Origin: Klebsormidium nitens
Lineage: Eukaryota; Plantae; Klebsormidiophyceae
Assembly (NCBI GenBank): GCA_000708835.1
Contig: DF236992.1
Span: forward strand, 142,513-206,512
DNA: 64,000 bases
Direction of reading: 5' to 3'
Shown: positions 1-64,000 of the stretch, piece after piece
Numbering within the stretch: the first letter of the stretch is position 1
Layout: each line of letters starts with the position of its first letter
Notes under the pieces: generated by a model
Database searches by the model: none
What the model saw: the letters and a program-made list of their open reading frames with translations, nothing else
What the model was told of the DNA's origin: nothing
Program-made: the position numbers and the translations under genes

Positions 1-1303
1 TGTGGAGGTAAACCTAAGTCGAGCAGATTGAAGTGAATGGTCCTATTATTAGCTTGTGGACCATACAGCTATTGAGCGGGTAGATCATTGTCCAAGAACA
101 CGCGAAGTCCAGAACATGCGTGTCATGATCGTCTTGCAAGATTGCTGCAACGTTGCTATATATGCATTCAGAAACATTCGGCACATTTGTCCAATTATCT
201 GGCTCGCATCTACGTGCGATCAGAGTCATGCATGCTGGCCGCAGTATGAGCTCCGGTTTGGCACACATGCACTGATTGAATCAACGACGATGCCCCAGTC
301 TTTCTAGTAGTCCGCTGGCGCGCAGCTCATGTACATGACTATGAGACCGTATCATATAGCTAGATTTTGGTGTGCCAGGTTGATAATTTGGGTCAGATGT
401 ATCGCTTTTTACATCAGTGTCAAACAAGTACTTAGCCGCTGAGCGCAGTGTTTGCGTCTGGTATCATGCGCCAGCAGTGCAACTCAAGCGCTTTTATACA
501 TAGATGCACGATACTGAGCCGGCCACGCGCGAACGAAATGCTATTATCGTTTACTACTTGGTCGTGATGGAAGGTACGGTTGGACAGCTCGCGAAGCGCG
601 GGGTCATCCAACCGTACGTCTTGCACGACATTGACTCAGTGATTGACGCAGGAGAACATGGCGCGTACATCATCGCTGACTGACGGTCACTCAATTGCCA
701 GAGAATGGCTGATTATATAGTTGTCATCATGTCGAACGTACAAGTGAATGACATTGTAAGTAGGCATAAGACAGTAGATGCATCAATGAAGCTGCCACTC
801 ACGTTCATCAGACACGTCCATCACTGACCTGAGCGACCATGGAGAGTCAATCGTAGCTGATGCAAATACGTGCAGATTGAAGGAGGTAATCTCCTAAACC
901 CTTGCATTCTATCAATGAATGTGCGTCTATACTACGAGGCGCCTTACATTCTTGCTGTCCGTTCTTCTCGAATCCAACTTTTGTTGAACCCTCCTTTCGG
1001 TTGCCTACAAATGATCCTACGCGTGCAGCATGCTTACGATTGTCGTTCTGCGTACTTAGTCCGAGACTCCAATGGTGAGTCCAGAAGGCAGAAAAGAAGT
1101 AATGAAAAGACACGACTCGTTTCCGTTTTGACTTGGCGAACCGGAGCAGACTCTCCAGATCTATAGTACAGACTTACACCCAATCTAAAGCTAGCCCTCC
1201 TGACCGATGTGCCTATCTCTTGTGCACGCCTCGCTTTCTAAACCCTTCTTAACATGGGTCGAGGGAAGCGTTCCGTTTTTCAAACCCCTCCTTCTCGATC
1301 GGC

Positions 1304-2524
1304 TCATATTCTTTGCTTCTCGAGATCGCGCAGGATCGTTCTGGGACTCCAGAATGCAAACTCTTCCGCAAAGACGCTCTCGGTTGGGGAAGCGGTGCCC
1401 GGTTGCCATTTCCGCGGCCGCGGCGAGTTGAACGTCATACTGACAGAAGCACTCGGTAAGAACAGCGCGGGCGGCTCGAATGTCGTTCGGTTTGCAGAAG
1501 GTCTGGGGGAGGTTGGCGAGCTCGCCTCTCGAAGGACAGCTGGAATCAGAAACTCTCTCTTTCTGACCGTTGGAGATTGGCAATCTGACCTTTTCGCGGG
1601 GGCTCTGGGAGGACTTGGCGAGATTGGCTGTCGAGAGAAAGCTGGGGTCTGGAATCCACTATTTTCGACCGCGGGAGACTCCAGGGAGCGTCGTGAGACG
1701 GTATCGATGTGAGAAAACGGAGATATCTCAGACGGCCTTGGGTACGTCAGCGTCCTCCTGTGAAGTTTCTCTTCCCCCGTCGGTTCGGCAGGCACTTCTC
1801 TGAGCGAGAGGTCTCCCGGGGTGATCTTCCGGTCAGAATCCCAGGAGCAAGTTTCTCTTGGCTTTACTGTCGAGTCGTGGCTGCAAGGGCGGCGGGCTAG
1901 CACTGGGGACGAGGGCTGAATCAGAGGAACGGTGGCCCTCCGTCGAGTCAGAGGAGACCTTTCGACCTTGCTGCGAGGGGCAGGCGGGCAGGGCAGGCCG
2001 TGAAAACAGGGCCCTTCGAAGGTGATGGCCGGAACCTCTGAGCAGTTTTTCGTTGACCGAGGGCTTCTTCTGGGGGTGGTTGGAGAGACAGGAAGTGACT
2101 CTGGAGGACCTTCATGCTGACCAGAAGAAGCGCCGCCAACAGCATTTCGCTTTGTTCCAGGCGTTGAATTCTTGGTCTGACCTCTTGGAAAGGGCCGCGT
2201 GACGAGATCTGGGACCAGGAACTCTGCAGAGCTTCTGAAAGAAGATGCTGCGGCTGCATCCTGGGAACATGACCGTCTCGTGAACTTCTGCTCTGAAAGA
2301 CTCCCTGGATAAGTTCTTGAAAGCGGAAGGTCGAACGGTACGTCTGGCACCCGCAGGGGCATGGGACTTAGAAACTGCACGCCCTGCTCTTCGAAGGGCA
2401 GGCTCGGAACCTCAATCGTCAGACAGAGCATCTTGCTTTCCTTCTTTCTCTTTGAGGTGTCTTGAGAGAGTGCCTCTGACAGGATGGATCTTGAGAAGAC
2501 CAGAGCGTCACCATGGGGAGACAA
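1304..2524 (-). CDS. Large terminal exon of an unknown Ser/Pro/Arg-rich, probably disordered protein; upstream exons unresolved
   Basis: 1221-nt stop-free frame ending in TGA at 1304. A candidate acceptor (ctgcagcag) lies near 2545. No domain recognised. Exon-like segments upstream (about 2913-3086 and 3500-3610) contain in-frame stops, so I could not complete the model. Confidence 0.45.
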   Translation of the reverse strand: MSPHGDALVFSRSILSEALSQDTSKRKKESKMLCLTIEVPSLPFEEQGVQFLSPMPLRVPDVPFDLPLSRTYPGSLSEQKFTRRSCSQDAAAASSFRSSAEFLVPDLVTRPFPRGQTKNSTPGTKRNAVGGASSGQHEGPPESLPVSPTTPRRSPRSTKNCSEVPAITFEGPCFHGLPCPPAPRSKVERSPLTRRRATVPLIQPSSPVLARRPCSHDSTVKPRETCSWDSDRKITPGDLSLREVPAEPTGEEKLHRRTLTYPRPSEISPFSHIDTVSRRSLESPAVENSGFQTPAFSRQPISPSPPRAPAKRSDCQSPTVRKREFLIPAVLREASSPTSPRPSANRTTFEPPALFLPSASVSMTFNSPRPRKWQPGTASPTESVFAEEFAFWSPRTILRDLEKQRI

Positions 2525-5202
2525 GCGCCTGATAAGGCATCTGCTGCAGCCAGAAACGAGATGAATATGAAACGTCTGAAGACACTTCTAGGCTAATCTG
2601 CTTCAGATTATGCACCTTTTCATGAAGACACCACAAGCATGTGTCACATGTTTGCTAAGCTGCTACTGATTCTGCTCCTCTTTTTGCGAAACCCCATTCG
2701 AACATTGGCATGAACTGCATAGGTCTGCAGAATGAACCGCTTTCCCAACAAAAGCACTTCACCATCTCTCTATGAACCTCTTATTGCAGATGCGGAGATC
2801 CTATCGAGCAAGCGGCTGTGGATACATGGTGATGAGTTTTGCTTAAAGTGCACGCCAGCTCGCCAGTGATCACAAACACCCCTCTTCGCTGCAATTCAAG
2901 GTAGCAAAGCTTACCCCTCTCTAGTAAAACCTTGAAACTCCTCCCTCAGGACAGTGTCTCCTCTTAGAGTCTCCACCCTAATCCTTCATTGAGGACAGCT
3001 TCCCAGACCTGAAGAATGCGGAAACGCAGATCATGCACATGTAGCTCTTCTGCAATGAGGACTTGCAAGGCCTTGCGCAACTCAACCTGAACATCTGCAT
3101 GTCTATCAAAAGGTGCGCAAGCGAGGTGCAAGGGCTCAGGCCCTCACTACACCTGCCACCGATCACAACCAATCCTGCCAATGATCGCCAAGCTCTGCAA
3201 GCCTCGCAGCATACGCATGCGCAAAACCAAGAATGCTTTTCTGCTCTAGAAAGCGTCCTAAGCGCACGTCAAGCTCCCTAGGCGCGCTTCTCTAAGACTA
3301 TCTGCTAAGCTCTGCGCGCAGAGGATGCGCACCTTGCGTCAGTGCTCCTCCAAAAGCAGACCTTAGCGCTTTGCGGAGTTGTCTTTCTCGCTTTTTGGGG
3401 CGTCTTTGCGCTTTCGCATGTGCTCTTTTCCGGCCTGGCTGCAGTCGCCACACATTCTGGCGCCTCTTCAGATGAGATGCGCCGTCACCACAAGATCATG
3501 CGGCTAGCCTTTGTTCACGCAGATCGTGTGGAGGTCACTCAAAGGATCATTAAAGTCTCGCTTCGCTGGCGTTCCCTCTCGTCTGCCACGGTGATGATCT
3601 GGCACGTGACCTAGTCCACGTGTCCAGAAGTATGTGGCGCTTCTTCGGTTTGAGCTTCTTGGAACAAACATGCCTAACGTCAGGACCATGACGCCACCCT
3701 TCGGACAATAAGCTCTGACCGACACAATTACACGGATTGCGAGCTGTGGTCTTATGATGGTCTCTGGATCCGTTCTGCTGATGTAGAGCCTTTAAATTGT
3801 TTGCATGTCTCGTCAAAGCTCAACGCCGTATCGAGCAAGTTCACCGGAGGTTTTCAGGCCACGCAGAAGTTTCGCAGGATAACTGACGTGTAATCCAGAT
3901 GCTTTACCAGTGGCTTATGACGCTTGCAGCTGTCCACAAGGAATACAGCTGTCTGATTGGCATCTTCGCGCGATCCTACGACTTGAAAACGCAGAGCTTC
4001 GTTTCTCATTCACAACCGAAGCTATGTATACCACACACCGTCGAGCCGACTGACACGGTATGAGAGGTTCTTTGAAGACGGGTTCAATACAGTGAAAGAA
4101 TACAGCTCGAAAGGCCCATTTTTTAGTACCAAGGTTGGGAGACAGCTGACGTAGGTGAAGGCAATAGTACTCGACTTAGGTTGTATCCGTAATCTTTGGC
4201 CTAGCTATAAGTACGTACTATTGTAGATCAAATTCTTTGCAAACCCCTGAAGCATGCATTTGCGCAGCAGTGGCGGCGCTTCAATCAAGACCTTCCCGAC
4301 ATGGAGGACGTGTAGTGCACCTGATCGAAACAATTGGCTCCTATCTCGAAATTTTTTATCCTTGGCCCGCTTATAAACTGGAATCATGCAATCATTGTGG
4401 CCTAAACGTCGTGAAACGTACGTGCGTGCTACATGATCTTGCCCTACCTGGCCACTGCGCATGCCAGTGCCTTGCCAGGACGGCCACGTACATGCTTTCG
4501 TGACGAGCTAGCGATTATATCATCGTATTCCAGCTCTGAAAAGTGAGCAGCATGATTTGCAAGGAGCCTGAACTCGGATGCCCATATATACGGGTCATAC
4601 CTCGGGCCTTCATATTTTGCGTAGAAGCAAGTCACCGGCACGGTCGATCGATGGGTTAGGCTAACAAGTCGCATGGTGCATGTGTTCTACGATGGACTTT
4701 GCAGCGGGTGTGCAAGAGCTCTGACCCTTAGACGAGTCTTGTTCAGCCTCACAATAATGCATTAGGGTGTGCTATGAGATTTTAATAAGGGCGTACGACC
4801 ATGGGTATATGTCAACTAGTGCGCGCTGCACCGGGCCGCGGTTACCTTGCACATGTATTGGACTACATGCATTCCTCCCGGAACGGATTCTGAACGGAGT
4901 ATGTCTGTACCCTTTCGAACCCTGCCACGTTTTCAGTCCCACTACATCAAAAGATCTGAGGGGCGGAAAAGTGCAGACACGAACCGAAGATATTCTTGGA
5001 GACAGATGTGTTGCTCGACTTAATACCACGGCAAATACCTTCCCTTGCAGTAGCTGCGCAGAAACTCAAGATATGACCTAGAAAAAGTCTCCTCATCCCA
5101 TTGACAGCCCGAGGTCTTTGACGTCACTTCCTGTAATCTACAACTGTGTGGCAACAGTGAAACTTGCAACCGACGACCCGCGCAATGCCCAACGCGTGCA
5201 AC

Positions 5203-7180
5203 TTAGAAGTCCACCTCGATGCCCTCTGGCGGGTCGAACTTGGAGCCCAGCTCGCTCAGCTTCTTGTGGCTGACCGCGTAGTCTGCGAAGAAGGCGTCCT
5301 GGCTCTCACGGTACTTCTCGGCGTACTTGGCGAACTCAGGATCCTTGAAGATGACCTGGTCGGTCGAGAAGGAGATGAGCTCGGGGTCGTGCTTCTCGGC
5401 AGGGTCCACCCAACCGTTGGCCACGTCCTTGGTCACCTGCACAAAAGTGACGTCGTCTTCGTCAGCCAAACATGCGGTGGGTGCAAAACGTCTCAATGAC
5501 GCTTTTGTTTCAAACGTCCAAGGCCCCAAGGAACAAGCGAACAGGATGTCGAACTGTAAGACGAGTGTGACTGTAGGCAATAGCTGAAAAAGTTGCCTGC
5601 AACTCTCTCTTGTTTTGATCAAAGCGAGCAGAATCACTGTATCGACCGACTCATTTCACCGTTTGCCTCTGCCTTGTCAAGCAACTCTCCAAGGACATCT
5701 CGTCCAGCCGACGTGTTGGCAAGACCTGTGCTGCCGAGCGTGTAGAGGATAGAAAGAAGCTCTGCTTTACGTGAATCAGCCTGACTGCAACCGTACCTGG
5801 TAGTAGCTGTTGTTGAACACGAGCCAATCCGGCACCCAGCTGGACCCGCCCGGAGTTCCAATGTCGCCCCCCTCGGTGTACTTGGTCTTGTCAGCCCCGA
5901 AACCGCTCCGGTCGTTGTGAGACCTCCCAATGGTGTGGGCGCCTGCAAACGTAGCGGAAGGTCAGCCGTGAGCATAGCCGACCTGACTAAATTGTCAACA
6001 ACATGGCGTATCGAACAATTAATCACGCTAGCGGATCCTGCGCCAGAGATTTTGTGGCCTGCGTAGCTGTGCCGGTCCATGCCGGAAAAGCGAAAGACAA
6101 GTCCGTCAGAAATTCTTCGGTTTGGTTAATTCGAATCACCAATGCTGAGTCTCAATAAACAAATCTGCTGAGGACAAGGCAATGCTGCTTGTAGGTTAAA
6201 AGGCGAGGTGTTCAGTCCAGACAGTCTCAGGCTTTGAACGCAACCGCAGTCGAGCAAACAACCAGTCACCAAAGGCTGTCGTTGCCGCACCTGACAGGGC
6301 GACGATGTCCTGGTCGGTGAGGCCCATCCTGTAGAAGATGCGGCGCAGATGCTCGCCCGCACTCTCTTTCGAGGCAAGTCCGCCGCCGGCCTTGGCCGTG
6401 CCGGGGACAGCCGCGGGCAGGTTGCCCTCGGGGGAGCAATGCTCAGGAGTATCCACGTCCACACGGCCGAACCTGGTCAACAGAACAAACTGCATCTTTG
6501 AACGTTTCGCTAGCAATTCCCGTATATCCAAAGTTTATCAAGCTATCGAAAGCTGAACATCCAGACATTCGTGATCGGCTGAACATTGTGTCAGCAGTCT
6601 AGAACCGATTCGACGCAGTCTAAAAACAATGAGGCAGCAATGTAACATCAATCAGGGGGCGTGAATAGATTGGTCAGGTCAGACCGGCTGCAATATAGCA
6701 CCCAGCGATACAGCACCCTCAACTTAAGTTGAGTCAATTTGCATCAACCTTGTCCTCGTTCGCTCTCACCCCGGCACCCGAATGAAATCGATAACGGGGT
6801 CGCAAAAGATGCATTTCAAGCATCCCACCATCACACTCTTGCGCAAGCTTGAGAACAGTCACTTACCGGAGGGGCAGCTTGGGCCCGCCCGCCTCCTGAA
6901 TTCCGATCTTGCTGGCCAGCTGGAAGAGGTCGGCGTAGCTGATGGACGGGTACCTCTGCTTGATGGGCTCCAGCAGCGCCAGCGCCTGGTCCAAACCGGC
7001 GTTTGCCCCATGGAGAAGCTCCGGCTTGAAACGAATGCTCCCGACGGCGCCTCCGGCCTTGGGCCACTCGGATGCCGAGATGTTCTTGTCGTACGTGCCC
7101 GAGTCATGCCAGCCGATGCGAACGCAGATGGGGTTGGCGTGGGTGCTGTGGAAGAGCTGCTTCAGGGCCTCAGCGGCACC
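5203..7180 (-). CDS. APX: Ascorbate peroxidase module (class I heme peroxidase, chloroplast/stromal-type signature)
   Basis: Distal motif [12 protein letters not shown]; [13 protein letters not shown]; ANAGL; [10 protein letters not shown]; FGRVD; proximal His in ALSGAHTIGR; [14 protein letters not shown]; TD..IFKDPEF..YAEKY; C-terminus [14 protein letters not shown]. Confidence 0.95.
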
Positions 7181-9468
7181 CTGCGGGCAAGGACGACCAC
7201 TTTGTAAGCAAGCGCGCTCTTCCGAATGGCTCGACACAAGCATGCTTCGGATCTTGGAGGATGTCAAAGTGGAATGGATGTTTCACAAAGCCAACACACA
7301 ATCGCCTGCAACATCCGAGCATCTCAACCAGTGTGTTCTTCTAAATCCGGCGCCCTTTTGTTCCTTCAGTCACGAAAGTACTACCTTGCTCTGCCCGACT
7401 TCTGTACGAGCCGGTCATAATCTGCTAGAGCGAAAGCAATAAGCACCACCTGCAAAGTGAGCCAAGTTCGTCTTTGTCAAGTCAGTCATATCGCAACTTT
7501 CATATCTTCTGTGCAACTATCATGCTGCAAAACTGCAAATCGACCTTCTTTCCCGTACCTTGAGCTGTGCGGTGTACTCCTCAACGTTCCGGGCAGACTC
7601 CGTGCCAGTAATCTTGAGCCAGGAAGGGCGCGTCGAGATGCGCTCCCACCAGGCCTTCAGGTGCGCCCTCCTAAGGAAGCCCGCTCCAGCATCGGTCTTG
7701 AGCAGCAAGGCGGTGTAGGGGAGGTGGCTGAGGTCAGCGAGCGTGAACTCGTCTCCAGCGAGGTACTGGTTCTTGGCCAGGTGGTCCTCGTACACGTCCA
7801 GAACCTGTCAGGATGAGTAACTGGAGGAACTCAGCGACGCCCAGCCAAACACTTATTGCACTGTTCTAAGCTGCTGGGGGCCCGTTGACACTTGGTCTTC
7901 TACATGTCCCGCACCTGTTAATACCAGAAGCTTGCATAGAACACAGCTGATGAAACGCTGTAGAATCTTTGAGTGATACTTTCAAAGAATTCAGAAAGGA
8001 TTCTCGCATGACCATGCCCCGAGATCTGTAAGTTGCTCTATCAAGGCAGGCTGCTTGAGGGAATGAAAAGGGTATGGACATACGATCATACCAGTATCCA
8101 GAAACTTGCAGCCGATCCATTCCGCGTTTGTGAGCAACAAGATTGACAGATGCTCGTAAGTTGCAACTGACCATGCCTCGTTAGTCCCACTGCTCCAATG
8201 CCACGATGTCCACCACCCAAGCTGTGGACCAGGGTCTCAGCATTTTGAACAAAACCCTCTGGTGAACAAAGCACCTTACCTTCTCCAGCTTCTGGATCTG
8301 CTCCTCGACGACTTTCATGTCAGTCTGTCCTCCAAACATTGGTGCAAACACCACCTGGCCAACAATGGTGGCTACAGGGGGGTTGTAGTTTTGCCCCTCG
8401 ACCTCCAGCCATGTGTCGACAAGAGCACGCTGTTTCTCTGTCTTGCCGAAAAGATCGGTTCCCTGGCCGGCCCACTTGGTAGCAATATACCTCGCCATTG
8501 CACGAGACTCTGAAGAGAAGGGAAGGGAGAGTCTCATTTCAACAAATGGCTTTGTGGTGAACATAAACCAGGGCTCATGTATGGGGCTTTCACAAGCACA
8601 GCCAACCTAGGAGATGAATTCCTAGCTCAAGGGTGCAATGCAAAGAACCCGGCAGGTTCGACACCTTTTACCAGCAAAATGTACGCAGATTGAGAGAGGT
8701 GAAGGAGAACGGTGCAATTGACGGGGTCTCGATGAGAGGGTCCTTATCTGCTACACTGAGAATAAGCTGACAAAGAAGCTGCTGAAGGTACACTCCCCTT
8801 CAAGTGCTGATGAAGAGCTGCTTGTCATCACCTGCTTTTTGGTGGACTGCGATATAGACTTACGATAGTCTCTGCTATTGCCAGCACCATGAGGAGTGAG
8901 GTACCTCATACACATGTCAGAAGGTCCTTAGACTTACCGAACATTGTGAGATCCCCGTCCACCAATACAGGAACTTGTCCGAAAGGCTGCCAGAGAGGAA
9001 AGGGTCAACGTCAACAGCTATTCTGAGCATGAAGCCGAGCTTACCTCAGATTTGTGATGCAGCCCTATTACCATCTGCTCACATTTTGATTCAACTTTTG
9101 CGATTGAGAACACAATCAGCCATCACCTTGGGCAGGTTCTAAGCATCGGCTTACAACATACAGCATGTCCAAGATCTGTGCAATTCAGTTTGCTCAAAGC
9201 AGCTTGACACCAAGCAACATTCACACTCAAGTCAATCAACGCTGCTGGATGCACATGTAGCCAAAGCAGCAAATGACTTTTACGACGACCTGGCCGTAAA
9301 GTTCAGATCAGCACTCACCTGGAGTGCCAAAAACTCTGGCGCCTTATGCGCCCCCTTCATGAGATCTACCTCTACCAACTCAAAGTCCACATTCTTTTCC
9401 AGACAGGTTGTCATCACCCTCCTGGTGCAGGTACTGAGGCTCAACCCATGGATCTTCAGTGGCGCCAT
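5203..9468 (-). CDS. Predicted Phi-class glutathione S-transferase / ascorbate peroxidase fusion protein (8 exons, 516 aa)
   Basis: Exons 9468-9319, 8986-8938, 8509-8280, 7804-7559, 7180-6867, 6472-6291, 5942-5797, 5436-5203. All introns are GT-AG, phases are compatible, and the total of 1551 nt gives one open frame. The junction AAG|gtacgg...ttgcccgcag|GGT gives [18 protein letters not shown], which matches the first helix of chloroplast-type APXs (approx. PAQLKSAREDIKELL). Confidence 0.8.
7559..9468 (-). CDS. GSTF: Glutathione S-transferase, Phi class module
   Basis: [18 protein letters not shown] (STCT active-site motif); [18 protein letters not shown]; FESRAMARY; [11 protein letters not shown]; [16 protein letters not shown]; [11 protein letters not shown]. 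Exon layout (50 codons, 49 nt, rest) resembles plant GSTF genes. Confidence 0.95.
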
Positions 9469-11744
9469 CTTAACCTGCCGTCAGAAACAGGGGGAAGTTG
9501 AATGGGGCTGCTCTTGAGTTTTCCAGAAAGAGCTTGATCATCTGCTTGAGGGAGATCCTCCACCAGCAAATGCAGGAGCGTGTACAAAGGCACAAGATAA
9601 TACATCATCTGCGATAATCTCATCTGCTTAACACATCGATCCGACACAGATCAATCCAACAGCATGTTCTTTCCCAGTGGAAAACCTGTTGACTCTATGT
9701 AATAATCGCCTCACAGGTGTTGCCACTGACATTTACAGGTCGCTTTGCTGACTGTTGCATCTCAGATCTAAAGCTGGAGTCAAGTACACCGCGAAGCCCT
9801 CATGATCAGAACAAAACAACATTGCCAGGCTGCTCTAGTGTAAAAACTTTCGTCATCTTGTAGGTCAAAACCAGAAAGCGCAAGTACCAGAGGAATCAGC
9901 AGTAGAACCGCTGAGGCGGACGATGGGACGAGTTCACAAAAGCTCCCTCTTGGCTCAGACTCCCAGTGATCAAGCAAAGCATCATTGTCGCACAGCATCT
10001 CACCTCTCCTTGCACCACCTCCTTCCCACTTCACTTCGTCAAGCAACGAACGGCAGACAACCCTCGCGTGTGCTCGTAACTGATTTATCCAATGGCGGCT
10101 ACTCTAATGGAGGAGAGACCAATGGAAGCAGATAAAGTTTCTAACACAAGCTGGAGCACAGCATTGGCAACAGCCAGCTGCGTCTGGACGACCTCTCTCT
10201 CCTGTGCTACCGGTACAGCCTACAGGAGTAGCACGTAGGTAATCAAGACTCAAGACTACGTGACTGGTGAACCTGATTCGCATCCAAGATTCTAGGCGAC
10301 ATGGGCGGTTGGATCCACATTTTTGCTATCGGACGGCTTTGAAAAGCCTGCTAGAAACTTCGCTCACGTGGCCATCGGTGTACAACGTATTACCTAGTAC
10401 ACTGTAGTCTGTATGACGCCATTGAATCTAGCAATCAGGATACGGTAGGTACAGTCCGATAGACTCTAGAGTCCAGACGTCCTCCAGACTCCAAAGGTTA
10501 CCGGTAGGCTGTACAGTGTACATAGCCTGTTGAAGAGTGAAAGCTTCTGGAGTCAAGTTCAACTTCAATGCTCCAAAGGGAGAATAGGATTTTGAACAGT
10601 GCTCCTCATGCTAACAGATATTGGTCGGAAGGTAACAACCACTTGAATGGTTGGCGATTCCAAACAGAGAAGACAGTGGTTTGCTATGTTGATGTAAGCC
10701 CCAAAGCCCACCATCATACTTGAAACGATCGAAAACGACAGTTGAGGTGCCATGCTCCCATTCGTTTCTCCACAGTTGCATCTTTCAAGTGCCCCTCAAG
10801 TGCATTCTAACTTCATAGAGCTCCTGATGTACAAAAAGGCTTATGTCCAAAGTCACTTGAATCGAGCTTGAGTCCAGCATCCAACCGAGCGAGCACCTGG
10901 TACGCGGAAACGATCGGCCATACTACCGCATGCAACCCAACAAGGGAGGAAGGGAATATGGCAAGTGCATAGAATGGTGGCCACCAGGCTTTGATCCAAG
11001 CTTTCAGCTGCTCAAACCTAGAAATCACAACTATTGACATGCATATGGCGTGCCAACGCGAAATGCCTGTTTCCAGATCTTGACAGATCTTGACTGGAAA
11101 CATTATTCATCTCAAACGCAATGGAGCAAGTCCATTGGGGGTCCATTGGCCAAGTCATTGGTGCACATGGCTGTCAAGCGAAGGAGCCTGGGCGTCAATT
11201 CTTTATCCTATTTTCTTGGAAGGGGACATATCAACATATGGAACGGCTCACGCAATTGTAGCCGACTCTCAATCCAACCTTCCACCGCATGATTACTGTT
11301 GCGAATCTAGCCTTAGAGCTTTTCGACCCCGAATGGTGTGCATTGAGCCCCCCAAGTCGGAGGTCCATTCCTACAATCTGCAGTCATTACGAGAAGCAAC
11401 GAGTGCGCCCGCATTTCCAACGCTTTTTCGGGGAGCCCCTTCTGTTAGCTGGCGCACTTCCGCCCTTTCTCATGTGTAGCTTCGACACACTACTTAAAAC
11501 GTGACGACTCGTTGCTCATTCTATGTGAGCGCTCCCCCACCAGCACTTGCACAAAACCGGTGTCACTCTCTGCCCGGCCCTTTTGCATCTATGGACCGGG
11601 CGCCTAGACGCACCTTGCTCTGATGTTGTGATGTCACTGTACCTTGCGCTCGTCCAAACGATCACTCGGAGTCAACACCCGTTGAACGCTTCAGCGTGAT
11701 ATGACTTCCCATACCCATTGTTGAATAGTCTGAGATATTGGGCG

Positions 11745-12715
11745 CCATCGTTTTTCGCTTATGCCCCGCCTCCGCTTCTCAGCGTTGATCTTCCGCTGAA
11801 GAACGGGCCGGTCGGCGGGCTTGACAGTCGTTAGGAACCCGGCGAGAAGCTTCTACCGGTGCTTCCAGCCAGAGACAAACGAGGGACCACCGCGCCGAAA
11901 AGGACTTTGGGTTGAGTTGGACCCCTTTCTGAAAGTTTGCTCTAGGAGGCGTCCAGAACACTTCTGCACTCCAAAGGCTGTTGCATCCAAGAGAAGGTAC
12001 AGATACAGGCACGGTGTCCACACGTCTCGATCTTGGAAGAACGGGATCGTATATGAGAGCGCAAACCATTTTGCAGACCCGAATAAGTTCCGAAACAAAA
12101 AACCATTTGCATCCTGCTTGCTGATCTTAAGCATCGCCCCTGCAAACACGGATACGCATTGGAAATAACCTCCATCTCTCCATCATCGCATGGCTGCTGG
12201 CATTGCAATCCGTGACCCCTAATGAAGATTTTTACTGAAAGCCGTACCTCGACCGAAACGCCCTTGAATAGAAATCGAAATGACCGGAAAGTGTCTCGAA
12301 TCAGCTCACAAACATCTAAAAGCAAACAGCTTAGGAGCCAGTCTTTGCATCAGCAAGAACCCACCTGTTCAGGAGTTCGAACACGTTGGCCCGGTGTTTC
12401 ATTCCCCCTCACCTTACGCGTTCCGCTGTAGTGTATACCCCGCTCCTTTCAGGGGCCCAGCTTCTTCCGCCCCGTTTCCTTCCCTCAGCCGCTTCCTCCC
12501 CTCAGCTCTTGTCACCCGATTGATGGCCTAGATCGCTCATTCTGCCCGCATTATGATCGACCCCTGAGCGCTCCTTTTCCACCGCTGCCAGCGCCGACAG
12601 GCTGCCCTTCTTTTTCTCCACCGGTAGCGGGTTCCCAAATGGTCAGGCTTGTTGACCGCCAGAATCGCAAGGATGCCTCCTGGGGCGGGAATGGAGGCAG
12701 AAGCTGAAGGGCTGC
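11745..12715 (-). pseudogene. Inverted, degenerate partial copy of the RTEL1 3' region (exon 14, intron, start of exon 15)
   Basis: The reverse complement matches 48024-49410, e.g. [13 protein letters not shown] vs [13 protein letters not shown], and gtcaagcccgccgaccggcccgttcttcagcggaagatc vs gtcaagcccgccgaccggccccttcttcagcggaagatc. It has frameshifts, a TGG>TAG change, an internal deletion of about 410 bp and a retained intron. Confidence 0.85.
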
Positions 12716-14181
12716 ACACAACTCAGAATATCAACAGTCAAAACACCTTTTCTGAAATGAAAGTGCTTCTGCTAAAAGCAAGCGCCTATCATCACCCAGG
12801 GGCACAAGGGGCAGCAAATCATGCGCAATTGAAAGGCAGATCGTCAAACCTTTGGATGGTCTTCCAGTGTGGCCGGCTCGCTTCGTCAGGTTGAAACTTT
12901 GAAGAAGAAGCGCACGACCTACGCTTTGCTCTCATTATAGTAAAAGTGTGTGGGCAAACGGTCCGATGCAGCAATGACTGCTGACCTGCAAGATTGTTCT
13001 GACGGAGCAATTCGCTGCAAAAATTTTGTTACATTCAGAATAGTCAATCAAAGAAACAGCTTGGCAGAAAGGACGTACCCTAAACACCCTAGGGCATTGG
13101 GCTTCGCACACTATCTCGCACAAAGAAACCAAAGAAGTCTTCAATACCAAAAGGAGCAATTGCTGCCCACCAGTCTGACAACACCTCCGGTGGTGAAGCC
13201 CGCACTCCCCGCTAGCTTTTCAGAACTTATTGCAGCCGCAAGTGCGCGCCTCTGACCATTAGCCCTCTTCTCCAGTCCCCTTGTTACAGTATATTGGGGA
13301 AGCTTGCTCAACCGTATCTGATGACCGCGCCATAACGTTGTCGCCGGCAGTCCAACCTACTAGTAAAGCAGGTGGCCTCCACACAGGCATTGATGCGCCC
13401 TTGCTTGCCGAAGGGTCTCCGCTGGCAATTTCGTATCACCGCCACTACTGCGGCTCTGAAGCCTTCACATTTGTTTTCCACCTTTTCCGAAACTGCCCAC
13501 CGGAGCCTTTCACAGCAAACCCACCAACTCAACCCATTGGCCTGCATCCAGGTTGCCAACGCGCTGGTCATACACTGATGTTGCGCAAAGGAGTGGCCCC
13601 GGCTGAGTTTTCCCTTTTGCCGCCCTACGTCTCTGTAGATGCTTGGGAAATCTCAACGTCTTTCTGCAGAACAACAAACAGTGAGCAAGCACAGCGCAGC
13701 AAGGTCGTCGAAAACCTGCTTAATTCTACCCTTCTACTAAGCGCTGGACACCATGGCTGGCATGGGGCTGCCATGGCGCCTGCCCTCACCCTACTGCTCC
13801 ACCGAATGCTGTACACCGTGCATCATGCATGCAGCAAAACTTCAATAATAAATGCGCGGTCCTCGGAGGAAACCCGCGCGGCCGATCTTCATGTCAGCTT
13901 GAGACGGCACATCCACCGACACCGTTCTGAGTCAGGGCTAGGTACCTATTGAATTCTCCATACCGTACCGATCTCTATCAAGAAACGGCGAAAAGAGCCG
14001 GCCGGCTTTTTCAATTCAAGGTGCGCTAAGCTAGCAATTCAGGCTGTTGCAATGATCGCGCAAGGAGCTGTGGGTACGCGAATCGAAGGAGGCGCTTTGG
14101 CACCAAGCAAGCAAGCAGCAAGCAAAGGAGCACCACCTGGCGCCAGTAGGTTGCCAGGTTGCGGCCATTAGTCTTGCCGCC

Positions 14182-17100
14182 ATGGCGGATACATTGCAGC
14201 TGCAGGTCTACCAGATCTTGGGGAGGTTATTCAGCCCGGTAGTGCCAAAAGTCTGGACAGAAGATGAGTGTCTGCGACAGCGGCTGGGACACGCCTCAGT
14301 GGAACGACCACCGGGACTACTCATCTGGATCCACGGCGTCTCGCTCGGTGAGCCCCATTGTGAGCTGTGATCTGAGCTGCTCTTCTGTTCATTGATCGCA
14401 CGACTAGTCATGTGTTCCAGTACTTCACAAGGTGCACCCCTTTCACAATTGGCACTTGAATTGGCCGGCGAAAAGCTGTAGGGAACAGTTGCTATGACGT
14501 GGACACAACGCCACGAATGTCTGGTTTCACTCGAGTACGGTTGAGTGCAATGCTACCCCAAAGCTACTGCAGATATGCGTTCCACGGATCTGCTGGACGA
14601 TGGGGGAGCAAAATTGACCTCCAACCTTCACGGCATTGTGCCTGTCCAGGTGAAACCCTCGCCGCGCTTCCGCTCGCCGAGCACTGTCTTGCCGCAATCC
14701 CATCCGCCCATGTGTTGATGACCACCGTCACTCAAGCGGGCATGTGAGGATCCTGAAACTCAATCAACCATCTGGAGTCTTGATTCCAAGACGAAAATGA
14801 TTCTGCAGTGCGACTTCTTGAAGGGACTCTTGAAGTGAAGCTCCTGAGACTGTTGAGGCACAAAGGCAAACAGGATCCATATTTACAGTAGTATCTACGT
14901 GTCGGAGGTGAACCACCCTTGGTCTTTTTGCTGCTTGTACTTCTATCCTTTCAAATCCTCTCAAAAGCCTCACCGGTCCTTCTTTGCCTCTGCCCAGGGA
15001 CCTCCTCCGGCGGAGAAGGCCGGAGCGCGCCAGCTGTCAGGTGGGCGCTTGAGCCGGGGGGGCGGACCCTCCAATGATTGCAAGCTTGTGTAGATCTTTC
15101 AAACCCACCAGTATGTTGATCTTAATGTAGGAGCAGTTTCTACATGGAAACTTCCTCCGAAAATCCAGCAGACAGAGACTGTGCAAGAAGCCTGTCATTC
15201 GTTTCCACAATCTCAAAAGAATCCCAATCTGTCCGACTCGATTATGGGTTTGATGGGGACGGGGAACAGGATCACAGCCTGTGTCGAGGTCCTCACCAGC
15301 AGACTTTGATCAGATGCTGGTCAAGGGTGTTCCAGAATTTGCAAGTATGCTGGGTTCATCAACGGGCTATGGCCACCGTCTGCTATACTAATCCTGCTGA
15401 AGTTCGACGGTGCTATTTCTGCAGTTTCTGCCACTGGACACCCCTCAAGCCGTCGGACGTTTCTGGTCCCATTGGCGCCCAGACGCAGGCATCTTCTTGG
15501 AAGGGGAGCTGTGGCCGACGCTCATCCACACAGCACAGGCCAACAAGGTGAGTGGAGCTTATAAGTCCTTTCGGTTTCAGCTGCTCTGACCTGCTACCTG
15601 CATCATTATTCGAAGTGTCAGGCTTGGGGCACAAAGACACACTGATACTTAACCTTTGCTTTCCTTCCTGTCCCAAATTGCCCACTGCTGAGCTCTGTAG
15701 TGAGCTCAAGAGAAGCTGTGTGCCGTGCCCCAGGAAGATCCATCCTCATTGTGCGTTTATGGCCTCAGGACTTGTAAGAAGTTTGGTGGTTATGCAAGCT
15801 GGGTGCCTTGTTGAGCATATCATGTGCGCTCCCTCTGTATGAGCACTTTCCACTCGACCTGACTAATTCTGACCCAATTCCGCAACTTCAAGCCTTGCTG
15901 GCTTCTTCCCCATCATTGGCTTCTGGCATCAAGTTTTGAGTCCTCTCTTCTACCGTCTTTGCAGTGTCCTTTGGTTTTTGTGAATGCCCGCATGGGCCCC
16001 CGTTCCTTCCGCCGTTGGTCCTACCCCTTCCTCCGGCCCCTAGTCCGGGAGATGCTCCAGCGCTTCCACGTCATCTGTCCGATCGTGAGTAGCTGCATCC
16101 CGACTTCCCAAATGTCGCTGAGAGCAGCCAGACTGCTGTTGTAGCGTGGCCCTGACAGAAACGGAAGCCGTTTGAGTCAGTAAGCACAATCAACAACCCG
16201 ATTCCCGTTGGCTTTTTGCCAGCCACTTCAGTCAAACCGTCGGTCGCGCCCTTGGCAGTACCCGATGACCAAGGGTGTCTCCTCTCTTCCGCACACTCTC
16301 GTTTGCTTGAACGCATGCCTTGTTGACGGACATGCTGAACCCCAATGGGGTCCTTTCATTTGATTAGTAGTCCTACCTTTCTCTTCGAACACGTAGAAAG
16401 CTCGTCCTTCTCCCCGTTTGGAGTCCGCCTTATCCCTATCGATGTTGCTGTGCAAGGCGCTGACTTCTCGCCACGTGGCAGGCTGCAGGACACCCACGAA
16501 GCGATCCGGTTGCAGCTCCTGGGGGCCAGCGCCGGGCAGATCCGGTTCGCCGGCGACCTCAAATACGGTGAGCAGAGCGCGGCTGTCGTCCCCATATACA
16601 CAAGTAGGAGATACAGGATTGGAATACCAATGTAGAATCTTATGCTTGCTTCGACAACAGTGTAAGGATAGTCCAAGTCTAGGCGTACATAACTGTGGAA
16701 AAAGGTCAACGATGAAAGATCGCCCGCTTGCTGAACGATGAAGGCAGTGGGCACGTAAGCAATATGGCCGATCTGTCAATTGCTTCTGAGGCACTCGGGT
16801 TTTTTATTCGATGTGTTGTGGACTTCGCGATGTCCTTGTGAATCCGCTTGTGAACCCTTGTGAATCCTGACGCCTTGAAACTGCAACGATATGGAGCGGG
16901 CTTATACAAAGTCGGTTTCGACCTTCGTCTCAGTGACGGCCATTGTATCCTGGAAGATTGCCCCCTCTTAGACTGTAAACTTGAACTGCTTTCCCGCCAG
17001 AATGGGACTGGCCTACGCATACTCCTCCACGAGTTGGGATTGCCTCCCCTCTTGTTCCTTTTTCTCAATATTGTACTAAGCAACATCTGCTTTCAAGACG

Positions 17101-19795
17101 CCGCTCCACTCCAGAAACAGCCATACCGTTCTTTCGATCTCCGTTGACAAGCTGACGCCTCTCCCTTCCGCTGTCAGCTTCTGCAGGGTATGCCGTCTCC
17201 CCTCCCGCCACTGATGAGCCCATCAGGGCCGCCGCGGGCCGCCCCATCTGGATCGCATCCAGCACCCACGAAGGCGAAGAGGAGGGTACGCACTTGGCTT
17301 GACCTCTCTTGCCTTGACTGTTTTGCGAATCTTCCTTGCTCGATCTTTGACGGCTGCCGAAGTTGACTACCTCTTTTGGAGGCCTTGTCGGAAGCCAGCT
17401 TCGATACGTCGGTCCAACCAGATACAATCCCCAACCGCAAGCATATTATCCGGTACTCGCAAGAGGGGTTCAAAAGCGGACTCGGGTTATAATGTCACGG
17501 GAGTCACGACCTTGCGAAAGCTGCCTCCAGGGGCTTACCTAGACCACTCATTCGTACTGCAAATGCTGAATTGGGACGACCTCTTCGTACCTTCCTTTTC
17601 GCCCGGCCTGGGATCGGCTCAACCCCTCTCACCATCTCACAAGGACACGTGTCGAATCAGGTGAAGCCAGCGTGGCATTCTTCCGGGAGTTGGATCCGCA
17701 AGTGTCACGTCATGCACCTGGTCGGCCTCTTCTGCTTTCTGTCAATGCGATCATGCCCTCGTACCCCGCCAACTCAACTCCAAGAGCGGAATTCTGAGGT
17801 CTCCGCCGCCTGAACGCAGGTTTCCCGTCTCTCGCAGTAATCTGCTCAGTCCACCTTCAACTTTCCCCGACGCTTCCGGCTCTGCTGACGGTCCTGGCCC
17901 CCCGGCACCCCGCCCGCTGCGCCACCGTTGCGGCCATGCTCCAGCGGGCCGGCCTGACCGTCGCCAGGCGTTCGCTGGGAGCGGCGATAACGCCAAAAGT
18001 GAACGTCTACCTAGTCGACACGCTTGGTGAGTTGGCGGAACTCGTGACGTCTGCTGATTCTGTCGTTTTTGTTCCCTTACTCTTTCCCGGTTTATTTTCC
18101 AAGCAGGCCTGTTTTGCGTCCGTTCCCCAGCATGACGTCAGTGGAAGTAAAACAATATGCGGTGCTGTTAGCGCATGACGCTGGGAGACGGAACCTGCCC
18201 ATTCGACCCGCCTGAGCGAGTTCCGCTGGCGTTGTTATTCGACACTCCGTTATCTTGGACCAGCTGGCAATGAGGCCTCAGAGTGAGGGGGTGTTTGTTT
18301 GCAGCGGAAAGCTCCTCAACCCGTCTGACTCGTGATCAACTGGAGGGCACACAAGCAGACGGACGTGGAGATAGAATCCACTGGGACTTGCCTCTTAACT
18401 TCAGCCGCTTGAAAAGCGGGCTCTCGAAAACTACTCAAGACCGAAGACTCATGAAAGGAAGTCAACAGAAAGGCACTTGCGTGTCAAACGCAGTTCTGAA
18501 ACCTCCTTTTTCTCTCAGGTAGAGTCGCTTAAGTAATTTTCCCAGGTTGGTGGATGGCGCACAGCCCCTCCATAACGGAGACGTAACTCGCTAAGCTGGA
18601 TAGTGGTCCGCTCAACAGAGACCAACGAAACAAGCGTGTTAGACAGTTTCTACAGGAAAGACAGCTTTATAGCTCATCTCCGCACGCATAAGACTCCTAG
18701 TCCGCTAGTAAAAGCGATGTGCTCAATCTGCAGGCGAGCTCGCGACGCTTTACGCCTTGGCGCCCGTCGCTTTCGTGGGCGGTTCTCTCTTTCCGCACCT
18801 CGCGGGGCACAATCTGGCGGAACCGGCGGCCAGCGGCTGCGCCTTGCTCACAGGTGAGCGCCTTTGCAATCCTCGATTGCGCCTCCTACAGACGCAATAG
18901 CGGTAGACGGAAGTCCAGAAGGTCTTGTGGCGCAATTTACGTGCTGGCACGCTTTTGGTGCAGTTGGTTCTCCGGCTTTCATGCTGGGGAAATCACGTCG
19001 ATTGCCGTATATTATCAGCGTTGCGTGCGAAGGACGACCTTCAATTGTTTTGCTGTCTTATCTGCGACTGTCGTCGGTCGGGCCTGTGAAGGACACGAAG
19101 GCTATGCCGGGCTCGAAACTCCGCTGAAATCGACCTTAAGGTTTAGCCCTAATTTCTGTATGAAAATTCGCTCGTGAAACACGTGTTGTGGGGCCGTTCG
19201 CCTTGTGGCCTTGCACGCTTCGGCCTTATGCTGTGGAGAAGCCGAGTGAGGTCTGGTGTTCAGAACTCAGAAGGTTGAACAGCGTTCTTGGCTGACGCAC
19301 TGCCGCTACACTTCGATTCCTGAACGTCCCTGTAAATGTCTTTGGGGCTCTAGGTCACTTCGTTTCCGCTTATTTAGCAGTCAGCATCCTATCCGGAGCT
19401 TGATTTTGCGCGGGTGTGCCCCAATTGGTGGGCCGTTCCACGTCCCGCTGCAGTCACTTTGTCGTGGAAACAACAGGTATTGAAGACGCATCGTCCACCA
19501 TCCATAAGCCCTCCCAATTTCTGCAGGTCCGCATGTTGGGCACTTTCAGGGCATGGTCCGTGAGTTGGGCGATGCGGTGCAGCAGTTGGCCGATGCGGGG
19601 GAGCTCTCCTCCGCACTCCAAACGCTCTTCTCCAACTCCTTGCTTCTAAAAGCTCGACGAAACACGTCCCGAGAGACGTTTCAGAGACTCAGCGCGCAGA
19701 TTATACAGAGAGTCTGGGCGAACATTGCCCCATCTCTTTTTGGACCAGACGTGCATCTTGACGAGAGTCCGATAACCTCAGAACTGCGGATATAA
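14182..19795 (+). CDS. KDTA: 3-deoxy-D-manno-octulosonic acid (Kdo) transferase, KdtA/WaaA family (10 exons, 436 aa)
   Basis: Exons 14182-14347, 14650-14743, 14998-15040, 15425-15547, 15965-16084, 16489-16567, 17178-17285, 17838-18026, 18734-18853, 19527-19795. Motifs LIWIHGVSLGE, FLPLDTP, EGELWP, VNARM, GDLKY, WIASSTHEGEE, APRHP, DTLGEL, VGGSL, GHNLAEPAA, GPHVGHF. Confidence 0.93.
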
Positions 19796-20779
19796 ATCTT
19801 GGCTAAGCTGTTGACGTTACCTCAGTTCTCCTCTGTGAGCTGTTGCCTTACAAGCACGGCAAGCGTGTTTGCAAGTCAATGTCGCCGGCATGCTTCTATT
19901 GGTTGGTCCGAAAATAATCTGCATGTATGCTGCATGTTTCTAAAAGTGAAGTTATAGACTGGCCGAGGTTTGCTTTTGGAGACTTATAGCACGTACATGC
20001 TTTGAAGACAGATGATCAATGCGATGCGACATGGATGTACGGCAAAATTAAGGCGTTTTGACTTTGTGGGGGGGCCGGTGCGGCCTCAGTGCATGCAGCA
20101 TGCCGTAACGCGCAGATCTTATTGCCGCGAACAAATCAGACTCGAATTAAAGGCACGACTTCAAAGTATTTATACATGTCGCGGTGCAATCGGGCATGCA
20201 ACATCTGCAATTGAACTAGGGCAATTCCATGGAACCCATCATTCTGTGACGTGTATGCTACCTCGGCTTTTGATTCTTTCCCTCTGCATCACATCACATC
20301 AGAATTGAGCCTAAGACTTTAATTTAGAAGTTGCAATAGGGATATAACATCATAGTGACACACTCACCATGTATGCCATGATCGAGAAGCCTATGGCCCA
20401 TGTGGCTTCAGCGTGTAAAAGAGAACATCACTGACATAAGATCATAAAACTTTTGGACCCAGCGCGGAGCTTGTTTTCCTTCGTCGCACTGGCAAGGACG
20501 AGGACCGTCCTTCGAACGGTTTGGCCGACGTCTTGGTGACAACTTAACGATTAACTGACTCATGCAGCCCAGCTTCAGAGAAGCTGGGCTGCATTATGAG
20601 ATCTAGTCGGCCTTTCCCTACCGCAATGATTCGTGCGCCAAACAACGTCTCAGAATGCGCCCTTTGTCCCCTAGCTCTCTTTCGTGACAGAGCTCAACCA
20701 GGAAGATCCTGGAGACTCTTTCGAGTTCTTCCGTCTTTTCTCCCCCGATCCGCGATCCGATGCCCCTGGACCTGCCCTT

Positions 20780-21975
20780 CCGCTTTCAGCTTTCACCGGT
20801 TCCGCCTTCTTCCATCTTCAGACCAGATGAACCCATCAGGGCTGCAGCCGGACGGCCGAGCTGCCGAAGGGCGAAGTGAGAGGCGAACGCGTCATCACTT
20901 GAGATGGTGCAAAATCCTTTCGCCCGCTCTTTTGACGATTGCAAGAACCAGATAGGTTGTTGTCGGATCTTTCCGCTATCTGCAGAATCGATCCAGCTTC
21001 GAAGCGCTGCGAGCTGTACAAGCCATCTTGCATACATAAGCCACAGCAGAGTATTGGCAGAGTAATCTGAATTCTTGCATCTTTGTTCTCACAGAAATTA
21101 TGAATTTGCGAAGCTGGCTTCAGCGTCTGTTCGACTAGCTGCTAACGTTCAACCTGATGTCCGCGACAAGAACGACTTTTGAGTGGCCGTCTCTACAGTC
21201 CGACTTGGGTGATCGGCTTCCTCGACGGACCCTTTGACGTCATTTCATCAGAACATGCTTCGCCTTTTCACAATTCAATGACGTCAGCTTCTCAGATCCT
21301 ACTCTGAGCCGGGGTCCTAGGATCTGAGAAGCTGACGTCAAAGACCTTCTCGGTCCTTATGATACCTGTCGGGCTTCTATTACAATCTTCTCGCCAGCCC
21401 ACGGCTGCGTTGCAGTTCATTCGGCCCTCGCAATCTCTGCACAACGAGTATGATTTCTTCTGGTCCGTTTCCGCCTGATCGCCTCTTCTTCTTCTTCAGT
21501 TGCAGTTGTTTCTCAGCCCATCGTCAGCTTTCTTCGACGCTTTAGGCTCTGCTGACAATCTTAGCCCCCCGGCACCTTGCGCGCTGCGCCACCATTGTGC
21601 GCGATGGTACTCCAGCGCGCCGGCCTGACCGGCACCGACGTTGCCAGGCGATCCTTGGCAGAGGGCATACAGAGGAAGGTTTTGCTGCTAACCAGGTTTG
21701 ATAACCAGGTTTCAGTCTGGTTCTCTGAGTGACCAGCAACCGCTTTATTTCAATGTCAAGAACCTGGTTACCGCCTGAGTCTGGTTACTGGACAATTGAA
21801 GCAGCTTCGAACCAGCCCGTAACCGACTATGGTTTACCCACAACATTCCCTGTGATGACACCGTAATTTGTCGTCTACCCTGACCGTCGCTGGGTGGTAC
21901 CTGGCACCCGCAAAATCACAACCGGGGTCTTAACGCCAGCTACCTACTACTCAAAGCCTTGGTGAGATGGCGGTC
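20780..21975 (+). pseudogene. Decayed partial tandem copy of KDTA exons 7-8
   Basis: cccttccgctttcagctt and gatgaacccatcagggc (20780-20845) match 17163-17230. gcccccggcacc...gctgcgccacc...ctccagcgcgccggcctgacc (21565-21630) matches 17898-17960. cctgaccgtcgc...ctaccta...ttggtgagatggcgg (21880-21975) matches 17953-18038. No open frame remains. Confidence 0.7.
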
Positions 21976-23828
21976 CGCTGATCCTGACCTGCGCTCCTGC
22001 TCACTAATACTTGCCGCGATTGACTTCTTTGCCCTGCATCGCACTTCGATCTTTCGAGCAGGCGGCGCATCTCAGCATGAGGTGATTGCAGTAAGTTAAT
22101 GAAAGTGCGGCCTTGCGAGCGTGCAGAATTGATGGTCGACGATCGTACCTAGCTGTTGACTCGCCATGCGAGTTCCACCGACGTTACAATTGCTTCGAAC
22201 CTCCATAAGCAGTATGGGTCAGCGGAACCGAAGAACTACACGGAAACTCAAGTAACGATGACTCATGCATTCGCCGTCGAGTGGCGCCCACGTTTCTAAG
22301 ATCGTTACCTCAATCGCGTGCGGGTGAGTTCCGAGTCCATGATTGCATCTGCTGGAACGTTCTGCAAGATGCTGCGGCGAGTGAGTCAGCCTACTGATCA
22401 GAACGGCAACTGATACAATGGAAGTGGCCGCTTATGAGCTTCATAAGTTCGAAGTTAAGTAGCATGCATGTGCAGAAGCGTTAATGTCTGATTTTATCAT
22501 TGCAAACGCCGTAGGCACATCTCGATCCAGCTTACCGGCAGGTTTCTCAAACGATGCAGAAAGCTTTACGAGGATTTGTTCCGTATGCTAAGTGATCAGG
22601 GAAGTCTGGAGGAACTCCGGCTTAAAGGCTCATTCCTATGATATTCAAAGCGGAGGCCTAGTATTGCGTACAGTCCTAAACAGATCATGTGGCAAAACGA
22701 TTTCAGACAAGCTGTCAGATCAGAACCAGGCCCAATACGTCACGAGCCTGCAGTACTACCTGCGCTATATGCACTGTAAGCACTTCAGTAACGTCTAGCA
22801 TTTACCAAGCGAGTCGTGCATTGGTCTACTTCAGGGTTCACAACGTGAAACGTACGTAGGCGACAGTCAGCTCGCCACATTTAGGAACAAAGCATGCGGT
22901 CATGCTGGCGCTGACCTCCAGAAAGAACCTTAAGTTCTGATCGTGCGGCGAGACTATCTGGATCATCCGAATCATTTGGATCTTTGATGATCATTGTCAG
23001 GAGACTTCAGGTTCCACACTGCCAGCGGCCAAATATATGCAAGCTGGCAGCCATAGAGTCCGGAAGTTCATAGGTATTGCGCGGCGAATCGGTGCCGGCG
23101 TCTCTTTGCTTCAATGATTGCCACGTTGCAAGCAAGTCATGGGTTCCGTAGTCCACGTGCATGAACCACATGCACATCCATATGCCCCACGTGGACAGGC
23201 CGACATCTCTTTTGCCGACAACTTTGGCGACCGAGCACTTGGCTTATTGGTTTAACAAAGTCGCTTGCGAACTGGGTAATTATACAGGGGAGTCCCTGTT
23301 TGAAGCTTTGTCTCGTAATGATTGCCCGTCTCAGTCCTGGTCCGACTCCTGCCGACCCTTGCTCAGTCACAGCCTGCCTGCTACCTGCTCTTATACGAAG
23401 TAAATCCGCGCAGCATTGCTCAGAGTGATGTCAGTCAGGTTTTCCTGGAGAGACCCTGCTCAGTGGTCAGTCTTCAGCGGAAATGCAGGTCTTGTCTTCG
23501 GGCCGCGCCCGACAGAGCAACAATGCTGCTCAGCATTGCCTCACTCCGAGGATGAGAGGAGGTTGGACCAATGTAGCTGAAAGGCTTGTTGCAAAGCCGC
23601 TGTTTGTTTGGGTTCATGACATTAGCATGTACAAATTGTCCCGTGCTTCGGGATTCCGCTTTCTTGCTCTGTAGCTGTTTCCAAGACGTCCATTCAATCA
23701 CGAAGCTTGCGCAAGGTCAACTTCTGCTGTGTGCGCCAAGTAGGGTGATCAGTTCCGTCCACTCCTCCTCCACAAGCAGACCGATCAAAGCACCATCCTA
23801 TTCGTCGAGCTCCTTCTTGTCCACCGCC

Positions 23829-26800
23829 ATGGCACGCTTTGGCCCCAAAATGATCATCACGCTCACGCTCCTCGCAATGCTGGGCGTCACCTCAGCTCAG
23901 GAGCCACTGGCAGCTCCCAGCCCTTCGGACGCCCCTTCAGCTCCTGCGGACGCCCCTTCAGCTCCTGCGGACGCTCCTTCAGCTCCTTTGGACGCCCCTG
24001 CTCCCATTGTGGCTGCCGCCACCCCTGCGGACGCCCCTGCTCCCATGGTGGCCGCCGCCAACCCTGCGGACGCCCCTGCGCCTATGTCCGCTGCCACTCC
24101 TGCGGACGCCCCAAACCCACTCCTCATTTCAGCAACGCCTCCCGAGGCTGCTCCTCCCGCCACTGTCCCAACCACTGCGCCCCGCTCCATCGGCATCTCG
24201 CCGAGCTCCCCTGTGGCGTCAGCAGCTGCCGCGACCTCCGCTCCCTTCACTGGTCCTGTCCCTGTCGCCACTCCAAGCACCACTCTGCCTCCACAATGCA
24301 GCGGGCCGTCAACGTCGTACCTTACGGCAAACAGCAGCACAGTCAATTGGTGAGCTCCTCAGAGGCCGGCTATGGGATGCCTCTGAGGTTGTGGATGGTG
24401 GCACTCGGATTGAGAGGCTGGGAGAATCAGGATTTGTGCAAGCTTGGGGTTTGGTAGCTCCACTTTTTGACACCCAAGAAGTCTCCAATTGCCTACCTCC
24501 ACAATGAGGAACGTCAGCAAGCTCGCCAGCTTCTTGGCAGGAAACTGTCCATGCATGCATGTTCCAGTTCAGCAACATTTACATTATCAAGTGTGATTGT
24601 GATTTCTTTGAACCAATAGTCATGATTGTGACCCCTTTTCTGTAAGGACTGAGGACTTTCACTCTCCCCCACCAGATCATAGCAAATCAATGAAATTGCA
24701 CTTCAGGAGACTGACAGCTGTTCTTTCATGCTGTAGGGGCTTCTACGATCTGTTCAAGGATCCGGTGGCGTACATCCAGTCTGGTGATGTTATCACTGTT
24801 GAGGTGGTGACACACGAGGCAGGCAATGACTGGGCCAAGATGATCCAGGTGAAACCACCAAGCTCAATACATTCAGCATTCTGGAGCTGGAACAAATTAT
24901 GACATTTTGAGGGGTTGCAGTGCATACAGAAGTGAGATACATGAGTTTACCAGTTAGTCCCTTCAGCTGCTACCAGCTCCTCAAACTTTGTCTCAATGTG
25001 CCAGCTTCAGATGACACTGATCTGCTAAACTTGTCGCAAGACAAAGACTTTTAGAAAGTCACACACTGTGCTCCTGGTCGCAAGTATCAGGGCTTCACAT
25101 CGTCTAGCGTCCTTGAGTTGTTCAACATCTATTTTCATGAGTAGTCAAGGCTTCTCAAGCGGTCGGATTTTGTTTGAGAATTATTACTTTTGCTTACTCT
25201 TTTGATTTTTTCAGGGGGATCCTGGTGTGAGTGACATCTATTACTGGGCAACAGGCACCCCCATTACCACCAAGAATGTTCCAAAGTATCCAGGGTCTGG
25301 CTCGCACGTTGTGACGGGGTAAGACGGTGCCTTCATCTTTGAGGCAACATGTCGTTTGGTCCAACTTGGGGTTTTGACAATCTCGAGAATGTATGTTGAA
25401 CCAATGTGGACTTGTCTGTCTCTGCAAACATCCAAGCTTTCTATGGATGGAAGTGATTAAAGGATCAGCCCAAGAATGCATGGACAAAATAAAGGAACCA
25501 TGACAGCTCAAGAAGCCATGGCACAATTCAGAGAAACAAGTCGATCTTCCAAAGCTCAGCAACAGGTTATCAAAGTCGTAAACTCGCCACTTGTCAGAGC
25601 GCTGACAAACATATCGCCCCTGGTAAGTGCAGCCTCTTAGCCAACTTCTTTCTTATGCAGGCCCATCTATGTGTGCGGTGCACAGCCTGGAGATGTGTTG
25701 CAGGTAAGGATGAGCCTGCCAGGACCGCAACTACAAGCACCAAGAGAAGTGCAACTACAATTTGCATAACCTTCCAACTATTTGCTGGATGACAACGGGT
25801 TTGCAATCCAGCTGCTCTTCGTTGGCCTCTACTCCTCCTCAGCACGGACCTTGAAAAAGCTTTGGGCCTAATCAGGTCTTCGCAATCGAATTCCTCTTTC
25901 CTCTGGCTATGAATCTCCATAATTACAATAGATAACCTTCTTCTAACACCAATGATCAGGCCCGAGCAGACTTTTGAGCACCGGACGAAAGCTGCTTGTC
26001 ATGTCAGCTCTACCAAAGTTGGACTGCCAAAGGGAGCTTACAATTCACCACTTCTCTCTTGCGTATAGGTGGAGATCCTGTCCGTCAAGCCTCGAGTCAA
26101 CCCAGCGAGCGGCAAAACGTATGGAGCCAACAGACAGGCATTTTTTGGGTGAGGCTTACGAACGTCCTGTTATTGTCTTCAACTGTAGCGGTCTGCATTC
26201 CATCATCGACCCGCATACTGAGAATGTTTTCGTGGCCTTTCCAAGAAATCACTCCTTTGAAGGCTCCTACTAGCCCCCTCATTTACACGAGACCCTCCAC
26301 AAAGGTAACCATTTCGCTCCAGGGAGGTAACTTCTTCTGCTTCACAAAGGGGTCTCTCTCGTTCCTAAATGTTGTTTCTTTTCGCTCAAAACGGCAGCTT
26401 TTTGTGTGTCTCTTCAATTCAGGTAGCGTAAGCTCTAGGTATAGTAAGCGCATACCCTAACACTGAAAACCTTACCCTCAAAAACCGTACCCACCCTAAA
26501 ACCCCAAACTAACCCCACCCGTCTCAGGCTGCTTGGCTTACTTTACCTAAAGCTTATTTTTCCTGAATCAAAGTTTTATGCTTTTTTCACGCCGTGTGCA
26601 GTTACCAAGCTCGGGCTGGTCACAGGGACGGCAGCGCCTGGAACAACTCCATCATTACAATCTACGACATATCAGAGGATAAGGACGGCATGTGGTAAGT
26701 GCGTCCTTGCCACGTGGTCGAAGACTCGAGTAAAGGTGATGATAAGCCACGAAAACAGAAAGCTCCGACTGACACTGAATCCCGGACCCAGAAAGCACCC

Positions 26801-29800
26801 GCTCTGCACCCTACCCACCCTTACCCCCAAACTAACCCCACCCGTCCCAATGCGGTTACCTTGTTCTCATCTTCAGCTAGCTTATTAGCTTTCTTTATAT
26901 GAAATTGATTTGAAAAGCCCTAATGCTTTCCGCAGCGTTTGCTTTTCCCCGGCGTTTCGCAGCTGCTTTTGCATGCGGATATAGGTGTCGCACAGAGATG
27001 AGTCCTCCTTCTTCGATATCAAAGGGTCTCCGCTCGAATATCCATCGACTGACGGCACGACGTCTCTCCGTTCCAGGGCACTCCCCGTCTACCAATTCGA
27101 GGTTCCCAAGATGCTTGATCCCAATGGTGGCGGCAACCTTGCGTTGCAGAACATCAACAACGGAGTGGTAGTGCCGCACCCCGTCAAGTGAGTGCGTGAA
27201 ACAAGCTCCAAAGATTCGTTGCTTCCTTGCAGGCCGTTTTTCGAGGCTGACAGGAATGACATAACCTTCATATCCTTCAATCAGATATTAAGGATTCACA
27301 TTTTCAGGGGTCGTTGGGAGTTCAAGAGACAATGCAAGGACGCAATCGGACCCGATATTAGTATGTCTAGACAGGACTCTACCCATCCTTGGGTTCTCTT
27401 TTGCCAAACCGCGGAAGTCCCTCTGTTCCGAGGGGTAGTGCGCACTTCGTGCGCACTCTATTTTGATTAACGTGATGCTGATGATTGTTTCAAGAACAAC
27501 ATAAGCAACAGCGGAACTCTTCCTTGAGCTTGTCGAATTGGGCCTTCCTTGCAGCTACGGGATCAACAACAACGAGGCGCTCACCCTCCCGTATCCTGCG
27601 GGCTTCCAAACCACGCTGGTGAGTGCCAATATCAAGAGAAAGACCTTTTCTGATCCTCGTTTGACACGTGTCTGATCCTAATTGCCGTGTCTCATGCATT
27701 TCAGACCGGGGGACTCGTCGAGGCGCCGGCACTTTGACGAGTGCAGCAGCTGCATAAGCCGACCTTCGGAGGGAGGTGTTGCCTTATAGAACTTGCCGGT
27801 GCGAATTGTTGAAGAGAAAACGCACCTTTCGTCAAGCGAATCGCGAGGGGCTGTCTTCTGCTTGATTACTAGGAAGAAAGGCTGAAGCTGAGGATCTCAC
27901 GAGCTCATGATCTGTCTTCTTCGGCGTGCAGAATCAGAGCACGCCCATCAATTACCTGACGGATCCGCTCAACTACCGCATCCCGCTGCGGCCACACTTG
28001 GGTATCATGGGTGAGAGGCGCACTCCTAAACCCCTTTGGATGATCAAAACCATTTTATAACGAAGTCGATTACTAGTAGATGCTCCCGTTTCAGGTTCGT
28101 TCGCAGAAGTCCCCCGCTAGGGATCGACGCAGAAGAAGGATCATTTCTTGTAAATGGTGCTTCATTCTGGTCAGAATTCGTAATGGTGAGAGTTGCATAC
28201 TCGAGTTCGAATAGTGGATCCTCGCGTTACAAATTCGTTCACTTCAGTTCCCTGCTAGGAATCGACGCAGAAGAAGGATTCCATCATTTCTTGTGAATGG
28301 TGCTTCATTCTGGTCAAAAGAATAAATGTGACAGTTGGCCGTCTGAATTTCGCTGCAGGAGTGATGCCGGCTAACGGCCAAAACTACCTGACTGGAGCGC
28401 CGAATGGAACCAGGGGCGCATCTGCTGTGCCCCCCAGTCGATTTGGAGGGAACATCGACGTGAGCCCAAACACACAGACGGAGAAGCTCGCTCAGCTTGT
28501 TGTTCATCTTCTTGCCCCTCGATCCTGCTTGCGCACGAAATTCGTTGCAAGCATCCAGCCCTCGAATCTGCAGTGCTTCTGTTTGCAAATCGACAAGCGA
28601 CAAGCGCTTAAGAGACGTTCGTGTTTTGAATAGTCTATGAAATGTAATAAAGGTTTGACGATTTTGTCAAAGGCTGAAACGAAAGCTGAAGACATGTTTA
28701 GCGTTTTTGATAGTCTGTGGAATGTAACAAAGGTTCCGAGGATTTCGTCAAATGCTGTGGGCTAAAAAGAAAGCGTTGCGACTTGTCCAGGACTGGCGTA
28801 TTGGACCAGGCACCACCATGTATTACAGTAAGGCTATTTGAGAGCTTGATGCGCCAGCAAGTTTCTTGACGCTTGTCCCAAATGTTGCACTGCCATGCTT
28901 CATTCAAGGAATGCGCTGGGGACGCTTGATCTGGATGTCTCTTAACGACCAGCCCGCGAGTGGCCATTTCGATCGAATAACTTTTCGATGATCATTTCTT
29001 AGTCATTCGAGGCGCTTTGAGGTTTGGTAGAAAACAGTTCGGTCGGAAACGTCGATCGATCAATTGGGGCAGCTCCCCACCTGAACCCAGCTCCACGTCC
29101 TTTGAATGGTTCGCATCCATTGCCCTCTGCCAAGCGCAAACGCGGATCCGGAACGGCTGCTGGCGACGTCGCTGGGTAGTTAAGGCGAGAGAGTCGTCGC
29201 CGCCTTTCCGACCCATTGCCTTAACACGGTTTATCCAGTTGCCAGAAAGAAGGACGTTTATGTCGAATCGCGTGAAACGTGCGTGCTAACTGTTCGTTTC
29301 TTGCGCAGCCGTTGAAACCGACGGAGCGAGGCTCGTCATGGCGGACACACACGCCGCCCAGGTGAGCCACCTGTCCTTCTCTTAAAGTTCTCACGGCAGC
29401 CACGTGTCCTTCTCCCATCGCTCTCTACTAGAGCCAAGTCTCAAAAGGCCTGTTCGCGGGTCCATAAGCAGACTCGCCCGTGCAACACGGGTGTAGTCAA
29501 GCCTAAACTTGAACGGCGTGTTCGACGTCTTCAACTTCTCGTCCCTGTGCTCGCGCGCTGCTGCATCATTCTCGTGCGCGCGCACTCCTTTAGGGCGACA
29601 GCGAGCTTCAGGGCACCGCGAAATCCAACCGTCCCGCTCGCGCGCTTTTGCATTATTAACGCGCGAACGCACTCCTGCAGGGCGACAGCGAGCTCCAGGG
29701 CACCGCAATCGAAACGTCTTTCGACGTGACCGTCCAAGTGAGCACTCTCAAGGCGGCCGACCTTCCGGATGCGGTGCAAGGGCTCAGCTTCCCGCTGCTC

Positions 29801-31251
29801 GAGACGCCAGATGAATACATCGTCCACGGGTGAGCTCGTCTTTCAAACGTTCAGTTTCTCGAGAGAAGAGATCTTCATAAGGGCTGAGAGAAGGCAATAA
29901 AGACTGCCACTTTTCGGCCGGATTTGAGCCCTCGGTCGGGGTGTCTTAAGCACTGTTCCAAAGGAATGGATTGATACTGCCGGTTACGAAACGAGTTCCC
30001 AGAAAGGCAGGCGTTTTGACGGTCGGACGCACCTCTAAGTGTTAGGCGGTTGCTTTCGACGTAAGTCCCATCGTCTCCGTCTTGTGCAGTCTATTTTGAT
30101 GGACAGTTCGGCTGCTGACCAGGCTGATTCTTGATTCTGGTCTCAGGTTGTTGGACAAATAACCGGGCTTCAGCCTTGTTTCAAAGCTGGTCACCCCCCA
30201 ACCCTAGTTATTGGAGAATAATCACTTCTTAACCAGACATAGCCAGCACATAACCATCCCTGGTTAAAGGCCAATGAGTTCCGTAAACGATCTATTTCGT
30301 GCAGGTATACGTACCAGAACTACCTGGACAATCTGACGGTCCCCAGCACCATCACTGTTGCGGGTGCGGACTTGAACGGGGCTTTTGCGGGCGCGTATAA
30401 CAAGTCACGTGACTTTCTCATGGACGTCTTCGGACTGTCCGAAAACGTGGCACTCTCGATCATCACCACGTCCGTAGACTACAGCGTCTCCCAGGTGGTC
30501 GACAGCAACTGGTAAGCTGGTCAAGGTCAAGGTTTTAAGGTTAAGGTTAAGTTGAAGGTTCCGCGTCGACCGGAGACTGCTTAGGCTCACTAGCTCCGCA
30601 TCTTTGGTCCGCATACAGTTTTGAACAGTACCGCTCTAGCTGTACCGGGTCTGTACCTTGCAGACCATGTGATCGATCGAAGCGTCCTCATTGGTCCTGA
30701 GGACCGGAGATGAGCGCTCACCCATTTGATCGATGCGGAAACTATTACGGCCACGTGTCACCACCTTATCAAGCACGTGCTCGCTTCGACAGACTGAGTC
30801 CAGTGAATCCTGGACGAGCTGTCACAAGTCCAAATTTTGAGCAAATGAAAGTTCTGAGCAGATGAAAATAAAAAACTTCAATCTTTCCACTGGCATATAT
30901 CTCTTGGCCCTTCCTGCCGGCTGCTGTGTCGCTTCCTTCTTCTCCGAGCACCCCAAGCTTCCAGCACTGCTTCTCGACCCACCGATAGGCGTTGTTTTGT
31001 CGAGGAGAAGGTTTGCGGCTGAACTCTGGACCGTTCTTTGCATGAGCAGGGGGGTTCACGCTGCAATCAAGAAAAACGTTTTCTCCCAGTCCGTGGGGAA
31101 CCGCAAGCTGCTCGAGTTTTATGCGGACACGCATGGAATCACGCGTACGTCCACGTCATTCATGGACACCGCGCGTCGCCAGGCCGAGCTGCGGACGGCC
31201 GCGGCGGCCCGCAAGTGGTCTCTCGAGAAGCTGTTGAAACGGTTCTTCTGA
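23829..31251 (+). CDS. Secreted acetamidase/formamidase-family protein with N-terminal Ala/Pro/Ser/Thr-rich AGP-like region (15 exons, 651 aa)
   Basis: Exons 23829-24349, 24737-24848, 25215-25318, 25661-25703, 26069-26148, 26602-26694, 27077-27187, 27555-27618, 27932-28010, 28359-28459, 28791-28827, 29309-29361, 29681-29829, 30305-30511, 31050-31251; 1956 nt, one frame. Motifs HVVTGPIYVCGAQPGDVLQVEIL, IPLRPHLGIMGV, PPSRFGGNIDDWRIGPG, DTHAAQGDSELQGTAIE, SQVVDSNWGVHA. Signal peptide MARF...VTSAQ. Confidence 0.88.
23925..24110 (+). repeat. Coding tandem repeats (21-bp DAPSAPA x3-4; 39-45-bp PADAPAP..AAA units)
   Basis: gacgccccttcagctcctgcg repeats and cctgcggacgcccctgc repeats inside exon 1 of the acetamidase gene. 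Confidence 0.85.
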
Positions 31252-33174
31252 GCAGACTGTTTGCTCACCGGCGAAGTCTTGCTTCTCAGACTGTATTTAA
31301 GCATCCGACATTGCCAAGCGACTGTACTTCAAAGGCTATAAGGTTAAGCGGCTGGAATCAAGATCACGCGTAGTTGAAAACAAGATGCGCGCGGGTTGTG
31401 CACGCAAGTCAAAGGCTCGGGACATTCTTCGAGTCAGCTGCCTTACATTTTGGATCACGGCGTACTAAATCGGATGCATAGCCGCGCCAGGCTAGGTAGT
31501 GATTAAGGCGCTCGAGAAATAGTCGTGGCCTTGCGTGATGCGGATAAAGAAGCACCAAGGACTCACGCCCTTCAAAAGGTTGCGGAAACACGGGTACAAG
31601 TTAAGCATACGCACACAGTAAGCAACGCGTCATGGATGCGCATGTGCCAGCACGGCCTCAAGCATGGGCTGCGCCTGAAGTCGATCCTAGCCAATGTCAA
31701 TAAGCTAAGTTTCAATGAGTAGCACGGCGAGCTGGAGCAGGGTCATATGTCGGATCGGTTCGGATCATTCTGATCAGACATTACCGTGCACCCGCGGCAA
31801 AACTGCGTAGTATGTTTCAGCAGAACATGTAACCACTGCACTGAATGAAAACGTCTTGCCTCTTGCAAGTGGAGCCTGCGCCTAAATCATGTTCTCTGCC
31901 TGCGCTCTTATTTGCAATATATTGATACGTGTGAGTCAATTAATGCATGATCATTCGCTCAGTTTGTTCAAGAGCCGTATACCCGTGAGAATTCAAGCTC
32001 GACATTGAGAATCCAAGCTGAGTGACAATGATTGCGCTTGCTATATGACGAGTTTCACTTGTTGAGTCACAGTGCCGCAGTGCCTTGATCACGAGATATT
32101 TACAAGGATATAGACAGCAACACGTGATCGTGGCCCAAGCATACACCCCGCATTGATTGACCGACTGGTACGGCATGAAACGCGGATGCAATTGCTGTTT
32201 GAGAAATCACTGCCAACACGCCCCGGCCATGGCACTTTGTAGTGTCAAACGTAAACCTCGAGGCACCAAGTCTTTCTTCGGAGGAAAGTCAAGAGCTATT
32301 CAAACCGCGAAGGCCGATGCGGATCTGATAGATGCTTCAAAGGTTGATCAGGATCATTTATGTCAATCTCCACCAACACTAAAGCATCACAACTATGCAC
32401 GAAGGCTTTTACAGTGGTCTTGCCACAATTGTACGGCCGAGCACAGCCATTGAAGGACAGAATTCATGCCTGAATGTCAGAAGCAGGCGCAGCTCGCCAA
32501 CAACTCATCCCTGCAAGTCATGCACAACAGCACATCAGATGACAGGTAGGCAAGCAAGCAAGCTCGAAGAAAACTGTCTTCACCAAACGGGCGAGATCCT
32601 CACTTTCGTGTGGGCTTTTTGAGTTCAGCCCATAATAGTGCAAGTTTGCAGCCAGAACAACGACTTTGCTCAAAGTCACGCTCGTTCTAGACGCAGGCCA
32701 GGCGGTTCCAATCGGCCACCCAAAGTGATCGCTATCGAGATAATGCAGGAGTACTTCGAACAGGTAATCGATCAGTTGAGCGCATCCCGGACACCTCACC
32801 TTTTTAGCATGGCAGATGTTGGTGTAGATGATCGAGTTCTCGGCCCAAGTGCTGACGACGCACAAGCCTATTCCTGCAATGTCGCCGTGCTTGTTCGATC
32901 CGTCTCCACCAGGTCTGGGCTATCCACCCTCATCCATTTGCCTGTCCCTCATTTATCAGAACTCGGGCTTGCAGGTCATTACCCGAACTGCCTATACTTT
33001 GCCTATACTCAAGGGCGCGACTCTTCCCTCCTTCCGCCACGGGCAACTGCCGAACAATTTCTGCAGGCATCAGCTCGCACTGTCTCCTCTACCATTGCGC
33101 AGCCTGGAAAGAGCTAAAACAAGACGCGCCCACTCCGCTCAGCTGAACCAATTCCCTCTTTGCTGTGCTTTCAA

Positions 33175-36100
33175 CTACTGCGACTCGTCCCCTTCGTCCT
33201 CGTCCTCCTGGGAGCTCTCTTCGAGGATCTGCTTCAGCTCCCGCGCTCGGTGCCGAGTCAGCTCCACACAGTCCTGCAGGGAGCGGTACACATGTCGTTC
33301 TTAAACGCATCTTACTCAATTTCGGATGGCAGACTTGAAATCGCACAAGCTACCAGCAATTAGTTGGTGTTCAGAGAGGCACAAACGGTGCGGTGCGCAC
33401 GTCCTACTTGAGACATCAGCTTATCAATCTATATGTTCAACCAAAGACTGGACCTTCACGGTTTTCGAGAAATAAAAGGGGCTCGGTGCGTGAGTGCGGT
33501 CGTCGTCAACGGACGCCAAACTCCTGCTAGACGATCATCAGAAGAAACGTCGAGCACACAAGTGCCGATTGAATACTCGGTTGCCAATTCGGGGTTAAGA
33601 GTAAAGGCGTTTCCAGGTCAGAGGTTAGGCAACTGACACCCGTTCGTCCATTTCGAGTTCGCAAAATTACGAGATTGCCAGGTACCACTGTTTGCATGAG
33701 ACTCCATCTCAGGCAAGCCCGTGCCGAGGTACATAAGATGCCAAGCGACGGGCTGCTTCAAACGAGTCCTTGAGCATTACGACAAGAATTTGATATAGAC
33801 GATCTTCCAATCTGTTCGAGCCCTTGCCTCACCTGTATTAGCGCTGTGGTGACTGCCGTGATCCCCCCAGGCTTGAACAGCGAGATCAGTCTGCCCGCCT
33901 CGTCCAGTATCGTTGTCACGGTGCTCTCTAGCAGCGCTTCCTCCTCCGCCGTGGGGTCAACGATCAGGTGTCTGCTCCAAAACGAGAAAAGCAGCAAGTC
34001 GTTTACTTGATGTTCTAGAGGAGTCTTCCCGGTCGAAGGGCTGTTTGCAGGTGAGGGGAGGCCTACAGGTCTGACCTTTCGGAAAAGCCGAGGTACTCGC
34101 TAACGTCAGCCACATGGTTTGAAGCCAGATAGAGCTTTGCGTCCTCTTTCTCGTCAAGGAAAGAGGAACTTTAAGATTCGATCAAACGGGTCAAGACTGA
34201 CCAGCACAGTGACAACAACCGCCACCCAGAACTCGAAGTCGAAACTTTAGTCTTGCCCTTTCGCAACGAGACGCTCACCCTTTGTAGAGGCCAATCGTTG
34301 CAGCCCAGGGCATGGCCCCAAGCGTGAGCTTCCGCCGCTCGACGGTGACGACCTCCGAGGATGCGTCCCCGTTCTCCCGCAAGTTGCCTCCTTGAGCCCC
34401 CGACAGCACGGGTAGCACGTGGCCCTCTGGATTCACCCGGACGGGCGGAAGGGTCACTGCAAACAAAAGGTATGGAACATCTTCAAAACCAGCAGCAGAA
34501 GGAAGCGCAGGCCCAGAGAAGGCTTCGTAAAGACGGACAGAAGGATTGAATTTGGGGTCGGGGGCCTTCTCAGGGCTAGCTTCAAGGGTGCCGCATCTCC
34601 GTCCCGCAGTGATTTGCTTGCCAAAGCGAAACGCGTATGAGAACGGAGTTTTATCTCGACCAGGCTGCTCCGGCTGTCACAGGCGAAGGGTAGCGACTTG
34701 AGGTGAACAGCGACTCCATGAAGACGATGCAGACATTCAGTAGGTAGAATGGAAGGGGAAGATACTGAGTGCACTCACAGTCTGCAAAGGCTGCAACCGC
34801 AGCAAGAAGGGCTGCGTCCAGAAGAGAACCATCAGCGTCCAGGCAGTAGATGTCCTGCAGCGCAATGTGAGATGTCGGTGCACGGAAAGGACAATGGACA
34901 CTTGCCCAAGCGTGATTAGAGCTAAAGTGGAGGATGAAGGCGTCCTCAGACAAAGTGCAGGAAACTTTCAGTCATAGAGAGGGACCCTTGCAGAAGCGAC
35001 TGTATGTAATGATATGTAACCCAGGCGAAAGTTGAGGAAGCGAAGTCAAGATGCAGTGGCAATCATCTCAGGCACTGTTCGCATGAACCGTCAAACATCC
35101 CGTTTTCTTGTTATCGGCAGCGTCTTGCGGTCTCTAAGCACTGTGCGCATGAAACCGTCAAACTTCCCGTTCTCCTGTTATCAGCAGCATCTTGCGGTCA
35201 TGAAAAGCAGGAACTTGATCTTACAGGTGCACTAACGGCCAACCAGGCTGCTTAATGGTTGATCGAACAGCTACTTTTGCTTTTAGAGACTCCTCAATTT
35301 ACAAAGTAGGCAACCTTTCAAAGCCTTACCAAGTACGCAACCCAGGCAGCCTTTCCGGTAGATATCAGCAGCTCTTTCGTGTTGACCAGTCCGGCACTGC
35401 AGAATGGAGCAACAGTTGAGATCACTGATAGGGATGGGAAAGAAGGTTTGCATCTGACACTTATGAGTCTTGCAGTCGTCTGGGCAAGCTATGGTCTAGA
35501 GAGAAAGTGGAAACATAACGAGAATACTAAGACAACTTCAGAGAACTCTTCTGAACTTCACATTAGTTCTTGTTATCTATCTCAAAGTGTTTTATTTAGG
35601 GCACAGATCCATTCAATGATCGCAAAAGCCTGACTTCTATATCCACCCAGCGTGGAATCGATCAACAGCACCCAAAAAGCTCCAAATATTACACATCATG
35701 GCAAACAGTAGTCCGCTTGGCCCAAGCATCACATCCAGATTAAGACTACAACCACCCTGTGAAGGCCTTGACAAAACCGGTACCTTTCAATTGCATTCAT
35801 AACCTGCTGCACCACCACGCTTGTCTCCTCCAGCCGCCTCTCGGGCCTTGCATCCGGGGAGCAGAGAGGGGGCATCTCAAAGGTGGCCGCTGCAGGGCAC
35901 AGGCAGGTGGCATGATCTAGAATCCGTACGTCGTAGCTGAGAGCTGCCGGGGACATGTGCTGCTGTATGCACTATGTGCTTCTTGACGAGATGCTACAAG
36001 TGCTATAAGTGCTATAAGTGCTCCTGTACTTGTGATTGTGCGCTGGCACCAGGAGATGCAACGATTCAAAATGCGTTATTTCCTGATGGTGTTGGTTTCA

Positions 36101-36840
36101 ACCCATGAGGGGCCGAGGCTCAAGGCAAGAGCGGAAGCATGGGAGAGACCACTGTAAGTACCGCGACCACCAAGCCCTGCCACCAGCCAAGAGTGGTGTT
36201 GCTTTAAGATTCTGATCCATCACGCCAGCACTTTGATGTGTTCAGACAAGTGTTCAAGGATCATAAACTTGCGCTGTATCATAAGAATGTGGACGAGCAA
36301 CATTGGAGCTGAGCCTCACCAATTTTCCCAGCATCTGGCGCCTCAGCGGTAGGAGTCATGACTTCAAGCTTGATCCCAGCCAGCAATGTCTGCACACATC
36401 AATGCGAATGTTTGCAGTTGGTGGACACATTAGTGAGGAACGTTTGTAGTTGGTGGTAGAGTTTGAAACCAGCATTGTCTGCCACTTTGGGATACAAGAA
36501 ACGAAAAGGCAACGCATCTTTCTCACGCTTACAAGGCTGCATTGCAGAGTGATGGGCTGGTGGCACAAAGTAGAGAATGTGCTCAGAATCCGTGTGAAGG
36601 TTCTGCATCCCAATGATCACCAAAAACAGGCCTTCAAATGAGTGATCAAATACTTACGGTTGAGCCAATCTTGACCAGAGCAGACCCATCCGCTGTCGAA
36701 ACCGCCCCAAATCCAATGGTTGTACTCCTTGCCCTTCCCAGGGGCCTTCCGTCTGGTCTTGTGCCTTCTGACAAGAAGCGCTGGAAGTACTCCTCTGGAT
36801 AAATTCTTTTGAAAGCTTCTGCTTCCAATTGTGAGTCCAT
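33175..36840 (-). CDS. RRP43: Exosome complex component RRP43 (EXOSC8), RNase PH family (8 exons, 305 aa)
   Basis: Exons 36840-36658, 36389-36320, 35889-35784, 35396-35330, 34854-34779, 34456-34279, 33971-33833, 33273-33175. Motifs RPDGR, STADGSALVKIGST, MPPLCSP, GKAAWVAYLDIYCLDADGSLLDAALLAAVAAF, LIVDPTAEEE. Confidence 0.93.
35071..35205. repeat. Intronic tandem duplication (about 67 bp x2) in RRP43 intron 4
   Basis: gcactgttcgcatgaaccgtcaaacatcccgttttcttgttatcggcagcgtcttgcggtc followed by gcactgtgcgcatgaaaccgtcaaacttcccgttctcctgttatcagcagcatcttgcggtc. Confidence 0.8.
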
Positions 36841-37354
36841 GACTGATATGAAGGGGCCACCAAGGCAGCAGAGCTAGTCGCACAAAGTAGCTAACTGTTG
36901 ACTGAGGAAGAAAAGGTCGTTCTGTAACGTGCGCAATGCAAAGCAGCCCGTGTGAGCGCTTCCTCTCAATAGCGCCTCTCTGCTCAAGCCTCAGAGTCAC
37001 AGTCAATCAAAGCAGAAGTGGTGTGGCATCTTTACCATACCATTCTCGGGCACTTTCACACAAGGCTGTCTCCCGTACTTCTAGTCAGTGTGAATACACT
37101 CAAACCTGGTTCCCGGGCAAACTTTTGAAAAAGTTCTCAACCTAGTCCACCTAGGTTGAGGTACCGTACATCAGGCTTTCACGGGTTGAACTTGTGTGCA
37201 CTGGAAAGTCACACAAAGTACCTATGTTCGCCCATGTCAAATGCTGAGGCGGGAGCAGAAAATAGGTAGTCGAGAACAGCTGCAGACAGAGCCACTTCTT
37301 TTAAGAACTTTTCTCGGCTGGAAAGGCGCATGCGGTGCATAATTTGGGGCTCTG
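36841..37354. promoter_or_regulatory. Putative bidirectional promoter between RRP43 and RTEL1
   Basis: The two ATGs are divergent and 514 bp apart. Inferred from gene arrangement only. Confidence 0.5.
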
Positions 37355-40300
37355 ATGCCGGTCTATACGCTGCGGGGGGTCCAGGTGGACTTCCCGTTCA
37401 GCGCCTACGACTGCCAGCTCGTGTACATGGAGCGGGTCATCCAAGCCTTGCAGACGGTGAGTCCAACCTTCTCAGAGTGTCATTTCAGCTGGCGGAGCAC
37501 TGTATAGCAGCTGATTGACGATTCAACAGCTTCTACTGCTTATCTAGCAAAGTGCTAGTACACAAGGATTCATCTCATCAGCATTCATCGGCTGCCACAA
37601 AGAAGGAACACAAGGGGCACCTAAACCATGATTTCTTCTGACCCTCAGTTTCTGTGCGAAAAGAGGTCGCGAAGCTGACACGACTTTCTACCACCCCCTC
37701 GTCAGATCAGGATTATCTGCCGGACATTCCAGTATCACTTTATTTGAGAGCGGCCCTTATCTTGGAGAGAGGAATTTGACCGTAGATGCGGATCCAATCT
37801 TATGGCCCTGTCCGTGTGCAGGGCCAGAATGCTCTCTTAGAGTCCCCCACGGGAACAGGAAAGACCCTGTGCCTTCTTTGCGCCACTTTGGCATGGCGGG
37901 AGAGCCTGAAGACAGCCAACAAACCTCAGCCGCCAAATCCGCAGGTGCGAATCCGGTGGTCGAGATGGACCATCAAGATTGGACTCCCTGTCTTGCATCT
38001 GGTTTTTCTCTAGAACCCAGCCTTTTTGTCTGTTCATTTCTAACATGCGTTGGCAGCTCGAAACTTACAATGTGCAATGAAGTCCTCAAACATCATACCA
38101 AAAGTACAGATGTTAATCGACTCCGATGTCAGCTGCCATGATGAAAACAAGGAAACAAACCTGGTCGGGAATCAGGAGGGTCTATTCTGAAAGCTCTCCA
38201 TAGACAGAAGGCTCGCTCTCTTCACAGGGGCCGCCAGTGCAAGCAGCTGGAAACTGGCAGCCACAGTCCAGTGCGCTCCCCCTCACCAGCGGCGAGGCTT
38301 TCACTGGCGGGTTTCTGAGCCAGGTGTCGAACCCCAATACGATCTCAGCACTTCCCACAATCGTGTACTCTTCGCGCACGCACAGCCAGCTGCAGCAGGT
38401 CATCAAGGAGCTCAAGAATACGAACTACAGGTGGGCCTATATCTTACTTCTTAGAAGCTTGTGATGAAGTTGCCGACAATCAAAGTCTTCGGAGATCTGG
38501 TTGTTCTGCAAGGTTGGCGGAATGACAAAACATAAGGAAGATCAGAACAAAGTCAAAGCTGTGAATCTCATGATGCCCACTTTTTGAAATTTGTGAAGAT
38601 GCAGCCAGCAGCTGCATCAAGAAAAGGTAGCAATGGGCACTGCAAGCTTGAACAAGGGGGGTGATCTAGGAAGCTAGTGGAAACATCTGATAGCAAGTAC
38701 TAGCTTCTGTTTACTATGACTGCCGTGCCACGGCCCCAAATTGCAAAACCAGGACAAACGCCATCATCAATAACGTACCTGAAAAGTTGGAGATTGTCAG
38801 AAACACGCACTTCGCCAGTCTTCCTTATTGGACCACGAGAATCAAAAGAAGTTCAGATGACTGTTTTTCGTGGTAAACAAGGCCCGCACGTGGTGTGCAG
38901 GCCCAAGTCAACGATCCTGGGGTCCCGGGAACAGCTCTGCGTACATCACGACATCTCTAAGCTGAGGGGCGTCGCTCAAAACACAACGTGCCGGGCCACA
39001 GTCCAGGTGTGAAAACGCTTGCCCGCCGCCGATAAAACTCTGCCTCATGCGCCGTGCCTGGGATTTAGCCGCTCAATGGGCTCTTTAGTGGCGACACTTC
39101 TACCTTTAAGAAAAACTATCGACAAACCTAAGGCGGAAGTGGTGTGACAAACCCTGCCGGATCTTGTCTCCTTTGTCAAAAGCCCCCCAAAGGATAGCTG
39201 GCTGTCTGATGTTCCTTGTCCAGAGCCCCAGGAACTTTCCAGCATGGGAGTATGGAAGCCTTGATAGACCGGTCCTCCTCCGACAATAAGAACGCACCAT
39301 TTCTTTGGCTACTTACCGATGTCATGCGATCAATCTTTCGGCATCGGCAGACATGGTTAGAGCTGCCTTGCATGAATCGACCGATCTTGAGATTCGATCA
39401 GATTGCCCCGTCTATTTCAAAATTTAATTCTGTTGACGACACGGCCTCTGGGCTTTGCAAGAAACGTCAACAAACGCCGCAATTTGCGTTCCAGTCCGCA
39501 TCATTTGTGAGAGAGTCGGGGCGCCTGCCAGTTGGGCGACAACTCGAGCGCCCAGCCAGACTTACAAATACATGGAAAGACCATATTACCGAATTGACGC
39601 CCCTTTGAGGACCTCAAACTCCTGCTTGCTTACTTAAACCTCACCAACAACCTGCCTCGCAGGCACGCGGCTGCCGGCACAACGTCGAGATAGAATCGTT
39701 CCTGCACGGGAACCCCGACTTTGGTGCGGAGCCGCTCGACATCGAGGACCTGGTCACCATAGGGCGCGAGATCGGGCCATGCCCTTATTATCTGTCGCGA
39801 GAGCTTATGGCGGCTGGCGCGGAGATTCTGTTCATGCCGTACAACTACTTGATCGACAAGAAGCATCGCGAGACGCTCAAGGGGGTCAACTGGGCAAACA
39901 CGGTGCTCATCTTCGACGAGGCGCATAACCTGGTGAGTCCGAAGTTGGTTTGCAGGTTGCCCAGAAAGGAATGGTGTTTGCCGGTCCTGAAAAGCTCTGC
40001 TCTGTTGTGTGAGCTTGCGCTGAAGTCGCAGACACATTTTAGGTTCTTCGCGCAGTGGAAGACTCAGCGCGGGAGGTTTGCTTGGCGGCCATTCCGTATC
40101 TTCGAGCCTCGAGGAGGAAGCTTGAGTGAGTTTCGACGTGGTCTGGTTGGACCCGAAGCTGAGATTAAAAGGCTGGCACCGATACGTTCGAAACATTCCT
40201 GGGCGTTTAGTCCCAATCTATCATTGAAAGTAGGCAGCGAATGAACAAGGAAGATGCTGAAGATGCGTCGTTTCCAAATTGACCATTCGACGAAGATTTC

Positions 40301-43300
40301 ATGCACAGTCTCATATACCAGTTTGGCGGCCATAGATCACTGGCAGTCCTGGGCGCGAGCGATTTTCGCATGCCGCATTTGACCACCTTATTCCGGGGTC
40401 CAACTTTGACAGAGCCCTTTCAGGCTCTCTCCTTTCGGGTCCCGATGCATTCGAAAGTTGAAGCAGAATCGCTGTCTCCATGTCTGATTTGGACGTCCTG
40501 ACTGTCCTTCTCCGGTTCCGTTCCGCTCCCGGGAGGGCACCTGTGCGGACGCGGCATCGTTCGACCTCCCTACACTGCACCAGATCCATTCAATCTTCGT
40601 TCTGGCCTCTCACAAATTCTTTCTGTTGTACGTCCTGACTGTGTCGCGTCCGCTATCGTATCCGCTTTGTATTGTCAGGAGGGCATCTGCGCGGACACGG
40701 CGTCATTCGACCTCCCCACTTAACCACCCGAATATTCCACTCTTTGCTCCACCATCTCACAGATGCTGTTTTTTGTACGTCCTGCCTCTATCGCGTCCGC
40801 TTTGTTTTGCCAGGAGGGCATCTGCGCGGACGCGGCGTCGTTCGACCTCCCCGCTTAATCACCTGAATTTCCCCCTCTTCACCCCATCCATCTCACACAT
40901 CTTTTCTTATGTACGTCCTGACTGTATCGCGTCCGCTTTCTTTTGCCAGGAGGGCATCTGTGCGGACGCGGCGTCATTCCACCTCCCCGCGCTGCAACCG
41001 ACTCTTCCACTGTTTGTTCCGTCCGTCAGACGGAACGAAGAGCATCCTTTCTTTTTTGAGAATCCTTTTTTTTATGTCCTGATTTTATCGCGTCCGCTTT
41101 GTTTTGCCAGGAGGGCATCTGCGCGGACGCGGCGTCGTTCGACCTCCCCGCGCTGCACCTGACGCAGTGCATCACGGAGGCGGGCCGCTGCGTGGAGCTG
41201 GCCAGCCAGGCCTCTGCCTCCGGCTTCGCGGGCGGGGGGACCAGCGCTAGCGCGGAAAACTTCCTGACGCTCAAGCGTGAGTCGCTCGAGGCCATTCTTG
41301 TTGTCCTTGGGAGGCTGATTGCCGTGAGTCGCTTGATGTCGCAGGTATTGGAGCTTTTGGCGCTAGCGAAGTCCAGAAAGAACGGACCCAGGCTGTGGCA
41401 GAGACGTCTCAAGACAATACCGAAAGCGTCGGAAACTGTTCAAGCGTTAGTCGCTGGAGGCGGTTCTTGTTACCATGAAAGGCTTGTTGGCGCGAGTCGC
41501 TTACTTCCGGAGGTATCGGAGCCTGGGGCGTTAGCGAAGTCCAAAAAACGAAGTTCAGACTCTGGGAGGATTGTCTCAAGACACTGCTGGTTCCGTCGGC
41601 CCTGAAAACGGACACCGTTTATGCATCCGCGATTTGTGGCTTTGAGCGAGACCGATTGTTGGCAAAGTAGTGTCCTTTACTGTCTTGAAAGGGCAGAATT
41701 GTTCTAAAAGCTGGAACATCGGATCTTGGGTGCATTGCAGATTGTACTCCCCGTTTGGCTCTGGCTAAAGGAGCGCATGCCGGCGACATGACGTTCGGCT
41801 CATAAGGAAAATGGGATTGCTTGCTGTTTGTGCTAGCCTTTACTTCGGACGTTATAGCATTGTCGGGGGTTTAGGATCCGGCAGTAGCTTTTACAAGGAA
41901 CAGACCTCCTGCTGAGCAAAAGATCTGTAAAGTCCTGGAAAACCGTGATTGGTGATTCGATATTTTGCCCTCCCCTCTGGATGCAGAATCATTGCGGAAG
42001 CTGGAGGGGCCGCTTCAAGAGCCGGACCTTTTCCCATCCGCATCACTGACACCAGCCCTTGACAAACCCAAAGTCTTTCGGGCAGACCTGCTGCTGAAGC
42101 TGGAAACGAGAGTCTGAGAGGGCTCTTTAGTGGTTACACTACTAACTATTTTTCAAAACCCGAGTCTTCTCCCCCGCTGCTGAAGCTGGAGGACAGGATC
42201 CAGGAAAAGTCCTTTCCGGTCATACTACGAACATGTCAAAACTTTCACAAACCTTAAGATACGATACAAGAGTCGGAGGAGAGTCTTTTCCGGCTAGACT
42301 TTTCAAACATTTTTGAAAACCCCATTTTTTCCTCCTGTGCAGACCTGCTGTTGAAGCTGGAGGACAAGATCCGGGAGGTGCCGCTGGCGGGCGCGGACGG
42401 CTTCACGCGGCCGGGGCCGTGGCTGCTGGAATTCCTGGGGGAGCTCAACATCAACTATGAGACGGCGGGCCTGCTCATGGACACCATCGACGAGGTGGGC
42501 TCTCAGCGGCAAATGGAACGAAGGTTTCAGAGTCCTATCGTTTTTGGATATCGTGGATGTCGCCCTCAGTACTGAGTTCTCACGCTAACTACGAGACGGC
42601 GGGCCTGCTCATGGACACCATCGACGAGGTGCGCTTTCGGGGTGGAGATTTACGGAGATCACTGTGTGTGTAGTCTTGGGGACTGAGCTTCTGTGTGTTC
42701 AACGTTCATGACAAGACGTCGTGCCTTCTTCACAGACAAGGTGCGCGCTGCCACATTTACAGAATGCGAAGTTTGTAGCTTTAGACATTCACGGGGCAGC
42801 CGAATTATGACACGGCGGGCTCGCTCATAAACACAATTAACAACGTCTGAGCTGCTAAGATTCTGATTTGAAAACCGATCGTTGCGGTCTGGGATCGCTT
42901 GGGAAGATGGGTAACCCATTGCTTTTGGATTGAGCTCCGAAACGGTGGGTGCTCGAGTCAATTTCTTAGCCGACCCACAAGCATAATCCCGAAAGGCTCA
43001 CTATCTCAGCGACGGCCCTCTTGGCTGCCCATAAAATAATGATCGTGACATTGCGAGCTTAGAATTAGAAACTCTTACCAACCCCTTTTCCCGACGACCC
43101 TGCAGCCGACGCTTGGAAGTGCTGTCCGAACGTTTGAGATATCAAGACGCTAACAATTCATATCTTCCCAATTCTGACAAACTTCTTACCCCTCAGGCGA
43201 CGGCCCTCCTGGCCGACGATGCTGCCGACAAGGGCGCGCGCTCGGGCGCCCGCCAGACTAGTTACCGCCTGTCCACGCTCGCCGAGGCGCTGCGCAAGGC

Positions 43301-46300
43301 CTTCACAACCGAGGACTCCATGCTCGGCCCGGGGCAAACTCCCGGGGGGTCCAGCAGCTCGTACCGGGTGCACATTCACGAGGGGGGCGGGCCCCCCGGG
43401 CGCGCCAACCGGGCGGTCGGGGGATCCCCCCAGCGGACGCTGAGCTACTGGTGCTTCGACCCGGGGACGTGCTTCCGGGAGTTTGCGCGACTGGGCGTGC
43501 GCAGCGTGGTGGTGACGAGCGGAACGCTCGCGCCGCTCGAGAGCTTTGCGCACGAGCTCAAGCTGCCGTTCCAGGTGCGGACTTCGTTTCTGAATTCAGA
43601 GGGGCTCCAATGCTGTCACGTAACAAATTTCATAAGACGCGAAGTCTCGTTGGGCGGGTGACTTTCTAGTAAGGCAAGCTTCGAACTGAAGCTTTGCGGA
43701 AAGGAGAAGCGAATTGGACGGAGGGTCCGTATTTGCCGGCAAGATAGGACCGTCCCAGAGCAGATGCTTTCTCGTGGATGGGGTCGGAACAAAAAATCGG
43801 CATTCCGCTTACCACCCGATCGAGCGATAAGCGGAGAGCTGTGCCAACTAGCTTGCCAACCTGAGAGTATTAAAGAGCTCTTCATAAAGGATTAGCGACG
43901 TATATAGTAACTTTTCCGGCATCCCAGACCCTCAACTCTCTTCTCTCTAGGTGGGTCTTAGTCGAGCTTGAACTTTTGTGCTCCTGACGCGTCAAAGAAG
44001 TCAAAGCAGTGTTTGTCTCCGAATCCCTGGCCGCGTCCATCCATCCTATAGTTCCAAAGCTCGATATGATTATTGTTATGTTAGGGTCGGAACAGGGAGT
44101 GAGACTGCAACGCCTAACCTCCTGTTCTCCTCCCGGCAGGTCCGGTTGGAGAACCCCCACGTGATTCAACCGACCTTATGTTCACTAATCTTCACGGACC
44201 TCCGGCTAAAAACACAGCCGAAAACAAATCATGCATTCTGAGCAACCCATCTCAGTCGCCTAGGGCAGGCCTCTCCAGACCGTAAACCCTGGACCCAATC
44301 TCAAAAGCCTGAAGTTGTTTCTCTCCGTGTAGATCCGGTTGGAGAATCCCCACGTGATCCAGCCCCGGCAGGTGTGGGCGGGGGTCGTCCCCGTGGGGCC
44401 GTCGGGGAAGGCGCTCAACTCGTCGTACCGCACGCGCGACTCGCCCGAGTACAAGTCGGAGCTGGGGAACGCCATTGGTGAGGGGTGGAGTTCTGTAGAA
44501 TCTGCCAAACCCGATCGCAGAGATTCAAACAACGAATTGCAAATCTCTTACGCAGGGGTCATAGCACAAACAGAGCGTTTTGGTTTACTTGTTCAAAGTG
44601 TGCGATGGCAAGGTTACTGTTACGGACTTGAAACGCGTTTGTAAGACCCCGCTCTTGACAGCCGGTGGCAACTCCGGACCCGTTCAAAGCCGCTTCCTGG
44701 CAGTGACATCTCAGCGCAGTGTATTGGGGCTCACCGTCTTCCTTATAGTCGACGCATCAAAGCAGTCCTGTCTCTTCACAATGACGCCACTTTTCATCTT
44801 GAAGTCTGCGGTCAGTGTGTCCTGAGGGCTCGTTATGTGACCATCCATTGGTCAAGTCTAATCTGAACGAGGATTAACTTGACCTGCAGTCAGCTTTAGA
44901 GTCAACTTTGCATTCCATCCCCTTTCAGAAGCCTAACCGGGCTCTTAACCCGTCTTTTTCGCAGTCAACTTTGCGCGCATCGTCCCGAACGGCCTGCTCG
45001 TCTTCTTCCCGTCGTACCACCTGCTGACGTCATGCCTCGAGTTCTGGCAGACGCCCGCGCCCGGCGCGGCCACCACCATCTGGGAGCGCATCACGCGCCA
45101 CAAGCAGCCCGTCGTCGAGCCGCGGGAGGCTGCGCTCTTTAACCAGGTCGGTTAAGATGGACCCGTCAACCAACCCAGTTTTGCTGCCTCTTAGCCTTTT
45201 GCTTTACTCACCACAAGCAGCCCGTCGTGAAGCCGCGCGAGGCCGCGCTTTTCAACCAGGTGGGTCAAGATTGACCCGTTAGCTGACTCAGGTGTGCAGC
45301 CTTTTAGTCTTTTGTATTATGCGCCACAAGCAGCCAGTCGCAGAGCCGCGCGACGCCGCGCTCTCTGATAAGGTGGTCAAAGTCGACTCGTTATGCAACC
45401 CAACTTCTTCAGCCTTTCAGCATTTCCTTCAAGATAGATCGCAGAACGAAGCGCGCTCGACCTGGCGCAAGGCCACTGGAAGAAGCCAGGTATCTGATCT
45501 CGAAGCTTGACTATACCTCTGAGTTCAGATTGGTTGGAGTTCAGCTCCGCGAGTCCGCTCCTCAGCCAGGCCAGCTGTATACGGTTCCTTACTGGGCCTG
45601 ATCCGTCAATCTTGTTCCGTGATCATTTGTCCTCAAACTGCGCGGTGTTGGCTCTAACAACGGTACTTTTCAAACGAGATCTTCAGAGAAGGCCAGATAG
45701 GTGCCCCTTCAACAACGGAATCTCAGCTCCATTGACCCTTGGGATCTCCTGCGGGTCTACACCAAAACAAGGCAGCCGCCACAGAAGTATAACCAACCGC
45801 TTTCGAAAGGCCTTCGAGGCTCCCCGAACAGTCTCCTAACTTCGTGGCGGCCTATCCACGCACTCGTCCCGCATTGATCAGTCGCCGCGCCTCGTGATTC
45901 TCCCGCTTTGCAAGCAGGATTGGACTCATTTCTGATGGAATCGCTTGTTCCCCGCAGGCGAACGAGGATTTCTACGCGAAGCTGGAAGACAGCGCGGCCT
46001 CGGGGGCCGTGTTCTTTGCGGTGTGCCGGGGCAAGGTCAGCGAGGGGCTCGACTTCGCGGACAAGGCGGGGCGCGCCGTTATCATCACCGGGATGCCATA
46101 CGCTATGAAGCTGGACCCCAAGGTGGGCCTAGGTATTAGAAGCTCGATGTTCCTTGATCTTCGGATACCTGTGTCTTCCGAGGCTTTCGGATTCGGGCTT
46201 CAAAGCATTGCGGTATAGTGACCATTGCGGGGATGCCGTAAGCCATGGACTGGAAAGCTTGTCTGGATGGGCAGAGTGCTTGTCGTGAGCCCGCATCTGC

Positions 46301-49300
46301 TTGATCCGGTATCGTTGAGGCGCGCTGGAGGATGAGCCTCCAGAAGCATTTGTCCTGTCCCTGCTTTCAGAACACTGTTACAGCAAAGTCGTACGTTCCC
46401 TGCTGATCGTGTCTGGCAAGAGCAGTTTTTTGACGGTCACAAGTGGTAGTACTGCCGGACTGCTCTCCAACTAGCTTTCCTCACAGCTCCATCCGTCCTT
46501 TTTAGCTCAAATCCGATTCCGTTCCGCTCTATCTTTCTGCAGATCCGGCTGAAGATGGAGTTTCTGGATGACAACGCGCGCGCGCCCGGGGCGGCCTCCT
46601 CCGGGCAAAAGGCCCTGTCAGGCGACCAGTGGTACGTGCAGCTGGCCACCCGGGCGGTGAACCAGGCGGTCGGGAGAGTCATCCGCCACCGGAACGACTA
46701 CGGGGCCATCATTCTGTGTGACGAAAGGTGAGCCTTGTTTCAGTGTTTCAGTCGGATATGCAAAGGGAAGAGATCTGCTTCCTGTCTTGATCTTCGGAAG
46801 AGGTTGTTTGTATTGTTGCGATAACTTCACTCGCTTTGATTCCGAGCACGAGCAACTCCATTCCGTAATGTGTCCGTCCCTCCGCTTTAACTATTGTAGC
46901 AGATTTCAGAAAAAGAGGGCATTTTTGGCGCTCCGACTCTGCAAAAGAGAGCCAGATTACAAAAGCACGGCATCAAAACCTCTCGCAAAGCCTCCGTCTC
47001 CTGGTTTGTCTAGTTGTCTCGCTCACACGGCCGCTCGCCTCTCCGCAGGTTCGGCCAAAACAACATGCAAAACCAGCTGTCTCTTTGGCTGCGCCCTTAC
47101 CTGCGCCGCCACTCCAAGTTCGGCGAGGCCCTGTTCACGCTCACCCAGTTCTTCCGCGACCAGGCCGCGACTGCCGTCCCCGTGGCGCCCAGAGCGGAAA
47201 CGGGGCCTTCTTTCGGCGGCGCAAAAAAACGGCTCCGGTCGGAGGAAGAGGGGTTGGAGGTGGGACTGGAAGAAGGGGCGAATGGGCGGAGGGCCCGCCC
47301 TCACATCGAAATGAGCTTTGAAGAGTTGGCGGGGAATGCGGGGTTCACCAACGGAGGCGTGCCGGGGAGGTGGGCAGTACACCCGTTGGTCTCTTTGACC
47401 TTGAGACCTTGGTTCCTTTGACACGAGTTGATGCACAAGGCTCGATGTTGTTCGGGGCTTCGGTGGCCCATCCTGTCTTTCAGTCTGCTTTTTTGGATCG
47501 ACGGTTCGGCTTCTCGCGGATCGTTGCAGTCAGTTGCACGCTAACGGTTTCTCGCGGTGCAGCTTTAGTCTGTTGGTGTGGTCGAGCATTCCGTGTCGCT
47601 GGTCGCAATGAGAGGAAAGCATCGCTTGTGCGCTTCTCGATCCCTCTAGCTTTTCCTGTTGGAAGAGAGCCAGCCACAGCGGGAGACCATCCGAACGTTC
47701 GTGCCTGCCTTGTTCACCCCGCAATCAATGGTCTTGGGCCTTGGGAGTCGCTTGAAAGTAACCAGAACGGAACCGCTCAGAGAGCGTATTCTGGTGTTGA
47801 GCGATTCAAAGTCGATCCTGAATTACGGTAGTAGTAGTAAGCATGTGTGATGGTATTAACGAAGAGGAATCTCGTAAATAACCAGAACTGAGAATTTAAG
47901 CTCTGATTGACCTGCTAAACCCAATCGACCCTAATCCTTCTACTAATGCCACCCATTCCCGACGAGTTTCTTATCACTGACGGACCTTGTCCTGATCAGG
48001 GTTCGCTTCATGTATCTTCGCAGCCCCTCAGCCCCCGACTCTTCTTCCCGTCCCGGGGGCATCCTGGCGATCCTGGCGGCCAACAAGCCCGACCAACCGG
48101 GGGGCAGCTACCGGGCACTCAAGGAGCAGAAGAAGGGCAGCCTGTCGGCGCTGCTCGCGGCCAACCGGGCGCAGGCTGAGGTGCAGATCCCGCTTCCGGC
48201 TGGCGTCATGCTGAGCGAAGCAACCATCACTGCGGCCAACGCTGCGATCGGGAGCATGGCGGGGATTGTTAGAGCCGATAAGCGTGAGGGTGTGCGGGGT
48301 GTGAGTGGGGGTGCGAGTGCGGAGAAAGGGACTGATCTGGTGGTTGGAAGCGGGTCGGAAAAAGAGATTGGGTTAGTCGAGGCAAGTGGGTCGAAGGAGG
48401 AAAGGATAAGTAGCAGGAATCAGGGAGAAGCGAGAGGAGACGAGTTGAGAGACGGTGGACTGGGGCAGAGCGGTTCAGGAAGGAAGTCCGTTGCGTTGGA
48501 TCCGTCTTTAGGGACGACCGGAAGGCACGAATCTGGAAACACCGGCTCAATGCCAAGTTCTACAGCGGCGGAAAAGGAGCGCTCCGGGGTAGGGCGGAAC
48601 GCAAGCGGAAGGAGCGACCGGAACTATCAGTCGGGCGACAAAAGCCGAGGGGAGGAAGTGGCCGGGGGAGGCAACCGGGGCGGAGAGGCTGGAACGTCGC
48701 AAGGGGCGGAGCTTACGACAGCGCAGGATGCGCACACTAAGGAGATGAAGAAGCGGGCCAACGCCATGGAGTTCCTGAAGCAGGTGGGTATTCTCGCGGA
48801 GACCCGCTTCTAATGATGAGAGCGTGTGAGGGTTCTTGAAAACGTTTCTGGTCGTTTCAAATCTAATCCAGGGCGGTTTTCTGGTCGGGAGGATCTTTTT
48901 TTACTTAGCGATGCATTCCGGCGGAGATTCGTGTCTTTCATTTAGTAGGCGAATCTGAGAAAGGCTTTCCAGTCAACATTTCTCCAGCGAGTGCACCGCT
49001 TGACACGAGAACTGAAGTTCATCGCCAATGACGAGTGGCAGTTGCAAATGCTTTGTTGAAACCATCAGGCACTCTGATTTGCAACTTCGGTTGGTTTCGC
49101 AACCTACTCCGCCAGCTGCTCGACCCCGACACGTATTTCAAAAGCCATTACGGTTTAAAGCAGGACACCGGACCTTTCTTCTCCTTACAGGTCAAGTCCG
49201 AGTTGGACGCGGCTGACTTCGAAAGATTCCGAACCCTCCTAACGGACTTCAAAAAGGGTTCCACGTCAACCGAAACTTTACTCGACGGCGTGGTTCCCCT

Positions 49301-49838
49301 CTTTGCGGCCAAGCATCGGTGGAAGCTCCTTGCCGGTTTCGCGACCATTGTCAAGCCCGCCGACCGGCCCCTTCTTCAGCGGAAGATCGACGCCGAGAAG
49401 CGAAGGCGGGGGATGAGCGATGGAGCCCAAACGCCCGGGCCGTCCCAAAATGGGCCGAGGAGTCATAGTACGCAGCAGCGGTCGACAGGTGGCGGCGCGT
49501 CGTTTGGGCGATCGCAAGGTAACGAGTCACCGGCGGAAGGTGCATTCCAGCGCCCAACCGACGGATACTCGGCGCCCGGGCAGAGGGTGACGTCTTCGGC
49601 AGGTGGGAAAGCGCTCGCAAAGAGCGAGCCACGGAATAGTGTAGATAATGCAGCGGAGGTACAAATAGGGCGAAAGTGCGCCAGCTGTCAGAAGCGGCCC
49701 CCCGAGAAAGCTTTCAAAGCGGCGTGCGGCCACATTTGCTGCTACGCGTGTTGGCTGCGGATCGTGGAGAGAACCAAGATGTGTCCGACTTGTGGGGGCC
49801 GTGTGCACAAGGCGGCACTCGAAAAGCTGTACTTCTGA
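37355..49838 (+). CDS. RTEL1: Regulator of telomere elongation helicase 1 (Fe-S DEAH helicase with harmonin-N/PAH-like domain and C-terminal RING; 15 exons, about 1301 aa)
   Basis: Exons 37355-37456, 37822-37944, 38228-38430, 38901-39006, 39663-39932, 41111-41276, 42343-42494, 43197-43574, 44333-44477, 44965-45146, 45958-46122, 46543-46727, 47049-47369, 48024-48783, 49191-49838. Motifs [101 protein letters not shown]3HC4 RING. Confidence 0.95.
40520..41160 (+). repeat. Five tandem copies (135-161 bp spacing) of the RTEL1 intron 5/exon 6 acceptor junction
   Basis: gagggcatctgcgcggacgcggcgtcgttcgacctcccc-like units start at 40533, 40679, 40814, 40950 and 41111 (functional copy). Confidence 0.9.
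45095..45490 (+). repeat. Tandem decaying copies of the RTEL1 exon 10 donor junction
   Basis: ccacaagcagcccgtcgt...gccgcg...gcgct...aaccaggt occurs at about 45097 (functional), 45211 and 45324, with weaker copies near 45445-45490. Confidence 0.85.
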
Positions 49839-51108
49839 GTTGGCAACATTGCACGTGCATTAACAGATCAATTAGGAGTTGAACACGATCGCTTGAGTTG
49901 TTCAGACGTTCCCCTCCAATAGAGAAGCATCGGAAGTCACTGCCGCTAGCTCTGCTTCAACAATCTTGAACCGTAGACACGCAGTATGGGTTGTCTGAAT
50001 TGACCGGACTCTTCTTCAAGCGATTCAGTGTCGCTTGTCATTGAATGGCCGCCCAAACATGGCGTCTTTTGTATGAGAAGGCAACTAAAGTGCCGCACCT
50101 TGTTCCAATGGGAGAAACACGACGTTGACGAGGAATGCTTATTGTCTTCTAAAGCGCTCGGTAGTGTCACATCGAGATATGCATGCGTTGCATGAATGCA
50201 TGTAGGTATCAATATGCAAAAGTGATCAACTCTGCTAGAGCTGTTTCTGAGAGTGACAATCTAGACGACTAGTATATTTTACTACGAAATGGTCACACGC
50301 CGGGACCTGCCTTCTTATATCTGTTGTGGTTAAACCAGCTATACTAAGCACAGTTGTAAATTTAGTTCGATCCGCCTGGCATGCATTGAAATTGAGTGTC
50401 AAATTGGTACGTACAAGGTCGATAGAGAATCTATGTACGTTCATGAGGTCTAAGTACAACCGGCCACTATATTCTCCGATCTGCATGCACATCATTGCTG
50501 ATATTGAACGGAACCAGATTGAACTTCCGGCCTTTGTTCATCTTAGAAGCTGAGATCTTCTTCAAGCCAGGCCACATGCGAACGGATACTCATATGTAAT
50601 ATGCACGAGTCAATCTTTGTGTTGCATGGGTTGGATGCGCGGCGGTTCAATCTCAAGCGCGGGACCTTGACTTCACCTACTCAGAAACTTAAGAAAATGA
50701 AAATACCATGTACCAAAAAGGAGGTCTACATACAAAATCTAAGATATCGACATTGAGATCATGTCATACTACTGTACCCAATTCATGCTTGGAACCCGGT
50801 AGTACACAGTTGGCCAACAAATGTAGAATTGGCCCTTAATTTGCTCATGCAGTGTCTTCGCAGACTCATGCTGCAGATGTACTTTTTTTCTCTCAAAGCC
50901 CGGCCGCGTCGGATCTTGCACTAAGTCAACCTCGCGACTCTGTCCAAAGTTGACTTCGCTAATCATAGATTCCCGTACTACGAAGAAAACTTATTTCAAC
51001 GAGCTTCGCAGCTCCCGATTGGCCACACAGAAAGTCCTTGCCCAACATCTGATGCTTCAAGAGCATTTGGACGGCGTCCCGACCATAGCTTATGGCCCCA
51101 CGTGTGCT

Positions 51109-54100
51109 CTACCCGCAACGTGGCGTCGCCGTTGGGTTACTGGGGCAGCCGCCCGCGCAACAGACGTAGCGAGCACCGTTCGAAGAGAAGCACTGCGAAA
51201 CAAAAAGAAGGGAAAGAGGGGCGACGTCAAATTATGAGCTTGACCTGTTGTGCCGTGATGAAAGCTTCTTCACGCCTTTGGACAAACTCCAAGAACGTTC
51301 TCAACAAGACGCCCCGTTGAAGACGCCGGCGAGTATTTGACCAACGGGAGGGGCCCTCAAACAGCGAACTAGAGAAGAGAACTTCTAAACCCTTGACCAA
51401 CTTCCAACAGCTGTAACAGGAAGCTTAAGGCGGCTCTCAGTGGCGGCCTAGCATGAAGACTGTCGTCTTTACGCCCAAGGTAGCGTGGCGCTTGTGGAAG
51501 ACAAACAAGGCCGTGCGACCGCTTCCTTTCTGTCCTCTCTCGTAGGGTCTGAAGCCCAGGATTCCTGAAATACGGAGATCCTGCTTCGCGCGCGCACCTG
51601 ATTGGGAAGGGCGGAGGACGCGTCGCAGACACCGCCCACAGGGAAGCCAACGGCGGTGGGTGCCGGGGTGCCGGTGGGAGGAACCGGGGTGGCGGTTGGG
51701 GGGGTCGGGGCACCGGTAGTACTGCCCGGGGTAGGGGTCGGTGCTCCCTCGGTGGGCATCGGAGTATTACCAGTGACCTGATAAGCGGAGACATTAACGT
51801 AAGCGCTCAGTTTGGTCAAACGGGCTGATTTCAATTGTGTGCAAGACGTTCTGGCTCCGGAGAAGAAAAATCGAGTGCGAGTGCCTCTTTGTTGAAGCGA
51901 CCCCGTTGAAGAGAACCCGACGAAGGAAGAAGTTGTTTCGAGTGACTTTTCCAACCAGTCCAAAGTTCAGTCCATTTTCTACTGTCGCAGGTGGAAAGCT
52001 GCGCTGGACGTGGCACTTTCGCCTGCGCTCGTGCTTTTCGATCGACAGATCAGAAATAGTGATAGGCCGTCCAGATTTTAACAACCTCGAATGAATGAAG
52101 AGGGTATGCCTAAAGTACTGACCGCTCTCTTCGGCTCACTTCTCAGTGCATTGTCGAAAATACCAAAGCATCAAGACTGAAGCCAACGAGTTGAGGGAGC
52201 AAGCGCAGCCAAAGTGGATGGAGCAACCGCAACCTAACGAAGCCACAAGAACTGCCCAAAGTAAGCAAACCAAGCCAAAGCTAAGTCTGGAAAGCCGTAA
52301 TGAAGCTACGTACTAGCAACAGGCAATCAGACCGAGCGGACGCACGTGCCGAAGCAATCAGCGCCGCCGCACGGCGCTGCTTATTAGGCGGGAGCACGTT
52401 TTCTTTGCCCAACTGGACCACTGCAATTATGGACACCGGTTATGGCTGGTTGGCAGGAACCTACCTGGGTGATCAGCGCGGCCGCGCGCGCGCCGCTCGC
52501 GGTGGGGGAGAGCACGTTGAGGGAGAACTCGGTCTCAACCGCTCTCTCGGGCGAGCCGGGGAAGTCGAACGGGCCAGTTCCTTGACCCTCAACATTCACC
52601 TGGTGCATAACGGGAACATTTGATCTTAAAGTGGGCGTAGCCTCATGCATGACCACTCCAAAGCAATTCTCGGTGATCGGGGCTCAAAATGGCCAAAATG
52701 CCAATCTGGTCCGTCAAAAAGTGGCAGCTCCGAAGTTTTGTAACCGGACTCCCACTTCGAGCGTCCTGAAGGTCCAGTCCCGTAGCAGAACAAACTCAAT
52801 TTGAGTTGATAGCACTTTGCAGGAAATGAGCGCGAAGGAAAAGCATTTCAGTCTGATCGCAAAGGGAGTAGCTATCCACACTGTTTGAAGCTGCTTCTGG
52901 ACTTCTGCCAGGTTTTGAACCTTTTCGCCTTATTGGGATTTTTTTGCCTTTCAAAATTCAAAGGCAAAAGTCCTTCCTCTTACCTGGCGGAAGAAAGCAA
53001 CAGCCGGGTTGCCAAGCGGGTATTTCAGGGTGGGTGTGCTGCGCAGGGGCCCGCTGATGGTCGCCGTCATGTCATCACGAAGGATCCTGGCCGTCGGATC
53101 GCCGAGCGCTGCTGGAGAGAAGGGGTCTCCTGCAGAGAGAGGACGAAGTGGGGTTTGCGGCTGGGGATCCCGTTAAAACGGGGTTTGGGATCCAGCGTTG
53201 GTTACGTGGTCACTGTAATGAAGACAAAGGTGCGTCAGCACAGGCACTCGGCAGCAAGACGGACGTCAGCAGATTCACAATAGCACGTCACTGGTGTGAA
53301 GCAGTGCACGAAATGGCTGGGGGAGAGACCACTTAGGGAGCTCGAAACCTAGGTCCGTAAAATTGTAATCGCTTCGGACAGTGATGTGACTTTGAATGCG
53401 CTTATGGGTGAATTACAGCCTGTTCCTTGCCACCCAAGAAGGGACCACTGCTTGCTTAAGGCTGCCACGTGTCCCTTTGGCAGCCTTCCACGTCAGCGGA
53501 AGAGGTCGTCACGCTTACCTGGCTTGCTGCCATCGGTCACAGAGAAGGAGTAGTCCCACACGAAGGTGGCCGTTGCGAGGATGCTCTTGAGGTCCTCCTG
53601 CGCACACAACGTGAGGCGTAACGCACGTTATCGACTAAGCAGTCGGCAAACTGTTTGCAAGTTAACCAAGTCTGACTGAAGTAGTGGTTCATGATAAAAC
53701 CTAAATGGCTCCCTTCTGAAAGGACCTTTGGTGAGCAACAAGCGATAGTCTGCCTCAACTGTGTAGAGGAGCGGGGTCTCCGCCCCTGAGAGGGGCCGGG
53801 AAGGGAGAGCGATCATGCTTCTGCCTTCTTACACGACGGCACTTTTACAGGAAGGAGAGGCAGCTATTCGCAAGGAGCAAGGAGCTGCCAGAGTTTCGGG
53901 AATAAAATCGGCGGAAAAGAGGAGGAGGGTTTGAAGAACGAGTTAGATGCTGTCGCTTCGGTCAGGCCAGAAGCATTTGTTCGACGCAACAGGCGTGAGA
54001 GCGCTCTCACCTTTGAAAGACCGGCGTCAGTGAAGCCCTCCTCGTTGGGGCGCGTTCCGAGGAAGAAGTTGTCAACGTCCGTGAAGGTGTCTTCGTCGAA

Positions 54101-55690
54101 CCGGGCTGACGTGCTCGGGTTGAACAGCGCATCCACGATGAAGGCGAAGACTCCAGAGCCTTCCACGTGCCACGAGATGGTTCGACCCCCGGGGATGCTC
54201 GTTTGAGTGACGGTGCCTGCAAGGGAGACGCAATGGGTTCGAGCCGCTAACCCAAGATTTGCAGCTTGATTACTCCCTTTCGCTCATCCGGTGTACAGCT
54301 TTTTGCATGCAGAATTGACAGGACCTTTCCTCAAATTTCAGTCTGTCTCAACGTTTAAACAGGGGTACCCTGACCAGCTCTCGGGACCCAGCTCGTTTCA
54401 CAGGACCACCCGTGCCGAAACCGTTTTGGGAAATTGATGGTGGCTCTGAGGTGCTCATGCAAGCTTTGAAGCCGACTTTGTAAGATCGTCTGCCTTCACG
54501 TTTTTGGCGGCAATCCTGTAAGTGCAATGAAAGAGCTTGCCCAAAAATTGCTTGCAGGAGATAGGCACGTGGCGCCTAGTCATGACAAAAGGCGGCTCGA
54601 TATTGCTCGATAGTGTTAGCCTGTTTCTTTTGAGCCCCTGTTTGATCAACCAGTCCTCTCAGGAAGGACACATTTTTGGAGCTCACCGTTAACTCTAGGA
54701 TTGTAGACATCGGTGGTGGTGTTCAGCGGCTCGCCCCCGCAGGTGTTGATGGCCACGTACAAAGTCGTGGTGTCAAACCCAGCAAGGTAGCTAGCTTGTC
54801 TGGCCTCGATTCCTGTAGGATTGGAAAGCCCAAGGTTTGTGTAATGGAAAACACAGGAAGCAGTCTGAGGTCCGGTGAATGAGATGTCATGCTTAAAAGC
54901 CTTTCTGTAGATTGCTTCAAACAGGAGCTGTGGAGGGCCCAGCTGATATTTTGCAAGGCCAGCTCAAAAGAGGGTGTTCAAATGTTATTGCATCATTGAG
55001 CTCCATTTTGAGCCAACTGGACCCCTTCCGAGCTTGTTCTCAACCGTTAACAAGCATTTAGTACCAGCTCAATTGTGGTAGAGTGTCCAGAATAGTCCGT
55101 ATCTTTAGCCCTCAAAAGAAGCAAGAGAGGAGACAAGGCCAGAAGTTGCCAGTTTATGTGCTTCTGTGACTGCTGCCTTGGCAAAGTGACCTTCTGGACT
55201 CTCTGCGGTTGACATCTCCCAAGCCGCGCAATCATTCAGCAAGCTATAGGTGAAAGGTAGCAGCTGTCTTCCAAACAAACTCTACCAAGGCATGCAAGCT
55301 TGTCTGCACAGTTGACGTTGTCCCTGTCTTCCATTCTGCCATACCGGGCCTGCTGGCCTGCTCACGACGTGGCCAGCATGACGACCGACAAAAGAGCAGC
55401 AACAAGGAAGCCTAAAGGAAGGACACGTGTCCTGCTGACCAGCCCGAGCGCTCACCCTGCTCCACACAGAATTCAATGAGGTAGTCACTCACAACAGGCG
55501 CCGGCGTCGGCACCTGCATCAGCTTACGGTGGGTGCTTTGGGAGGGCTGAGCTGACCCAAGCGCATTTCGCGAGCCCCAAACCCGCGAGTCGGAGGTGAT
55601 TGTGTGAAGCCCTGCAGCCGTCATGACGTCAGCAAGGAGGAGGAAGGCGGCTAGAGCGACCGACATCGTTGACACCAATGTGGCGGCCAT
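51109..55690 (-). CDS. Unknown secreted protein: signal peptide, RKLMQ propeptide site, about 250-aa unknown domain, Pro/Thr linker, C-terminal 6-Cys module (9 exons, 405 aa)
   Basis: Exons 55690-55493, 55349-55286, 54812-54687, 54216-54011, 53597-53519, 53129-52984, 52599-52465, 51777-51598, 51192-51109. All GT-AG and phase-compatible, 1218 nt. Exon 2 is the least certain. Confidence 0.75.
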
Positions 55691-57690
55691 ACTTGGAGAA
55701 TGGACTTGCCAAGAAGCTGGATGAGGAATGGTGAATGCGTTTGACGACGGAGAGCCTTGGTATGAGGCGCCACGGCGGTCCGCACTTGCTGGAGGCTTGC
55801 TGGAAGGAGGCTGGAAGTGCTGCAAGCTGTTGGCCCTAGCACTCATATGAGTCGTTTCAAGTACCTGAAAATCATTACGGCAGGCAAGCCCAGGCAAGGA
55901 GCTTGCAATGTGCATGGGAAGGGGCTTGCGTGCCCTTGCGTGGCTCTTTGAAGTTCGAAGAGTGAGCTAGCTAGCTGTAGCTGGGCTTGATGAACCAGCA
56001 AGATATGGCATGCTTATGTTTAGGAACTAATAGGAAGTTGCCAATGCCAAAAAAGCAGGTGCATAATGCATTTTCGTTGTCGAGTCAGGATATGACTCAG
56101 GAGTCGGGAGCCAAAAATGCGGAATATCGTACCTACTGTAGCGGCCCAGTCTAGATTCCGGTGTGATACGTATTACCCATGCACGAGTCACGAGTCACGA
56201 CTGTACGACAGCCTTCGACAAAGGCGTTGGTTCGAACCTGCCGCCGGCTGAACCCTTCAAACCCGGTTGATCCGGTCGGCTTGTTTTTCAATGGGTCTTG
56301 AATGTTGACTCTTTACAGCCATTTGGCCAGCGCAAAGTCCCTCGGGCCTCGGTAGGCTCGGCTGGTTCGCAGTATCGTCAGTTGACCGTTTTGTCGGACG
56401 CGTCTGGATATTTGCACTCGGCTGCGTAACTCGCTCGTGTCGAACACCGGCTGACGAGGCTGGTGGTGCGGTGTACCTGCTCTGATCCTCAGAGGTGGTG
56501 CTCGCTGCATAATCCTGTCTGGCATAAACTTCTTGTCCCCTAGAATGTTCAGATAAATATGTGCATCGGACGGTTCAGAACCAGAGGAAGTGACATCGAC
56601 GGTCACTTCCGCTGAATCCCCGGGCACTTTCAGCGGTTGCCCAAGACTGACAAAGTGCTCAGTAAAACCAAAGTCCCGGAAGTCAAGGCCTAAACCGGAA
56701 CACCTACAGCCAGTAATTTGAAGCAGAAGACTGCCGCAATGGCTGCCTTGTGCTCAGGGCTTGAGGAGGCAGGGACGGGCTGTGGGGGGAGAGTAGAAGG
56801 TCTTTCTCCACAAACTTTGCATTTCAGCAAGCTAGGATTGCTTTTTGTAGAGCAGTCTTGCCGTTGAGATTGCAAAATTTGATGTATAGTTGCCCCGGCG
56901 ACTTTCAACAAAACCTCCATTGCGCCTCCGAGGCTCCTTTTAGGGTTGAAAGGCACATTTTGGATTTGGGGGGAGAATGTGCATCAAATTTACCTTTGAA
57001 AGCAGCTGGTATTCAATTTATAGGTTGCACATAGCTTCAGGTTGCCGTTGGGTTTGAGAAATTTTGGTCATGGGTGCTGCTCCCAGCTCATTTCAGCCAT
57101 GTCGGCAGCCATGGCGGCCAGTCTGAGGTGCTGGGCAAAATAACAATTTTGGACTTCACCACTTTCGGGCGCTGTCCCTCCTTTCTGCGACCTTTAGGCG
57201 GGGGATGGACTCAGCCTTCTGTTCAGCAAAGGCAATCGGCGTACCGTCCGATCTTAGAAAATAGAACGATTTCAACCGTTGGATGCCCGGACTGCGCCCG
57301 GTACGCCAAAAATTACTTAACCAGGCCAGCGGACGGAGATTCATGCCAGACAGGATAATGCAAAGCGGACAACTGACTCCTGAGTAAGTAGTTCGGGAAT
57401 CTTCTTGGGAATCTTTGTAAAGCCTTCTGGGAATCTTGCTTCACTGATGTCAACAGACTGACAGACTGACACTCAACACTCTCATGCATGAAGAAGCGCA
57501 TGATTCATGAACAGGTTACCGAAGGCGCGAGGATCCAAGTTGGACTCTCTGACTCTTCCAACTCATGCTCTCATGCAAGGGATCATCCACCTTCGTCAGC
57601 CTTGACCATATATCCATATACCGTCACAACAGTCACTAGGACTAGAGGACTGGCATACTGCCATTGTCCAGCTGAGTGACCTAGCTATTC

Positions 57691-58218
57691 CCCGGGGTGG
57701 CAACTCCTGTTTTAAAACAAGGTATGTTTTAACGTTCCTATTGTCCAAAACGGCAACGTGCAAATCTGCATTTGTGTTTTATCTGCAATAGCTCGATTGG
57801 GTTCGTCACGAGGAGCCTAAAACACCCCTTGTTTTGGAAAATGGACCCCCCCCTTCATTTTTAAAACGCTTTCCGAACGCTTTAAAACGGTTAAAACAAG
57901 GGCAGGTTATCGTCGTGCAAGAATAGGCTTTCATTTTCATGTTTTAAAAACAGAATATCATTCAAAACGTTTGAAGACTCCCCTATCCTGCCAAAAACCA
58001 CATGTTTTCTTCCAAATCTATCAAAATGTCAAAATGATACAAGTTTGAGCACCATATTCGCGAGCAAGTGTGTTTCCACCATAAAAACATGAAAAGAAAC
58101 AAGGCATAGCGGAGTTGATGATGACGTTTTAAAACATTTTAAAAATAGCCCAAGGAAGAGAATCCGGTTGTTTTACTTTGACCATGACATGTTTTAAAAC
58201 GGGAGTTGCCACCCCGTG
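57691..58218. mobile_element. Non-autonomous hAT-type DNA transposon (MITE), 528 bp
   Basis: 29-bp terminal inverted repeats (cccggggtggcaactcctgttttaaaaca / tgttttaaaacgggagttgccaccccgtg, 2 mismatches) flanked by a perfect 8-bp target-site duplication AGCTATTC (57683-57690 and 58219-58226). AT-rich non-coding interior. Confidence 0.9.
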
Positions 58219-59060
58219 AGCTATTCCAGCAAAAGGTAAAGCAACCTCAGTTGTTGTGTCGGGCACAATCCGAAGCTCGCAGCTTGACAAATCAACATTG
58301 GCAGAGGCACAAGCATTAAAGTCACATGGCACCAATTTCTTTGCGTGATACCTATGCAAGAATAAGTTCCCCAAACAGGCATACATTGCATGAACACATG
58401 TATGTGCACCCAGTAGTATGTGCAATATTGCTAGTTGCTCGCGCACTCAGTCGGGATGATACGGGTCTCACCGTCCGGTATGGAAAAGAGACCATCACAA
58501 GTATCACATGGTCGACTTGGTCGCGCCCTGGTCGCGCGTAGCGTCCGATTGACTGGGGCCTTGGTGCGCAACAGTAGAATTGTGTGACTACTATGATACC
58601 AATACAAAAGCCGGTTCATTGTAAAAGTAGCGGTGATTTTTGTACTACCGTATTCTACCATCTTCTTTGCGGCGCTATGCAAGCTTAGCACTGATGCTAG
58701 CGGCTGAGGCGGCCCATTTGTCATGTGACGACTAAAATTCGGATCAAGGTCACTTATGTTGGTATATCCAAAAATTATGCGGTGCGGCATCATTCACACT
58801 TGTCACACGCGCTCATGCCATTGCCAGGGTCTCGAATCAACAATGCTCGGCCGGTAGCCCCGTTGAACGTACCGGGAACTTATGCAAAGGGCCCATGCCC
58901 ATGCGGGCCGTGTCGAGTCCGGATAATTTAAACGTAATAACGTAGGGCGAACTTGTATGATTGAATTTTAACTCGGTTTGGAAGTAGAAAACTCGTAAAA
59001 TACTAAGCTTTCAAGCATGTTGCGGCGCAGATCATTCAAAGTCGGCGGCCAGCCGCAATA

Positions 59061-59191
59061 GTCTCAAAAAAGGTGGGTGGGCGGGGAACAACATTTGCAT
59101 TTCTGTTCCACCCTGGAAGTGAGGTGTCTCAAAAAAGGTGGGTGGGCGGGGGACAACATTTGCATTTCTGTTCCACCCTGGAAGTGAGGTG
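59061..59191. repeat. 65-bp direct repeat x2 derived from the tRNA 3' trailer/terminator
   Basis: gtctcaaaaaaggtgggtgggcgggg(a/g)acaacatttgcatttctgttccaccctggaagtgaggt starts at 59061 and 59126. A related third copy lies at about 59242-59275. Confidence 0.9.
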
Positions 59192-59245
59192 TTCTAGCAG
59201 GAGAGTCTGCACATGTGTGTTACTGAGTGTATGGAGCTCACTGTC

Positions 59246-59251
59246 GAAAAA
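59246..59251 (-). terminator. RNA polymerase III oligo-T terminator downstream of tRNA-Ser
   Basis: TTTTT on the minus strand about 30 nt past the tRNA 3' end (plus strand cgaaaaagg). Confidence 0.65.
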
Positions 59252-59278
59252 GGAGGGTGGACGGGGAACAACATTACG

Positions 59279-59360
59279 CGTAATCGGCAGGATTCGAACC
59301 TGCGCAGGCAGAGCCTACTAGATTTCTAGTCTAGCCCCTTAACCGCTCGGGCACGATTAC
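59279..59360 (-). tRNA. trnS-AGA: tRNA-Ser (anticodon AGA), 82 nt, intronless
   Basis: GTAATCG acceptor stem pairs with CGATTAC; D-loop CCGAGCGGTTAAGG; anticodon arm CTAGA-CTAGAAA-TCTAG; long variable arm; T-arm GCAGGTTCGAATCCTGC; discriminator G. Confidence 0.95.
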
Positions 59361-59727
59361 CCGGGGAATGGCTGAATCGAGCTTGTATGGTATATGTACT
59401 TATCAATTTTCTGGACAGTGTCAAACCGCTTTGTTCTCTGCCTCCCAGAAAGTTCATGGAGACCGGGGGGCTGCCGCCCCCCGAGCCCCCCCGCTTCTCG
59501 GATCTCCCTCTGCGAGCCCCTGTCGTGCCATTCCCCGGTCTCGCGAGTGTACGGTCGGCACCGTGAGGGACTTCCACAAATCGACCGGCCGGGCGCCCTC
59601 GCCGGGCGTGACATGTTGACACTGTTTTGCTGACTGTCTAACCCCTAGCTGCACATGCATACCACGATTGTCCGAGCTGGCACTTTCAGTTCTAGACGAA
59701 TCAAAAGGCTCCATTGAGTCGGCTTTT

Positions 59728-59782
59728 GCCACGCGTCAGCCAGTGATAGCTGGGTGGCGGCTGCCACTTGGTGCCACTTGTC
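59728..59782. promoter_or_regulatory. Cluster of ABRE/CE3-like motifs upstream of the LEA-like gene
   Basis: GCCACGCGTC (reverse complement GACGCGTGGC) at 59728, GCCACTTGG at 59763 and GCCACTTGTC at 59773. These short motifs could occur by chance. Confidence 0.3.
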
Positions 59783-60623
59783 TCCATCCAATGTGTCCTT
59801 GAACACTGCCACCGCATTGCTGGCGAAGGCCTGTGCCGATGGCGCCTGTGTGTGTCAACCTGCTTGCGAAGCACGGGTCTGAATTCGACGGGCAGCGTGC
59901 TCCGCGGCACGCTCAAGTCTGATTCACTCTGCAGTTCTGAAAATTGGAATCTGGACAGAGAAAGTTGCGAACTGAGCTTCATTCGTCTCCTACTGAGCTG
60001 AGTCCTAGGTAGCCCTCAACCGTACCTGAGACAATCCTAACAAATCCAGAAAGTGATCTGTGAAGACAGGAAAAGCAAAGCGCTTGCTTCAGCCATTGCT
60101 AATCGATCCTGTGTGGTTGTGGAGTCCAATCTTTGAAAACTTCATCAGAGAACCCGACAGACGCCGTTCCGAAAAAGTAGAACGTAAGATTGTGCAGCAA
60201 CAATGGCGGATCATCGTGGGCAGATCATGAAAGAGTCGGCACTTGATTCGCCGGGACTGCTCGGTCACAGGGGAGAAGCACACGATGAGCAGTCTCATGA
60301 CAGTGACAAGCAGGTATGTTTGTGTATCCGTCTCTTGCTTGCTCCTATGTCTAGTCAAGATTGTTGAAGTCTCATTGTAGCGGTGGTTGTGCCATCTCTG
60401 TAGTATTCTCGAGGTGACCAGCGTTTTGCATCTTAAGGGCTTGCTTTTTTAGGACTTGGTTTACTGAGGTTCAAACATGTCAATTTGCATGCAATGTCGA
60501 ATGCAATGGAAAGATTGAAATGCCTGGTGCTTTGCAGCGGTTGACTGAGGACAACTGTTGGGAGCAGTAGGGAGTTAGGGAACTACAAATTACTGTTGTC
60601 CTCCTCCAATTGCGCTTTTCTGC

Positions 60624-63600
60624 ATGCAGAACCTTACCAGCAAAATGAAGACAGGCTTCAGCAAGTTGAAAGCAAAGTTCACTCATTCAAGTCACGACAA
60701 CACTGATACCACCATGGAAACATCAGGCCAGTCAACCCCTACTGGTGAGTTATGCAATTCAACCTTACCAACCAACGAGCCAGGGAAGGGACACACGTCT
60801 ATTGTTTGGCAGATCAAGGAAGGGCAAACGCGTTGGTCTTCAAAATCGTTGCATGCAAGTGTTGGTGTGGCTTATTATGGGGTTTCTGCATTTGTACCCT
60901 GCTCTCAAAGTATCTAATCATTGATGATCTAGGAGAGGCAATGCAAATTAAACTCGCAAGTCTGAGGTTTGTCAGCCAAATCTCCTATTGCACTTTTGAA
61001 ACTTGTCGATCCCTGTTTCCTGCAGGAACAGAGGTTCTTGGCAGCAGGACTGTTCCAGGGACTGAACAGTCGCTCCCTGAGTACTCCACGAAGATGCCGA
61101 CTTCTACTCCTATGGTGGCCACCGGGCACACGGGGAGCACCTACTCAGGAGGTGAGGAGCTTTTGGCTCTACCCTTGCGCAAAGAGGTGCAAGCTGCAAA
61201 AGCTTTGGAGTCAAGTTTCGACAACCTGTAATGTCTACCATCATGAGATTTTCTACACAATGGATATGCACACAAGCTTAACAAAAGAGGTACTGTGGCA
61301 TGATAAGCATTTGAACTTGCTTTCACATCTTTCATTGTACGGTCATCAAGACCTTTTTCCATACCTGTTGAAAGCTCTGCGTCACACTTCTTTGCAGTGC
61401 ATCATCATGATTATAATGCCTTCTTTTGCAGCTGGAGGCCTTGGCACCACCCCCCCAATTGTGAACAGCAGGGAGCAGGTCTCCACTGTGTCCACGCCAT
61501 CTGCCACTGGCTACTCCACTGGCACCGCTCAGGCTGCTCCTTTCTACGGGCAGTCTGACTCGAGTGCCTTTGGAACTGTCGGTTCTGTGGACAAGGCCAA
61601 GGATGTCTCAGATTTGACAGCAGCTCGTGCGACTGGAGGACACTTTGCTGGTGAGTTGTGCTTATCTGCACTCCTTTCAAGTACGGGCCTCGATTATCAT
61701 CAGTGCTGCATTCCACAGTTTCATTGATACACTTGAAGGCTTTGTTCCAAACCACTTGCTGCTCGAAAGTTTGTGTTCCTTGTGATGATTTTTTGCTGAG
61801 ATTCCTTGCTGGTTTGCTTGTTGTTTCACCTTGTCCTTATGAGAATACTTGATTCTCCTACCAGGTGGTATGACCTCAGGACAATCTGTGTTTGAGAAGA
61901 ACACGCTCGGTGCTGGATACGGTGGTCCTGCAACTGGTGAGTGCCAAGGCAGATCCTCATTCCTCGGAATGCTAAAAACGGGACATGAGATTCTGGTTTC
62001 TGGAGTAAACCTCTTTCTTCTTTGGAATTGCGTGCGACATCACCTGATCAAAAAGGTGGTTTGCCTGAATTGTTAGACTGAAGGAGCTGGAACACTTGTT
62101 CATGTTGAATATGTTTGTCTTTTGAGCATTCTCCATCCGAGTTGATAGTCAGTTGCCTTCGTGTTATTTTTAGAACCTGTCCGAGTTGATAGTCAGCTGC
62201 CTCTGCGTTACTTTTGAAACACATGGTTTCGATTCGTTCACGTCACTTTTCTTAGTTCTTGTACTTCTCTGAAGTGCGGGATGGAAATCTAATGAACTGC
62301 TGCTTTTGGAGCAGGCGGCGCTCATTCCAACGATTCCGTCTTCGAGAAGTCCCTATACAGCAAGGATGAGTCAGGTAAGGAGGAAGTTGTGTCTATTCAA
62401 TTGTATGTACTGTAGCATGTATAGAATTTGATCGTGCTAAGACAGGTTTGAAATCCATTTAGCATCTACTGTGCTAATCTCGAATTTCCACCTAGGCTGT
62501 TAGGTGTTTCCAGATTGCTTCAATGTATCCATGCTAAGTCCTGCGGCAAGCGTTGAAAATTCTGATGCCCCTAGCACTTTCTCTGCCTCGACAGTAATTC
62601 GTTTTTCATCTGCAACGCTTTCTGAAATCCTCTGTAACGCTTTTGCTTTTTGTATTTTGTTGGTCTACTTCGTTCAGATTTTCTTCCATCGATTGGAAAC
62701 AGTTTCCAGATGTTAACACTGGTTCTTTTCCAGTCCTTGCAGCCCCGAGGACTGCTGCCGACAGCTATTCCTCTGGATCCAGCTCCGCCTACAACAAAAC
62801 CGCAGACACTGCTTCTGACCTGAGCTATCAGGCCCGCGACACGGCGGCTGCCACTTACGATCGTTCTGCTCAAGCCGCCTCCGACTCCTACCAGAAGGCT
62901 GCTGACACCGCCTCTGATGTCAGCGCGCGCGCCGGCGAGACTGCATCCACTGCCTACAACAAGACTGCCCAGGCCGCTTCGGACACTGGGGCGTACGCTT
63001 CGGACACCACCAAGTCTGCGTACAACAAAACCGCCCAGGCTGCGTCCGAAACCGGGGCGTACGCTTCGGACACCACCAAGTCTGCATACGACAAAACCGC
63101 CCAGGCTGCGTCCGACACCGGGGCGTACGCTCAAGACACCGCCAGAACGGCTTACGACAAGACCGCCCAGGCTGCGTCCGAAACCGGGGCGTATGCTTCC
63201 GACACCGCCAAGTCTGCTTACGACAAGACCGCCCAGGCTGCTTCCGACACCGCCGCCTACACGTCAGACACCGCCAAGTCTGCTTACGACAAAACCGCCC
63301 AGACTGCGTCGGACACCGGGGCGTACGCTCAGGACACCGCCAAGTCTGCTTACGACAAGACCGCCCAGGTTGCTTCGGACACTGGGGCGTACGCGTCAGA
63401 CACCGCCAGGTCTGCTTACGACAAGAGCGCCCAGGTCGCTTCCGACACTGGGGCGTATGCTCAGGACACTGCCATGTCTGCTTATGACAAGACCGCCCAG
63501 GTCGCTTCCGACACGGCTGCTTACACCTCGGACGTTGCCAAGTCTGCTTACGACAAGACCGCCCAGGTCGCTTCGGACGCTGGGGCTTACACTGCCGACA

Positions 63601-64000
63601 CGGCGCGGGCCGCTTACGACAAGACCGCCCAGGCTGCTTCCGACGCCGCTGCCTACGCCTCCGACACTTCCCGGGCAACTTACGACCGGGCGGCGGAGAC
63701 GGCGGAGCCGTACAAGCAGAGCGCGGTGGATTCGCTGAACCAGACCAAGGAGACGGCCATTGACAAGACGGAGCAGACCACCGGGGCGTCCGACCTGCGG
63801 AGCGAGCAGAAGCCTCTGACGACCAAGGCGTACGAAGTCGTGACTGGGGCGGCGGGCGCGGTTGCCGGCGCTGCTGCAGCCACTGCGGAAGCCGCCGGGA
63901 ACGCTGCCTCGTCTGTTGCTGCGCGCGCCCAGCCTCATGTGGAGGCGGCGAAGGAGTCGGCGATTGACACGACGGAGCAGACCACCGGAGCCTCGGACCT
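60624..64000 (+). CDS. LEA-like (group 3-type, 11/22-mer repeat) hydrophilic protein; 3' end lies beyond the window
   Basis: Exons 60624-60744, 61026-61151, 61432-61650, 61865-61936, 62315-62374, 62743 to beyond 64000; all junctions are phase 1 GT-AG. The last exon is stop-free and rich in A/T/S/D/K. The start may instead be ATG 60645 or an upstream exon, because 60624-60629 overlaps an acceptor-like tgcatgcag. Confidence 0.8.
62951..63690 (+). repeat. 66-bp coding tandem repeat (22 aa, AYDKTAQAASDTGAYASDTAKS), 11 full copies plus a partial one
   Basis: Units begin at 62951, 63017, 63083, 63149, 63215, 63281, 63347, 63413, 63479, 63545, 63611 and 63677 (partial). Confidence 0.95.

Follow-up and report, generated by a model that had tools for sequence, protein, structure and literature searches.

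A single gene of Klebsormidium nitens, read into one dominant mRNA, joins a complete Phi-class glutathione S-transferase (GST; the Phi class is referred to as GSTF) to a complete ascorbate peroxidase (APX). The gene lies on the minus strand of the window, i.e. the whole stretch of 64,000 nucleotides that was analysed. Its eight coding exons between 9468 and 5203 assemble into a clean open reading frame (ORF) of 1551 nt, which encodes a protein of 516 aa with a predicted mass of 56.8 kDa. The Phi-class GST occupies aa 1 to ~208 and is followed by a linker of 8 aa and an APX of the chloroplast type (aa ~217 to 516). The fusion protein is real, conserved and lineage-restricted. We assign a probability of about 0.9 to the whole reading, namely a single-gene GSTF-APX fusion protein with the location, origin and activities proposed below.

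Phi GSTs are a streptophyte-wide family; they are best known for herbicide detoxification, and what they do in nature is ill defined. In photosynthetic cells, H2O2 is scavenged centrally by APX. K. nitens, which lives on soil and tolerates drying, belongs to a basal lineage of the land-plant line. A conserved and expressed fusion argues that GST and APX cooperate in at least one lineage at this position, and such cooperation is worth seeking in plants, which have them as separate proteins.

A preliminary description of this DNA had stated that no GSTF-APX fusion was known to have been described. This holds for the discussion of such a protein: no paper describing a GSTF-APX fusion was found in the literature searched. 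It does not hold for the gene model. The public model kfl00043_0220_v1.1 already joins both domains, and kfl00043_0220 is used as 'KnGSTF1' in the supplement of Casey & Dolan 2023, where the APX half passes without comment (PMC9937507). The public model also has an N-terminal extension of 24 aa, which is unsupported. The fused gene is counted as 'a GST' in published surveys of the GST family and its second half has been overlooked.

Gene structure and transcripts

The features of the gene are listed in Table 1. Pfam searches with the 516 aa detected GST_N (PF02798, 2.8e-15), GST_C (PF00043, 1.1e-15) and peroxidase (PF00141, 1.4e-41) in the one ORF; this is the combination that the preliminary description had expected, and it recurs in related algae. 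At the 5' end, RNA contigs from 4 of 4 runs continue beyond 9476 by 93-200 nt (183-200 nt in three of them), and a 30-nt consensus of these extensions corresponds to the window at ~10004-10033. The 5'UTR exon contains an in-frame TGA 12 codons ahead of the ATG. The RNA thus places the start near 10200 and not at the annotated exon (12402-12367).

Table 1. Features of the GSTF-APX gene, in the direction of transcription (positions are those of the window)
Feature	Position	Strand	Basis and remarks
5'UTR exon	10004..10200	-	3' end at 10004 exact; 5' end approximate
5'UTR intron, GT..AG	9475..10003	-	RNA loose end at 9476; donor GAGAG/gtgaga, acceptor ggcag/GTTAAG
Coding exon 1: start ATG, GST_N, signature S12-T-C14-T	9319..9468	-	ORF, Pfam; RNA joint 9319 to 8986 in 4 runs
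Coding exon 2: GST_N, QVP (cis-Pro)	8938..8986	-	ORF, RNA contigs
Coding exon 3: FESRA G-site, start of GST_C	8280..8509	-	ORF, RNA; best solved-structure matches are Phi-class GSTs
Coding exon 4: end of GST_C (..RPSWLKI), linker TGTESARN (aa 209-216), APX start VEEYTAQLK (aa 217-225)	7559..7804	-	ORF, alignment
Junction intron, 378 nt, phase 0, GT..AG	7181..7558	-	RNA joint in 4/4 runs, zero depth; same position in orthologous L003, L004
Coding exon 5: APX helix A, distal R246/W249/H250	6867..7180	-	ORF, alignment
Coding exon 6: APX, lineage-specific insert aa 354-366	6291..6472	-	ORF, alignment
Coding exon 7: proximal His394 (GAHTIG), Arg of DRSGF (equivalent of ascorbate-site Arg172), chloroplast-type loop	5797..5942	-	ORF, alignment
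Coding exon 8: insert aa 440-449, Asp of STDQ, C-terminus ..GIEVDF, stop	5203..5436	-	ORF, alignment
3'UTR	4746..5202	-	RNA contig ends at 4746 (X1, X5), 4787 (X9), 4917 (X10)

The preliminary description had placed the end of exon 4 at a donor AAG/gtacgg (7559/7558), followed by an intron of 378 nt that closes with ttgcccgcag/GGT in the matching phase. Both borders proved correct; the intron is in phase 0 on either side and the GTACGG donor recurs at 5797/5796. In the protein the junction falls between K225 and G226, a trypsin cleavage site. The splice joint from 7559 to 7180, which had been proposed as the point to look for in RNA, was found in the RNA contigs of four runs, each from a different study; the shorter flank of the joint measured 245 nt. 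RNA depth was 0 across 7355-7531 in all four runs, and the small depth in the bin 7178-7354 is what two bases of exon would contribute at exon depth. No loose contig ends were found at 7559 or 7180 in the four runs. The same description had named a lack of junction RNA, together with separate GST and APX transcripts, as the outcome that would speak against a fusion; the RNA contains the junction in four runs and nothing of the intron. All eight exons are present on single RNA contigs (X9 record 15, 2158 nt, and X10 record 7, 2032 nt); these are Logan contigs assembled from short reads, so that the full-length continuity rests on assembly.

These data bear on the alternative that the RNA arises by read-through from one gene into its neighbour (a conjoined transcript), so that the cell would in fact use a separate GST, which ends in or close to the junction intron, and a separate APX with a start of its own. 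The junction intron itself offers some material for this view: translation through it reaches a stop after 16 codons, and it includes an in-frame ATG 21 codons 5' of exon 5, a point on which the earlier note has to be corrected. The depth of the GST exons is also somewhat above that of the APX exons in X1 and X5. The zero depth of the intron and the lack of contig ends at its borders argue against separate transcripts. Furthermore, helix A of the APX is split by the intron (see below), so that the APX exons alone would lack the N-terminal residues. The earlier claim that the APX has neither a first exon nor a transit peptide of its own was likewise upheld; the intronic ATG is covered by no RNA, and an in-frame stop lies upstream of the start ATG.

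The two domains and their relatives

Phi-class GSTs are recognized by a Ser near position 12 (often in an STxT signature), by the pair ES and by a cis-Pro (PMC6540824). The GST half of the window protein contains the residues of the glutathione site and the signature (S12/C14, HK41, Q54-V-P56, E67-S68), which are also present in P0431, an orthologous protein from related algae. It resembles poplar PtGSTF8 (5F07), AtGSTF9 (6EZY) and maize GST I and GST III (1AW9) from end to end, over residues 1 to ~210, and shares with them the Ser12 STxT-type signature, QVP and ES; PtGSTF8 has a Cys at the third signature position, as in the STCT of the window protein. E values against solved Phi GSTs ranged from 1e-52 to 1e-73 for residues 1-212 of P0431; the ortholog was the query for the whole-length similarity values and the window protein was compared by exons. 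Window exon 3 gave structure matches to Phi GSTs only. A typical Phi GST is a stand-alone protein of ~215 aa, whereas the GST of the window runs in frame into the APX. Besides the fusion, GSTFs of the ordinary kind occur in K. nitens, namely the two proteins kfl00151_0140 and kfl00151_0280. Stand-alone Phi-like GSTs commonly have the STCT signature too, among them KnGSTF2/3, Selaginella proteins and bacterial relatives, and it is therefore no adaptation to the fusion.

The APX half is ~55-60 % identical to the stromal APX of tobacco, 1IYN (E = 3e-96 for the ortholog). The catalytic residues R246, W249 and H250 (VRIGWH, 245-250), H394 (GAHTIG, 391-396), W426 and D465 (STDQ, 463-466) align with 1IYN, as does the chloroplast-type loop after the proximal helix. 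DRSGF (401-405) faces DRSGW of 1IYN; its Arg is the equivalent of the ascorbate-site Arg172 in the numbering of pea cytosolic APX, a residue that separates APX from APX-R and APX-L. The distal Arg/Trp/His, the proximal His, the Asp and the ascorbate-site Arg are thus shared with chloroplast APXs (1IYN and plant sAPX/tAPX). One intron position is shared as well: the phase 0 intron before coding exon 8 (NSYYQ/V) coincides with an intron in the chloroplast APX genes of Arabidopsis and Selaginella. The window APX differs from these enzymes in two additional insertions (aa 354-366 and 440-449) and in having neither a transit peptide nor a thylakoid anchor. In a quick tree the APX of the fusion was placed on a long branch of its own, outside the green chloroplast-APX clade (support 96), and joined the APXs of cryptophytes at only 92 SH-aLRT.

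The alignment with 1IYN starts at residue 6 of the tobacco protein, where AQLKSAREDIKEL faces (T/K)QLKGAAE(A/S)LK(Q/E)L. The junction intron thus divides helix A of the APX, and the suggestion that the start of the APX is encoded in the GST exon is confirmed. A stand-alone APX (P0375) has the motif VEEY..QLKGA in common with the fusion. An intron at QLK/GA is absent from the APX genes of Arabidopsis and Selaginella, and the chloroplast APX genes of Marchantia and Chara are intronless. The in-frame join is probably the result of a DNA-level event within the exon in which the N-terminal end of the APX was formerly encoded.

No plastid transit peptide was found in the window protein or its ortholog, where the GST begins at residue 1 and an in-frame stop lies 5' of the ATG; the fusion protein also contains no membrane anchor and no PTS1. 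The loss of the transit peptide and the lack of an anchor or PTS1 point to the cytosol as the most likely location, and a dimer formed through the GST domain is probable.

The fusion in related algae

Related algae carry an orthologous fusion that is 81 % identical. It surfaced in a profile search with Chara APX as scaffold; a scaffold of Brassicaceae tAPX returned mainly angiosperm tAPXs. Two independent, intronless JGI mRNA contigs (L001, L002; proteins P0431, P0297) both give the same full ORF, and the genomic contigs L003 and L004 share their exon order and junction intron with the window gene. The join would be older than the split of K. nitens from related soil Klebsormidium-like algae.

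A comparison of the window gene with its ortholog gave a dN/dS of 0.13 for the GST and 0.16 for the APX (dS 0.84); purifying selection has thus acted on both halves from that split onwards. For the linker the value was 0.32, and an indel of 6 aa between the orthologs stays in frame. Together with the identical splice in the JGI mRNA contigs, this frame-keeping indel and the constraint on both halves also speak against the read-through transcript considered above, which we regard as extremely improbable; it is largely refuted.

The linker could alternatively be a site of cleavage after translation, such that the fusion is a precursor of separate GST and APX in equal amounts. Its faster evolution would agree with this, as would the structure prediction for the ortholog, in which residues 211-221 have a pLDDT < 50 and are predicted to be disordered. 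No protease motif was recognized in the linker, and natural fusions of two enzymes usually stay intact; we consider cleavage very unlikely. The AlphaFold model was confident in the GST half and poor in the APX half, and with a pTM of 0.45 it is uninformative on contact between the domains.

The search for more distant relatives was negative in several collections. No other protein with GST and peroxidase domains was found in the libraries searched, and the representatives with long N-termini had other architectures and no GST-APX. The sequences L014 and L016-L019, which were considered as distant fusions, proved to be ordinary APXs that begin with a signal or transit peptide. The Atlas contained no combined GST-APX cluster. 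In a word-index search with P0297, no protein but P0297 itself had GST and peroxidase among the 120 matches listed. The window protein itself was not met with in these collections either: a library of 1.84 billion representatives contained no 100 % match to APX exon 5, and neither of two word-index searches listed the protein.

Possible functions of the fusion protein

The APX half would reduce H2O2 with ascorbate, and the GST half would bind glutathione and so equip the molecule with a second, glutathione-dependent activity. For the GST half the best candidates are the reduction of organic hydroperoxides and/or chemistry of the thiol-transferase type; Cys14 would allow the second. Phi GSTs with such a Cys have been reported to add deglutathionylation to peroxidase and conjugation activities (PMC6540824). 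The least certain step is that thiol chemistry of this kind may turn dehydroascorbate (DHA) back into ascorbate right beside an ascorbate-dependent, depletion-sensitive chloroplast-type APX.

In the usual arrangement, dehydroascorbate reductase (DHAR) connects glutathione with ascorbate; it has a GST fold and belongs to the Cys-GSTs. By its sequence the window GST appears to have this fold and type of glutathione binding in common with DHAR. It is, however, a domain of the Phi class and not a DHAR: in place of the catalytic Cys of DHAR it has Ser12, and its own Cys occurs two residues later. If the GST half reduces DHA, the logic of the pathway would be the same. The preliminary description had suggested that one polypeptide couples the pools of glutathione and ascorbate, perhaps as a self-recycling peroxidase or through substrate channelling; such a coupling is plausible but hypothetical. 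A more specific version would make the Phi GST the glutathione-driven partner of the APX, which reduces DHA or an oxidized product of the APX side, or clears organic hydroperoxides; one cytosolic protein would then short-circuit the ascorbate-glutathione cycle. We consider this version unlikely. If it were true, Phi GSTs, which still largely lack a clear function in land plants, would gain a physiological role.

The GST half might instead be non-catalytic. It could be a module for dimerisation or solubility, a ligandin that binds, for example, haem, a porphyrin or some other small molecule on behalf of the APX, or simply a replacement of the transit peptide that keeps a chloroplast-type APX in the cytosol. 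Chloroplast APXs are monomeric, and the loss of the transit peptide is seen directly in the gene. Furthermore, plant GSTFs and GSTUs bind tetrapyrroles including haem, often non-catalytically, and Ser-GSTs are homodimers (PMC6540824). The retention of the glutathione-site residues and of the Ser/Cys signature in both species speaks for a catalytic GST, as does the low dN/dS of this half, although a binding module should be strongly constrained too. On balance we consider a non-catalytic GST half rather unlikely.

APX is joined to a redox module, as in the window, in the Symbiodiniaceae protein Pyr_redox_2-Rubredoxin_C-BFD-APX (P0059; Cladocopium goreaui CAL1132995.1). A cytochrome b5-APX (P0061) and tandem APXs (P0293, P0115) are likewise APX fusions. 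These proteins differ from the window protein in that they have other partners, come from unrelated lineages and contain no GST. The recurrence of fusions between APX and redox modules suggests a way of tying the peroxidase to an electron supply.

Gene structure and transcription of the GST-APX gene

The preliminary description proposed that a Phi-class glutathione S-transferase (GST) is fused in frame to a chloroplast-type ascorbate peroxidase (APX). We read the minus strand from 4800 to 10200 and joined the implied exons, shifting two boundaries by one base. The eight coding exons form an open reading frame of 1551 nt, which encodes 516 aa with Pfam matches to GST_N, GST_C and peroxidase. 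All introns are of the GT..AG type and have lengths of 332-475 nt. The proposed donor, intron length and shared phase at the junction are borne out by this reading frame; the junction intron between exons 4 and 5 has 378 nt and phase 0 on either side. Read-through of this intron meets a stop codon after 16 codons.

Coding exons of the GST-APX gene and first exon of the public gene model (window coordinates)
Feature	Position	Strand	Remarks
Coding exon 1	9468-9319	-	
Coding exon 2	8986-8938	-	
Coding exon 3	8509-8280	-	
Coding exon 4	7804-7559	-	ends AAG|gtacgg
Coding exon 5	7180-6867	-	begins cag|GGTGCC
Coding exon 6	6472-6291	-	
Coding exon 7	5942-5797	-	
Coding exon 8	5436-5203	-	
Annotated first exon of kfl00043_0220_v1.1	12402-12367	-	2.4 kb upstream, spliced onto SGKEVVQGEVK-MAPLK

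Logan contigs from four RNA runs of four studies (X1, X5, X9 and X10) were mapped to window 4700-10000. All seven coding joints are present in each run; at the joint 7559->7180 the shorter flank measures 245 nt. X9 and X10 each have one contig (2158 nt and 2032 nt, respectively) that extends from the 5' leader through all GST and APX exons into the 3'UTR. The RNA depth is 0 in all four runs in bin 7355-7531 of the junction intron, and the low depth in bin 7178-7354 equals exactly two exon bases times the exon depth. Faint pre-mRNA contigs occur at other introns in X1 and X5, with none at the junction intron. Separate genes would have GST transcripts ending and APX transcripts starting in this intron; the RNA contigs of the four runs contain no molecule ends or loose ends at the junction. 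The anatomy originally claimed for the fusion is therefore right: one reading frame, both domains and a joint that is spliced in RNA.

Beyond 9476 the RNA contigs go on in the 5' direction into an untranslated exon, whose 3' end is at 10004. This exon contains an in-frame TGA 12 codons ahead of the ATG; hence the protein starts with MAPLK, where the GST fold has its first strand, and has no APX transit peptide, as had been suspected. A peptide search of paper supplements identified the protein as kfl00043_0220_v1.1, the "KnGSTF1" of Casey & Dolan 2023 (PMC9937507). This identifies the window as Klebsormidium nitens DNA, and the public gene model already unites the two domains. This model has 24 additional N-terminal residues, beginning MKHRANVFELLN. 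The extension is unsupported by these data: at 10004-10033 (-) the RNA contigs of all four runs follow the contiguous genome (..AGTGAAG|TGGG..) across the supposed acceptor, with an in-frame TGA. Hence it looks wrong, or derived from a minor isoform.

The two domains and their joining

Among solved structures, window exon 3 matches Phi-class GSTs only. Residues 1-212 of a full-length ortholog (see below) align to Phi GSTs of poplar, Arabidopsis and maize, and the solved Phi GSTs stop where the linker of the fusion protein starts. The APX half aligns best with tobacco stromal APX (1IYN), where the match spans residues 6 (AQLK...) to 273 of 1IYN; cytosolic APXs match far more poorly. The GST residues S12-T-C14-T, H40-K41, Q54-V-P56 and E67-S68 are present, as are R246, W249, H250, H394, the Arg of DRSGF, W426 and D465 in the APX half. 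According to a review of plant Ser-GSTs (PMC6540824), the usual Phi signature is STxT with Ser near position 12, Phi isoforms with a signature Cys add deglutathionylation to conjugation and peroxidase activity, and porphyrins and haem are among the ligands of GSTF and GSTU proteins. The STCT signature also occurs in stand-alone GST relatives and was therefore not acquired for the fusion.

The APX domain was said to begin within the GST exon, and this holds. Exon 4 closes with the segment VEEYTAQLK, which is APX-derived: its QLK aligns with 1IYN, and a stand-alone algal APX, P0375, begins ..TKEYVQQLKGAKE, resembling the APX start in the fusion. This would place the DNA-level join within exon 4, after ..SWLKI and before VEEY. 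In that case the junction intron would either be an old intron of the APX gene or have been gained later. Chloroplast-type APX genes are single-exon in Marchantia polymorpha (L005 1001-2311) and Chara braunii (L006 1001-2131). The Arabidopsis tAPX (L007) and Selaginella (L008) genes have ten intron positions in common; of these, only NSYFK|D corresponds to an intron of the fusion gene (NSYYQ|V). A quick tree puts the fusion APXs on a long branch by themselves, outside the supported clade of green chloroplast APXs, and should be read no further than that. P0375/P0439, the algal APX from JGI metatranscriptome contigs, lacks a transit peptide but has a C-terminal membrane anchor; it may be a relative of the parent APX.

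Orthologs, selection and function

The K. nitens protein itself was not retrieved from the protein libraries searched. A profile with a Chara scaffold (A2), built from the window APX exons, recovered P0297. This protein is a "glutathione S-transferase" in the JGI annotation but has GST and peroxidase Pfam matches; the full-length P0431 (521 aa) is in the same cluster. The ortholog is encoded on two intronless contigs from different JGI samples, L001 (1698 nt) and L002 (2073 nt). On the genomic metagenome contigs L003 and L004 the GST_N, GST_C and peroxidase pieces are consecutive on one strand. L002 aligns to these in nine blocks, the same as the window gene, and their junction intron has ~510-540 nt. 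The ortholog is 81 % identical to the window protein and has both of its APX inserts. An extra 6 aa in the linker keep the frame, and the N-terminus of the ortholog is MAPVK with an in-frame stop upstream. Between the two, dN/dS is 0.13 in the GST half, 0.16 in the APX half and 0.32 in the linker (dS 0.84). Between 0.69 and 0.87 of sampled ortholog mRNA words occur in runs of five other organisms, and 0.27-0.87 in soil metatranscriptomes. GST-APX is a real, conserved and lineage-restricted fusion, and both enzyme families involved are well known. One mRNA encodes two intact domains, selection constrains each of them, and the protein has no targeting signal.

An AlphaFold model of the ortholog (pTM 0.45) is confident for the GST half and shows the linker as disordered, but its APX half is poor because the alignment is shallow; the model is uninformative on domain contacts. 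The protein would be cytosolic and dimerize through the GST half; the APX half would act on H2O2, next to a second, presumably glutathione-dependent activity. A role of the GST half in regenerating ascorbate, or in protecting the chloroplast-type APX, which is sensitive to depletion, by some other means, is speculative and in our estimation rather unlikely.

Distribution and genomic neighbourhood

The best 150 representatives matching the APX exon include no GST-peroxidase protein; those with a long N-terminus are Pyr_redox_2-Rubredoxin_C-BFD-APX proteins (Symbiodiniaceae), cytochrome b5-APX proteins and tandem APXs. With P0297 as query, GST and peroxidase were combined in P0297 only among the 120 matches listed. 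The ESM Atlas contains no GST-peroxidase cluster, and a metagenome scan returned the L002 contig alone. These searches cover the top matches listed, and rare distant fusions could escape them. Five further candidates (L014, L016-L019) were rejected as ordinary APXs with targeting peptides.

The text of Casey & Dolan 2023 mentions neither ascorbate, fusion nor KnGSTF, and the gene id of kfl00043_0220 was found in no paper text searched. A literature search on GST-APX fusions and two APX-evolution papers using the K. nitens proteome gave nothing. That no described GSTF-APX fusion is known therefore holds for the literature searched, provisionally as most subscription journals lie outside it, but the fused model was already public; as far as can be told, it had gone unnoticed as a fusion.

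Natural APX fusions of other kinds occur among P0059/P0449, P0048, P0061, P0293, P0115 and P0133. P0059/P0449 (Cladocopium goreaui CAL1132995.1) is a Symbiodiniaceae protein of ~905 aa that combines Pyr_redox_2, Rubredoxin_C, BFD [2Fe-2S] and APX and looks like a reductase-peroxidase pair on a single chain; the others include cytochrome b5-APX and tandem double APXs.

An RTEL1-like helicase gene of the related algae (L003 367-5417; L004 682-5713) has its 3' end ~2 kb upstream of GST-APX, on the same strand. The matching K. nitens exons are at window 45954-49838 (+), ~37 kb off and in the opposite relative orientation, which points to an inversion or rearrangement between the species. Upstream of the K. 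nitens gene are only weak helicase-like fragments, at 11766-11916 and 12621-12716 (-). Downstream, a conserved coding segment is syntenic in all three loci (window 1886-2095 (-); L003 17842-18050; L004 18272-18480).
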